Notes: generated from the letters alone by a model not told the origin. Shown: positions 1 to 64,000, numbered from the stretch's first letter. The stretch: DNA of 64,000 nt from Octopus sinensis (GCF_006345805.1 NC_043019.1:24303360-24367359), one strand, 5' to 3'. Numbers and translations: made by a program.

Positions 1-344
1 ATGTAACAGTTTTCCTATGTTTTGAGGGAGCACATTAAAAATCGGTGCTGCTAACACCTATGCTTTCACGGTAAAACTAACTGATTAAGTGGTAACAAAA
101 CAAAAAGTGAGAGGACTTGCCTTTCTTCGCACTCCTGCTCATGCATGTACGATTCTTGCAGGGTTCTGTTTGGTTATAACAATTAATGACTGACGAGATC
201 GGCATTGATTTTCTAGGTCGTTCAGTTTTTTTCAGTTGATCAATGGGCCAATAGAGTAAACCTATCAATAACGAACCTATAATGACGACTGGAAACAGCA
301 ATAAGCTGACAAAAAATGTAATGACTGTTATTTAAGTCTCGCCT

Positions 345-376
<32 letters not shown>

Positions 377-860
377 TGTATGTATGTATGTATGTGTGTG
401 TGCGTGTGCGTGTGTGTGTGTGAGTGTGTGTGATTTATACTGCGTGGATACTACTGCCCCACGTAGCCACGACAGACAGGAAGGTTGCGGCCGAAGCCGA
501 AACTTTGAGTCTACGGAACACAGAGACAATATATATCACAATAATATATATCACAATATATATCACAATAAGATGTCAAAATACAGGGAAATGGTTACAG
601 AACTAAATAGCTGCGAACTTGGAGAGCTATGTTGCGTGGAAACAATTATAGTGATTATAAATAAATGTTCCTCTGTCTGTACTCTTTCTTGTTGGCTTAT
701 TCAACTTATTCAATTACATATACGAACCCAAAGATCCACACGTAAACATACATACATATATACACACACACTTTTATAAGTGCACACACATATATACATA
801 TGTATGTATGTATGTACGTATATATGTAAATGTATATATGTAAATGTACATATATGCGTG

Positions 861-924
<64 letters not shown>

Positions 925-964
925 TTATGTATGTATGCATGTATGTATATATATATATATACGT

Positions 965-1041
<77 letters not shown>

Positions 1042-1374
1042 TATATAATTGATAATATCAAGGGTAATAAGAAATATTAGAAATTTCTACTACCAGTGCC
1101 CTAGCGTGTAAAGATTTAGTCAATAGACTATATATTATTCATATAAATACAGTGTACGTTTAAACACATAAGAGACATCCATCATAGGACTTCTTGCACG
1201 CTAGAAAGTACAGTTAAAATAAGTCTGAAACCATGGTCCAGGAGTTACATGGTAAATGTTTTTATTTTTGATTCACTTCGAAGTTTTATCCCTAATAGTG
1301 GTTTGGAATTTAACTGTACTTTCTGGCGTGCAAGGAGTCCTATAATGGATGCCACTTATGTGTTTAAATGTACA

Positions 1375-1451
<77 letters not shown>

Positions 1452-1454
1452 AAA

Positions 1455-1610
1455 TTTACAGTAAAACAAAAGACGAAGACAAGTGTATGAACACCAAACA
1501 GGTGTATTAGTTTGACACTCGGGAACGTGAGAAAGTCTTTACATTTAGAGCCTATGCTCTTCAATAGAAAGGAATAAGAGAAAATAAACAGAGGAAGAAT
1601 AAAAATTCTT
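1455..1610 (-). mobile_element. Short Penelope-type non-autonomous repeat with decayed hammerhead motif
   Basis: Homologous to 55060-55215. The minus strand at 1536-1572 reads ccttt-ctattgaa-gagc-atag-gctc-taaat-gta-aaga. Confidence 0.55.
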
Positions 1611-1702
1611 GCGGATTTAGCGATCAAGCAGGGTGATATTTATATGTATATGTGTGTGTTTGCGTGTGTGCGTGCGTGTATCTGTGTGAATACGTATGTT
1701 CC

Positions 1703-2510
1703 CTTTCTGAGGTAACTCAAATCCTAAGTGGCATTCTCCAAAGAACTGTGCTGGGGCCATTACTGTTCATAATAGCCGCCTTAGACATGCCCACGGTCAC
1801 TCGGGCAGCCGCTTTCACTAGCTATACCGATGACAGAAAATTATCACAGGAAATACAAAAATCAAAATAACGTAAAAAGCTTACAGCGGACCTGAATTCA
1901 ATATACAAGTGGGCGGAATTAAACAACATGCAGTTGAATGCTGGAAATTTTCAACCACTGCACTATCAACTTACGAATGTACTACAACCTGCATATACAA
2001 GACCCGAAGGCACTGCAATTCCAGAGTCATAGACAGTGAAAAACTTGGTGATAAGTATGGGCAATGATGCATCATTTCATATGCACAGTACCAAGATGAC
2101 AAGAAAGTGCAAACAATTGGCAGGATGGATACTAAAATCCTTTGAGGCAAGAGACCAAACAACTATGTTGGCCCTTTGGATAACCTTTGATTTCAACCAC
2201 CTTGATTAGTGCTCCCAGTTATTGTCACCACATAGTGCCAAACCAACAGCAAAACTTGAATCAGTCGAACGCCACTACATTAAAAGATTGAAACAGTGCA
2301 GCAGATGAGCTACAGAGCGATGCTGGAAAAACTGCAATTTAACTACCTGGAACGAAAGCACGACAGATAAGTAATAATCTACGTATGGAAGACTCTAGAA
2401 GGGCTAGCACCTAATTTCGGCATTGAGTGTTCTACAAATGCCAGAACTGGCCGCCATTGCATTGTACCAAAGGTACTATCCACTCCATCTAAATTTAAGA
2501 CCAGGTACTG
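1703..2510 (+). mobile_element. CR1-like LINE, decayed RT and C-terminal fragment
   Basis: SGILQRTVLGPLLFII resembles SGVPQGTVLGPLLF and SYTDD resembles YADD. The downstream sequence is homologous to the C-terminal regions at 38400-38880 and 59929-60492. Multiple stops and frameshifts. Confidence 0.85.
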
Positions 2511-5089
2511 GGTGTGGCGAATATCTAAATCACCTCGGTAATGTACTATCAACTCACCGCCCTATCTTGTTCTAAGAATAATCTGGCCAGGCTGTAGCGC
2601 ATGCTTTTCCGTTTCTTATGGAAGGAAACGGTTCCATAAATCAGGAAATTCAGTGATCTCATTCTATGATGGACTGCGAATATCGTCGCTGATGAGGTAC
2701 AGGCTTGCAATGAGGCTGACAGTGATGCAGAACATATAGTAAAATGAATGCACCACCTTCTAAAGCCATAAGGGAGCGGAAGACAAAAGGATGTTTCATC
2801 TTCTGCACCCTTCTGGCTATGGTAATATAAATTGTGGGATGGACTCATCTAAAATGTTTGAAGGCAGGCATTATCGTCTCGGGACAAGCTTTTTGTTCAT
2901 TTGTTCTTTTTGTTCATTTGTTTTTCGTCATTTTTATTCTCCTCAATATGTCGGCTTTTGTAGCCAATAAAAAGTAATTATCATTATTAATGTTGGTTTT
3001 TTGTTCTTATCTATCACCATTTATTCTCGATTATCGAGGCGATTAGACGTATCTTATCTTCGCTCCGAGAATTTTGCTTAGCATTACCAAACAAAAATTC
3101 TATCATTGCAGTACTTATCCAAAGGATTTTAGCGATCTATGCCCGTGCTCCTACTCAGTGAACGGAAGTAGACAAAATATTTTCACTTTACAAACTTTAT
3201 ATTTACTTTCACATTGAGACGACATTGCAATTCTAAAGATCTACTAAGAGAATAACATGGTACGCCATTCACAAAACTTTAATCATACAACAGCACACAG
3301 AACGAAGAAACAAAACAGTACAGAAGCAAATCAATCATATATTGAGCAATTACAAAAATATGATGAGTATTTAAATGAATATATAATAGATAAAGTAATT
3401 ATTTTGAACAGTTTAAGAGAAAATTTGAACGATAGTGGTTACAAAAACAAAACTCACGCACAGATAAATGTGCTAGACTTTACAAATTACGGTAGTGGTG
3501 AATTACTCTTTTTCGCCTATCAATAACAGGAGATTTTTTATAAAACCAGACAGTCTCTTTGTGCCAAAATCCAGTGAAGAGAGAGCAAACAGAAAATAAT
3601 GTTTGTGCTTTAAAAATGAAGGTGCGTGTTTCTACATCCCATCGGCGGAGGAACAAAAAGAATCATGTGAAATATCGGGAGACACTACCTCGATTAAGAA
3701 CCGCAAGGCTTATAATACTCTCTGCTCCATTTTGAAGGCAAAATACTCAGCTATAACATACACATACCTCCGCCATACAAATACTGTAAATGGAGCAGAG
3801 TAAAGCATGGATGATGATCAGTGACTCTAGAAACAATATGGATTCATGGCTGATTGTTATTTTTATGCTAAAGTAACGGTAACTGTTTAATCTCGCACAG
3901 ATGAGAAGTAACTTGTAGTCAGGAGGTATGAATAAAGGTTTGCAAATCCTAATGAACCCCGAACTCTTCAAGGCTATAACAAAGACGTGCTCAGCTGAAG
4001 ATACTGAGTCAAAAGGCATGAGATTAGTTGTTATACATATGATAGTAACTAAATGAGAATCATTTGCTCTAAAGAACAAGAGACGTTAAGAAAAAAGAAG
4101 ATAGAATGTCACAGAAGATCAGCTGATGTAGCAAAAAGATCAGCAGTTTCCAGTTTCACACCAACATCAATCACAACTCCAAAATTGTCAGTCCTGAAAC
4201 AAGCAGGCAGATACTAACTCGCCAACTATAGCAATCATCAACATTACCCCACCATTTTGTGACAAGGATGAGATGACAGCCAAGACTATCGGTGAGAGTG
4301 GGGAGGGAAACAAAAGGCAAAAGGCTTTCTCACAGGAAGTAAACAGAAAATATAAGAATTTCCCAATCAAGGACAAAGTCATCGGTTATGTAGTCGTGTG
4401 AAACAGTAGCTACAGCTGATGGCCACATATTTCCAGGCGAGTTAGACTTTCTATGGGGATTTATCGAGAAAACCAATTTACAAAAGAAGAGATATACAAA
4501 CATACACGAGACCGATTATTGAGAAGTTTTCCTGTTTACTTTCAACATTTAAAACAAAGTATATTCGAGAATATTGGGATTTAAAAAAAAATATGATGCT
4601 GGTACTTTTGACTTCATGTAATGTAGTTAAGAGAGTTGGGGCAAAGCAAAGCTGTTGAGTACTCAACTTGAAACATATTAGTGGTTTCCCACTTAGCTGC
4701 GGGCGGGTAAAACCAAATGCTTTTTTGTTTAAATTGGTATCATTAAAATTTGTTTAATTATTGTTTTTATATACTTACTCTAATTTCGTATTTTATTAAA
4801 TTTATAACCCGTTTATTGTAGAACGTATTCACTCCTTCTCACGTCTTTACATAACTTTGTTTCTTCAGACTCATATATCCCTTCCCGATACGAATTCTAA
4901 CAAGCTTCAGTGGCATGAAAATTGAATTTTTGCATCGAATTTCCTACTGGAAATTTCTATTTCGAAATCTACATCGTACCTATGTATGATAAAAAGGCAC
5001 CAACTTCGAAAGAATACTTTCACCCAAGAGTGCTAGATATGAGCTATTCAGCTAAAAGCACAAAAGTGTGCCAACACACCACCCATCTT

Positions 5090-5606
5090 ATGCCCATAAG
5101 ATGGATGGTAAAGTCGACCCCGGCGGAATTTCAACTCAGAACGTAGCGACGGGCGAAGTACAGCTAAGCATTCCGTCCAGCGTGCTAACGATTCTGCCAG
5201 TTCGCTATCTTTAAATAATAATAATTACTACTATTTCTACTCTAGGCACAAGGCTTTGAAAATTTTAGGGGGAAGTGGGCTACTCGATTACATCAGCCCC
5301 AGTGAGTAACTGGTACTTATTTCATCGACCTCGACGTTGACCTCGGTGGAATTTGAACTCAGAACATAGCGGCAGACTAAATACTGCTGAGCATTTCGCT
5401 CTACGTGCTAACGATTCTGCCACTTCGCTGCCTTAATAATAGTAATTCTTTCTCTTACAGGCGCAAGGCCTGAAATTTGGAGGAGGGGAATAGTCGATTA
5501 CATCGACCCCAGTGTTCAACTAGTAATTACTTCTTAGACCTCGAGAGGGATGAAAGGCAAATTCAACCTCTGAACTCAGAACGTAATAATAATAATAATA
5601 ATAATA

Positions 5607-5654
<48 letters not shown>

Positions 5655-5780
5655 TTTTGCCAGAATGTAGCTTGGGGGAGGTGGGGATGAGTCAATTACA
5701 TCTACCTCAGTGTTCAAGTGGTACTTCATTTATCGACCCCGAAAGGATGACGGTCGAACTCGGTGAAATTTGAACCCAGA
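5090..5780 (-). mobile_element. Head-to-tail cluster of about 4 tRNA-related SINE copies separated by (TAA)n spacers
   Basis: Repeated unit containing gacctcggcggaatttgaactcagaacgt and gctaacgattctgccag. The minus-strand head has a B-box-like gagttcaaattcc. Confidence 0.8.
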
Positions 5781-5799
5781 ATAATAATAATGATGATTT

Positions 5800-6335
5800 T
5801 TTTAAAAAAGAAGGCTTAACAGGACAAATACAATTTGGGGTTACATGAAAGACTTGTAAACAATCAGAAACAATAACATTAATCAAATATATCAACAAAA
5901 TTCCCCAAAAGAGGTAAACCTAGAACTGTTCGTGTAAACTCCACAAGTCCACAACAGTCCTGACCACTAGGGTAAGTGCCCTTTCCGTCTTCTCTATTTG
6001 CAAATACTTAGAGTAAGCCCACTTATTCGGACCATTCTTGCGACATTCGCCCACCTTTTAACAAAATTGATGGGTGGGTGTGGGTGGCAGAACCTCCCTC
6101 TCCACCCTAACTTTCTTTTTCAAATGAAATTTGAAAAAATTGATGAGGGCTTGGACAAAGAGGAAAGTATCTATCTACAGCCCTTTCAACCTGGTCCACC
6201 ACACAAACTGTTTCGCTAAGGCCCCCAGTCAAAGCAAAACAGCCTGCCCTTCCCGGCCATAGCAGGGCGGCGGGATAATCCTCACAATGGACTCAACCGA
6301 TATCCGGATTCGTCCTACACGCAACAACAACTGTT
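5800..6335 (-). mobile_element. 3' fragment of an L1/Tx1-like LINE
   Basis: The minus strand gttgttgcgtgtaggacgaatccggatatc...tttgtgtggtggaccaggttgaa matches 16540-16670 of the Tx1-like copy. Confidence 0.7.
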
Positions 6336-6386
6336 CAACATAAACTCATATGCCAGAAATAATAACTATCATTTTATTAAGTATTC

Positions 6387-6458
<72 letters not shown>

Positions 6459-6459
6459 C

Positions 6460-6610
6460 CTTTCTACTGGAAGCTCAAGGCCTCAAATTTGGGGGAAGAG
6501 AATAAGTCGGTTACATCGGCTCCAGTGCGTAACTGGTATTAATTTTATTGACCCTGAAAGGATAAAAGGCATAGTTGACCTCGACGGAATTTGAACTCAG
6601 AACGTGAAGC
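6460..6610 (-). mobile_element. SINE (same family as 5090-5780) with its tail running into (TAA)n at 6389-6458
   Basis: Contains the family motifs tacatcgg...cagtgcgtaactggta and gacctcgacggaatttgaactcagaacgt. Confidence 0.75.
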
Positions 6611-6650
6611 ATTTATATAATCGCTAAGCATTTATATATATATATAAGTA

Positions 6651-6681
<31 letters not shown>

Positions 6682-7594
6682 TATATGCATATATACATAC
6701 GTATACGTACATATGTACGTGTATACATATATACATATGCATATGTGGGCACAGGACGTTAAAAACATATACAACAACAAAACAAAAACGAAGTACAAGG
6801 ACATGGAAGAAGGGCTTTTTTTGCAAGCAACGAAAGAAACAAATGGAAAACAAGACAAGCAACGCAGTTCGTAGCTGTTTTTCTAATCCGTATTTTGAGC
6901 AATTCACGACAAGCTACGCCTTTGATAAACACAGTTGCTCCCGCAAAGCAAATTAAATAAAATTTACGATCTTGCGGAGGTTCAAGATTGGTGACAAAAA
7001 CAGGACAGTGAAAACAAACAGGAAGGGCTGCTAAGCCGTTTCCAAATTTTTCGACCAGTTGCAATACTGTTAATTCCCCTATCTGATCCTTTAATTCTCT
7101 ATTTTTCTCCGATAATTTTCTCATACGGCAACACACTTTCCCAACTTCGTTCGTGGTCGACTACTTATACAGTCGCACTGTGAAGCACGCATTGTCTTTT
7201 TCACTCCCTCTCTCTTTCTTTCATTTTTTATTATTTTTTCAATTTTTTTGTACCTCACTTATTTTTCTTTACTACATCTTCCCCCTTGCGTAATTTATTC
7301 GGACACATGACATATTCACCTCTGTAGCACTACCATGACTGAAGTCTTGAAACTGAATAACGTCAAGATGATTAAATTCTGGTCAACTTCTACGAAGTCG
7401 GACCATCGGCGATGAAACCGGCAACCCTAACCCCTTCAGGAAGATATTTCTTCTTGCTATTTGACCACTCTGCAGGTGAAAAGTTCTAAGGGTGAATGAA
7501 CTCTGAAAAGTCAGCAGCCTTCCAAATAGCATTTCTTCATAAGTATATACTACTAATAAAGCCAATACTGCTTAGAACAGTCGTAATAATAATA

Positions 7595-7772
7595 ATTTCA
7601 AATTTTGGCACGAGGCCAGCAAATTTAGGGGAAGGGTAAGTCAATTACATCGAACCCCAGTATTCAACTGGATTAAAGACAAAGAGGACCTCGGCGGAAT
7701 TTGAACTTAAAACGTACAGACGGATGAAATGCCGCTTTACATGTTGCCGGGCATGTTAAGCTCACCGTCTTA
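7595..7772 (-). mobile_element. SINE (same family as 5090-5780)
   Basis: Contains gacctcggcggaatttgaacttaaaacgt and tcaattacatcgaaccccagt. Confidence 0.75.
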
Positions 7773-7789
7773 ATAACAGTAATGACAAT

Positions 7790-9680
7790 AATGAATACCC
7801 CTAGAACAAAAATGACGGAAAACATCTTCACTGGGCTTAATCTACTACAAGGGAATAGAATACATTTATCCTTGGTTGGAAATTTCCCACAGATGGCGCC
7901 TCAATAAAAACACTGCTGGTTTTGACACCTCGTCATCACAGTCCTCTTATGAGTGTAATGCCAAATAAAAATTATCACAACTGCGTTCATGAGATCCGAA
8001 CCCTGAGTAAAGGTCTTTAGCAGGGCAAGTCTTCTATTGCACAGCAAGGTGGGCTTAGTCGCTATTCAAATACTGCTAAAGAGATTGGAAGTTGGATTCA
8101 AAACGGCAACAGAAACTGTAATGAAATACTATTACAGAAGCTACCCTACCAAAATAGGGCAGAAGAAAAGAATACATAAAACATAGACAGAGAAGGACAT
8201 GCTCCCTATTAAGGAGCAAATATTTTTTTACCTTTAAAAATCTAACCGGGAAAAGGCAGTGGCTATCCAAGCTGGAGTTGGAGAAGACTGCTACAATAAT
8301 GAAAGAGTGTGAACGTGACTACTCTAGACACAAAGTCCAAGAAGTAGAATAACAATAAAGATTAGTAGAGGAAACAGTAAATCCCCACAAATGGAAAAGC
8401 TGCTCGGACAAAGGCAAATTTTAGTTTGTGAGGGAGAGATTATTACAGCAGAAGAAAAAATCTTGCTACAACGCCTGAATGAGGCATGAAATAGCAAAAG
8501 AAGGAAGCCGCCAGGTGTGGGAGGAATCTAAATAGGAAAAACGAAGTAGTGAAAGATATGAACTGATAACGAAAATCTACAATGAGAATATAACAGATAT
8601 AAACGATCTATATATTGCACAGCTTCTGTCGCTCTGGAAACTCTTTGGGTTAGAAACCAAAGGAAAACAATGGACAATGCCACATACTGCAAACAACTAT
8701 TTGAAAAATCAAGTTGAACATTCCTAGAGAGAACTTGGACGGATACATGCAATCATAGAAAAGATGAGGGTGAAGGAACGAACTATAAAGAAAATACAAC
8801 ATATAGGCGCAGGAGTGGCTGTGTGGTAAGTAGCTTGCTTACCAACCACATTGTTCCGGGTTCAGTCCCACTGCGTGACACCTTGGGCAAGTGTCTTCTA
8901 CTATAGCGTCGGGCCAACCAAAGCCTTGTGAGTAGATTTGGTAGACGGAAACTGAAAGAAGCCCATCGTATATATGTATATGTATGTATATATGTGTGTG
9001 TTTGTGTATCTGTGTTTGTCCCCCCAACATCGCTTGACAACCGATGCTGGTGTGTTTACGTCCCCGTAACGTAGCTGTTCGGCAAAAGAGACCGATAGAA
9101 TAAGTACTAGGCTTACAAAGAATATGTCCTGGGGTCGATTTGCTCAACTAAAGACGGTGCTCCAGCATGGCCGCGATCAAATGCCCGAAACAAGTAAAAG
9201 AGTAAAAAGAATAAAAGAGATAAGACACAAATGACTGCCCTAGTTAAAAACTAAGACAAAAAAAATTAAAGCAGTGTCGAGTAAAAGAAGCAAAGAAAGA
9301 TACCAACAGAGAGAATATACTCTTCAAGAACAACAAAAGAAAAATCCTATAAACCACTGAACAACGAAGAGGAGCACCAGAGGAATGATATGCCATATGC
9401 TGGGCAGAAAGAAAATTCTGAGCAGAAATCTGAATGTGAAAGCAAACTGGGTGCGGGAATTTGAGAGATATGGAAGATAGAGTGACACAAATGTAACATC
9501 TACAGATAAGAAAATAGGAAAAGTGATCAAGAAAATAAAAAAACTGGGAAACCTCCGGACCAGATGAAGTCTGGGGTTTCTGGCTCCTAAACCTCTATAA
9601 TATAGACAGCTATACACGACCGTTCTTCACTGATTGTAAAGAAATGGAAAGCCAACATGGATGACAAAAGAGAGAAGTGA
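7790..9680 (+). mobile_element. Decayed 5'/pre-RT fragment of an R4/Dong-like non-LTR element, interrupted by a SINE
   Basis: 9520-9600 translates with frameshifts to KVIKKIK-NW-KPPGPDEVWGFWLLNL, resembling the R4-clade NWKxPGPDxVxGFW motif also seen near 19340-19390 on the minus strand. Confidence 0.55.
8806..9220 (+). mobile_element. Full-length tRNA-derived SINE with internal (TA/TG) microsatellite and CR1-like 3' tail
   Basis: Head ggcgcaggagtggctgtgtggtaag with B-box ggttcagtccc, central caccttgggcaagtgtcttctactatag, and tail ggtgctccagcatggccgc...gaaacaagtaaaag. Near-identical to 20836-21350. Confidence 0.9.
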
Positions 9681-9760
9681 GTGTAGTCATGATGGATATA
9701 TTGGGCCTTGTATATTTGTACCCCAGTGTCACTTTGATAGCATGCGCCACTCTCTCATTC

Positions 9761-9793
<33 letters not shown>

Positions 9794-9819
9794 TAATAAT
9801 AATAATAATAATAATATTT

Positions 9820-10005
9820 TAAAAATTTGGGACAGAACTTGCAATTTCGATCCTAGTGCTCAACAAGTACTTATTTTATCGACCCTGTAGAATGAAATGT
9901 AAAGCCAACCTCGGCAAAATTTGAATTCAGAATTTAAAGACGGGAAAATACTGCTAAACATTTTGTTCGGTATCCTAACAATTCTGCCAGCTCACTGTTT
10001 TAATA
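9820..10005 (-). mobile_element. SINE (same family as 5090-5780) with its tail in (TAA)n at 9761-9817
   Basis: Contains tatcgaccctgtagaatgaaatgtaaagccaacctcggcaaaatttgaattcagaa and ttctgccagctc. Confidence 0.75.
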
Positions 10006-10009
10006 ATAA

Positions 10010-12430
10010 GATGAAGGCGCGTCTTTCTCGGCGAGTCAATCATTCAGAGAGCAGATTAACAAGGTAGTCCATTGGAAGTTGTCGGGTGCAATCGTCAACA
10101 ACCGATGGTGGATAGCCTTTAAAAGGGATATTAGAGTAGAGGGTATAGGGTTTAGTAAAGAAGTAGAGTTAGAGGAATCCAATATAGAGGAAGTGCTTAG
10201 AAGACGCATAGCGACCGACATGCTGGCCGCAAGCTTGATTCTTTATCAATACTTCAATACCAAGCACAAAGTTTCGTTTGTTAGAGCTAGAGCGCTTGCT
10301 CTAAGACACAAGTGGATGAAAACCGTTAAATGGGTCCGCTTGGCAGAGGTGCAACGTGGCAAAAACGTCATAATTCGGTCTTTTACAGGCTGGAACGGGC
10401 ACATGCTTCTCGAGTCCAAGCAGATGTTTGCGGAATTTCAGTAGCACTTTGCTGAACTATTCGGAGTGCGCAATGGGTCGGGAGTGGATTTCACCTCCTA
10501 TCTTAACGGCATTCCGTGTCTTTTGGGCAGGAAAACAGAATTCTAAGAATTGTCAAAAAACAGCCGAAGGCGTACGAGAAGCCATGACTATCTGAACAAA
10601 GAAGAAATCTCCGGGGCTGAATGGTATACCCTTCGAGAATTATTTTCATGTCAGATTTCTTTGTTGATTTCTTACCGCAACAAGCAACAGAACAGCAAAA
10701 ATTCTATTACCGTCAGTCGTGGCATGCTGGTGCTGCTGAGAAAGGTCCCGAACAAGGGGTATTTAATAGACAATTTTACGCCTGTAATGTGTTATCAATA
10801 GGTTGGTGCTTGTCGTCAACAAGCTGGTTGAGGACACACAGACATGCGCGCGTATTACATCATAGAGAGGATGGGTGAGAACCCGGGATGGGCGGGCCCG
10901 GGTTAATTTGGAGCTATCAAAAGGTTTTGATTGGGTCGACCACCAATACGGGGAGGCTATTCTCGTGGTGGCCGGTTTCAGGTCCCATTTTAAGAGTCTG
11001 GATCCTTGCAATGCACAGTGACATCTGTTTGGTGGTCAAAGTAAATTGCCACCTCTCGGAATTCTTTAGCATCACACAATCGGTCCATATTGAGTCTTCG
11101 CAATGGAAACTGAATGTGAACTAGGAAGCGGAGGGTTCGTATCAGCTTATGCAGGCATCGTCGCCGTAATAGTGTCGGACATATCGGAAATCGTGGTGAT
11201 GGACACTGCTCTGAAGGAGTATGAAACGGTGACAGGAGCAGAGATTAACCAAGAGAAGTCGATGGACCTGCAGCTAGGTACCTGGAGTGGCATGTCCATG
11301 TCGTCTGACAGTTTCGTAGGGCACTGGAAACAAAGACCGGTTAAACTGCTCGGTTTGTGGTGGGGACCTGGCCTCCAGGCGGACTAGAACTGACGAGAGG
11401 TGACGAGTAGCTTGGGCAGTCTAACCAGAAATGGTCAGAGAGGAAGCTGAAGGGATGGGTGGAAGTGGCGAATGCGTACATCGCTTCTGTTCACTACTAC
11501 AGCCTGAACGTCATCCCTTGCCCTGCTTCGTGGCTGATCAAGCTGCAGTGCTTGCTCTTCTGATTTCTGTGGAAGGGGCGTGTTTCTCTCACAAAACGGA
11601 CCATCTGCTGTTAGCAGCCCCTGAGTGGAGGACTGGCCATGCTGTGGCCAATGATGCACAGGCATGCACTGGTACTGAGACATCTCCAGGGTTTGCTTGA
11701 TGGTGAACAGGTGTCGCCGCCGTTTGTCAGAAAGGATTTTCTGCAGCTTGTCTAATTAATTGAGCTACAGTCCTGAATCGAGCGTAGACCGAGAAAAGTA
11801 GTTTGGATCAAGGAGTATCTGCAAGTGCTCACAGCTCCCGGCCAATCAGGTAATGCGGTCTATGGAAGTTCTACATTGGCGTTTGCCAGAGGACTTTCGA
11901 GCCGGGCTAATTGGATAATTTACAGAAATCCTTGGCCTGGCAGTGTTCCCGGGTTCGAACATGCTCTGTAGGCACGGAAGTGTTGCTGTCGGATGGAATT
12001 TTCCGACATTTGCGCAGGGCGACGAAACGTTCTGCATACACTCTTATGCTTTTAGTCTAGTTTCTGTCTACGCGGGAAAGGTAGTCGGGTTTCTTCAGAC
12101 GTGTGAAGGGTTTCCTTCGGACGTCTTCACTCTTGCTAGTAGTGGGTGGTCAGCACGCCATCTTGGATGTACACCTGGACTGTGTAGGATTAGCCAGTTG
12201 AAGAGGATGTATAAAAGCATCACAAACCTGCTGAGTCGCTTCCAAATGCGTGAATGTGGACATGGGCAAACAACATCGAGCTATCCAGTCGTATCTTGAT
12301 AGAGTATTCTGTAAGCCAGTAGATAGAAATAGCATAAGTTGTCCACAATTCGGTGTCGTCAGTTACACAACCCACAAATCTGTAATCTACGCGGTCGACC
12401 AAAATAGGATCCATAGGCAGAGTCTCTGAT
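10010..12430 (+). mobile_element. Decayed L1/Tx1-like LINE ORF2 (linker, RT and C-terminus), copy A
   Basis: Contains KxPGxxG-type, KAFDxVDH-like (aaaggttttgattgggtcgaccacc), VSAYA and LKEYETVTGAEINQEKS motifs, broken by frameshifts. Confidence 0.8.
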
Positions 12431-13110
12431 ACTGAAAGTTTAACGCGGCTATCCTGGCGAGTCAAGCTTTCAGAGACCGGATTAGTAAGTATTTCCAGCA
12501 GAGGTTTTCGGGTGCAATCGTCAACAACCGATAGTAGATAGCCCTGCAACGGACTATTAAAGTAGAGGCGCCAGGATGTAGTCAGGAAATAACCATAGAG
12601 TAGCGGGAGGCCTCTACTAGGAAGTTAGAAGAGTCACCTAGAAAAAGGCATGGCGATGACCGACGTGTTGGCGGTGAGATTGACTCTTGATTAATTCTTC
12701 AGTACCAAGAGAGGAGAGAATAATGGGTGGCAAAGATGTAACATGGCAAGTAAGTCACAATGCTGTCTTTGACGGGCCTGGATGGACTCTTGCCACTCGA
12801 GTCCAAGCAGATATGTGCAGAATTTCAGAGGCACTTTGCTGACCTGTATGATAATAGCAGTGGATCGGAGACGGAATGGATTTTACCTTCTACCTCGGTA
12901 GAGTTCTGAGAAGTGCTGATAACAGACGAAAAGATACGTAACGCGATGACAAGCTGCTCAACAGAGAAGTCTCGGGGTTTGGATGTTCTGCTCTTCAAGC
13001 TTTATCTTCATAAGCCAGACTTGTTCGTGATCTCTTGTCAGATGTCTACCGCAACTGGCAGTGGAACAGAATTCCCAACCCCATGAGCCGAGGTGTATCA
13101 GTGCTGCCGA
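12430..13110 (+). mobile_element. Second L1/Tx1-like ORF2 fragment (linker to RT start), copy B
   Basis: Repeats the 10060-10750 sequence in diverged form (gggtgcaatcgtcaacaaccgat...gatagcc and ctcgagtccaagcagat). Confidence 0.75.
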
Positions 13111-13149
13111 GGTGTGTCATAACTCTGCTACACCCTCATTATTCTTTCA

Positions 13150-14680
13150 TTATTGAATAACATTGTTTTCTGATAATTTTATACACTCAAATATTATGTC
13201 CCCCCGCCAGCCATGTTACAGCTGAAGACTTCCCTCCACTTCCCTCTTTTACAGGAGAAGGGGAAGAGAAAACGCAAAGCCAACCTCGCAGCAGCAACAG
13301 GGAATGCTGTAGCAGTAGTAGCACTGATAGTATTAGCAGCAGTAGTTACAGTAGCAGCCGCAGTAGTAGTGGTAGCGGCAACACCACCAGCAACAGCAGC
13401 AGCAGCTGCGGAAATGACAGTGGTAGCAGAGAGAGTATTTTGGAAGAAAGTAGCGGTAATAGTAGTGGTGAGAGTAGCAACAGTGGAAGAGGCCAGAGCT
13501 CCACCAACACCACCACCACCACCACCACCACAAACAACAACAACAACAAAAACGACAACAACAAAACCAAAAGGTTTGTTGACGTAGCGAACACAAAGAG
13601 GGAGATGTTTCCCATCGCACTCGATGAGAAAACATGAGAACTTTCAAAAGCAAAACACATTATTAAGTTTAAGTGGAGTAAAGCAGCAGTGCTCATACCT
13701 CCCGAAACGATAGAGTCTAAACAAAAAAGACGGTCTATTTTAGATGCGTATCATGCAAGAGTATGAGAGCAATAATCGTCTCCATTAGTCAGGTTGAGAA
13801 GTCTCAAAAAGAAATTTTAACCGATGTGGTTCATATACAAAGAGGAAAGCTGTATTAATCCATGAAAAACCAGAAATATCGAAAAGATCCCGGACCTGAT
13901 TCAGCTGCCCAACGGGGTGGGTGGGGACTGCGTGTCGTTGTGGAAGGCAGGAAGTCCAGATGCAATATCTGTGAGGGCCACAAGCCACCTCACAGCCTTC
14001 TGTCCAAAAACGTTGAGTGGTACGCGGCCACACCTGCTGCCTATATCGCATCGCCAACAACAGAAAGAACAAAGAACGTTTAACAAAACTGTCGCCTCAT
14101 CTCCAACAACAACAAAGGCACGTGAACCCCATATAATGGAGATAACCACCTAGAATGTCTCTCACACTAGCCCCAATCCGTCACACCCTCTCTCAAGCAT
14201 ACACTCATACAAACACACTCACACTATCACAAAAACAGTCACCGCGACATATCCTACAGACACTAGTCCCTCTTCTTCCCGTACTGAAGACGTGGACGAA
14301 CCTTACAAAGCGAAAAAGCAACGAAGACAAAACTATAAGAAAGCAGGTGAACTTACACCAACACCTGAAAACACAGCAAACCCTAGCACATCGAACATAG
14401 ACACAACAAAATCAACATCAGCACCACAACCACTACTACCCGAACCAAATCCATCAAGGCACTCAATACATGTAGCCTCAAAAAGAAAGTTTACACTCAC
14501 AAATACAGAAATACCCAATTATATGCTGGTATGGAGAGCCAACAAAAATTCGCTGGCTCTTATAGCCAGAAACAAAGTGATTGAGAGAGGGGTGCAATTT
14601 ACGAAGAGATTTCCTAGAGGAACAACGACCAGATCCACAGCCCGGGTCACCGGGGTGCCAACAACTCTAGGAGGCTAAGT
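13150..14680 (+). mobile_element. L1/Tx1-like ORF1 (gag-like) remnants with CCHC zinc knuckle and a triplet-rich 5' region
   Basis: 13960-14010 encodes C-N-I-C-E-G-(T)-S-H-L-T-A-F-C-P-K (CX2CX4HX4C) after GWGLRVVVEGR. An EDFPPLP motif lies at about 13225 and low-complexity CAG/ACC/AAC at 13270-13570. Confidence 0.7.
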
Positions 14681-14869
14681 AAACCCGTTCTTTTCTTTTC
14701 TTTCACCCTTTCGAGCCGTCATCGCTATTGTCAGAGGAGGATCCATAAATGTTAACATCAACCCCAGTACTTCACTGGTACTTATTTTATTGACCCTGAA
14801 AAGATGCTTGCGGGCTGAGGTCGAGCTGGAAGCAAAGTCGTTTTCACAAGAGTTAAATGTGAAAGTAGC

Positions 14870-17050
14870 CAGTGAGACCAGGATTTCCAACACGCGCTCT
14901 AGCACCCATTTTCGACGATAATGAGATCTACGCATCTCTTTGTCGACTCCGAATGAGAAGCGAGGTAGCTATGCTCTTTAGGGAAGGTTTGGATCTCGAG
15001 GTTCGGAGTATCTTCCTGGACCCGGAGGGCTGGTTGGTGGTCCTGGATATCTTCAGACGTTTGAACCTCTTGGACTGAAACACCATCTTGGACGCACACC
15101 TGAATAGGGTGGGGATAGCTGATTGGTAAAGGGGGAGTATAATCCTCACAAACTAGCTCTGTCGTTTCCAGTTGGCTGACAGGTACTGAGTGGATTTTCC
15201 GAATGCGTCAATGTTGAGATCAGCAAACTGCATCGGTTCTTCCAGATCGTATCTGGATAGAGTATTTTGTAGGTCTTTAAATAGTTCAGAATCGTCGGTT
15301 ACACGGACCACAAATTTGTGATCTGATCGGTCGAAATAGATAGGGACCATAGACAGGACCCCGAATACTGAAAACTGAAAGCGTCATTTCCGGCGCACCA
15401 AGATTACAGAGACTGTGTTAGCAAATTAGTCCATCGGACGTTGGCTGGTGAAATCTTCAACAACCGACGGTGGATAGCCCTGTTGAGGAAGCTGCATGTT
15501 TCGATGGGCATCCCGCGTGATCTAGGACGCGGTAGTTTCGTATCGACTTATGCATACCACGTCACCATAATAATGTCAGACATCTGGAAATCAAGGTGGT
15601 TGGCACTGCTCTAAAGGAATACAAAGCGGTGACAGGAGCAAAGATTAACCAGATGAGGGTGTGCCTGCAGTTTGGCACCTGGGGAGGCAGGTCCATGCCA
15701 ACCGACAGCGTTGTAGGGTGCTGGATGGAAAGTCCGGTTAAATTTCTCGGGAGCTTGTTTGGCCCGGAACTCCAGGCGGACAAGAACTGGGTGGTGGTGA
15801 CGAGCAGAGTGGTCAATCTCACCCATAAATGGGCTGAAAGGAAGCTGTCCCTTAAGGGTTGGGCGGAGGTGGTGAATGCGTACATCGCTTCCGTCATTTA
15901 CTACCTCCTGACCGTCATCCCTTGTTAGATAAAGCTCGAATACTTGCTCTTCCGCTTTCTGTGTTCCGCTGGTCAGACGGTCCATCTGCTGTCAACCTCT
16001 ACTGAGTAGGAATTTGGGCATGCCGTAGCTAATTATGCATCCACATGCGCTGAAGCTGTGACATCTCTAGCGTTTTCTTAACGGCAGTAGGTGAGGTTGC
16101 CGTTTGTCAAACGATATTTTCCGGTAGATCGTCTGATAGACGGAGCTTCTGTGCTGGATCAAGCGTAGACCAAGAAAGGGAGTTTGGCACCTTGAATTTC
16201 TGGCAAGCGCTCACAGCTTTCTGACAGTCGGTCAACGCGGTCGGTAGAAGTTCCACTATGGATTTCTACAGGAGCTAGTGGTGGGCAAGAACGATGACAT
16301 GCCTGGGAAAACTTTGGGCGTCGGAAGGGATGGGGGATTTGGGGCCAGGGTTAATGGATAAATTCCAGAAATCCCTGGCTTGACAGTGCTACCGCATAGC
16401 TCGGCCGGTTCGAGCGAAGCTCTACACGGAAGTGCTGTCATATGGATCTGCCCGAGATATGCGCAGGGCGATGAAACCGTTCTGCATACAATCGTCCATG
16501 TCTGTGCATGACTGACTTGTGGAGCTTTATCGAACAGCTGTTGTCGCGTGTAGAACGAATCCGGTTATCAGCCAAAGCCATCGCGAGTATCGCCCCGCGG
16601 GGGGGGGGGGGGCAGTTTTCTTCTCACTGGTGGCTATAGCGAAAGAGATGGTATGGTGGACGAGACTGAAGAAAGACATTCTCCTCTTCTGCCAAGCCCT
16701 CATCGACATTTTCAAGTTCTACTTGAAAGGGAAAGTGAGGGTAGAGAGGGAAGTACTGCCCCAAATAGTTTTGCTGAAAGGTGGATAAATATTGTGAAAA
16801 TAGCTCGTGTGAATGGGCCTAAACAGAATATTCGCCAGTAAGCCGGAGCAGTTGAGGGGTGTTTGTTTGGGGTGCCCTTGGAAGTCGGGCTGACCAGGAT
16901 TTGATGGGTGCCCTGGCTGGCCCTGGGTGGAACTCCCCGCAATTGGAGATTATTTTATTGTTTACACGATTTTTGTCTTAAATTTCACTTGTTCCTTGTT
17001 TTGTATTGCCCTTATATGTTTTTTTTTGTGTTCGGCCTTGTAGCCATTAA
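14870..17050 (+). mobile_element. Decayed L1/Tx1-like LINE copy C (APE endonuclease, RT core largely deleted, C-terminus, 3' UTR)
   Basis: EN-like EIYASLCRLRM.SEVAMLFREGLDLEVRSIFLDPEG at 14920-15040. LKEYKAVTGAKINQ and LSLKGWAEVVNAYIASV at 15600-15900. Ends at (TAA)n at 17057. Confidence 0.8.
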
Positions 17051-17056
17051 AGAAAT

Positions 17057-17258
<202 letters not shown>

Positions 17259-17259
17259 A

Positions 17260-20095
17260 AGATGAGAACTCAGCTTATTTTGCTGGGTATGATGGAAAGT
17301 GTCATTGTCTACAGCCAACAGACTAAGGTGACAATTGTTTACTGGTCATGCTTCAAGCACTCTGCGAAAAATTCTTGCAGTTCTAAGCATTACTGATTTT
17401 TATAGGTGTTATACTTTCACATTTGCCCCAATCTTTTATAGCCATGTCGGTAGTTGAGTGCACTAGTTACTATTGGTATCACGTCTACTCTCCTCATTGA
17501 CCACATTCTTCGTATTTCCCACTTCAAATCGTCATAGTTGTATATTTTTTTCTTTTTCTTTCACATTGATCCTGCTGTCACCGGTTCATACCATATCAAT
17601 TATCCTGCATGTTCTTTTTTTTTTATTCGCCACAACAATGTCCGGTTTCGATTTTTAGTCGGATGATCGCACTGGATCATTGTATCCTACAGGATTTTCC
17701 AGTTTTCATCTTTGGTGACACCGTCTGGGGTTTGCTCATACGTCTTTGCTCTTTGTCGGCCGTGATGTCCACAGAGGTCCCAATGGATTATTCTTGCCAC
17801 ATTGTCATAGCATCTTTTATAAGCGCGTTGTGCCAATTTTGGGCGTTTGCTGACGATGCTCCTTATGGTCTCACCCCTCTCACCACACATTCTACATTTG
17901 TCTAGTAGCGTTGTCTATTCTGCACTTCACATAGTTGGTACTTAACACTTGTCCTTCAGCTGCGCATATGAATGCTTCTGTCTCTATCTTCAGGTCATTC
18001 CTCCTCGTCCATTGCCACCGGTCCTCTGTAGCTGTCTTCCCGTTCATATTTATTGCAAACTATTTATTTATTTTTGTGTTCATTAAATTTTTCTTTCATT
18101 ACACAACTTTCAGTTTTGATGACGCCGGCCTTCTTCGCATGCTTCAACAATGGCTCCATGGCATTTTTTATATACCGCTCTAAGCTGCTTTCCTCCGCTT
18201 CGATGCAGTCCTGACAACTAATCAAATCTCGCCCACCCTTTCTTCTGGATAAGTTCAGCCTATCGGTGTCACTCTATGTGTAGAAGGCTCCGTATACTGT
18301 CAACATCTTTTGTGATCTTGGTATCCACTTTCATCTCTTTTTTTTGCCATTTTATATTTACCGCTCCATACCGAAGTGATACTATCGCCTATGAATTAAC
18401 TGCTTGGATTTTATTCCATCCAGCCAATTTTGAACGCAGCACCAACCACAGTCTTCGGAAGTACTCCATCTTCACCTCAGTTACTCTTTCATTTCCTTTT
18501 CCATTATCTCGTTGACGTCTAGTACACCAATGTATTTGTATCCTTCCGTTTCAATTTGCTTAATCAAGTCTCTATTCGGTCGTTTTATTCCTGCTAGGGA
18601 CTGTATCTTTCCCATTTTTAGATAGATTATTGCGCACTTGAGTCCAAATTCCGTTCTAATATCAGTACTTGTATCTCATCTTTGCCATACAGTTTCAAAT
18701 CATCCATGAAGAGGAGGTGGTTAATTATTTGGGATTTTCCCTTTAGTTGGTACCCCATTTTCATTTTTCTTAGTACCAAGGTTAGGGGTATCATGCAGAG
18801 AACGAAAAGCAACGGAGATTGGCTGTCACTATGGAAAATCCTGCTTCTGATATCCAGGGTGTCCAAGCTTCTTTCGTAAGATGTCGGTTCAGTTTTCCAT
18901 CGCAGCATACTTCTCTTTAGGAAACACGTTACATTCCTCGCAATTTCAAACACTCGATGATCCACGAATTTGGAATCATGCCATAAGCTTTGCGATAGTC
19001 AATCCAGTCCATTCCCAGATTTGTTCTCTTTCGTTTACAATCTTGCATTACCATTTTGTCTCTCAATAGTTGATCTTTGGCACCTTTGCATCTCCTACTA
19101 CAGCCTTTAATATATCTTTCTCATCAAGAAATTTATACAGTTCTTCTGTAGTTCCTCCTGACAGTAACTTCCACAGTAATGGGAGGTAGGAAATTGGTCT
19201 GTAATTGTCAGCAGCATTTCCCTTTCATGCATCCTTAAGCCACAACATCGTTTGTCCTTTTGTCAATCAGCTGGGGATTTGTACTTTATTGAACAATGCA
19301 TTGAATTGTTCTGCGATTAATTTATGGCAACTACTGAACATTTTTATCCCAAATCCCTGTACACCACCAGGTTCTGCTACTTTCCAATTACTTATCTTTT
19401 TACTCATATTTCTGATACTGTCTTCTGTGGAGTGGATAGCCTCTTGCTGGGGGTAAGAAGCTGTTTGCTTCAGGCTGCAGAGCCATTCAGCTATAGTATT
19501 ATGTTGTTCTTGCTTACTCCATATTTTACCCCAAAAAGTCGACTTTCATCAGCATCAGGAACTAATCTTTTACGTTTTGTATCATCATTAATCTACATTA
19601 TTTACATTTGATGATATTTGTCCTCACCTTGTTTGTAGTTAACACAACGTTTCGGCTGATAACCACTACGCCATATGCCCGTTGATAAAATCTATTTTGG
19701 TCAGTTCTAAGCAATTTGTTTTGCTGGTGTTGCTTAATCCGTTGTCCAAACCTAGTTAGCTTTGTTATTTTTGCGTGTATGCGGTGCTTCTGTTCTTCCA
19801 TTATAACATTCATGCCGAAAATCTTTCGGATTTCCATTCTTTCTTAAGTTCTCCATTTCTTTTCCTGACAAGTTCTGACACTTCACTGTTCAAGGAACTT
19901 AAATCTTGAGAAATACTCCTTTTACACCACGGTTGTTTATTTTCTTTTCTATCCGTCGCTCTTTTATTCTCAGTAGTTCTCAGTCCCATCCTTTCCGCCA
20001 CAATTCTATTATTTGTTTGTGAGATGTGAGAAGTTCTTTGTTTATTGCGAGCAATTTTCCTTCTCTTCCACTATACCACTGTCGTTTCTCACATG

Positions 20096-20096
<1 letters not shown>
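17260..20096 (-). mobile_element. R4/Dong-clade non-LTR retrotransposon (RT, degenerate CCHC, restriction-like endonuclease), 5'-truncated and decayed, flanked by (TAA)n
   Basis: Minus strand encodes [14 protein letters not shown] (about 19170-19210), IFHSDSQSPLLFVLCMIPL, HLLFMDDLKLYGK (18680-18850), CRMCGERGETIRSIVSKRPKL, and the REL core KPDIVV...IIDM (17590-17650). No APE domain was seen. (TAA)n lies on both sides in element sense. Confidence 0.88.
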
Positions 20097-20159
<63 letters not shown>

Positions 20160-20835
20160 GCTATATACTGAGGATTAATAGCGGGGAAATACAACGACGT
20201 CCTCGAGGAGACCCTAGGCGTCGACGAAGACGAACTGGCAAGTCTATTCCAGAAGACTTTCGGGTTGGACAGTACTATGGATAATTTTCAGATATCTTTG
20301 GATTTGGAAGAACATACATTTACAACACACTGATGAGTTTCAAATGTAGGGATGGGTTGTCATTTCTTTTCCATTTGAGGAAATGCTGATTTGCTTAAAA
20401 TAAGACTAACTGCACTTAATGTTTTTAAACATTCAATCACATCGCAAGAAACATGAATTTCACCAATGTTAATTCCATCTTACGAATCTCAGCATATACA
20501 TGATGCATCTCTTATCATCACTATTGGCGAAGCGCCTGCTTTATCAATCAATACATTGCATATAATTGAGATTATGGTACTCTGTTTGATAGATAGATAT
20601 TTTTCTTCTAGTTAACTTTCGCCAGACAACTGATGTTATTCCAAGGAACACGAATTCCGATATACTAGAATTACGTATCAAATATTTTTCTTTATGTAAG
20701 TTATTCAACTCACAGTAAATGTGAAAATTGCTGAACAAAGAGAATTAACAAGTGAATTTTGAGCATTGAAGTAGGTGTCACTATGGATTTTTGAAAATAT
20801 TCAAATGTAATTTCTACGGCACTTTAACTTGAAAT

Positions 20836-21000
20836 GGCGCAGGAGTGGCTTTGTAGTAAGTAGCTTGCTTACCAACCACACATTCCTGGGGATTCAGTCC
20901 CGCTGCGTGGAACCTTGGGCAAGTGCCTTCTAATATAGCCTCGGCCCGACAAAAGCCTTGTGAGTGGATTTGGTAGACGGAAACTGAAAGAAGCCCCTCG

Positions 21001-21081
<81 letters not shown>

Positions 21082-21350
21082 GCGCGCGCATCTGTGTGTA
21101 TGTGTGCATCTGTGTGTGTGTGTGTGTGTGCGTGCGTACGTGTGTGTTTGTGTGTCTGTGTCTGTCCCCCCACCATCACTTGACAACCGATGTTGGTGCC
21201 TTTACGTCCCCATTACTTAACGGTTCGGCAAAAGAGGCCGATAGAATAAGTAATAGACTTACAAAGAATAAGTCCTGGGATCGACTAAAGGTGGTGCTCC
21301 AGCATGGCCGCAGTCAAAGACTGAAACAAATAAAAGAAAAGAATAAAAGA
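20836..21350 (+). mobile_element. Full-length tRNA-derived SINE (family of 8806-9220) with an expanded internal TA/TG microsatellite
   Basis: Same head, central domain and tail (ggtggtgctccagcatggccgcagtcaaagactgaaac). Confidence 0.9.
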
Positions 21351-21930
21351 ATATCACAGGATTTATTTAGTTTTGGTACGTATATACTAGGTTTATATCT
21401 AAATAAATCCTGAGATTTGGGTACATAGCACCATTTCAATAAAATTTTAATAGGCTACAAAAATGACTTTAAAGACGGAGTTTCGGGACAGGACGCCCAT
21501 ATAAGTTGGATTTTGTGTTTGACGGGGATTTTTCCATTTCCTTTTTCGGATGATGGTCTTTGAAATGATTTGAATAAGCTTTTTATGAAAAAGATTTTGA
21601 GAAGTTTATGATGTTTTCTACCACTCATACTTCCCCATCTCCTTCGGATCAATTTTGGCCATTTTTCGTTGCACTACGCGCTTAAAAATGATGGGAGAAA
21701 CCTGTCCAGTAAAAAGAAATATTTATAAGTATTTTCAAAGATAATGGTGTGTGATTTAAGAGAGATTTAGCTGGTGTTTCTAGCACATCCCACGTCAGCC
21801 TGGTACCGTTCTCAGAATTGCATGTAGGCTTAGATAAAAAACAAAGTGTAAAAGCTAATTCCTTGCTTTAAGCATTAAAAAACATAAGTTAAAGATATTA
21901 AAACATCTATGTCACAGCAAATTCGTTAGT

Positions 21931-22030
<100 letters not shown>

Positions 22031-24265
22031 ACTCAAAACGAACATGGAAACACTAACACAAATTATCTGACTGTATTCAAAATCAGAAAGAATCAACACA
22101 TCTGACTTTAATAGTCTACAAAATTATATTCATTGAACGATATAATTTTGTGGGGCGAAATCTGATCAGTATGTATCAAAGAAATACCAATATCCGCTAG
22201 GTAAAATTCGAATACACATTGTTAAAACAGCGGGAGAGAATAAACAACGTTCTTAACACAACGATCCCATGTTAAGTTTGGGCTTAATTTAGTTAATTCT
22301 TTGTAGAAATATACACTTACTTAGTAATTAACTCCTCCATTTCTTGTAATTTTGACTCAAACTCGATATTTGAAGTCTTGGATTTGTGTTCTGTTTGACC
22401 TCTCGCCGCGCGCGAATATGTCAGTTTGGCAAATAGGACCAGTACATCACCCACTTTGTTGACTTTGCGGTTTTTCATCATATCGTGACCAGGTTTAGCA
22501 ATGACCATATTGAATTCGAGAGAAATTTTTCTCCTTATATAAATCATGAAGAATATATGTTCTTTTCTAAATGAAAATTAAGGATAAAATTTTCACTTTT
22601 ATAATTCGTAATGATTATCTGACCTACTCTAGTCGATTTTTATATCAAAATAAAGGAAAAACCTTCCTCTATATCATTTTCAACATAACTCAAGTTATAG
22701 CGCTCCAGCTAATTGAACTAGAATGAAGGCTACCCTACAGCAGTTAAAAAAAAAGCCCCAAACGAGACAAACTTTGTAAATGCATGGAAATACCAGGCTG
22801 TTTGAAGGGCACTGGCATGATATGTAACCGTCGGATTTTAATTAAAGCTATATAGAAGGAAGTTCACATTCAGAACTTTTAAGTGATATTTGACTTTTTA
22901 TGGGAAAATCTTTTTGACATGAAAATGAAGAAGCAAACAGTGCATTGTTGCGTTTTCAAATTGTGCTTGTCTCCATTGTACGACATTCTAATTGAAAATA
23001 ACACTTTAATTAAGATTGTAGAATTTCGCAACTACACACACCCTATACCATTAGGAATGACTGCCAATAAGGATACTGTACTAAAAAATTGTGCAAATTC
23101 AATCAGCATGCAGAATTTGGGAAGCCAGCCTTATGAGCCTATGCCTCGAGATAGACTTTGATCCACCACCTTTTTTTATATATCAAAATGGGGAGTTTAA
23201 GGAAATGAAAATTATGTGATTGTTTTGATAAAATTTCATAGTTAGTTAAACACCACTACTTACATTCATAAAAAAATATTGTAAATTGTAAATACACAAA
23301 TGAAAAATTTGTTTTATCTAATATGTTAAATTAATAAAAATATTTTTCAAAATTGGTATCCTTTTCGTTTTCTTGTATGTATGTATGTATGTATGTATGT
23401 ATGTATGTATGTATGTATGTATGTATGTATGTATGTATGTATTTATGTATGTATGTATTTATGTATGTATTTGTGTGTTTTACTTAGTATATACATACAT
23501 ACATACATATATATATATATAATATATATATATTATATATATGAACGTATATAGTCTGTGTGTGTGTGTGTGTGAATGTGTGGGAGTGAATGTGTGGGAG
23601 TGAATGTGTGGGAGTGAATGTGTGAGTGTGTGTGGATGTGTGTGATAGAAATATCGGGTAGTATCAAGTTGAGGTTCAACAAGTCTAGATATTCAGTAGA
23701 TGCTAGTTTCCGAAGCATTAAGTTCTGATAGTTAAAGCATTACATTACTATATTAGAATTGTAATTGCTCGTTCCATGTTATGGATACGTTTCAATCGAT
23801 ATTTTTATTTTATGTATTCCAGAGCGATAACAATCTACTGAGGTTAGGTGGTTCGCTATCTTAGGTTAATGATTTAATATTACTTAATTATTAAAGACTG
23901 AGTTTTATGACTAAATACAGTATACGAAGTTGGCAGTTTTATCCTAGTAAGCAGTTGGAGAAGTTGTATTGACGAATACTTTGTTAGCTTGCAGTCCTAA
24001 GTTAAATTCTGATAGAATAGCTAGAGACGAATAAAAGCAGCTTATCGATTTTCAACAAAAAATTTTCTTGAAATTATTAATTTCCCCAAAATTCAATTAA
24101 AATGGTTTATGAATTTTATGGAAGTATCACCAACATTAGAAAACTAACAAATTCAATTTATGTCAAATTGTGCAATGAAGCTTCAACGTACACCTCGTGT
24201 AAGTAACTTCTTTTTCTTTCATTTCTTTCGGTGAATATATATAAGTATGGTTTGTTATCTTGCAG

Positions 24266-24416
24266 CACGTAACAAGTGAAATGAGCCAAGCCTGTAAATG
24301 TCATGGTATGTCAGGAAGTTGTCAAATAAAGACGTGCTGGATGAAACTACCTTCGTTTAGAAAAGTTGGAGACTTATTAAAGGATCGATTTGATGGTGCT
24401 ACCAGAGTCCTTCCTG
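24266..24416 (+). CDS. Wnt1: Wnt1 penultimate coding exon ([51 protein letters not shown])
   Basis: Acceptor ttgcag ends at 24265 and donor gtaag starts at 24417. The 151 nt give 50 codons plus 1 base. Contains the Wnt lipidation motif [10 protein letters not shown] and the Wnt1-type RFDGATRV. The phase-0 5' boundary matches the start of vertebrate WNT1 exon 4 (TVFSEMRQECKCHG). Confidence 0.96.
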
Positions 24417-25049
24417 GTAAGATTAAAAGAGTTACTTAATATACATTTGTACGCAGACTAAAATGTTTCTCTTCTTCCTATATCAATTGCATTCATTAAA
24501 ACCAATTTATAGTTGACTAAGCTCTAAATTAATTTTTTTCTATAATTCAATTCATTCATGAGCCGATCACTAAGTTTGTCAGTAGTTACATTTAGATGAA
24601 ACTGGAATATGCACTTGCAACCAGAGCACTGGCTCGCGAGTTCTCAAATGTGTATCTCCTTTGTACTCATGCAACTCGCAACGCTAACATATCTGCTTTT
24701 CAAAATGTTATTTATTTCTGTGGCTTAATAGGAAGACAGGCAATACCCATAACGCTTTTCAGGACTCCCAAGACTTGTAGGAAAGGAGTTGTCTTTGGCT
24801 CGAATGCTTGCAATAGAATGAACTCTGTTACATGGCACACAATAACCAGGTGGGGTGTATAATTTCCATTTAAATTTTGGAGTCCAAAATGTTACTGTTC
24901 AGACTTAAATTTTTAATATTTCATAATCCTAGACTTTTACATTTGAAAACAAATTTCCAAAAGAAAACAAAATATAAAATATCTTAATGCCATCTTTCAC
25001 ATTAAAAAAATTACCATACATAATTTTTGCATTACTATTTGTGCGTCAA

Positions 25050-26650
25050 ATGCGCGCTCTCTGAGACATAATGGCACCAGACCTGTCCCATGACACAGAT
25101 GGCTGAAGTGGAATATAGCAAAAAATCTAAACGGTCTTTGTCGGTACAGCAGAAAAACGGTGTCTTAAACAGGTGTGAACTGTTCTTGGACGGTATTTTG
25201 TCGAACTTCTGAGGGGTAGCTTTTATTGACGCTTCGCTAAAACTTTCAGTACTTGAGGTGAAATGGTACGAAGTGTCAATGTATCTGAAATATAGAGATG
25301 TAGTAGAGGGATAGAACCTGGTAGTGATAGGTTATATACTTGATAGTTTTAGGGCAATATATATTTCAAACATCAATTATGGACGATCTTAGTAAACGGG
25401 TTAGAATTTGCTCGTAAACTTGTAGCAGCTACACAAGCTTGTATTATTCTGAGATATATATCCAACTCTACTCCAACCACCTAAAATGTAGGAACGGGCA
25501 GGTGGAATCAGGCTTTGGTAGTATATGAGTAACTTAGATTAATCGAAATCATTCGACAGACGACATTAAGGTATCTGTTTTCGTTTCCTTCAGAATCTGG
25601 CTACCTGCATTGCACAGCAACGTCTGTTGGTGGTCTGAGTAAATTCTCACCTATTCGTCTAAGAATCGTTTGAGATGAACTCGGCTTTTCAATAGTGCCT
25701 TCGTTGCTTCGTCCTTATATTCTGGCTTTTGAGATTTTACTGTGGAGGGATCATCCTTCTCCGACTGGCACACAAGAGGGAAATGTTTCATCTTCTTGAC
25801 TACTTTTGCATTATTACGAAATTATAAGACCTCTTAAAGGAATTATGCATTACGGGGTCACCGACATACCTTGCCGTGACAAAAAGATCAGATCGCATCG
25901 TCTCAAGCTTCATTTTGGAGAGATGGGGTAATTTGGTCAGAAGGTTCATTACTACTAACACTTACATCACAAAATATATGAAGGTCGTGGTGTAAGTCTC
26001 AGCAGTAGACAGACTATGAATGGCTATTACAACTGATAGTACTCGAATTTCCGCAGAGGCTGCAATATTTCTTTAGAATCCTGAAAGGTAATCCGGTAAG
26101 GTAGTCGTTTTTGAGACATATATCTCCAAAGCTGATGACTTCAATTGAGATGCATTTCTTGGTTAAACTTTTATAGAAGACTAGTTTAGCCTAGCGCTCA
26201 GAGCTATTTAGAAGCTGCTGAAACTGGAATTTCTTCAGGCGTTCTCAGCTCTCTATAAGTTGGACAGTGCGATCGGTGGAACATCACATTTTGAAATCTA
26301 GAGATATTAAGTGAGGGGTACTCTACCAGATATTAGCAAACGTTTTCTAGCACACTATCCAGTCGATAATTATGGACATTATTTTCCAGATATGATACGT
26401 GTGTGCAATGATAGGTACAAAATCATCCCTATTTGCACAGTAGCGACGTAAGTTGGGCCTGTCTATTATGACGAAAATGGGAAAAGGAACAAATATGAAC
26501 TGATCTAACATGTGGCTAACATGTGAATTGATATTATCGTGTATCGGATGGATTCGTTTGACATCGAAACCCAGCATAAAGTTTGCCACATTGATTTCCT
26601 TTAGCATTCAAACAGATAGTTTTCCCCGCCGTGATGTGATAGTGAAAGAC
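25050..26650 (-). mobile_element. Heavily decayed Penelope-like retroelement in the Wnt1 intron
   Basis: The minus ORF 26347-26607 has MLGFDVK...PFP...LRRYC, resembling the Penelope RT motif SFDVxSLF. A degenerate hammerhead-like gacgcttcgc lies near 25228-25260. Confidence 0.4.
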
Positions 26651-27693
26651 ATAATGTAAGGAAATATGGTGAAAGTCTGAGGTCAGAATTTTCTTATCAG
26701 CTTGTTTCAGAAGTTGACCCTGGAGTTGGATATAAAAGTATTTTACTCAACTAAATATTATGTATGACTGATAAAATTATTGTAAATCGTTTCGGGAGAG
26801 AGACCAACCTTTCAATTTTACAACAATGGCATACACGAATGCATGTACATAGATACACATATATGTATTCTAACTCATTTTTATATTTTATTGAAGGAAA
26901 CCAACACACTTACCCTGTATATCTGTGAAGATATTACCCCTTAGTTCTCTAAGTACTCTTAAAATTGTTTTCAAACGCACTTATAGCACTACAAGTAACT
27001 TGATGTATATACATGTACAGCGTATCGCACACTAGATGCCTCAAATCATGATAGAAAACATTTTGAAAACTTCAGAAACATAGAATAGGTGTTAATCAAG
27101 CAAAATCGACATATTAATGCATTTCATTGGGGTGGCTCTAAAATACCCTCCTTCAAATAGCACGAGGATTTATTTCCTTAAGAAAGTCAATGCAATACAG
27201 AAGATTAGTAGAATATTTTCTTGACCTCAGTAACACACTATTGATGAAACAAATATCTATTTGAGGCGGCAATACTTAAATTATATCTATTTGAGGCAGC
27301 AATATTCAAGCTAAATGCTTCACAAGTAACACAAAACACATTCTCAATATGAAGGTGAGCCCTATGATATTCTCTTACAGAAACTTTCTCCTGGATAAAT
27401 TTGCACATGACTCACTCGAAGTATATTGAAAAATATAGCTTCAAGTATAACTGGATCGAAATCCTTTCTATGCAAGATAATTTAAAACTGAAGCAATTTT
27501 TGTTATTAGTGTAAGTCACAGGTGTTAATTTTGCCTTAGATACAATGCCAATAACGGTACTGGTCTCAATCTTGTGAGACAATCGTTAAAATTTTCAAAT
27601 TGCTTTACTGAACAAGCCAATACTCCATCTATTTTGAGAGAAAAACATTTAAAATGACCAGAGTTAGAAATCGAAAAGTAATTGTTGCTGCTG

Positions 27694-27714
27694 TTATTAT
27701 TATTATTATTATTA

Positions 27715-27778
<64 letters not shown>

Positions 27779-27835
27779 CATTATTATTATTATTATCATC
27801 ATCATCATTATTGTTGTTGCTGTTGTTGTTGTTAT
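27694..27835. repeat. (ATT)n/(ATC)n/(GTT)n microsatellite
   Basis: Read directly from the sequence. Confidence 0.95.
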
Positions 27836-29149
27836 TATGATTGGACTGTGCGAATGTTTATAGTTCTTAGTAAAGCACCGGAGAAACTTGAACTTATTAA
27901 ATTTTACTTGATGGAAGGTAATATATAAGTTAGAAGGGCATACCAAGAGAGAGCAAAACAGTTTAAACTGTCCAGGATAAAGAAGTTAAGTTGTGATGTA
28001 GTGAATATCGTATGCAGCACTGGAGGACTAGTTGGCGAGCGTAAAAGTAGCATGCAATAAGAATTTGGTAGGTTAAATCGGCACAAATACGAAAGTTCTC
28101 ATGACCCATGATCATCACAAATTATTCCGAAATTATACTTTATTGTGGATTCAAAAAGGCAGGCAATCAAACTAGTGGAACAATGAAGAAAATCAGGTTG
28201 GATTTTCTGCACTTGCTTGAGTCGACCTCAGTTTTCTTTTATATAGTATCAGGTGGGATGGCAAGTTGACCGGTCTTCCATATTAGCTTGCTATCTTGCC
28301 TTGTGAGAGAACGATCTGTATTCTTTTTGTTAGCATTCGTCTGACGCATGATAATATTTGGTCTGATTTTTCGCATATTCTCCAAACGAATGTGAGGTAA
28401 GCACTCTTTTTTTCCTTTTATATATCCTTTCTCTATTTTTTCTCTGCTTACCCAACCCTGCTACCGCAAAGTACAGGTTATCAGGAAATGCGATAGTGCT
28501 TGGATAATAGATCTTGGAACCATCCATTATACAGAATAGGAAAAGATTTCGGCGTTTGAATTTTGACGATGTTAGGGTCATTTGTAGACAAAGCCAAATG
28601 TCTCGTCATCTAATTAGTGATGCGCATGAACAGATTGACAAGTTTTCCACTCTCTGCCAACTGTATAAGGAAGCTATAGACACAAGAACTAAGAAAAAGC
28701 CACTTTAAGGATTTCTGTCACGAAAAGAAAGCAGAGGAGAGGAAGAATAGAAAAAAGAATAGAAAAACACTGCAGCGGACAACATCATCGGTAGCAAATA
28801 CAAAGCTTGACCCTAGAAACTACTGCTATCTGAGCAACATCGCTCAGTCATAAATGACTGACGATTGTTGTCATAAATGACAGCTTCATCGTCACTTTCA
28901 GAAGTTGATGACATGATGGGGCACAAGAGGACATTCGTGTGTGTGTGTGTGTGTGTGTTGTGTGTGTGTGTGTGTGTATGTGTGTGTGTGCGTGTGCATT
29001 TGTGTATATGTGTATATGTGTGTGTATGTGTTTCTGAATATATTTGAGATGTTGGTTCTACTGAAATTGGTGAATTTGTTTAACACTTTTTATCATATTT
29101 CGTTTGAAATACGTCTCTATTAATTTTGAAAAAGAATTTAGTACAATGA

Positions 29150-30060
29150 CTTTTTCCTATGGATCATAAACCAACATGGAATTTTTATAAATGGCTGTTA
29201 GATCGCAATAAGATAGAAGATTTGTATTACCATCCAGAGGTGTTCTGACGCAGATTGTTATCAAAAGCGTTATCAATAAGCATCGTAACACTAAGGCTCG
29301 GCTTTTACTCAAGGTGCAAATTTTTGAAGAAATTAATAGAGACAGTGGAGTTACGCAGGCCGATATTCTGGTTAGTAGACCAATTGTAAAATATTTTGTG
29401 ATATTCTTTTTTTATGTCTTTCAACATTGTAATGCAGATATTCAACTAGCTGATTAGAACGTTTAAGTTTTTTGACCTGAAGAGAATCAACCGGCTCGAA
29501 AACACTGTTTTATGAAGACAATATTGATTTTGTTGCTCTTATTGAAAATGATATGCAATTGATAATGGATTGATTCTCAACTTCATGTTTTGAATTTAAC
29601 TTCAGAAGAAGCGTCAAGACAAAAGTAGTGTTCAGTCCTCCAGTGCGTAAACTCAACATTGAATCAGATATTTCCCAGAATGGTACAAATTGAGAAGTTG
29701 CGGACACAATATCCTTAGGAACAAATTTTCAAGAGATAGAAACTTAGATGCTGAATTCAACTCAGAGATTTAAATAGCTTGTACAACCTTGTTAAAAAAT
29801 TACGTAGTTGGATCGTCACATTGTCACATTATCACTCGAATATCTATCAATATCTATCGTTGTTCTAACGTTCTTCTATATTCCTCCGAGGTATGCTCTA
29901 CATATAGTCGACTCATGTTGCTTGAAATATTTCAGCAAAGTTGTCTGATATTAAAAATGTTTATTAAACGCAGGTATTAACATCACATACTGAGGTACTC
30001 CAAAATGCTATCTCACCATTGAATCGGAGACCATGAGAAGTCAACTGCGCTGGAGAAAGA
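29150..30060 (+). mobile_element. Decayed RTE-like LINE fragment in the Wnt1 intron
   Basis: agtggagttacgcaggccgat resembles SGVxQGD. The later sequence resembles the RTE fragment at 58985-59290. Confidence 0.5.
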
Positions 30061-30299
30061 TATTTTATAGTTTTAGGTGTCTTAGAAATAACTTTCAAAT
30101 ATTCAAGTAATATTTTTGGCTTTTCAGTAGATCGCGTAATCCTTTTGCAATCCCATATTAGATACTTTTTTACCTTTTAATGAGAAATTTGGAACTTTTT
30201 GTCATTTCCGGATACTTTCGTGTCCTTTTCAGTTAGTATTATCTTGGTAACTTACTGATTGTTATTTGTATATAAAGTCGTTCTGTTTGTAAGCGTGTT

Positions 30300-31330
30300 C
30301 TTAACACTCTCGTCAACTATCTATAACGTTTCACACAAATCATACCTTTGTTACTTTTATTTCCATGTCTTTCTTTTTTTATATTGTTTATTTTTTCCAT
30401 CATTTGTCGTTATCAAATTATAGCTACGATTTTTTTTTCATATTCCACATTCTCTTTATTATCATTTGTAAGATCCTTGTACATTGGCAGTCTCTAGGCT
30501 TCATTTTTTGTTTTTTAGTTATAAAGAAAGTTGTTGTCTATCAGAGTTCAGCTATTTTCATTTCTCTCCTAGGGGCAGTTCTCTTAATTTTCATTCAGTT
30601 TCAACAAGCATGTCCCAGATGATTGTGATCGGGTAGTTGCTTTCTATAGTGATTGATACATGTTTATACAGACTTCTCAGCTCTCATGCCGAAATCTCAG
30701 CGTAGAATCGAATGATAAAATCGTGGACTCCCTTGCAGAGACTAGGAATCCCGAAATAAATAACCCAGGTCAATTATCACGTACTTATAGCATAATCTGT
30801 ACTTGATGCTTTTGCCTCTTGTTTCATTAATTCAATATTTCTCTCTCTCCCTCCCTCTCTCTCCCTCTGCCTCCCCTCCCCCTCTCTCTCTTGTAGTTAA
30901 TCATTGATCATGTGCAGCTAAAAATCACCTTCCGGTTCTGCTTTTATTGCAGAGATTTCGACCACCGTTTTGAGCTTTGTTTCTCGCTTCATATTGAAAC
31001 TGTAGATTATAGCTAAGATGGTTGGTATATTTAACTCTATTCTTTTATTGTTTGTATTGTATTTAGATTTTATCCTTAATCTGTCTTCTACTGTACTCTT
31101 TATTGTCAACTTCATAACTGTGTTGTATCTCATTAGCTTCTTTGTCTTAAGAATTAATACATTCCCCATCTAAGTAATGTCACTTCTACTGTTTTTAATT
31201 GATCCATATACAAAAAATACCTCACAGTTTTCCCATCGTTCAATGTTAATGCCAGGATAAAAAAGGAATGCCGCGCCACTTTGGTTTATACTTCATGTAA
31301 TACACATATATCTGTTTTATAATTCTCTCA
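30300..31330 (-). mobile_element. Possible decayed Penelope-like RT/GIY-YIG remnant
   Basis: Only fragmentary minus-strand resemblance (FYPGINIE, LDGECI, a Cys-rich KPRDCQC). Confidence 0.25.
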
Positions 31331-31457
31331 TTTTTATCTGTAGAATTAGTATTAATATTCTTTTCCTTCTTGAAGCAATTAATCAATATTATTATAATGC
31401 CCAGCAATCAATACTTACGTGCATATATGCACACAGAGACACACCATATGCATACAC

Positions 31458-31508
<51 letters not shown>

Positions 31509-31606
31509 AATACGCACGCACACATATAGACATACACTTACATAAATACGTGTGTGAGTCTGTGTTTAAGTTACACGAAAATATCAGCTTCCAACCATCT
31601 TGATTG

Positions 31607-31650
<44 letters not shown>

Positions 31651-32729
31651 TATATATATGTATGTATACATACATATATATGCATACATACATAATACAT
31701 ACATGCATGGATACATACATACGTACATGCATGCATGCATACATACATGCATACATACATATAAATATACATACATGCGTACACCTGCTTTTACATATAC
31801 ATACATGCATGCTTTTAAAAAGCAGAATAGGTATTTATGGAATTTGGGCTCAAAATAGGTACATTTCTTATAATTTGGGGAGCCTCTTCCCAGTTTCCAG
31901 AGACATTCGACTACTTTCGGCACTATTCGAATCTGAACATGTTTATTTTTTATTTATAGATTCTTTCGCTTGAACACTTTCTCACTTTACTGATTTTCTG
32001 CCCTAAGCATTGCTTTTTTGACATTTGGTTAAGTCAAGTCGTCTGCAGTTTCCTTTCATTCAATAGGTACTTTCATGTCAATGAAGATCGTTATCTTCGT
32101 TTTCGGCATACACATTTTCATGTCTTCTTCTACGCTATTAATTTGAGGTGGATGCTAAGGAGAATTCATAATATTTTCACTCTGATTTTAGTCTTCTGTC
32201 CTATTTTGTTTGTGTATTCTAGGATATGTAATCGGCATAAAGAAATTTACTGACAGAAAACTGTCACTTGTGAGAGATTATTTTCATGTATGATGTAGGA
32301 CTTTGGTTTTGGAAAGCAATATTATTGCTAGCAGTTAATTTGTTATTGGGAGTCTTCTTTTAATAATGTTTATAGTTTTCCTTCAGTGTTTTCAGTTCTT
32401 GCACAATATCTTATTTATATCCAATTTTATATTCGTATAGTATTGTATATAATTTACATATTGTAATTTATTGATACTTTACAAAATTAAACAAGAACCC
32501 GCATCTAAAAATATCTCCCTTTATCTAATATTTAGCTTGTTCCAAGCTTTTACTTTACCAAGTCATCAATTTCGTTTATTGCCGAAGTGCATGGAAATCA
32601 ATGTGTACTATAATCAACCGTCTACCATTAGTATTGAATTTCCAAATTCTACTCAGTTTGATTTCTGTTGTTGCTATTGAGTGTATATCAGAATATTAAT
32701 ATATTTGTTTACATTTGTATTCATTTTAG

Positions 32730-33064
32730 GTAATGCAGGTAGTGATCGAAGGCGCCGAAGAAAATTTACATTTACACCTTTTGATCCGAATCACAAGCCA
32801 CCAACCAAAAAAGACCTTGTCTATTTTGAGAAGTCGCCAGAATTTTGTAACCAAAATAATGGAATTGGTTTCAAAGGAACAGTTGGTCGAGAATGCAATG
32901 ATACATCCCTTGGACTAGAAGGTTGTGACCTTATGTGTTGTGGCCGAGGTCACCAATCTCAGAGTTACATGGTTCTAGAACGATGTAATTGCACTTTCCG
33001 CTGGTGCTGTGAGGTCATGTGTGAAGCGTGTAAAGTCACAAAAATGAGGCACACGTGCCTATGA
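32730..33064 (+). CDS. Wnt1: Wnt1 terminal coding exon (G-NAGSDRRRRRKFTFTPFDPNHKPP...CCEVMCEACKVTKMRHTCL*)
   Basis: Acceptor tcattttag ends at 32729 and joins in phase 1 with the exon ending at 24416 (g+gt = Gly). Contains the Wnt1-diagnostic HKPPxxxDLVYFEKSP, the CDLMCCGRG and CNCTFRWCC cysteine pattern, and a TGA stop at 33062-33064. Confidence 0.96.
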
Positions 33065-33540
33065 CAATGGCTCCAAATTTAAGCATATCTGAACCATCGG
33101 GTGAATATTTGAAACAAATATAGTAAATGAAACTACTGAAGCTATGAATTAAGACTGTATTATGAGCCCTGAATGGATAAATAAACACTGAGACTGTATA
33201 GGAAGGGTTTGAAGATTTTAAAATATCAAGATGCTTAATCTGATGCCACAAAAAATTTGAGAATGTAGAAGTTGCACCAACCCATCCTTCAAATGAATGT
33301 CAATGTTGCAAAACAAACATTTATGAAATTAAATGTATAGTGGACTGTTTGATGCATAAACACTGAAAATATGGCAAAGTTAAGTTTGCAAAAGTGACAA
33401 GTTTATACTCATATATGTGAACTTATATATTTTTATAATTATGCACGTATAAACACCTCATAAACGCTCCATATGTGTAAAATAATGTATATTTATATGC
33501 ATAAAAATTATGCGCAAAATCATATATATCAAAATAAATT
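33065..33540 (+). promoter_or_regulatory. Wnt1: Probable Wnt1 3' UTR with candidate polyadenylation signals
   Basis: AT-rich, repeat-poor sequence after the stop codon. AATAAA occurs at 33180-33185 and 33533-33538. The true 3' end cannot be determined from sequence alone. Confidence 0.5.
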
Positions 33541-33956
33541 ATAAATTGTAACTTTTATGAATGCTCAAAGGAAGGGGGAAAGTATACGAGAAGGTATAAA
33601 ATGGGAATATAACTTCTTTTTTAATTAATATCCTTGTTGTTTCTTTAAAATATGTATATGTAGTAGGAAAGTTTGTTCAATTGGTAAATAATTTTAAAAA
33701 GATATCAAATCATTCGTGTATATTACAGCTCACCAGATAACACAATTGTAATTAATAAAAATCCATATTTATATTATGTGCATATATATGTAATATATAA
33801 AAAAATGTACATACGAATATACACGCACACAGACATATAACATATATGTATAAAATATTTACTGTCAGTCTCTCTGTCTCTCTCTCTCTGTGTCTCTCTC
33901 TTTCTCTCTCTATACATACATATATTAATTTTCTACACACACAGACACTCACACAC

Positions 33957-34004
<48 letters not shown>

Positions 34005-35102
34005 ATATATATATATATATGTCTGTCTGTCTGTATATATGTATATATGTATGTATGTATGTATAAAATTCATATAAACAGCAGGTTTGCAATGTTTCAC
34101 CAAAGAGGAGAATTACAAAGTCACTAAATGTGACTAGATATCACATTTAGTGACACACACACTCACACACACACACAAATACGTGCATGTATGCATATTT
34201 TTTCAAACTTACGGTTTCACTTCTTTTCATCGTCAGATGACCGCACTTTCAAATTCTTAGCCGTACAAATTGACTCCAGTAATTATTCTTGAACTTGAAA
34301 GAGCTTAATCTATCGGGTTCCTTTGGCCGAATCGTGACATTACTGGAACGTGAACACGCCAACACCAGTTACCAAGCATTGACACAAACACATGCACACT
34401 CACACATATGCGCATATATGTGTGTATGTCCATATGTGTGCATGTGTGTATATGTGTTTATAAACATATACACGCAAAAACACATGTGTATGTTGGTAAA
34501 TATCTATACCTATATATACATCGACACACCCTGACTCCACAGAGGGAAAACATTCTCGTTTCATATCTTAATTGAAGAGGCAAGTCATTCTAAATGCACT
34601 AACGGAGCGTAAATGATTTTTTCTGTATTTGTATTATATTTCATTCTATTCGTTTGCGAGTACATGTTCGCGCATGTGATTAAATAAACATGCATATGTA
34701 CATATACACATTTAGATGTCCAAATAGATATCTTTGTGGGTATAAAAGTTTTATACATATATATGCCTCTTAAAACAGACACACACACACACACACATAT
34801 ATACACCCACAAACATATAAACACATACGCACACACGCATATACGCATGTATACATGACCGAGTAATATTGTGTAGTGCATGTTCTACTGACTGATGTAA
34901 ATGGGTCTGTAGATGAGTGCGTCTGTATATATTTGTACGATAGAATGTATATAAGCTTGTTTTCTATTCTCTAGGTAGCGTCCGATCAGTAGACATGTAT
35001 GGAGTCAATGTTCATTTTCGAGTTATGCAATTCAATAAATATTCAGTTACGTAAAACAAAATATTGAATGAAGGGATACGAGATAATTCTATAATAACGG
35101 GA

Positions 35103-35184
<82 letters not shown>

Positions 35185-35743
35185 TATTATATATATATGT
35201 ATATATGTATGTATATATATATATAAATATATACATATATATATATATTCACATATATATACCCATACGTGTAAACATACATACATACTCAAACGCATAC
35301 TCTCTCTCTCTGGTACTTTAATCAAAATAAAAGTGCAATTTTTTATGGTAAATTTTATTTAGTTTATCAGTTTCATACACACGCGCGCGCGCACACACAC
35401 ACCACACACACACACACTCACACATGCATTTAAATATATATATGAAATAAAATCTTAACCTATTGTCGTTCGCATAACATAGAATAGCCTATATAAATAT
35501 TATGAGAACGGTAATATATATATGTGTGTGTGTGTGTGTGTGCGTGTGTGTGTGTGAGAATGTATGCGTTTGTGTGTGCGTGTATATATATATATTGATA
35601 TATATATAATATATATATATATATTATTATATATATATATATATATAATATATATATATATACTTTCTTCCTTCGTTTTAGTATATTTGTATATATATAT
35701 GTGTACATATATATATACATATACATATACACATATATATATG

Positions 35744-35826
<83 letters not shown>

Positions 35827-36018
35827 ATTATATATATATATATAGGGTTTAGCACGATTTGCCTCACCACATACCGAATTTAGAAATAGCAGTCAAAGAG
35901 TTTTGGGTATTCTTTCTACTTAAACCTTCCTTGAATGGGGCTTTTACATGCCGAAATCTACTTGCTGAAATTAATGATTATTCCAAATTAATTAATTTCA
36001 CCCTATATTATTATTGAT

Positions 36019-36058
<40 letters not shown>

Positions 36059-36585
36059 ACACATGCTATTCTCCGGACTATCTGCTCCTTCCGCCTGTTC
36101 CTCTTCTCTGGACGTTTTTCCTGTCTCCGTCGGAAATTTATGCTCTAAAAATTATTTCCACTTCTATTTTTCCATTAAAAATTTTCAGTAATCGTCAATC
36201 TAATATATTCACTGTGTACATCTAACTGACTTTTGTTGTTTATTCCTGTCCTTTTATTATTTATTTGCCTATATATATATACGCACACACGTATATATAT
36301 ATCTATGCTGTTAGGTATATATATATGCGTGTGTGTGTGTGTCTGTCTGTCTGTATGTATCTAAGAAAAGAAAAAATGGAGATTGGGAATTAAATAATTG
36401 TTTATTATTAGCAACAAATCAATCATCATCATTAGCTGTTTCAATTAATATTCAGTGAATTAATTTAGTATTAAATTCATATCCCCTGAGCAAAAATAAC
36501 TCCCCAAAAATATTAGGTATTAAAACAGTATTTCCTTGGATGACACAATCTCTTCATGAGGTTAACATAACCTCTAATCGAATTT

Positions 36586-36611
36586 ATAGATAGATAGATA
36601 GATAGATAGAT

Positions 36612-36654
<43 letters not shown>

Positions 36655-36665
36655 GATAGATAGAT

Positions 36666-36757
<92 letters not shown>

Positions 36758-36760
36758 TAG
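36586..36760. repeat. (GATA)n microsatellite
   Basis: Read directly from the sequence. Confidence 0.97.
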
Positions 36761-36965
36761 ATATTGATATATATACGTGTTTAAAAAGGTTTAACGAAAG
36801 CGCTCACACACTAGAAAAAGGTCATCTTCTTCCCAAGAAAGGCTAGTAACATCCTCATAACAGATTTCATAACATTTTCTTAACAAATAATTTTCTCAAA
36901 AAATCACATCTACACTTCAAAAAGTGTATTAAATACTTCTCATGGATTTTCAAATATATATATAT

Positions 36966-37006
<41 letters not shown>

Positions 37007-37367
37007 TGTGTGTGTTTGTGTGTATGTGTGTGTGTGTGTGTATAACAAAGTATACTTGCATAGTACCGCACGAGTGAAAATATATCGGAAAGAGGATTTG
37101 AAAATGCAGAGGTCTTTTATATATATATATATATATGTATATACACACATACAAACGGCGGTGCCCCAGCATTGCCACAGCTCTGAGCTGAACCTACGAT
37201 ACTATATATATATATCATTATATATAGATATATATATATATATATATTATATAACACACATATCAAACATCGATTTTGTATACTACAGTTATACACTGCC
37301 ATGTCTTCACTTCAGAAAACGCAGATTACAACAAAATCCCCAATACGTACATATAAACTAACCTATA

Positions 37368-37410
<43 letters not shown>

Positions 37411-37715
37411 ATATAATACAAATAAAAAAATGGAGAAACAACTTTAGTTTGTTCATCAACTTTCGGATACTAGAATGTTGGATTATTTATTCATTTAACA
37501 AAATGAGAACCTCAATAGCATACATATATATCTTATAATTCAATACGTATACGATAAGAATACAAATTATAAAAGTCATAATATATATTATTGAAATCTT
37601 TAAAATCACTTCTTACAGCTGTTTCAGCCTATGGCTAAGAGTAGTTAATTTTATTTTTATTGCCTATAGTTGTCAACATAATGAGGTTGTAGGCATTTAA
37701 AAATAGGGTAACCAA

Positions 37716-37875
37716 TGGCCCAGTGGTTAGGGCAGCGGACTCGCGGTTTCGATTCCCAGACCGGGCGTTGTGTGTGTTTATTGAGCGAAAACACTTAAAG
37801 CTCCACGAAGCTCCGGCTAGGGGTGGTGGCGACCCTTTTTTGCATTCTTTTGTACTCTTTCGCACCAACTTTCTC
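37716..37875 (+). mobile_element. Truncated tRNA-derived SINE (third family)
   Basis: A-box tggcccagtggttagggcagcggac, B-box ggtttcgattccc, then gttgtgtgtgtttattgagcgaaaacac. Related to the reverse complement of 61700-61820. Confidence 0.65.
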
Positions 37876-38200
37876 TCACTCTATATATTTCTCATATATT
37901 ATATATATATATATTATATATATATTATATATATATATGTGTGTGTGTTGTGTGTGTGTGTGTTGTGTGTGTGTGTGTGCATCATTAAAACTCAAGAATT
38001 ACCAAACCGATTTCATTCAAATTTTACACTGCCTTACTTAGGGTCCATGCAGTGTCACAGGGTAAAAAATTTTTAAATTCTTGCTTAATGTGCGTCCGGA
38101 GCAATCTATTACAGTATTGCGTGGCAGAAGTGAAGCAATAACATCTCTATTGCAATGTGGGATAATGACTTCAACATTAATAGTGAAACTATCAATACTT

Positions 38201-38283
<83 letters not shown>

Positions 38284-38299
38284 AATATATAGATATATT

Positions 38300-40110
38300 T
38301 TAAAGTTTCAGCTCAGAGTTGAGGCCATGCTGATGTACCGCCGCCGTTTTGCGCTACACTGCTATTACTAGGAGCCTCCTCTAATATGTGGCACTTGATG
38401 AAGAATAGAGTTTGATACGGCTACCCTCATTTGCACCTCTTGCCGTGAGGTAGGCTCATCAGGGACTCTCGACAGGAAGAGGTCCAGCTTTGATTTAAAA
38501 ACCCCTACATCTACTTTGTGCAAGTTCCTCAGACTCTTTGGGAGAATATTAAAAAGCTGTGGGCCCTTGAAACCCAGGATGTTGCAGTAACTGGTCCTGA
38601 AGCGTGATGGCATTGCTGGGATCTTTGGCACCATGCAATGTCGTCCCGTTCTGGCATTGGTGTAGCCTTCAATGCCAAAATTTGGCACAATTCCTTCCAG
38701 GATCTTCCAGATATATATTACTGCATACGTCTCCAGTCTTCTCTCCAGGGAGTAGAGTTTCAACCTTTCCCAGTAGCTGAGCTGTTGCAAAGAGACGATC
38801 TTCTTTGTGAATCTTCTCTGGATTGCTTCAAGGTCCGCTGTTAATCTCACACTAGTAGGTGACCATAGCTGTGAGCCATATTTCTGGCATATGGCTTGCA
38901 CAGAAGACATGAAACATTCTAGTTTCGTGTCAATGTCTGGTGTGGAGAGAAGTTTCGGCCAGTCCTCTCTGAGGATCTCTTTTTGGATCGATTTCCAATC
39001 TGCTTTGTAGAAGTTCAGATTGGAGAGATTTTGGGTGCTTCCTTTAGGCTGTATGTCTCTGGTTACTTTCGGCCCAAGCATAGACAGCTCTATTATGTTG
39101 TGATCCGAGACTAATGTCGGTGTCACTTTCACATCATGAATGATGTCCATATTGTTCGTGAAGCAGAGATCCAGAATGTTATTCGCCATAGTTGGTTTGA
39201 GTACAACTTGCTCCATGAATAAGGCATTGGTGAGGTTGAGCAGGGACTCCACCTGTGCTTGCTTGCAATGAGTCATTCCTGAGAGTATGAGACCTTCGGG
39301 CCATTTGACGTTGGGAAAGTTGAAATCACCCATAAGAACTATGGTCACGTGGTGTTCCAGATTCATGAGGATTTCTTTAATTCTTGTGAGGCAATCTTCA
39401 AACTTGCCTATGTGGTTTGGAGCATCAGGTGAGCAATATGTATTGTATATGACTATATTATGTTGTATTATGCATACCATTAGTGTCCCATACCGAATTT
39501 GAGTATGACAGTAAGAGGTCATCACGGATGTATACAGCAACTCCACCATGGCTCCTTTCCCTTCTGTCTGTTCGCAGTATGGCATATTTTGGTACGTGTA
39601 CTTCTGCGTCCTCTATGTCAAGGCTGAGGTGAGTTTCCACGAGTGCTATGCATAGGGCTTGATTGCATGCAGTAAGATCTCTCAGGAAAGAAATCTTGCT
39701 TTTATTTTGATGCAACAGGCCCCCAATATTTAGTAAAAGTATTGGGGTGACGACTGTGCAGGCGTTAGGGGAGGCCATCCCGTGTCTGTTGACTGTGATG
39801 ATCTTGTATAGTGGTGGGAAAGGTTCCTTCTTTTTGCTAGGCGCAGCTAGGTTAGCTGCTGAACAATCCTTTGCGCCATGCATAAAAAAGACTCTTGCTC
39901 AGCTGCTGCGTTGCGCAGAACATCTGAGGAGCACACTTCTTTTCTGAATGTTGTCCTGGGAGGCACTTCTTGCCTTTCCTCGCTAAAGTTCTTCTCTTTA
40001 AGACCCCTGTAGTTCTGGCGGGGTGTTGGGTGGGCAAACCGGCAGTTTTTGCCGTCCTCCCCATGCCCTGCAGATAAAATTTACAGGTTCTTGGGTACCT
40101 TCTAGATTTC
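38300..40110 (-). mobile_element. CR1-like LINE with ORF1 CCCH-finger remnant, APE endonuclease and C-terminus, but the RT domain deleted in frame
   Basis: ORF1 remnant CKFYLQG..GKNCRFAHP at about 40030-40090. EN motifs LLNIGGL, IALVETHL, GGVAVYI, VLMGDFNFP, ILDLCFT and SDHNII. These join directly through ICQKY to GSQLWSP and the C-terminal YWERL..YSLERR. 3' tail at 38305-38345. Confidence 0.9.
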
Positions 40111-40182
40111 TTCTTTCCTGTACACACATACACACACACACCCACACACACACACACATATATATAGTATAATATATAATAT

Positions 40183-40232
<50 letters not shown>

Positions 40233-40244
40233 AATATATATATT

Positions 40245-40632
40245 TCTTATATGAAATCCGTTCTGTCTTTTGTGTGCGTGTCTTCTAGGATCTCGGGCAT
40301 CATCTATGCGGTTGCGCCCAAATTTGATATGTAGATACAGACGATATCAGGGCGTGTATAAGTCTTGAAAAAATTACAAAAATCGATTCCAGGTGAGAAT
40401 GTGATCGATAAAACCGTGGGAACGTGTATTTGTACGCGCAAATACACCAGCTGTTGCGATCGATACTACACGTACTCGAGAAAAATGCACGCGCAGTTTG
40501 CGCAAAAAAAAAAGTCTTGAAATAATGCCACAAAATGGGATGGTCGGACAAGTTGTTTCGAGAAAATTTGATTTAAATGTTTGCCAACTCAGCACCGTCT
40601 ATTGGCCGGGTGGTGGGGGACGTTTTGCTCGT
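40245..40632 (+). mobile_element. Helitron-like non-autonomous element (probable)
   Basis: Starts TC within AT microsatellite, has an internal TGTG tract, and ends with a short GC-rich palindrome then gctcgt (degenerate CTAGT). Confidence 0.4.
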
Positions 40633-40655
40633 ATATAAATATATGTTTATATATA

Positions 40656-41728
40656 TCATATCTATAAAAGGGAGGATGTGTGTGCGTGTGTGTGTGCGAG
40701 TGTGTGTACGTGATTGTAATTTATGCACGTCCAGAAATTAGCACGCATGTCGCTCAAACTTTAGTAGGACATTTGTCAACACCCTATCTGGGTTTTGTCA
40801 ACTTATTTTTACCCCGAGCCACCCGTGGGTAGCGTAAATATCTATTTTCAGACATAGCTTTTAGCCACAAAACTATTAGCAAAAAAATAAGATAAAGAAA
40901 AGTGGAAGAAGGAGGCAGAGAGTTTCACGGGAAAGACAAAGTGAGAGAAGGAGAGAGAGAGAGAGTAAGTTATGACGTTCATAAAAAATAAAATGTAAAA
41001 TGTTTTGTTTTTTTGTTTTTGAAAGACACTATATTTTATAATCATAGTATATATATATTTTCTCACACAACAATTACAATATATTTATTTTAAATCATTT
41101 ATTTATTTTAAATCGTTCATCTTTCTCCCCCCCTCTCTCTCACACACACATTACTTTGGGTGCGAAAGAGTTTTGTTTTTATTTTACGCCGAGTAAAAAA
41201 GGGTTTTGTTGACAATCCATTTGTTTAACAACAAAGAAACAAAGATGTGAGTAACAATTTGTCAGTGAATTACACAATATAAATGGGTACAATTTGCGAG
41301 GCTTCCACCACACCCCACTCCGTTTCCCAGACCACAAAAAGGGTTTTGAGGCCAGAGTAGTTGATTCCACGCAAAAAAACGATATTTTTTTCTTAGTGAA
41401 AATCGTGCGAGTGTTAATCTACAAATTTAACAACATTTTTTCCATTCATTTCTGTTTATAAACATGTATGCGTGCACAAAACATGCAATAGGTGTACGTA
41501 CGTACGTGTGTGTATGTGTGTTCGTGTCTGTTGCCCATATATATTTATATTATATTATATATATATAATATATATAATATATAACATATATATATATATA
41601 ATATAACTAATTTCAACGGATTTCGCCCAAATTTGACGTCTAAATTACTCAGTTTGGTTTGAAATAAAGAACTTGATTAGCTTAATAATCGTAACTTAAT
41701 CCCAGACAAGGCCGGGTTATACTGCTAG
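40656..41728 (+). mobile_element. Helitron-like non-autonomous element
   Basis: 5' A|TC...tctataaaag and 3' subterminal hairpin cccagacaaggccggg followed by CTAG|T at 41725-41729. No TSD. Confidence 0.6.
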
Positions 41729-41817
41729 TATATATATGTATATATTATTATATATATATATATTATATATATATATATATTAATCTACTACAAGATTATT
41801 CATCTTTCTATTTCAAC

Positions 41818-41855
<38 letters not shown>

Positions 41856-41865
41856 TATGTATATA

Positions 41866-41896
<31 letters not shown>

Positions 41897-41930
41897 GAGT
41901 AAATGGAGTTGAACGAAGATGTTAATAAAA

Positions 41931-42028
41931 TTCCTTTACTTTCGACATATGTTTCGAAGACAACATGGTTTTATTCCAAAGGAATAAACGGTGTAAGATG
42001 CAATCTTCTCATCAGGAAAGAAAGAGAC
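41931..42028 (-). ncRNA. Type I hammerhead ribozyme (all core nucleotides present)
   Basis: Minus strand: ctttc-CUGAUGA-gaagau[insert]gucuuc-GAAAC-auau-GUC|gaaag. Stem I is CUUUC/GAAAG, stem II is GAAGAU/GUCUUC, stem III is short and palindromic (ACAUAUGU). Predicted cleavage is between 41944 and 41943. Confidence 0.85.
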
Positions 42029-42096
42029 CCTCTCTCAACAACATGACATTATTGCAATTACGATGACTGCCTACATGGTAAACAGAACGTTACTAA

Positions 42097-42190
42097 CTCT
42101 CTTTCTTTCCTGATGAGTAGATTGCATCTTACACCGTTTATTCCTTTGGAATAAAACCATATTGTCTTCGAAAGTAAACGAATTTTATTG
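42097..42190 (+). ncRNA. Inverted, inactivated copy of the hammerhead (stem III and cleavage site deleted)
   Basis: ctttctttc-CTGATGA (42110-42116)-...gtcttc-GAAAgtaaacg. The 12-nt catatgtcgaaa is missing between two tcgaaa repeats. Confidence 0.75.
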
Positions 42191-42370
42191 TTTGTTCCCC
42201 CACCATCGGTTAGAAACCGATGTTTTAGTGTTTACGTCCCCATAACGTAGCATTTCGTCAGAAGATATCGATAGATAAGCAACAGGCTTACAAAGAAGAA
42301 GTCCATGGGTCGATTACTTCAACTAAAAGGCGGTACTCCAGCATGGCTCTACTCAAATGACTTAAACAAG
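42190..42370 (+). mobile_element. 3' half of the 8806-family SINE
   Basis: Contains gtttacgtccccataacgtagc and ggcggtactccagcatggc. Confidence 0.8.
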
Positions 42371-42546
42371 TAATACAGTAAACATATATATATATATGCG
42401 TGTGTGGCTATATATATGGATATAATATATATATAAAATATATAATATATATATATATATAGATATATATATATATAATATATATATATATATATAGATA
42501 TATATATATATATAGATATATATATATATATACATATATATATACA

Positions 42547-43187
42547 TATCTTTAACTTTTGACCTGAACATTTAAAAAATAATTTTGTAACGAAACACTT
42601 TCAAACTTCGGGTACTGGTAGAATGTGTCATATAAAACATGTTTTACTCTTAGCATTTTTGAGAAAAACTTATATTTACGAAGATATTTCACCTTAATTT
42701 CTCGTATTTCGGTAATTTCAACCAATCAATGAGGTGTATTCAGCTGAATACAATTACTTCTGTTGTACTGCAGTTGCTTGTAAACAAGAACGGTGTATAT
42801 TTCGTTTGTCACTGTCATTTATGACAAACCTAACCCTAAAACCCTAACCCTAACCCTAAAATCCTAACCTTAACCCTAAAACATTAAAACCAGTACAAAC
42901 GCACGAACAATGTCATACATAACAGTGACAAACAAAAAATACACCACTGATAGTTGTTGTTGACAAACAACGGCAGTAATTTTATTCAGCTGAATACACG
43001 TCATTGACTGGTTGAAATTACCGAAATACGAGAATTTGAAGGTGAAATATCTTCGTAAATACAAGTTTTTCTCAAACATGCTACGAGTAAAACGTTTTAT
43101 ATGACACATTCTACCAGTTTCCGAAGTTTGAAAGTGTCTAGTTACAAAAAATTATCTTTTAAATCTGTAGGTCAAAAGGTAAAATCC
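42547..43187. mobile_element. Fold-back MITE with about 280-bp TIRs and central telomeric (CCCTAA)n
   Basis: Arms at about 42547-42826 and 42912-43187 are reverse complements. CCCTAA-like repeats occupy 42828-42880. It sits in a TA microsatellite, so no TSD is resolvable. Confidence 0.85.
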
Positions 43188-43224
<37 letters not shown>

Positions 43225-43383
43225 TGATACACACACACACATATATATATGTGTGTGTGCTTGTGTATACTCAATATATTTCAAAGCGTCGAAATACTCC
43301 GCAGCATATTTAGGTGCATTCATACACGCAAGATATAATTTTAAAAAAATAAATATATAATATATTTAATGTACTTGCAAGTT

Positions 43384-43869
43384 ATATTATAATATGCGGA
43401 TCGTGAGTGTATAGCGGTAATCCAAATAGATGAGGAAGTTGGTATAAAATTATTTTAAAAGGAATCCTGAGGAGGTGCAAAGTCTGACGGCCGTTTTGAG
43501 ATGTAGTTGGTATGGGCGAGTTCATTCCAACCATAACAGTCATCTATATTTCTCTCGTCAGAGTTAATCTACATGATTTATAAAAGAGTTATTTAAATCT
43601 TCATTTTAAGCAACATGAGAAATTTAAGAATTTTAAAAATCGAATGCTGTTTCGAAACATACTGTTCAGGCGTGTGTGTGATTAACTCTCATGAGAAAAA
43701 TATAGATGATTTTTATGGTTGGAATTAACTCGCGCATACCAACCTATATTATCTCAAAACGGCCGTCAGACTTTGCACCTGCTCAAAATTCCTTTTAAAA
43801 TCATTTTATACTAACTTTCTTATCTATGTGGATTACCGCTATACATTCACCATTCGCATATTTTAATAT
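43384..43869. mobile_element. MITE with about 170-180-bp TIRs
   Basis: gtgagtgtatagcggtaatcc...gcaaagtctgacggccgttttgagat on the left is mirrored by atctcaaaacggccgtcagactttgcac...ggattaccgctatacattcac on the right. Confidence 0.8.
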
Positions 43870-44199
43870 CCTCATTGATTTTAATACGGTCATGCAACCC
43901 TGCAAGTACATTTATGCATTTTTATATAATTATATATTTGTAAATTTTTATATTACTTCTTGTGTATATGAATGCACCTATGTTTGCTGTGGAATATTCC
44001 AACGCTTGGAAATATATTGAGTGAATATGAACACTGACCTTTGAAACTTGTTTGTCTGTCCTTGTTTGTCCTCTCTGTGTTCCTTGGTTTTATATTCCTG
44101 AGGCTCTATTAGAGCGCTAATTAGTTGTGCTGTATAAGGAGATAATTATCCCATTTATTTCTTCATTATCTATATATTCTGTTTATTTCCGTCACAGGT

Positions 44200-44465
44200 C
44201 AGTGGCCATCCTGGGACACCACCTTGAAGAATTTTTAATCAAATGAATCGAGCCCAGTACTCATTTTTAAAGTCTTAGTATTGATTTTGCCAGTCACTTT
44301 TGCCGAATCACTAAATTACGGGGACAGACCAACACCAGTAGTCATACGGTGGTGGGGGATAGGCACAGAGACAAAGACACATACACACCCATAAATACGC
44401 ACACATACACATACATACGATGGGTTTCTTTCAGTTTCTGTCTATCAAATTCAGTCACAAGGCAT
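44200..44465 (-). mobile_element. Partial, diverged 8806-family SINE
   Basis: Reverse complement of the central and tail motifs (tttcagtttctgtctatcaaattc and gtggccatcctgggacaccacc). Confidence 0.7.
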
Positions 44466-44553
44466 CTAAAAGATTAAATAGGAATAATAAATATATATGC
44501 ATGCGTATACATGTTTGTCTGTATTAATGTCTCCACACACACAAACAAACAAA

Positions 44554-44592
<39 letters not shown>

Positions 44593-44772
44593 CATCCTTC
44601 GAATTAAGAACAACTTTAGTAATATCAACATCGTGGGCTCTACATACATAATGTATGTGTATTGTTAAACGTCCATTTGCTGCAACATAGCGTCCAAGAA
44701 AAACTTCCAACGCAATACTTCTCGACCATCGCCATTTCAGGGCGATATATATATATATATATATAGTATATA

Positions 44773-44854
<82 letters not shown>

Positions 44855-44943
44855 TATATGTAGTATGTACATATGTAATGTACATTAATATTATTATATG
44901 ATCGAAGGCCACGCATCCATTTCCATGTAAGTTTTATCTTTTA

Positions 44944-44996
<53 letters not shown>

Positions 44997-45189
44997 ATTG
45001 TTTATCTATTTTTCGTAGCATCGCGTAATATCTACATATTACATCGCGTAATATCTACAGGTGAGGATAGAAAATCTTCAAACGTTAATGGAAGGTTGAG
45101 GTGAGGAAAACTAGTGGTTCAAAGTGAACATATGTGATTGATGATAAAATACGAAAATCTCTTAATAAAGACGTATTTGAAATATTCAT

Positions 45190-45790
45190 TTTAAATTTTG
45201 GGGAAGGTGGTAAGTTGATTACAACGACTCCAGTTTTCAACTGATATTTATTTTATTGACTACGAAAGGGTGAAAAGCAAAATCGGCCTCGGCGAAATTT
45301 GAACTTAGATCACAAAGAAGGGCGAAAGCCGCTAAACAGCTTGCCCGGTGCGGTTATGATTCTGCCAGTACCCTGGCTTGATTAATCGAAATATTCTTTT
45401 CTACTCTAGGAACAATGCACATATTTTGGGGGGAGGGCGCTAGTCGACTATATCGATCCCAGTACGCAAATGGTACCTAATTTATCGACCCCGAAAGAAT
45501 AAAAGGAAAGGTCGGCGGAATTTGAACTCAGAACGTAAGACAGACGAAATAGCTATTTCTTTACTACCCACAAGGGGCTAAACACAGAGAGGACAAACAA
45601 GGACAGACAAACGGACTAAGTCGATTACATCGACCTCAGTGCGTAATCGGTACTTAATTTATTGACCCCGAAAGGATGAAAGGCAAAGTCGACCTCGGCG
45701 GAATTTGAACTCAGAACGTAACGGCAGACGAAATACGGCTACGCATTTCGCCCAGCGTGCTAACGTTTCTGCCAGCTAGCCGCCTTGATT
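45190..45790 (-). mobile_element. Head-to-tail cluster of about 3 SINE copies (5090 family)
   Basis: Repeated cggcggaatttgaactcagaacgtaa and tttatcgaccccgaaag motifs. Confidence 0.85.
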
Positions 45791-45916
45791 AGTCGGAATA
45801 CTTCCGTGTCTTGAATAAAGCACGTTTCAAAAAACAAAAAGAGCAGCTTGAATAAAAATTTATCAAATTATATATATATATACATACACACACACAAGCA
45901 TATATACGCATATATA

Positions 45917-46260
45917 CGGAAACCGGGAGACTGGCCCTATGAATCTATATGACTCGGCAAGGAATTTTTATTAGCTTTACTACTTTTATACTCACACACA
46001 CACACACACATACACACAGAGGTTTATATGTATATATTTATGGGCGTGTTTCTCTCTATATATATATATGTGTGTATATGTATGCACATGAATACATACA
46101 CACACATCTATATAATGATAAACACGCACATAAATATATACATAAAAACCTCTGTGTGTGTGTGTGTGTGTGAGTATGTGTGTGAGTATAAAAGTAGTAA
46201 AGATAATAAAAATTCCTTGTCGAGTCATATAGATTCATAGGGCCAGACTCCTGGTTTCCG
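45917..46260. repeat. About 344-bp near-perfect palindrome (fold-back duplication of a SINE tail and flanking microsatellite)
   Basis: cggaaaccgggagactggccctatgaatctatatgactcggcaagg is mirrored by ccttgtcgagtcatatagattcatagggccagactcctggtttccg. The centre is near 46088 with an approximately 8-nt loop. Confidence 0.9.
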
Positions 46261-46455
46261 GGGCGTATATATTTCCCGCCTGGTCGGGACGCTGGTTCGT
46301 CGCAGAGTTACTCATCTTTGACAGCTGGGTGAGCTGGAGCAATGTGAAATGAAGTGTTTTGCTCAAGAACACAACGCGTCGCACAGTCCAGGAATCGAAA
46401 CTACAATCAAATAGAAGAGTCCAACACCTGAACCACTAAACCGCGCGCTTCCACC
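46230..46455 (-). mobile_element. tRNA-derived SINE (third family)
   Basis: Minus-strand head ggaagcgcgcggtttagtggttc...gtttcgattcctggac and body gttgtgttcttgagcaaaacacttcatttcac. Confidence 0.8.
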
Positions 46456-46528
46456 AATAAAAATATAAACAGTTATATATATATGCTTACATATATAGAC
46501 ATTTATATATACATACTACTCATAACAC

Positions 46529-46579
<51 letters not shown>

Positions 46580-46588
46580 TATATATAG

Positions 46589-46628
<40 letters not shown>

Positions 46629-47054
46629 CATGTGCATACACACACGTATGCATACACGCCCTCTTACTGATATACTAACAAGCACAATGTTAGATATAGA
46701 ATTCAGAGAATGACAGAACAATTTCCGAAGCATCCTATTTATAGTTTTCCATTATTTAAGACTGCAACAGTATTTTATCAAGTCAGTCCGCGTACATGTA
46801 ACTATTCACATGAACTCATTCACAAACAGCACTCTCACACACACAGAGACACACATACATAGTTACGTAAATATAAATGTAAGTATATATATATGGGGGT
46901 GTCTGTTTACATGTGTTAAATCATATAGGTATAATTTAATACGTATTTACATATAAATATGTGTGTGTGAGTGAGAGAGAGAGTATGCACATATATATAT
47001 ACCTATTTGTATACATAATGCAAACACGAGTATATATGTATATATTATCAACAA

Positions 47055-47200
47055 GCTTCTTTCAGTTTTCGCCCATCAAATCTACTCACAAGCATTTGGT
47101 CGGCTCGGGGCTCGGGTAGAAGACTTGCCCAAGATACCACACACTTGGACTGAACCCGGTACCATGCAGTTGGGAAGCAAACATTTTACTAGACTACCAC
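47055..47200 (-). mobile_element. 5' half of an 8806-family SINE
   Basis: Reverse complement of the head and central motif (agaagacttgcccaagatacc and actgaacccgg). Confidence 0.8.
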
Positions 47201-47344
47201 ACCTATATACGTATGTATATGTTATGTATATATATATATGTGTGTGAGTGTGTGTGTTTGTTTGTTTGTTTGTTTGTTTGTTTGTGTGTGCGTGTGTTAT
47301 GTGTATGTTGTGTATGTGCGTGTATTGTGTGTGTGCATGCATTC

Positions 47345-47381
<37 letters not shown>

Positions 47382-48594
47382 CACACATGCACATTTCTAT
47401 ATTGCATACGTTTGCCTGCTTTCATGTAGTTAAATGTGTATTTATATGTATATATTTGTATGTATGATCAGCTTAGATATTCAATAAGAGGATACGCATG
47501 TGTGCGTGAGTGCATTTGTGTGACTTTGTGTTCGATCATATCTGTGTGAAGGCACACATGCAAGTGTGCGTTTATGCGTCGATCTGCGTGTGAATACTTA
47601 CATATAAGCTGTAACATAAAAAATTTATATCTAACAAACTTTACTCCATCTCAGATTGCACAACACTATATTCCACCTGGCTTCATTTCACTTAGTTGAC
47701 TTTCTATCACTGTTTCTCTGGTAAAGCTTCTTACTCTCTGTAGCTTATATATCACATTACTCTTGATAATAACCAGACAAATGTTTCTATATGCTGGAGA
47801 GAGACTTTAACATTATAAATTCAATAGATATATGTGTATCTAAGTTCTCATGAGGTAAGGGTACACTTTATCCAATGGACATCTGCATGGTTTACGTCCA
47901 CCTAAATTCATGCAGAAAAATTGAATCGGCCTGATATTGTACTGAACGACATTTATCCAACATACTAGGAAGGATCCGTTATCTCAAGAACTCTAATCGA
48001 ACTTCTTAACTATTCAGATTTATGCTCACGAAAAAATGCGACTCACTACAGATTGGAACTCTAGAATGACAGTATCTTCTGCTTTTGCCGTATTCTGATT
48101 TCTGAGCGTTAAATGGCTGGTAAAGAAGTCCTTGAAATATTCCAAGGTTGTATTGCTCGTTGTTTTTTTCTTCTTTTTTGTTCATTTGTTTATAGTATAT
48201 TACAAAGAGGTCTTTCTTGAGTGGATTTTATATCATTGGGTTCTTTGTTGTCATCTATATATTTGGATCCTCAGTGAACTTGGTGAGAAAGACTGTTCAT
48301 ACAACTGGGAACATATCTGAACGTAAAGTCACAAACAATTATCACCACATCTGGTTTTTTTTTAGAGACTTTACTGAGAGACAGCATTCAAAGGTTTTAA
48401 TCTGAATATGCCGATATTTTAATGAAAATAAAACTGCAAATTTTCATAGTAATTTGTATTCATTTTATCAGTTTTACACGCGCGCGCGCACACACACACG
48501 CATATGTGTACAAACATACGCACACACATATAAATAAAATTCAGTACCATGTATTTGTTTTGAAAATATGTATGTGAGTGTGTGTGTATGTATA

Positions 48595-48643
<49 letters not shown>

Positions 48644-48950
48644 ATATATATATGTAAATGTACGTAAGTACGTATATATATGTATATATGCACATATATA
48701 TGTATACATACATGTGTGTACATATATATGTATACATACATGTGTGTATATATATATATATGTATATTATATGTATATATATATATATAAGTATCTATAT
48801 ATATGTATATGTATATATATGTACATATGTATATATATATGTATATATATATATATGCATATATATGTATATATATGTATATATATGTATATATATTGTG
48901 TGTATATATGTATATACGTATATCTATATGTGTATATGTATATACGTATA

Positions 48951-49026
<76 letters not shown>

Positions 49027-49408
49027 GTGTGTGTGTGTGTGTGTGTGTTGTGTGTATATATAATATATATATAAAGAACAAAGAAAATGGTGATAAGATT
49101 GAACAACAATGTATTTGCATCAATTATTATTTATTAATAATTTACAAAAAGACTGCATCACATATATGTGTGTATACATATGTACACACGTACACACACA
49201 CACGCCACACACGCACACCACACACACACACACAACACACAACACACACACAACACACTATATATATATATATATATACATAATTTATATAAATATGGAT
49301 AGGATCGTTATTTAAATATCGATCATATCAAGTGGCCAGCATGGAAATAAAGACCTTCAAAGGTAATACTTATTATTAAAATTATAATTTAGGGTATCTA
49401 AGAGATAC

Positions 49409-49474
<66 letters not shown>

Positions 49475-49715
49475 TAAAGTAAATTCGATCATTTCTGTCA
49501 TTACGTAGAGATATAATGTACACTTTTCTCTCTTTTTGATCTGATATTTAGCAGGTGCCTCGTGTTAATGGATGGCAAATGCGTAACCTTGTTGCTGAAA
49601 TATAATGCATGTAAAGCAGGCTCGGAAGGGTTGTCATATATATCTATTTATAAATGCATGAACATATTATTTACATACCTATTATGTATATGTATATGTG
49701 TGCGTGTGCAGAGTA

Positions 49716-49749
<34 letters not shown>

Positions 49750-49984
49750 ATGTAGGATAAAATTTTTCGAAAAAAATTCTATCAATGGCCAGCATATTAA
49801 AAAATACCTTTAAAGGTTAAATTTATAAACATTTTATAAGATCCTAACCCTCTTCCGACTTCCTTTCTAGGTAGGTATAATCTTGTAACTCCTACCTTTG
49901 GGTGGAGTTTTCCATTCATATTGAATTCCTTCCTAGTTCTTCTATCTAGCTTTGCTAATTCAGTTTTTGTCCAATCTAAAGGTA

Positions 49985-50302
49985 TGCGCTACAACCATAT
50001 GTGCGCGACATGGTGACTTCATATCTAAATAAACGGCGCATGACCCAGTTAGAATTTTCGCTAAAAGGATTCTTAAATAAGGGTTGTTTATTGATGCTGA
50101 ACAAAACACCAATGTTTCAAGAGGTGAATTATTCAAACCCAAAACAATTCTTCCCAACATGTGACTATCCTTCTCCTCGACAACTTCTGCTCGTAATCAG
50201 AAACGCACAAATCGTCGGCCAAGAAGGGATATGCTCATCTGGTTAAGGGGAAGCAATCGACAAGCAAACCTATAGCATTGAGCAGAATATTTGTTGTAGC
50301 CA
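49985..50302 (-). mobile_element. Diverged internal fragment of the 563-bp TAA-flanked repeat
   Basis: caaccatatgtgcgcgacatggtga...gagcagaatatttgttgtagcca is the reverse complement of about 53255-53600. Confidence 0.8.
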
Positions 50303-50304
50303 TG

Positions 50305-50338
<34 letters not shown>

Positions 50339-50559
50339 TGTATGTATGTATGTATGTATGTATGTATGTATGTATGTATGTGTATGTATGTATTATGTAT
50401 GTACGTATATGTGTGTATATATGTATGTGTATGTATGTATGTATGTATTTATGCATGGATGTATGTGTGTATGTATGTGTATATATGTATGTGTGTATGT
50501 ATGTATGTATGTATGTATGTATGTATGTATGTATGTATGTATGTATGTATGTATGTATG

Positions 50560-50960
50560 CATGTATGTATGGTGCCAAGTCGGCTTCGCTGGCCACAGCA
50601 TTTGCTCCTTTCTCCTAGTGCTTTCACCATGCTGTTCCAAACCTTTTTCTTAAAACATCTTCCCACCTGATTGAAGGTCTTCCGAGTGTTCTCTTCCGTT
50701 CGCGCGGGTACCACTCGAGAACTGCACAGGTCTATGGATACTCTGTGAACCATGCGATATGACCAAACTGTCGTAGCTTTCCGTGTTGTTATTCTGTGAC
50801 GACCTCTTCACTCCATTTCTATTCCTGATTTCCTCATTCCGTATCTGACCTCTTAGCGAGATTCCCAACATTGACTTTCCATGGCTCTCTGCGCCGTAAA
50901 CAGATGTTACTCTTCTCTGTTTATCAAGGTCCAAGTCACAGGCCCATATAGCATTTATTC
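50560..50960 (-). mobile_element. 3' fragment of an RTE-like LINE
   Basis: MLGISLRGQIRNEEIRNRNGVK followed by a WYPR/GRP-type C-terminus. The 3' end runs into (TACA)n. Confidence 0.75.
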
Positions 50961-50974
50961 TTCTTTTTGTTTCA

Positions 50975-51138
50975 GTCATTTGACTGCAGCCATGCTGGAG
51001 CACCGCCTCTAGTCGAACATATCGACCCCAGAACTTATTGTTTGTATGTCTAGTACTTATTCTATCGGACTCTTTTGTCGAACCGCTAAGTTACGGGGGC
51101 GTGAACATACGAAAATCGGTTGTGAAGAGATGGTGGGG

Positions 51139-51171
<33 letters not shown>

Positions 51172-52200
51172 CACACACACACGCACACACACAAATACGC
51201 ACACATATTTGACGGGATTTTCTCAGTTCCATCTACCAAATACACTCACACGGCTTTGGTAGGTATATAGTAGATATTTGCCTAAGGTGTCACGCAGTAC
51301 CTGGATCCATGTGGTTGGGAAGCAAGTTTCGGATCTTTTCCTTTTGAACGGCACTTTTCAACACAATTTCTAGTTAACTAAACACTTTAAAACTTCGTAT
51401 ACTGGTAGAATGTGTCAAAATAAAACATTTTTTCTCTTGGCTTTCTTGAGAAAATTGTAATTTGTAAGTTTAACGTAGTTTAATTTTTCGAATTTTAACC
51501 AATCAATTGCCTCTAGTGAGCTAAAATCATTTGCTGCATCTAAAACTGAGACAACATCCTGTCACTAACCCTAATCCTAACCCTCACCCTCACCCTCACC
51601 CTAACCCTTACCCTAAATTTTAGCCTTTCATTTTTTTTTTTTTGATTGTTAAATTAATTTAAGGATAACAATTAAGAAGAAAAAAACGAAAGGCTAAAAC
51701 GAAAGCAATGGAAAGTAATTTAAACAATTAACAAACAAAATAATTCTATAATTTTATACTCACGCTTTCCGTACGTATACATAACGAAAGGCTAAAACGA
51801 AAGCAAAAACTCAAAACAAAAACAAAACGAATAATTTTAGACACACGCGTAACAATTAAATTAATTTAACAATTAAGAAAAAAACCGAAAGGCTAAAATT
51901 TAGGGTTTGGGTTAGGGTGAGGGTGAGGGTTCGGGTTAGGGTTAGTGACAGGATGTTGTCTCAGTTTTAGACGCAGCAAATGATTTTAGCTCACTAGAGG
52001 CATTCATTGGTTAAAATTCGAAAAATTAATCTACGTTAAACAAATTACAATTTTCTCAAGAAAGCCAAGAGAAAAAAAATGTTTTATTTTGACACATTCT
52101 ACCAGTATACGGAGTTTTAAAGTGTTTAGTTAACTAGAAATTGTGTTGAAAAGTGCCGTTCAAAAGGAAAATATCCCAAGTTTCTACTCACACAACCAAT
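50975..52200 (-). mobile_element. 8806-family SINE interrupted in its tRNA head by the 51331-52176 MITE
   Basis: SINE body at 50975-51330. The head resumes at 52177-52200 (caagtttctactcacacaacc). Confidence 0.8.
51331..52176. mobile_element. 846-bp fold-back MITE with about 300-bp TIRs bearing telomeric repeats and an 8-bp TSD CAAGTTTC
   Basis: Termini GGATCTTTTCCTTTTGAAC and GTTCAAAAGGAAAATATCC. CAAGTTTC at 51323-51330 and 52177-52184. CCCTAA/CCCTCA repeats at 51566-51616 and TTAGGG/TGAGGG repeats at 51900-51945. Confidence 0.93.
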
Positions 52201-52918
52201 GTCTGTGCCTACATGGATAGATTTATACAATAAAATAGTTTTAGTCAGATGCTTATGTGTTTCTTTCACGGTCAAGGAACTCGTATAGCATCACGAAATT
52301 CCAGCTTATTTGCTGTTTTGAAGTGTGATAGGAAGTGGGAAGTTAGGAGCCTTGTGCAGTATATAAATTTGTGGTGGAGAGTCGTAATAAGACAGAGAGC
52401 GAATGACTCAAAATAGTTGAGACTGTTGTTTATTTCCCAAGCATTTCTATTTGAGTCAAATGTTAATCAAAGATATCACAGTTATATCCGCCACATGAAA
52501 CTTGCGCCAAAAATCCTCGCATGGACTTAATTTGTCTCACAGATCTTGGATTAGTTCCTCCCTTACAGATCATACTATCGCGATGTCTGTTCATTGTGTT
52601 CTCTTAGACCCACATTCTGTGAACTTGAATGTTCCTCGCATTGCTCTTCCTACCACTACCACATCTGATCTCGGACGTGATTACTAGTCACGTGCAATTC
52701 TCGAATTCTTCTCTTCTATCCACATCACCCACTCATATTGTTTTCACACGCCGACCCCAGCACTGAAACCTACACCCAGTCATTTATTCTAAGAACTTTG
52801 TTTTGAAATCGTTCAGATGCAACATTTCAAGCAGAAACGTAACGCCATCTTGCCACTCTTCCAGAGCTAGGAAAAATCATGGGGACATGGGTATAGGCTA
52901 TTCTTCTCGACCAAACTC

Positions 52919-52919
<1 letters not shown>

Positions 52920-52998
<79 letters not shown>

Positions 52999-53068
52999 GC
53001 TTCTGCTGCTGCTGCTACGACTACTATTAACAATAATGATGCTACTACTAATAATAATGATGATGATG

Positions 53069-53153
<85 letters not shown>
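52920..53153. repeat. Compound (TAC)n/(TGC)n/(TGA)n/(TAA)n microsatellite
   Basis: Read directly from the sequence. Confidence 0.95.
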
Positions 53154-53157
<4 letters not shown>

Positions 53158-53716
53158 GCCCTGATGCAGTACCAGGTAGTAGCTCTCGTGGCTTCTGATC
53201 CTAACTGATTGGAAGTGATATCATGTACATTGTTTTGTCTTGGTATAAAAGATGGGCTACAGCAAATATTCTGCTAAGTACCACAGATTTTTCTTGTCAG
53301 TTGTTTGACCTTAACCAGTTGACCATGTTCCTTAGTGGCTGATGATATGTGCATCTCTGATCACGGGCAGAAGTAGTGGGGGAGCATCATAGCCATTTGT
53401 TGAAAGAAATTCTTAGAGGTTTGGATAATTTACCTTTGGAAACATGGGTGGTTCGTTCAACATCCTTAAACAATCTTTATTCAGGGACCTTTTGAGCGGG
53501 ATAGACTACTCGACTTGAAGAAAATTCTAACTGGACCCCACCTGCAAGGTCATGCGCTGTTTAACTTGATATAAGATCACCATGTCGCGCACATATGGTT
53601 GTAATGCATGTGCCTAGTGTACCCTTATCAGACGGGTAGTCATGATGGGTATACTGGGCTTCGTATTGACATTTTACCCCAATGTCACTTTGATCGCATG
53701 CACTGCTCTCTCACAC

Positions 53717-53781
<65 letters not shown>

Positions 53782-53784
53782 TAA

Positions 53785-53836
<52 letters not shown>

Positions 53837-54395
53837 GCCCTGATGCAGTACCAGGTAGTAGCTCTCGTGGCTTCTGATCCTAACTGATTGGAAGTGATAT
53901 CATGTACATTGTTTTGTCTTGGTATAAAAGATGGGCTACAGCAAATATTCTGCTAAGTACCACAGATTTTTCTTGTCAGTTGTTTGACCTTAACCAGTTG
54001 ACCATGTTCCTTAGTGGCTGATGATATGTGCATCTCTGATCACGGGCAGAAGTAGTGGGGGAGCATCATAGCCATTTGTTGAAAGAAATTCTTAGAGGTT
54101 TGGATAATTTACCTTTGGAAACATGGGTGGTTCGTTCAACATCCTTAAACAATCTTTATTCAGGGACCTTTTGAGCGGGATAGACTACTCGACTTGAAGA
54201 AAATTCTAACTGGACCCCACCTGCAAGGTCATGCGCTGTTTAACTTGATATAAGATCACCATGTCGCGCACATATGGTTGTAATGCATGTGCCTAGTGTA
54301 CCCTTATCAGACGGGTAGTCATGATGGGTATACTGGGCTTCGTATTGACATTTTACCCCAATGTCACTTTGATCGCATGCACTGCTCTCTCACAC
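53154..54395 (+). repeat. Tandem duplication (period 679 bp) of a 563-bp non-coding element flanked by (TAA)n
   Basis: Copies at 53154-53716 and 53833-54395 appear identical by eye. (TAA)n lies before, between and after them. Related fragments occur at 9690-9760 and 49985-50302. Confidence 0.92.
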
Positions 54396-54491
<96 letters not shown>

Positions 54492-54822
54492 TGGTAACTG
54501 GTACTTAATTTATCGACCCCAAAAGAATGAAAGGCATGGATCAATAACACTCTTAAGTTTTCTATGTGTTTGTAGCCGTATTTCAAGTTAATTGCTACCT
54601 ATTTGTACCTGTACTTGTTTCGTTGTTTTTTGTTTGCATGTATTTCACTTAATGGACACAAACAAGCACACAAACACACGCATCAAAACGGAATCAAGAA
54701 ATGTATGTACATACGTGTGTATACTTTATGTGTGTGTGCGTGGTTCAGGCATTAGGGTGTGGCACATACAAACGCAAAGTCGTTCAGGAAGAAAGTGCGG
54801 AACCCTCATCTACTGTTTACGA

Positions 54823-54824
<2 letters not shown>

Positions 54825-54890
<66 letters not shown>

Positions 54891-54907
54891 ATCTATCTAT
54901 CTATCTA

Positions 54908-54943
<36 letters not shown>

Positions 54944-54950
54944 TTATCTA
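54825..54950. repeat. (TATC)n microsatellite
   Basis: Read directly from the sequence. Confidence 0.97.
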
Positions 54951-54992
54951 TCTGTCTGTCTCTCTCCTATATGTATATGTATGTATATATAT

Positions 54993-55043
<51 letters not shown>

Positions 55044-55059
55044 ATATATATATATAGGG

Positions 55060-55215
55060 AGAGTTTACGAAAAAACAACAATAGACGAAGACAGGCGGTG
55101 TACAAAACAAACAGATGTATTTGTATAACGCTCAGGAATAGAAAAAGCCTTTTACGTTTCGAGCCTACGCTCTTCTACAGAAAGGGACACAGAAAACAAG
55201 GAGAGACAAAAATGT
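55060..55215 (-). mobile_element. Short Penelope-type repeat with a minimal hammerhead motif at 55148-55185
   Basis: Minus strand: ccttt-CUGUAGAA-gagc-guag-gcuc-GAAAC-GUA|aaagg. Stems I and II pair perfectly; the core has A6 changed to U. Confidence 0.7.
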
Positions 55216-55233
55216 ATGTAGTGGCTAACTATA

Positions 55234-55302
<69 letters not shown>

Positions 55303-55438
55303 TTAATATACGCACATGTATATACATTTACATTTTTTCAGTAATACACTGGGCGTGATATATCCAATTAAACTGCGATTACATTTTAATAGGTCTATAG
55401 TGCTTTATATATAGATGTATATATACAGATTGATAAAG

Positions 55439-55478
<40 letters not shown>

Positions 55479-55626
55479 TGAATATATATGTGTATATATC
55501 TATATATATATATACATGTATACATACATATATATTATATATATTCACATATATATAATTGTATATATATATATTGTGTGCATATACATAAATGTGTGTG
55601 TGTATATATATGTATGTGTATATATA

Positions 55627-55661
<35 letters not shown>

Positions 55662-57414
55662 CTTGCATATGCATACCTGTGTGTGTGTGTGTGTGTGGTG
55701 TGTGTGTGTGTGTGTGTGTGCGTGTGCGCTTTTGTGTTTGCATGTATGCATATTGCCTTATCTTCCCAAATCACACTTTGAGCGTATTTCAAATTAATGA
55801 TAAAATCTATATGACTTTTTATAGATCTGAAGTTTACAAATTTTTCTTCTTGTGTTTGTTCAATATTTGATAGCTTTTCTTGCCATACATAAAATATCAT
55901 TGTGCAGTCATCATGGTATTTGATTTCTTTAGAATCACAATGAATTTAATTTTGTTATTTCTAATCTAATATACCACACGCACACATACACACACACAAA
56001 CACACATATATAATATAATATACATATACACATACCATACATACATAAATACACACACAAACGCACATACATACCCATTAACGTTTGTTATCAGCATTGT
56101 GATTTTCAGATTTGCAACTTTGTTATCTATATATTGTTGTATTTAAAATATTTCTATAACTTGATTCTCTTTGTTTTTCTTTCTCATTAAAGATCTACTG
56201 TAAAAATAATTACATAATATTGTTCATATATAAGTCAATTATTGCTTATGATGAATGCGAACCAATTATATATTCAGATGATTTCTTTAAAAACAAATGC
56301 ATGTTTCAGAGCAGGTAAATTTGAATAAATGCCTCATATACATATAATATAATCTTTTATAAATAAACATGTTGAAAATAAAATGGTTTTAATAAATCAA
56401 CGAACCTTTTTCTTCTTTTTTTTTTTTTGAATAAGATTTGAATTATTATTGATATTATTATTGAATTATTTTTCATAAGTTATAGAAAAATCAATTGTAG
56501 AAATATTTTATACTTTACCGTACGAAAAAAGAAAAAGACTCAAATGTCGTTCCCTAGCCATAGGCTCATAAAACCGTTTTCCCGGATTCTGTAGCATATT
56601 TTAAAGTAACTTTAATGCGCGAAAATGAAAAATCTTGGCTTGTTGAGAGTGACTCAGTTTAGACATTTGCATGACACAAATATATACTTTAATACACTGT
56701 AAATGCGCTTATCGAAAGTAAGAATGCCACAGTATCGTTTTACCTCATTCCCTTCTAATAGAGGATTTTTGTGCTTTGTCAAAATGAAACTCGTATAGCA
56801 TAAATAAATCAGTTTAGTTAAATCTCGTTTTCCACAAATATAAAAGAAATTTGTTCTCTTCATATCTGATTGAAAGTAGCGTTATAATAAAACAGAAATG
56901 TGTATGCTAGAATAAAAAGTAGCTTACTTATGATCACTTCAATAAAGTCGTATTACTAACTGGAATATCGATGTCATCAACGATACAATGCAAGGCATTG
57001 GACTGAGTAATTAGATAGCTGCAATCTTCTGGTAGTGTTTTAGCATTGTAAGCAGCGAGAGTATTACCACATAAATAATTTATTCAAGTTTAAATGTCAT
57101 TGTTGTGCTCATAATCCCCTTAGATCTCGCAACAGAAAGGAGAATCTACTACTTTGTGTTACTCACTAAAGGCTTTTGCGTCAACAAACATCTTCAACAA
57201 CTTGAAAATTCATTAAAAGAAATAATATACAACGTGAGGCTCATAATTCAAAGAGTTCGAAAGCATTAAACTTTTAAGTTTTCTTTGAAAACCATTTAAA
57301 AGTAATCGTATATAATTCCACAAGAAACTAACCTAAAGAAATATCAGGGGAGGTTCTAAACGAGTTTATTTCATTGATATATTTGAAGAAGAGAAAGAAA
57401 CTAATTCTTTAGGC

Positions 57415-57600
57415 GCTTCTAAGCTGGCAGAATCGTGAGCACATTGGACAAAATGTTTAGCGACGTTTCATCCATCTTTACGTTCTCAGTTCAAATTCCG
57501 CCGAAGTGGACTTTGCCTGTCATCCTTTAAGTGAAGGCAAAATGAATACCAGCCAAATACTGGGGACGATGTAATTAACTAGCCCCTCCTACAAAATTTC
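57415..57600 (+). mobile_element. SINE (5090 family) in + orientation
   Basis: agctggcagaatcgtgagcac...cagttcaaattccgccgaagtggactttgcc. Confidence 0.8.
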
Positions 57601-58394
57601 TTTTTGCATTGGTCACAAACGAAATGTTATACTTTTTTTTTATTTTTAAAGTTCCAAACATGCATTTCTAATAAAGTCTTGTGAGTTATAGTGATTGAGC
57701 TTCCCCTATGGCATTGGTGATGTAAATAAAAAAATAGATAATACTGATAATTAAAAAGAAAACAGATCGCACACTTAGGTAAGTTTTATTTCTTCTCGAC
57801 TGTACTACTCTGTAAAATCTGCTCTTTCAAGAATGTATCATGAAAAGTAGAAGGAAAGTAAACTGGGTATTTTCGGAGGACAACTGAATTTAAGAAACTT
57901 TAAAAATCTGCACCAGACTCTTAATTCATATCCTGCCATAGTCAGTTCTACCACTCGTCATTGTGCAGTGGGTAACAAAAGTAATAATCAATAGGATAAT
58001 AGGGTAGCAAAATGTTTCGTTGCTTCAACACTCCTCACACCCCCACTGAACTACATACTTCCTCCCTCTACTACCCCTTGCCTTTCACTTCACCCATTTT
58101 ACCTTTAAATTTCTCTGCATCATGTTTTGAAACGTCAGATTTTTATTTCTCCACCCTGAAGACAGAGACTGGATCTACCCAATTTTTATTTGATTCCATT
58201 ACTGGTTGCATATGCTAGTGAACTACATCTGCCAACATTATGAAGTAACTCAGAAACAGTTATAGTTCCGATAACTGTTATGTTAATATATAACATGATT
58301 GACCATGGGATTTCACCTAGAAAGTTACCCTCCAAGGCACAAGTCCGAGCAAGGTTGTTGGTGGAAGACCAGCAGTCGCTCATGCATACCAGGA

Positions 58395-58590
58395 TCCCCT
58401 CTTCACACCACCGATGTTATCAAAAGGAAAAGCAAAGGCCAATACAGCATGGCACCAGTGACATCGCAACTAATTTCTACAACTGAGTGAGCTGGAACAA
58501 CGGGAAATAAAGTATCTTGCTCAAAAAAACAACGCACAGCCCGGTCCTGGAATCGAACTCACTACCTCATAATTGTAAGCCCGACGTTCT
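58395..58590 (-). mobile_element. tRNA-derived SINE (related to the third family)
   Basis: Reverse complement of the B-box (cctggaatcgaactc) and body (cttgctcaaaaaaacaacgc). Confidence 0.65.
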
Positions 58591-58623
58591 AATATATAAA
58601 TATCTCTGTATTTATACTTGAAT

Positions 58624-58737
58624 ATTCATGGTCTGAATATGAAAATTATAAAAGTTTGACCTAAGCAACAATGATGAATCATTCATGGTCTGAATATGAA
58701 AATTATAAAAGTTTGACCTAAGCAACAATGATGAATC
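58624..58737. repeat. Perfect 57-bp tandem duplication
   Basis: attcatggtctgaatatgaaaattataaaagtttgacctaagcaacaatgatgaatc occurs twice. Confidence 0.95.
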
Positions 58738-58984
58738 TGAATGCAATGATAATCGATGTGGTGCATGTCAGCTCATACATACCAGTCAATAGATGATAAA
58801 AAAAGCCCGGAAGAATATTTGCAAACGCAAATATGAACTGCAAATGCAGAACTTCTGCTGCATGTAAAGCTATTGGTTTGACCAAGTAATCCACCAACCT
58901 TGCCCTACTAAATAAATTCGTGGTGTCAAGCAGAGGCCACCGGTTCACAATTTTCCTGGCACTCCTACACAGGTTGATGCCTAA

Positions 58985-59610
58985 ATTATGTGAAGTCATT
59001 TATATATCTTGGTAGTAAAGTGAATTTGAGCGCTTCCCTTGATGATGAAATCGTCAACTGTCTTATAAAGGCAACCAACGCATTCGGCAAATTCCGTTAT
59101 CGCCTATGGAAAGAAAGGTGCATCAAATTTGTCACCAAAATACAGGTCTACAAAGCAGCCATTCTTACTACATTCTTGTATGGCTCAGAATCTTGGATAC
59201 CCTATAGACGATGCATTAACCAACTAGACATCTTCCACAAAGACTGTCTGAAGACAATCTGCGGTTATTCACTAAAAGACAGTTTCTAATGCCGACTTAT
59301 TTAGCAAGTGTAAGATTGGTGGAATTGAGAGCTTTCTTAAACAATCGCAATTGCGCTGGGCTGGTCATGTCGTCAGAATGGCTCAGATATAATGACACGC
59401 TGAAGACTAACCTCTTAGAGATGAAGATAGCTCACAACACCATTGAGCGAACAGACTTGAAACGAACAAAATAGAGACCTTTGTGTCAAAACGGTATTAA
59501 AAACTTTATTGCAACTAGCATTAACAGGCGTCGGGGTGCAGTAACATTCGACATAAGCATTACGACTGACAGAGTACATCATCGGGACTTCATACGTCGA
59601 AACCGACGGG
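58985..59610 (+). mobile_element. RTE-like LINE 3' fragment
   Basis: FIYLGS...AFGKFRYRLWK...TKIQVYKAAILTTFLYGSESW and a later LRWAG-like motif. Confidence 0.8.
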
Positions 59611-59864
59611 AGAGTCCATCGCACACACACACACACACACATACATACACATAGACATACACAAGCGCACACGCACACTCACATGCATACATACATACAT
59701 ATATACATACATATATACATACATACATACATACATACATACATACATACATACATGCATACATACATACGTACGTACATACATACATACACACACACAC
59801 ACATACACACACACACACACACACATATATATAAATTTCAAATTTAATTTTTTTTTTTTTTCCA

Positions 59865-60705
59865 GTTTCAGCTACTGAGCTGTGGCCATGCTGGGGCACC
59901 GCCATTTGGTTTGCTACATGATTTTACCTCACGAATGCTTTTTAGCAACTGCCATTTGGTGCATGAGAGAGTTCGATGCAGCTGCCCTCATCTGCACCTC
60001 CTGCCGTGAAGTTGGTTCATCCGGGACACCTGACAGGAAGAGATCCAGTCCTACTTTAAAGACATCCGCATCTACACCATGCAGGTCCCTCAGGTTCTTC
60101 GGGAGGATATTGAAGAGCTGTGGGCCTCTGAAGCCCAGGCTATCACAGTACCTTGTCCTACATCTTGATGGCAAATTTGGAGTCCTTGGTACTACGCAGT
60201 GGCGCCCGGTTCTGGCATTTGTGTGACTCTCGATGCCAAAGTTTGGGACAAGTCCTTCCAGGATCTTCGAGATATATATTATGGCATATCTTTCTCGCCT
60301 ACGCTCCAGGGAATAGAGCTTTAATCTCTTGAGTCTTTCCCAGTAGCTTATATGCTGCACAGAGGCTATCTTCTTCGTGTAGCTTCGTTGGATCGCCTCA
60401 AGTTCTGTGATCAACTTGACACTGGATGGTGACCATAGCTGAGAGCAATAGTCAATGTGGCTTAGGACAAGTGTCTTCCAGAGGACCATCATGGTTTCTT
60501 GTTCTAAAGGTTCTAAGAATCCATCCGGCCAGCCGTCTACATTTCATTGCCAGGTCTCGTCATCACTCATGTGAATACCCAGGTCACGCACTGATTGTGC
60601 CTCTGGGATTGCAATCCCTCCGGGTCCAGTGTATTCATTGGCTATTGCATTCAGTTTTGCATGCTGATAGCATAAAGCTTGAAACTTTTCAGCATTGAAC
60701 TGAAT
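59865..60705 (-). mobile_element. 5'-truncated CR1-like LINE with an open C-terminal ORF2 segment (59929-60492) and poly(A)-like tail
   Basis: LWKTLVLSHIDYCSQLWSP...YWERLKRLKLYSLERRRERY, upstream RDLGIHMSDD, and a 3' tail ggcggtgccccagcatggccacagctc...gctgaaactgg(A)n. Confidence 0.9.
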
Positions 60706-60833
60706 ATATAATTCCTGCTGGCGTCCTGTGATCCTGGGATCCTCAGTGAATTAATTAGCGGGCCAAACGAGATAATCACTTGTTGGTGACGAGTCTCTCC
60801 CTCCTCCATTTTGTAGAGAGGCCATAGACCAAC

Positions 60834-60908
60834 GGTTTTTAGGGTCTGAAGAGACGCTATGAAGCTTAATACTTTATAGACGTGAAACTCAGGGTAAACC
60901 CATAGACC
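60834..60908 (+). ncRNA. Hammerhead-like motif (type I), slightly degenerate
   Basis: ggtttttagggt-CUGAAGA-g-[acgcuaugaag/cuuuauagacgu stem II]-GAAAC-ucagg-GUA-a-acccauagacc. There is one extra A after the cleavage triplet. Confidence 0.6.
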
Positions 60909-60985
60909 GGCCTTATCTATCTTTATTTGTATACTCTACTGCCCTATAACTTAGAGTGTGCTTCTATTTCGGATATATGATTTAC

Positions 60986-61081
<96 letters not shown>

Positions 61082-61604
61082 TTGTGAGGTCGAGCAGAGA
61101 CTCTACTTGAACATATAAAAGCAGAGTGTCTCCTCAACCTTACAAACATGCTCTATTTGAAGTAAATAGTGCTCTCCCCAACAGGGTCGGGGAAAATCTT
61201 AGACTTGCTTCACAAATAACGCGGCGCTCGTCCTTAATGTTAATGTGGCATCAACGATTTATTCGGATTGTAACTTAATAGAACTAACAACGTATGGTCT
61301 GCAAAGAATTGCAGATATGCAGGCTACTAGAAGCACCCAACTCCATTCCAACCTGAACTTTCATAAAAGTGATTGAAAACCTATTCAGAAAGAGGTCATG
61401 CAACAAAGCTTGTCTACAAGTTTCTGTATTTAAGTTGTTAACATAAAGCTAGAGAACTTTATGGTAATCATATAAGGCATGTGCAGTAAGTTTGCTCCAG
61501 AGAGAATGTCAAACCGATATAAAAGCAATTCTCATGGATAGGAAGATTCTAACAAGACAAGAAATATCTCAAACTTATATATATATATATATATGTAAAA
61601 CGAT

Positions 61605-61835
61605 AAACGTCGCCCATTTCAAGCCTAGCCAGGCTCATGGGCCCGGTTTCCCCGTTTCCCCCCAGCTGGACGGGACGCCAGTCCATCGCAGCGTTACTCA
61701 AGAAACAGGTACAGGGAGTGAGAGAAAGTTGTGCTGAAAGGGTCGCCACCATCCCCTGCCGGATCCTTATGCATCTTTTAGGACTTTTCGTTCAATAAAC
61801 ACACATAACGCCCGGTCTCTATGGCGTATGTGTTC
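61605..61835 (-). mobile_element. Rearranged or nested third-family SINE fragments
   Basis: tagccaggctcatgggcccggtttcc, ccccagctggacgggacgccagtcc, and the reverse complement of the 37716-37875 body. Confidence 0.6.
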
Positions 61836-61839
61836 CCCA

Positions 61840-62217
61840 GCTCAAAATCGGGACCAAAGAATTAAAATGAAACCTACCTTAACACGACATTTTGTTACTC
61901 CAACAGGAGTATACCACGTGACTTTATCTGGCCAACAATTGCTACGGCGTTTCAAATGCAATCTAGAGAGAGAGGGGGGAGAGGGAAAGGGAGACAGAGA
62001 GGGGTAGATAGAGGGAGAAGGAAGGGAGAGAGAAAGTAAGTTTGTGAGTGGGTGTGAGGTTGTGTGACTGAGTGTATGTGTGCAATTTTGTTTGTGGGTG
62101 TGCGTGTGTGCGTGCATGTCTTACAGTTTATGAGTGCCTGCGTGAGTACGAGTGTGCATATGTTGTATGTAGGACTACGCATATGTACTCCTGTCTGCGT
62201 GCGTGTGTGTGTGTGTT

Positions 62218-62258
<41 letters not shown>

Positions 62259-63074
62259 TCGTGCGTGCGTCTATCTGTGAGTGCATGTGTGTTTTCTGTC
62301 TATGTATATTTGTCGGTGTGCGTGTGCACGCGCATGTTTTTCTGCTTATGAGTGCCTGCGTGCATACGTGTGTATATGTGTTGCATGTAGGACTACGCAT
62401 ATGCGCGTGTATTTGAGCTTGCACGTGGGGTTGTATATAAAAATTAAGTTAATATATAGAATATGTTACGAAAATACAACACTTTGTAAATAGTTTTATG
62501 ATGATAACTCGAAATTTGAACAGTTTTACTGTTGAAATGTGTAAGTCTACATCTAACCAATAAGTTTAGGTGCTTAAAGCTAACCAAGATTTTCAAATTA
62601 TTTGGGCAACTTACAGCACAACGCTCCTTCACTGAATCGGATGCCAGTCAGTGGGAGAGTCTCCTCCAGATGCTACTGATTCTAGTTTTCAGATAAGTGG
62701 AAAGGAACAATAAAATGCATTGTTCAATGAAACAAGGCAACAATCATTCAAACGAAGACCCTAATGAAAATAACCAAACATTAGCCACCTGTTCTCTTGC
62801 GTTCAGTTACTTTTAATTAGTAATTTTTTATGTGAAATATTTTGTGCATTTTTCTTTGCGTGTTCAGAACTGTAATGTAGTGTAACAGTAATTATGACAA
62901 ATATAACTTTTATATCTCTTCGAGATGTAACCTGGACCAGAATATCTTTAAAGAGCCAAATGCATTATCAGTCCATTGAATAGACAGTCAAAAACAGTCA
63001 AAATTCATATTTAAATCGCCAGAATACACTGATAATAATAACAGAAATCAACTATCCGAAGGCAAACGGGTTAA
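61840..63074. mobile_element. Unclassified repeat, possibly piggyBac-like (one end reads GGG-TTAA)
   Basis: Ends ...ggcaaacgggTTAA at 63061-63074. It shares its 5' block (ttaacacgacatt...gtataccacgtgactttatctg) with 63700-63830. Confidence 0.35.
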
Positions 63075-63204
63075 GACAATCTCTTAGTAAACATTTAAGC
63101 ATTTGAACTCACCTATTTGCTCCCTATTGAAACATATACGTGTGTGTGTGTGTGTGTGTGTGTGTGTACATATATATATATATATGTATATGTATGTATG
63201 TATG

Positions 63205-63315
<111 letters not shown>

Positions 63316-63639
63316 ATATCACCTGCAAATATATATTCTTAGTTGTGAATATACACACACGCACAGACACTGATAAACACATACACACGCACACATACGC
63401 ACATGCACCCACGTACCACATACACACAGAGATCATTCTTCATACATATTGGACATCAGTATATCAGACACAAAACAACTCTTTCTTTTATTTCTCCCGT
63501 ATTGAATTTTAAAAAACATAATGAAGCATTTGTGATTGAAGTTTTCCGAATACAAGCAGCAACTTCTGAAAAAGAAACAATTACTAACGTCTTGTATTCA
63601 AGACACAATGAAGCTATAACTATGCCTGCAAAGAATATA

Positions 63640-64000
63640 TAAACTTCTGGAACAAAACGTAGAGTAGTAGAATGGACACTTGACAGAAAATCAAGACAAA
63701 AAAATTTAAATCCACTTACCTTGACACGACATTTCTTCACTTCAACAGGACGGAATAACAATTCACTGAAGCAGACGACACCCTGACCTGCTGATGTATA
63801 CCACGTGACTTTATCTGAAACGCTGTAACAAGTTTTGCAGCGTTTCTAACGCAAAGTAAGGTTTACATGTGTGTGCATGTTTGGGTGTGTGAGTGTAATT
63901 TTTGTGAATTTGCGCGTATTCGTGTGTATGTGTGTGTATTTGTATCCAAGAGTGTTGGACGGCGCGTATCAGCTAGTGTAAGTTTGCGGTCAAGATATGA
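63640..64000. mobile_element. Second related copy of the 61840 repeat (truncated by the window end)
   Basis: Shared cttgacacgacattt, gtataccacgtgactttatctg and aaagtaag-TGTG tract. Confidence 0.45.

What the first reader, a model, noticed from the sequence alone, without database searches (positions are those of the whole stretch)
51331..52176. Telomere-bearing fold-back DNA transposon with an 8-bp TSD
It has about 300-bp TIRs with GG...CC termini and an exact CAAGTTTC duplication. The inner TIR ends carry CCCTAA (left) and TTAGGG (right) repeats, oriented like the two ends of a linear mini-chromosome around a 280-bp spacer. TTAGGG is the molluscan telomere repeat, and the 7 G-tracts per arm can form G-quadruplexes. 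An 8-bp TSD with GG termini fits Merlin, hAT or MULE-like superfamilies, but none is proven. The element could spread interstitial telomeric sites or recruit telomere proteins (inference; loosely analogous to ciliate TBE elements).
Basis: partly seen in the sequence, partly recalled or inferred. Interest (0 to 1): 0.75.

Follow-up and report, generated by a model that had tools for sequence, protein, structure and literature searches.

The report
Octopus fold-back MITE carrying telomere repeats
This is a genuine small, non-coding "cut-and-paste" transposon in an octopus-type genome whose hairpin arms carry a short, decayed run of the telomere repeat; that makes it a concrete example of a mobile element scattering telomere-like sequence inside chromosomes, but otherwise it is an ordinary member of a well-known class.

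Summary
Window 51331-52176 is an 846-bp fold-back element with arms of about 320-330 bp and GG...CC termini. It has an exact 8-bp duplication (CAAGTTTC), and about 8 degenerate CCCTAA units in the left arm mirror about 7-8 TTAGGG units in the right.

It is a true insertion. It sits inside a SINE-like repeat, and two other copies of that repeat in the window read straight through the site with a single copy of the 8-mer.

A second, older relative (42546-43187) shares the outer 205 bp of each arm at about 70% identity. It carries the tract at the homologous position, just inside a shared TGTCACT motif, but on one arm only. The tract is therefore ancestral family cargo. The "mini-chromosome" orientation in A follows simply from inverted duplication.

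The host is an Octopus-type cephalopod, where TTAGGG is the telomere repeat. The element has no coding capacity, and no transposase was found in the window.

The structure fits Merlin best (GG termini, 8-bp TSD, long TIRs; Merlin is reported in cephalopods). MULE, Zisupton and Novosib are not excluded, and hAT and P termini do not fit.

No further copies could be retrieved, and Dfam/Repbase could not be checked.

Verdict: a real, non-autonomous fold-back MITE, a new member of a known kind. A function for the telomere tract is untested. Interest is modest.

The parts
51323..51330 (.). Left copy of the 8-bp target-site duplication, CAAGTTTC
   Evidence: Read directly. Paralogous copies of the host repeat have a single CAAGCTAC here.
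51331..51662 (+). Left arm (TIR) of element A. It starts GGATCTTTTCCTTTTGAACGG and contains the conserved blocks ACTGGTAGAATGTGTCA, AACCAATCAAT and TGTCACT.
   Evidence: Inverted-repeat blocks, four-arm alignment, stem.
51565..51616 (+). CCCTAA-type telomere-like tract in the left arm (8.7 units, 86% matches; includes CCCTCA variant units)
   Evidence: TRF, 12-mer search, G4 motif on the minus strand at 51581-51613.
51663..51855 (.). Central, mostly unpaired AT-rich loop of A. Direct copies of AACGAAAGGCTAAAA lie in and beside it (51685, 51783; a third, with one mismatch, at 51884 in the right arm). A local hairpin (51618-51651 / 51666-51699) straddles the left arm-loop boundary.
   Evidence: The loop has no match elsewhere in the window.
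51900..51945 (+). TTAGGG-type telomere-like tract in the right arm (7.7 units, 85% matches; TGAGGG variant units shared with the left arm)
   Evidence: TRF, G4 motif at 51903-51941.
51856..52176 (-). Right arm (TIR) of element A. Its reverse complement starts GGATATTTTCCTTTTGAACGG.
   Evidence: outer arms 97.8% identical.
52177..52184 (.). Right copy of the 8-bp target-site duplication, CAAGTTTC
50954..51322 (+). Host SINE-like dispersed repeat (with internal (CA)n) into which A inserted. It runs through the left TSD copy (51323-51330) and resumes after the right one, at 52185 to about 52215.
   Evidence: The joined flanks align in one HSP (J 24-431, junction at 400) to the paralog at 9206-8800, and also to 21338-20903.
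42546..43187 (+). Element B, an older and diverged member of the same family (642 bp; arms about 90% identical), embedded in an (AT)n microsatellite so that its TSD cannot be read
   Evidence: blastn at about 70% over 205 bp of each arm, alignment, nhmmer E = 1e-74.
42828..42879 (+). Single CCCTAA-type tract of element B. It begins 16 nt inside the shared TGTCACT motif of the left arm. The right arm has no counterpart.

Best explanation
Element A (51331-52176) is a non-autonomous class II transposon of the fold-back/MITE type in an Octopus-type genome.

A transposase encoded elsewhere recognises the conserved GGAT(C/A)TTTnCCTTTTGA termini and subterminal blocks, cuts the element out and re-inserts it with staggered cuts 8 bp apart. 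This copy landed inside a SINE-like repeat and duplicated CAAGTTTC.

The most likely superfamily is Merlin (terminal GG, 8-bp TSD, long TIRs), but this is unproven.

The telomere-like hexamer tract is ancestral cargo of the family. It sits at the boundary between arm and loop, just inside a conserved TGTCACT. In the lineage leading to A the inverted repeat grew inward to include the tract and about 45 bp beyond it. That automatically gives CCCTAA on the left and TTAGGG on the right. In the older copy B the tract is present on one side only.

The tract is about 15% decayed and looks passively carried, so the family's effect is to scatter short interstitial telomeric sequences (and G4-prone DNA) around the genome.

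Shown: insertion, TSD, TIRs, family relationship, homologous tract position, lack of coding capacity, host taxon.
Inferred: superfamily, direction of the one-tract/two-tract change, passivity of the tract.
For: - Exact 8-bp TSD abutting GG...CC termini.
- Paralogous empty site: the joined flanks align continuously across the junction to two other copies of the host repeat, which have one copy of the 8-mer.
- Arms 97.8% identical and a stem of -329 kcal/mol, z = -44.8.
- A second family member at 42546-43187 has homologous arms (nhmmer E = 1e-74).
- The tract lies at the homologous position and in the same orientation in A-left, A-right and B-left. There are 7-8 units in each, and the two arms of A share TGAGGG variant units.
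- The longest open frame in A is 48 aa. The 20 longest high-complexity ORFs of the window give only a LINE endonuclease in Pfam.
- Host: the LINE ORF hits Octopus sinensis and Argonauta hians best. The host SINE occurs 7 times in 21.5 kb of O. sinensis.
- Merlin diagnostics are TIRs of 24-462 bp, terminal 5'-GG and an 8-9 bp TSD (PMC8101967). Among molluscs, Merlin is almost restricted to cephalopods (PMC10294476).
- TTAGGG is the cephalopod telomere motif (PMC13218726).
Against: - Only two copies could be examined, so 'family feature' rests on n = 2.
- B's TSD is unreadable because it sits in (AT)n, and its left terminus reads AT rather than GG.
- No autonomous partner or transposase was found, so the superfamily rests on structure alone.
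- 8-bp TSDs also occur in MULE, Zisupton and Novosib. The last two are also reported in cephalopods.
- The tract region differs more between A's arms (89.9%) than the outer arms do (97.8%). I attribute this to slippage, but did not test it.
- Dfam/Repbase could not be queried, so the family may already be catalogued.
Confidence: 0.75

Rival explanations
1. Same kind of element, but mobilised by a non-Merlin transposase. The candidates are a MULE/Foldback-type element, Zisupton or Novosib. hAT and P are the least likely.
For: - 8-bp TSDs are not unique to Merlin (my knowledge of the superfamilies).
- MULEs and Drosophila FB elements typically have very long TIRs and G-starting termini (my knowledge).
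- Zisupton and Novosib are reported as nearly cephalopod-restricted among molluscs, alongside Merlin (PMC10294476).
- No transposase link was obtained here.
Against: - A meets all three published Merlin structural diagnostics.
- MULE/FB TSDs are more often 9-11 bp (my knowledge).
- The hAT terminal consensus YARNG and the P-type CATG/CA termini do not match GGATC (sequence; the consensus motifs are from my knowledge).
Confidence: 0.4
2. The telomere-like tract is functional for the element or the host. Examples: it binds TRF/POT1-like proteins, forms G-quadruplexes that help hairpin extrusion, excision or silencing, or seeds new telomeres after breakage. On this view selection retains it.
For: - The tract is retained at the same position in two copies whose arms have diverged by about 30%.
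- 3 of the 6 canonical G4 motifs in the 64-kb window lie in this family.
- All telomere-like tracts in the window are in the family.
Against: - The tracts are 14-15% degenerate, roughly what neutral decay since the A/B split would give.
- B has lost, or never had, the second tract.
- Unit number has not expanded (7-8 units).
- No binding or structural data exist.
Confidence: 0.1
3. The tracts were added independently by telomerase during repair of breaks at the tip of the hairpin or cruciform (Nergadze-type insertion of telomeric repeats at double-strand breaks). On this view the family repeatedly attracts telomerase rather than inheriting the tract.
For: - Telomerase-mediated insertion of TTAGGG at break sites is documented in mammals (PMC2246262, PMC7215372).
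- Long palindromes are break-prone (general knowledge).
- In B the tract lies in the loop, directly against the end of one arm.
- The sequence between AACCAATCAAT and TGTCACT aligns poorly between A and B.
Against: - In A and B the tract has the same orientation and abuts the same TGTCACT motif, with similar unit number. One ancestral event is more parsimonious.
- A's two arms share variant units (TGAGGG runs), so they were copied from each other and not synthesised separately.
- Healing both ends of a central break would give TTAGGG...CCCTAA, the opposite of what is seen (inference).
Confidence: 0.08
4. It is not a transposon: a local palindromic duplication or assembly artefact whose flanking 8-mer match is chance.
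For: - Fold-back structures and microsatellites are very common in this window.
- Long palindromes can be assembly artefacts.
Against: - Paralogous empty site with a single 8-mer.
- A second copy 8 kb away has homologous termini in a different context.
- The TSD lies exactly at the TIR edge. The chance of an 8/8 match at a fixed position is about 1.5e-5.
- The arms differ by substitutions and indels (97.8% and 89.9%), which is not expected of a chimeric-read artefact.
Confidence: 0.02

Closest known systems
Merlin superfamily MITEs (IS1016/IS1595-related DDE transposons; Feschotte 2004, as summarised in PMC8101967)
   Same: Terminal 5'-GG-3', an 8-bp TSD, and a TIR length within the published 24-462 bp range. 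Merlin is reported in cephalopod genomes (PMC10294476).
   Different: No transposase link was shown. Internal telomere-repeat tracts are not a described Merlin feature in the papers I could read.
Fold-back elements (Drosophila FB of the MULE clade; Galileo/1360 of the P superfamily) - from my own knowledge
   Same: Most of the element is a long, internally repetitive inverted repeat that forms a hairpin. Non-autonomous copies predominate. The inner parts of the arms are built from short repeats.
   Different: FB makes 9-bp TSDs and Galileo 7-bp. Their termini differ. Their arm repeats are element-specific tandem units, not the host telomere hexamer.
Tandem-repeat-containing MITEs of molluscs (the Donax trunculus elements are cited in PMC10294476; the names pearl and DTC84 are from my knowledge)
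   Same: Small non-autonomous mollusc elements that carry an internal microsatellite or tandem array and spread it around the genome.
   Different: Those elements carry tetranucleotide or satellite monomers and many are now linked to Helentrons. They do not have 320-bp TIRs with an 8-bp TSD, and none is reported with the telomere repeat.
Oxytricha telomere-bearing elements (TBE1-3)
   Same: DNA transposons whose inverted repeats contain the host's telomere repeat.
   Different: In TBEs the (G4T4) repeats form the extreme termini. The target is a 3-bp ANT, and the elements are autonomous Tc1/mariner members tied to ciliate genome rearrangement. Here the tracts lie 235-285 bp inside the ends, the TSD is 8 bp and nothing is encoded.
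Short interstitial telomeric sequences inserted by telomerase at double-strand breaks (PMC2246262, PMC7215372)
   Same: A short (about 8-unit), degenerate TTAGGG run at an internal chromosomal site. This is a possible origin of the ancestral tract.
   Different: Those ITSs sit in unique DNA without TIRs or TSDs and are not mobile. Here the tract travels inside a transposon. Reviews list that route only as a proposal.

Membership tests
Class II TIR transposon, non-autonomous (MITE / fold-back type) | Terminal inverted repeats | tested here: met
   Arms 51331-51662 and 51856-52176. Outer part 97.8% identical; single stem at z = -44.8.
Class II TIR transposon, non-autonomous (MITE / fold-back type) | Target-site duplication of fixed length flanking the TIRs, with an empty site lacking the element | tested here: met
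   Exact CAAGTTTC on both sides. Two paralogous copies of the host repeat are uninterrupted and have one 8-mer. An orthologous empty site could not be obtained.
Class II TIR transposon, non-autonomous (MITE / fold-back type) | No transposase coding capacity | tested here: met
   The longest stop-free frame in A is 48 aa and in B 91 aa, all within the arms. A probe built from the arm frames found no protein homolog.
Class II TIR transposon, non-autonomous (MITE / fold-back type) | Multiple dispersed copies sharing the termini | tested here: inconclusive
   Two copies in 64 kb. None in 21.5 kb of O. sinensis or 21 kb of Argonauta. Public DNA collections gave nothing. Genome-wide copy number is unknown.
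Merlin superfamily | 8- or 9-bp TSD | tested here: met
   8 bp. Criterion from PMC8101967.
Merlin superfamily | Conserved terminal 5'-GG-3' | tested here: met
   GGATC / GGATA at both ends of A and GGATT at the right end of B. The left end of B reads ATATC inside (AT)n.
Merlin superfamily | TIR length 24-462 bp | tested here: met
   About 320-330 bp.
Merlin superfamily | An autonomous partner with the same TIRs encoding a DDE_Tnp_IS1595 transposase | not testable with these tools
   The window has no transposase and no Octopus genome could be searched by DNA.
hAT superfamily | 8-bp TSD together with short TIRs whose termini fit YARNG (consensus from my knowledge) | tested here: not met
   The TSD length fits, but the termini are GGATC and the TIRs are about 320 bp.
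Oxytricha-type telomere-bearing elements (TBE) | Telomere repeats at the extreme ends of the TIRs, a 3-bp ANT target, and a Tc1/mariner transposase | tested here: not met
   The tracts start 235 bp inside the ends, the TSD is 8 bp and there is no ORF. TBE features.
Telomerase-inserted short ITS | A TTAGGG run inserted at a break, absent from the orthologous locus, with no TIR or TSD of its own | not testable with these tools
   This could describe the origin of the ancestral tract. The present tracts are inherited parts of a TE, and no pre-tract relative is available.

The most novel reading that the evidence does not exclude
The telomere tract is not passive cargo. On this reading the family exploits telomere biology, or is exploited by it. 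The paired outward-pointing G-strands flanking the loop might let an excised or broken element be recognised and capped as a tiny linear molecule. Alternatively they might recruit shelterin-like proteins or G4 helicases that control hairpin extrusion and transposition, or supply ready-made seeds for chromosome healing and karyotype change in cephalopods. That would make it a metazoan counterpart of the ciliate telomere-bearing elements.
Probability: 0.06. Interest if true: 0.75.

Novelty: new member of a known kind. Interest (0 to 1): 0.3.

Why it matters

Here a defined element has clean TIRs, a TSD and an empty site, and it demonstrably moved a TTAGGG tract to a new locus. Every telomere-like tract in this 64 kb belongs to the family.

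If the family is abundant, it could account for a sizeable share of the short ITSs and G4 motifs in octopus genomes. That would matter for telomere-motif-based scaffolding (for example, using TTAGGG to find chromosome ends) and for interpreting ITSs as fusion relics.

Beyond that, it is a routine MITE annotation.

Tried and rejected
1. Pattern scans for further copies. The two-block pattern ACTGGTAGAATGTGTCA-N65-95-AACCAATCAAT and a shorter 24-base pattern were run against JGI metagenomes, IMG/VR and GTDB genomes. All gave zero matches, because these collections hold no cephalopod DNA.
2. Exact-product look-ups of window ORFs beside A (117 aa) and near B (405 aa), to fetch orthologous loci. 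Neither is on record. No database protein matches the window's Wnt exon or LINE ORF at more than 70%, so the source genome does not appear to be in the protein collection.
3. A concatenated six-frame probe of the A and B arms against 5.8 billion proteins, in case ORFs had been called inside other copies. Of 7192 word-sharing candidates, none scored E <= 10. I therefore did not spend the exhaustive representative search on the same question.
4. Sampling cephalopod DNA around LINE homologs. I obtained O. sinensis L001, Argonauta L002 and three ENA loci (L003-L005). None held a family copy by blastn or by an nhmmer arm profile. The ENA loci lack the host SINE, so I take them not to be octopus.
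5. Pfam on the 20 longest high-complexity ORFs of the window. Only a LINE endonuclease domain was found, and no transposase.
6. Ten literature searches. None turned up a MITE or fold-back element with internal telomere repeats in molluscs or elsewhere. The mudminnow and TE-to-satellite papers were irrelevant.
7. Four other fold-back structures in the window were checked for the same termini or TSD. They are unrelated.
8. Rejected: the 'mini-chromosome' reading, because the TIR extends inside the tracts and B has one tract.
9. Rejected: healing of both ends of a central break, because it predicts the opposite orientation.
10. Rejected: hAT and P assignment, because the termini do not fit.

Full report

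Yes, in full.
- Termini and TSD: the sequence shows GGATCTTTTCCTTTTGAACGG starting at 51331. Its near-perfect reverse complement (GGATATTTTCC...) ends at 52176. CAAGTTTC lies immediately outside both ends (51323-51330 and 52177-52184).
- Boundary check: a scan of all boundary choices within +-25 nt recovers this as the only solution with matching termini and a TSD.
- Inverted repeat: the repeat finder reports gap-split inverted blocks covering 51328-51662 versus 51856-52179 at 87-96%.
- Arm identity: by global alignment the outer 235 bp of the arms are 97.8% identical, and the tract plus inner part 89.9%.
- Hairpin: as single-stranded DNA the 846 nt fold into one stem of -329 kcal/mol, against -77 +- 5.6 for shuffles (z = -44.8).
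- Tracts: TRF finds period-6 arrays at 51565-51616 (8.7 units, 86% matches) and 51900-51945 (7.7 units, 85%).
- Chance: TTAGGGTTAGGG with up to 1 mismatch occurs 14 times in the window against 0.14 expected by chance.
- G-runs: each arm has seven GGG runs and a canonical G4 motif.

**2. Is it a transposon insertion?**

Yes. The left flank belongs to a SINE-like dispersed repeat with an internal (CA)n.
- I joined the two flanks, keeping one TSD copy. The product aligns in a single HSP (positions 24-431, junction at 400, E = 4e-77) to another copy of that repeat at 9206-8800, and also to 21338-20903.
- In the multiple alignment, A's flanks read GTGGTTGGGAAGCAAGTTTC|TACTCACACAACCA. The paralogs read GTGGTTGGTAAGCAAGCTACTTACCACACAGCCA. 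The host repeat therefore continues across the site with one copy of the 8-mer.
- This is a paralogous empty site. It shows both the insertion and the 8-bp duplication.

**3. A second family member.**

The only other telomere-like tract in the window (42828-42879) lies in a 642-bp fold-back element, B (42546-43187).
- blastn aligns the outer ~205 bp of each A arm to each B arm at about 70%.
- An nhmmer profile of the four arms finds exactly these four arms (E = 1e-62 to 1e-74) and nothing else in the window or in the fetched loci.
- All four arms share ACTGGTAGAATGTGTCA, and three of four share AACCAATCAAT.
- The alignment carries homology inward to a shared TGTCACT.
- In both arms of A the tract starts immediately after TGTCACT. 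In the left arm of B it starts 16 nt after it, in the same orientation and with 8 units. After the same motif, B's right arm runs into about 29 bp of loop and has no tract.
- B's arms are only 89.9% identical, so B is the older copy.
- B sits in (AT)n, so its TSD (atatatac / atatatat) is uninformative.

**4. What the tract is.**
- It occupies a homologous position and orientation in two copies whose arms differ by about 30%, so a single ancestral acquisition is the parsimonious reading.
- The two arms of A share variant units (runs of TGAGGG). They were therefore copied from one another after the tract had already decayed.
- In A the inverted repeat continues about 45 bp inside the tracts (AATTTTAGCCTTTC...TTAAATTAATTTAA). 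The pair CCCTAA(left)/TTAGGG(right) is thus simply part of a TIR that includes the tract.
But that is one of only two outcomes any inverted duplication can give, and B shows the one-sided state.
- Healing of both ends of a central break by telomerase would give the opposite order (inference).
- The 14-15% decay of the tracts is of the order expected for neutral decay since the A/B split (inference). I see no sign of maintenance or expansion.
- The origin of the ancestral tract is open. It could be telomerase-mediated repair of a break at the hairpin tip (mechanism documented in mammals, PMC2246262 and PMC7215372). It could equally be capture of an ITS or of subtelomeric DNA.

**5. Host.**
- The window is an animal genome dense in microsatellites. 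It contains a Wnt1-type last exon (32681-33064; best database matches only 65%) and LINE fragments.
- The 405-aa LINE ORF (Exo_endo_phos_2 domain) has its best named hits in Octopus sinensis and Argonauta hians.
- The host SINE-like repeat occurs seven times at 80-88% in 21.5 kb of O. sinensis. Only its core is present in Argonauta, and it is absent from three other loci.
- The source is therefore Octopus or a very close relative.
- TTAGGG is the only experimentally determined cephalopod telomere motif, from Amphioctopus areolatus (PMC13218726).

**6. Mechanism and superfamily.**
- A has no coding capacity (longest frame 48 aa), so it must be mobilised in trans.
- The window encodes no recognisable transposase.
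- Published Merlin diagnostics are TIRs of 24-462 bp, a conserved terminal 5'-GG-3' and 8- or 9-bp TSDs (PMC8101967). A meets all three.
- A mollusc-wide survey found Merlin, Zisupton and Novosib almost restricted to cephalopods (PMC10294476).
- From my own knowledge, hAT termini (YARNG) and P termini (CATG/CA) do not fit GGATC.
- Also from my own knowledge, MULE/Foldback elements share the long TIRs but usually make 9-11-bp TSDs, and Zisupton and Novosib also make 8-bp TSDs.
- I therefore favour Merlin at roughly even odds and do not file the element as a Merlin member.

**7. Comparison with known systems.**
- The element works like any fold-back MITE.
- Its only unusual trait is that the internal simple repeat is the host telomere hexamer.
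- Ciliate TBEs differ in every defining respect: repeats at the extreme termini, a 3-bp ANT target, and autonomous Tc1/mariner status.
- Mollusc tandem-repeat MITEs carry other repeats.
- Reviews mention TE-borne telomeric repeats only as a hypothesised ITS source (PMC6410037 and PMC9693754).
- My ten literature searches found no described MITE with this cargo. Dfam and Repbase could not be consulted, and automated octopus repeat libraries may already contain it unnamed.

**8. Limits.**
- No further copies could be obtained. DNA pattern scans of three collections, exact-ORF look-ups and a six-frame protein probe all returned nothing.
- Only 21.5 kb of Octopus DNA could be sampled.
- The conclusions about the family rest on two copies.

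**9. Verdict.**
- The core interpretation (a mobile fold-back DNA element with an 8-bp TSD that carries telomere repeats) is supported.
- The mini-chromosome and TBE analogies and the functional ideas are unsupported or untested.
- It is a new member of a known kind, of modest interest, mainly as a clean example of transposon-mediated dispersal of interstitial telomeric sequence.

Noticed in passing
window 8800-9206 (-), 20903-21338 (-), 50954-51330 + 52185-52215 (+), 42189-42369 (-): A roughly 400-bp SINE-like dispersed repeat with an internal (CA)n/(TA)n microsatellite of variable length. It occurs seven times in 21.5 kb of Octopus sinensis (L001), and only its core (positions 53-169) is present in Argonauta hians (L002). 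It served as the paralogous empty site for element A.
   Followed up: partly
window 32681-33064 (+): An open frame encoding the cysteine-rich C-terminal exon of a Wnt1/wingless-type protein (Pfam PF00110 in all hits). The best database matches are only about 65% identical (annelids, arthropods, unnamed contigs), so this species' gene is not in the protein collection.
   Followed up: partly
window 38368-39883 (-) and 59929-60492 (-): LINE remnants. A 405-aa ORF carries an Exo_endo_phos_2 endonuclease domain joined directly to an RT C-terminal region, which suggests an internal deletion. A 187-aa ORF at 59.9 kb repeats that same C-terminal region. The GC-rich 10-16 kb block also holds RT-like frames that gave no Pfam hit.
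   Followed up: partly
window 41952-42173, 43269-44022 (with nested arms at 43384-43869 and 43506-43743), 45917-46260, 1136-1391: Four other hairpin or fold-back structures with arms of 76-159 nt at 79-97%. Their termini are unrelated to A and B, and no clean TSD was found at the repeat edges. They are probably other MITE families, two of which directly flank element B.
   Followed up: partly
window 51498-51508, 52003-52012 (-), 42720-42730, 43008-43018 (-): A CCAAT-box-like motif, AACCAATCA(AT), is conserved about 165-175 bp inside the element ends in three of the four arms. The fourth reads AACCAGTCA. It could be a transposase-binding or promoter-like site, and it was not examined.
   Followed up: no
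window 51618-51898: The centre of A is itself built from repeats. The unit TAACAATTAAGAA(G)AAAAAAACGAAAGGCTAAAA occurs once inverted (51618-51651) and twice direct (51666-51699 and 51867-51898), with a partial copy at 51783-51806. This suggests several rounds of palindrome growth.
   Followed up: no
whole window, e.g. 348-1052, 31408-31973, 48419-49283, 50235-50753, 54592-55057: Microsatellite density is extreme: (AT)n, (CA)n, (ATGT/ACAT)n and (CATA)n-type arrays that generate long spurious ORFs (MYVCMYVC..., IYIYIY..., HTYIHTYI...). The three G4 motifs that lie outside the family are at 10885, 16327 and 30849.
   Followed up: no
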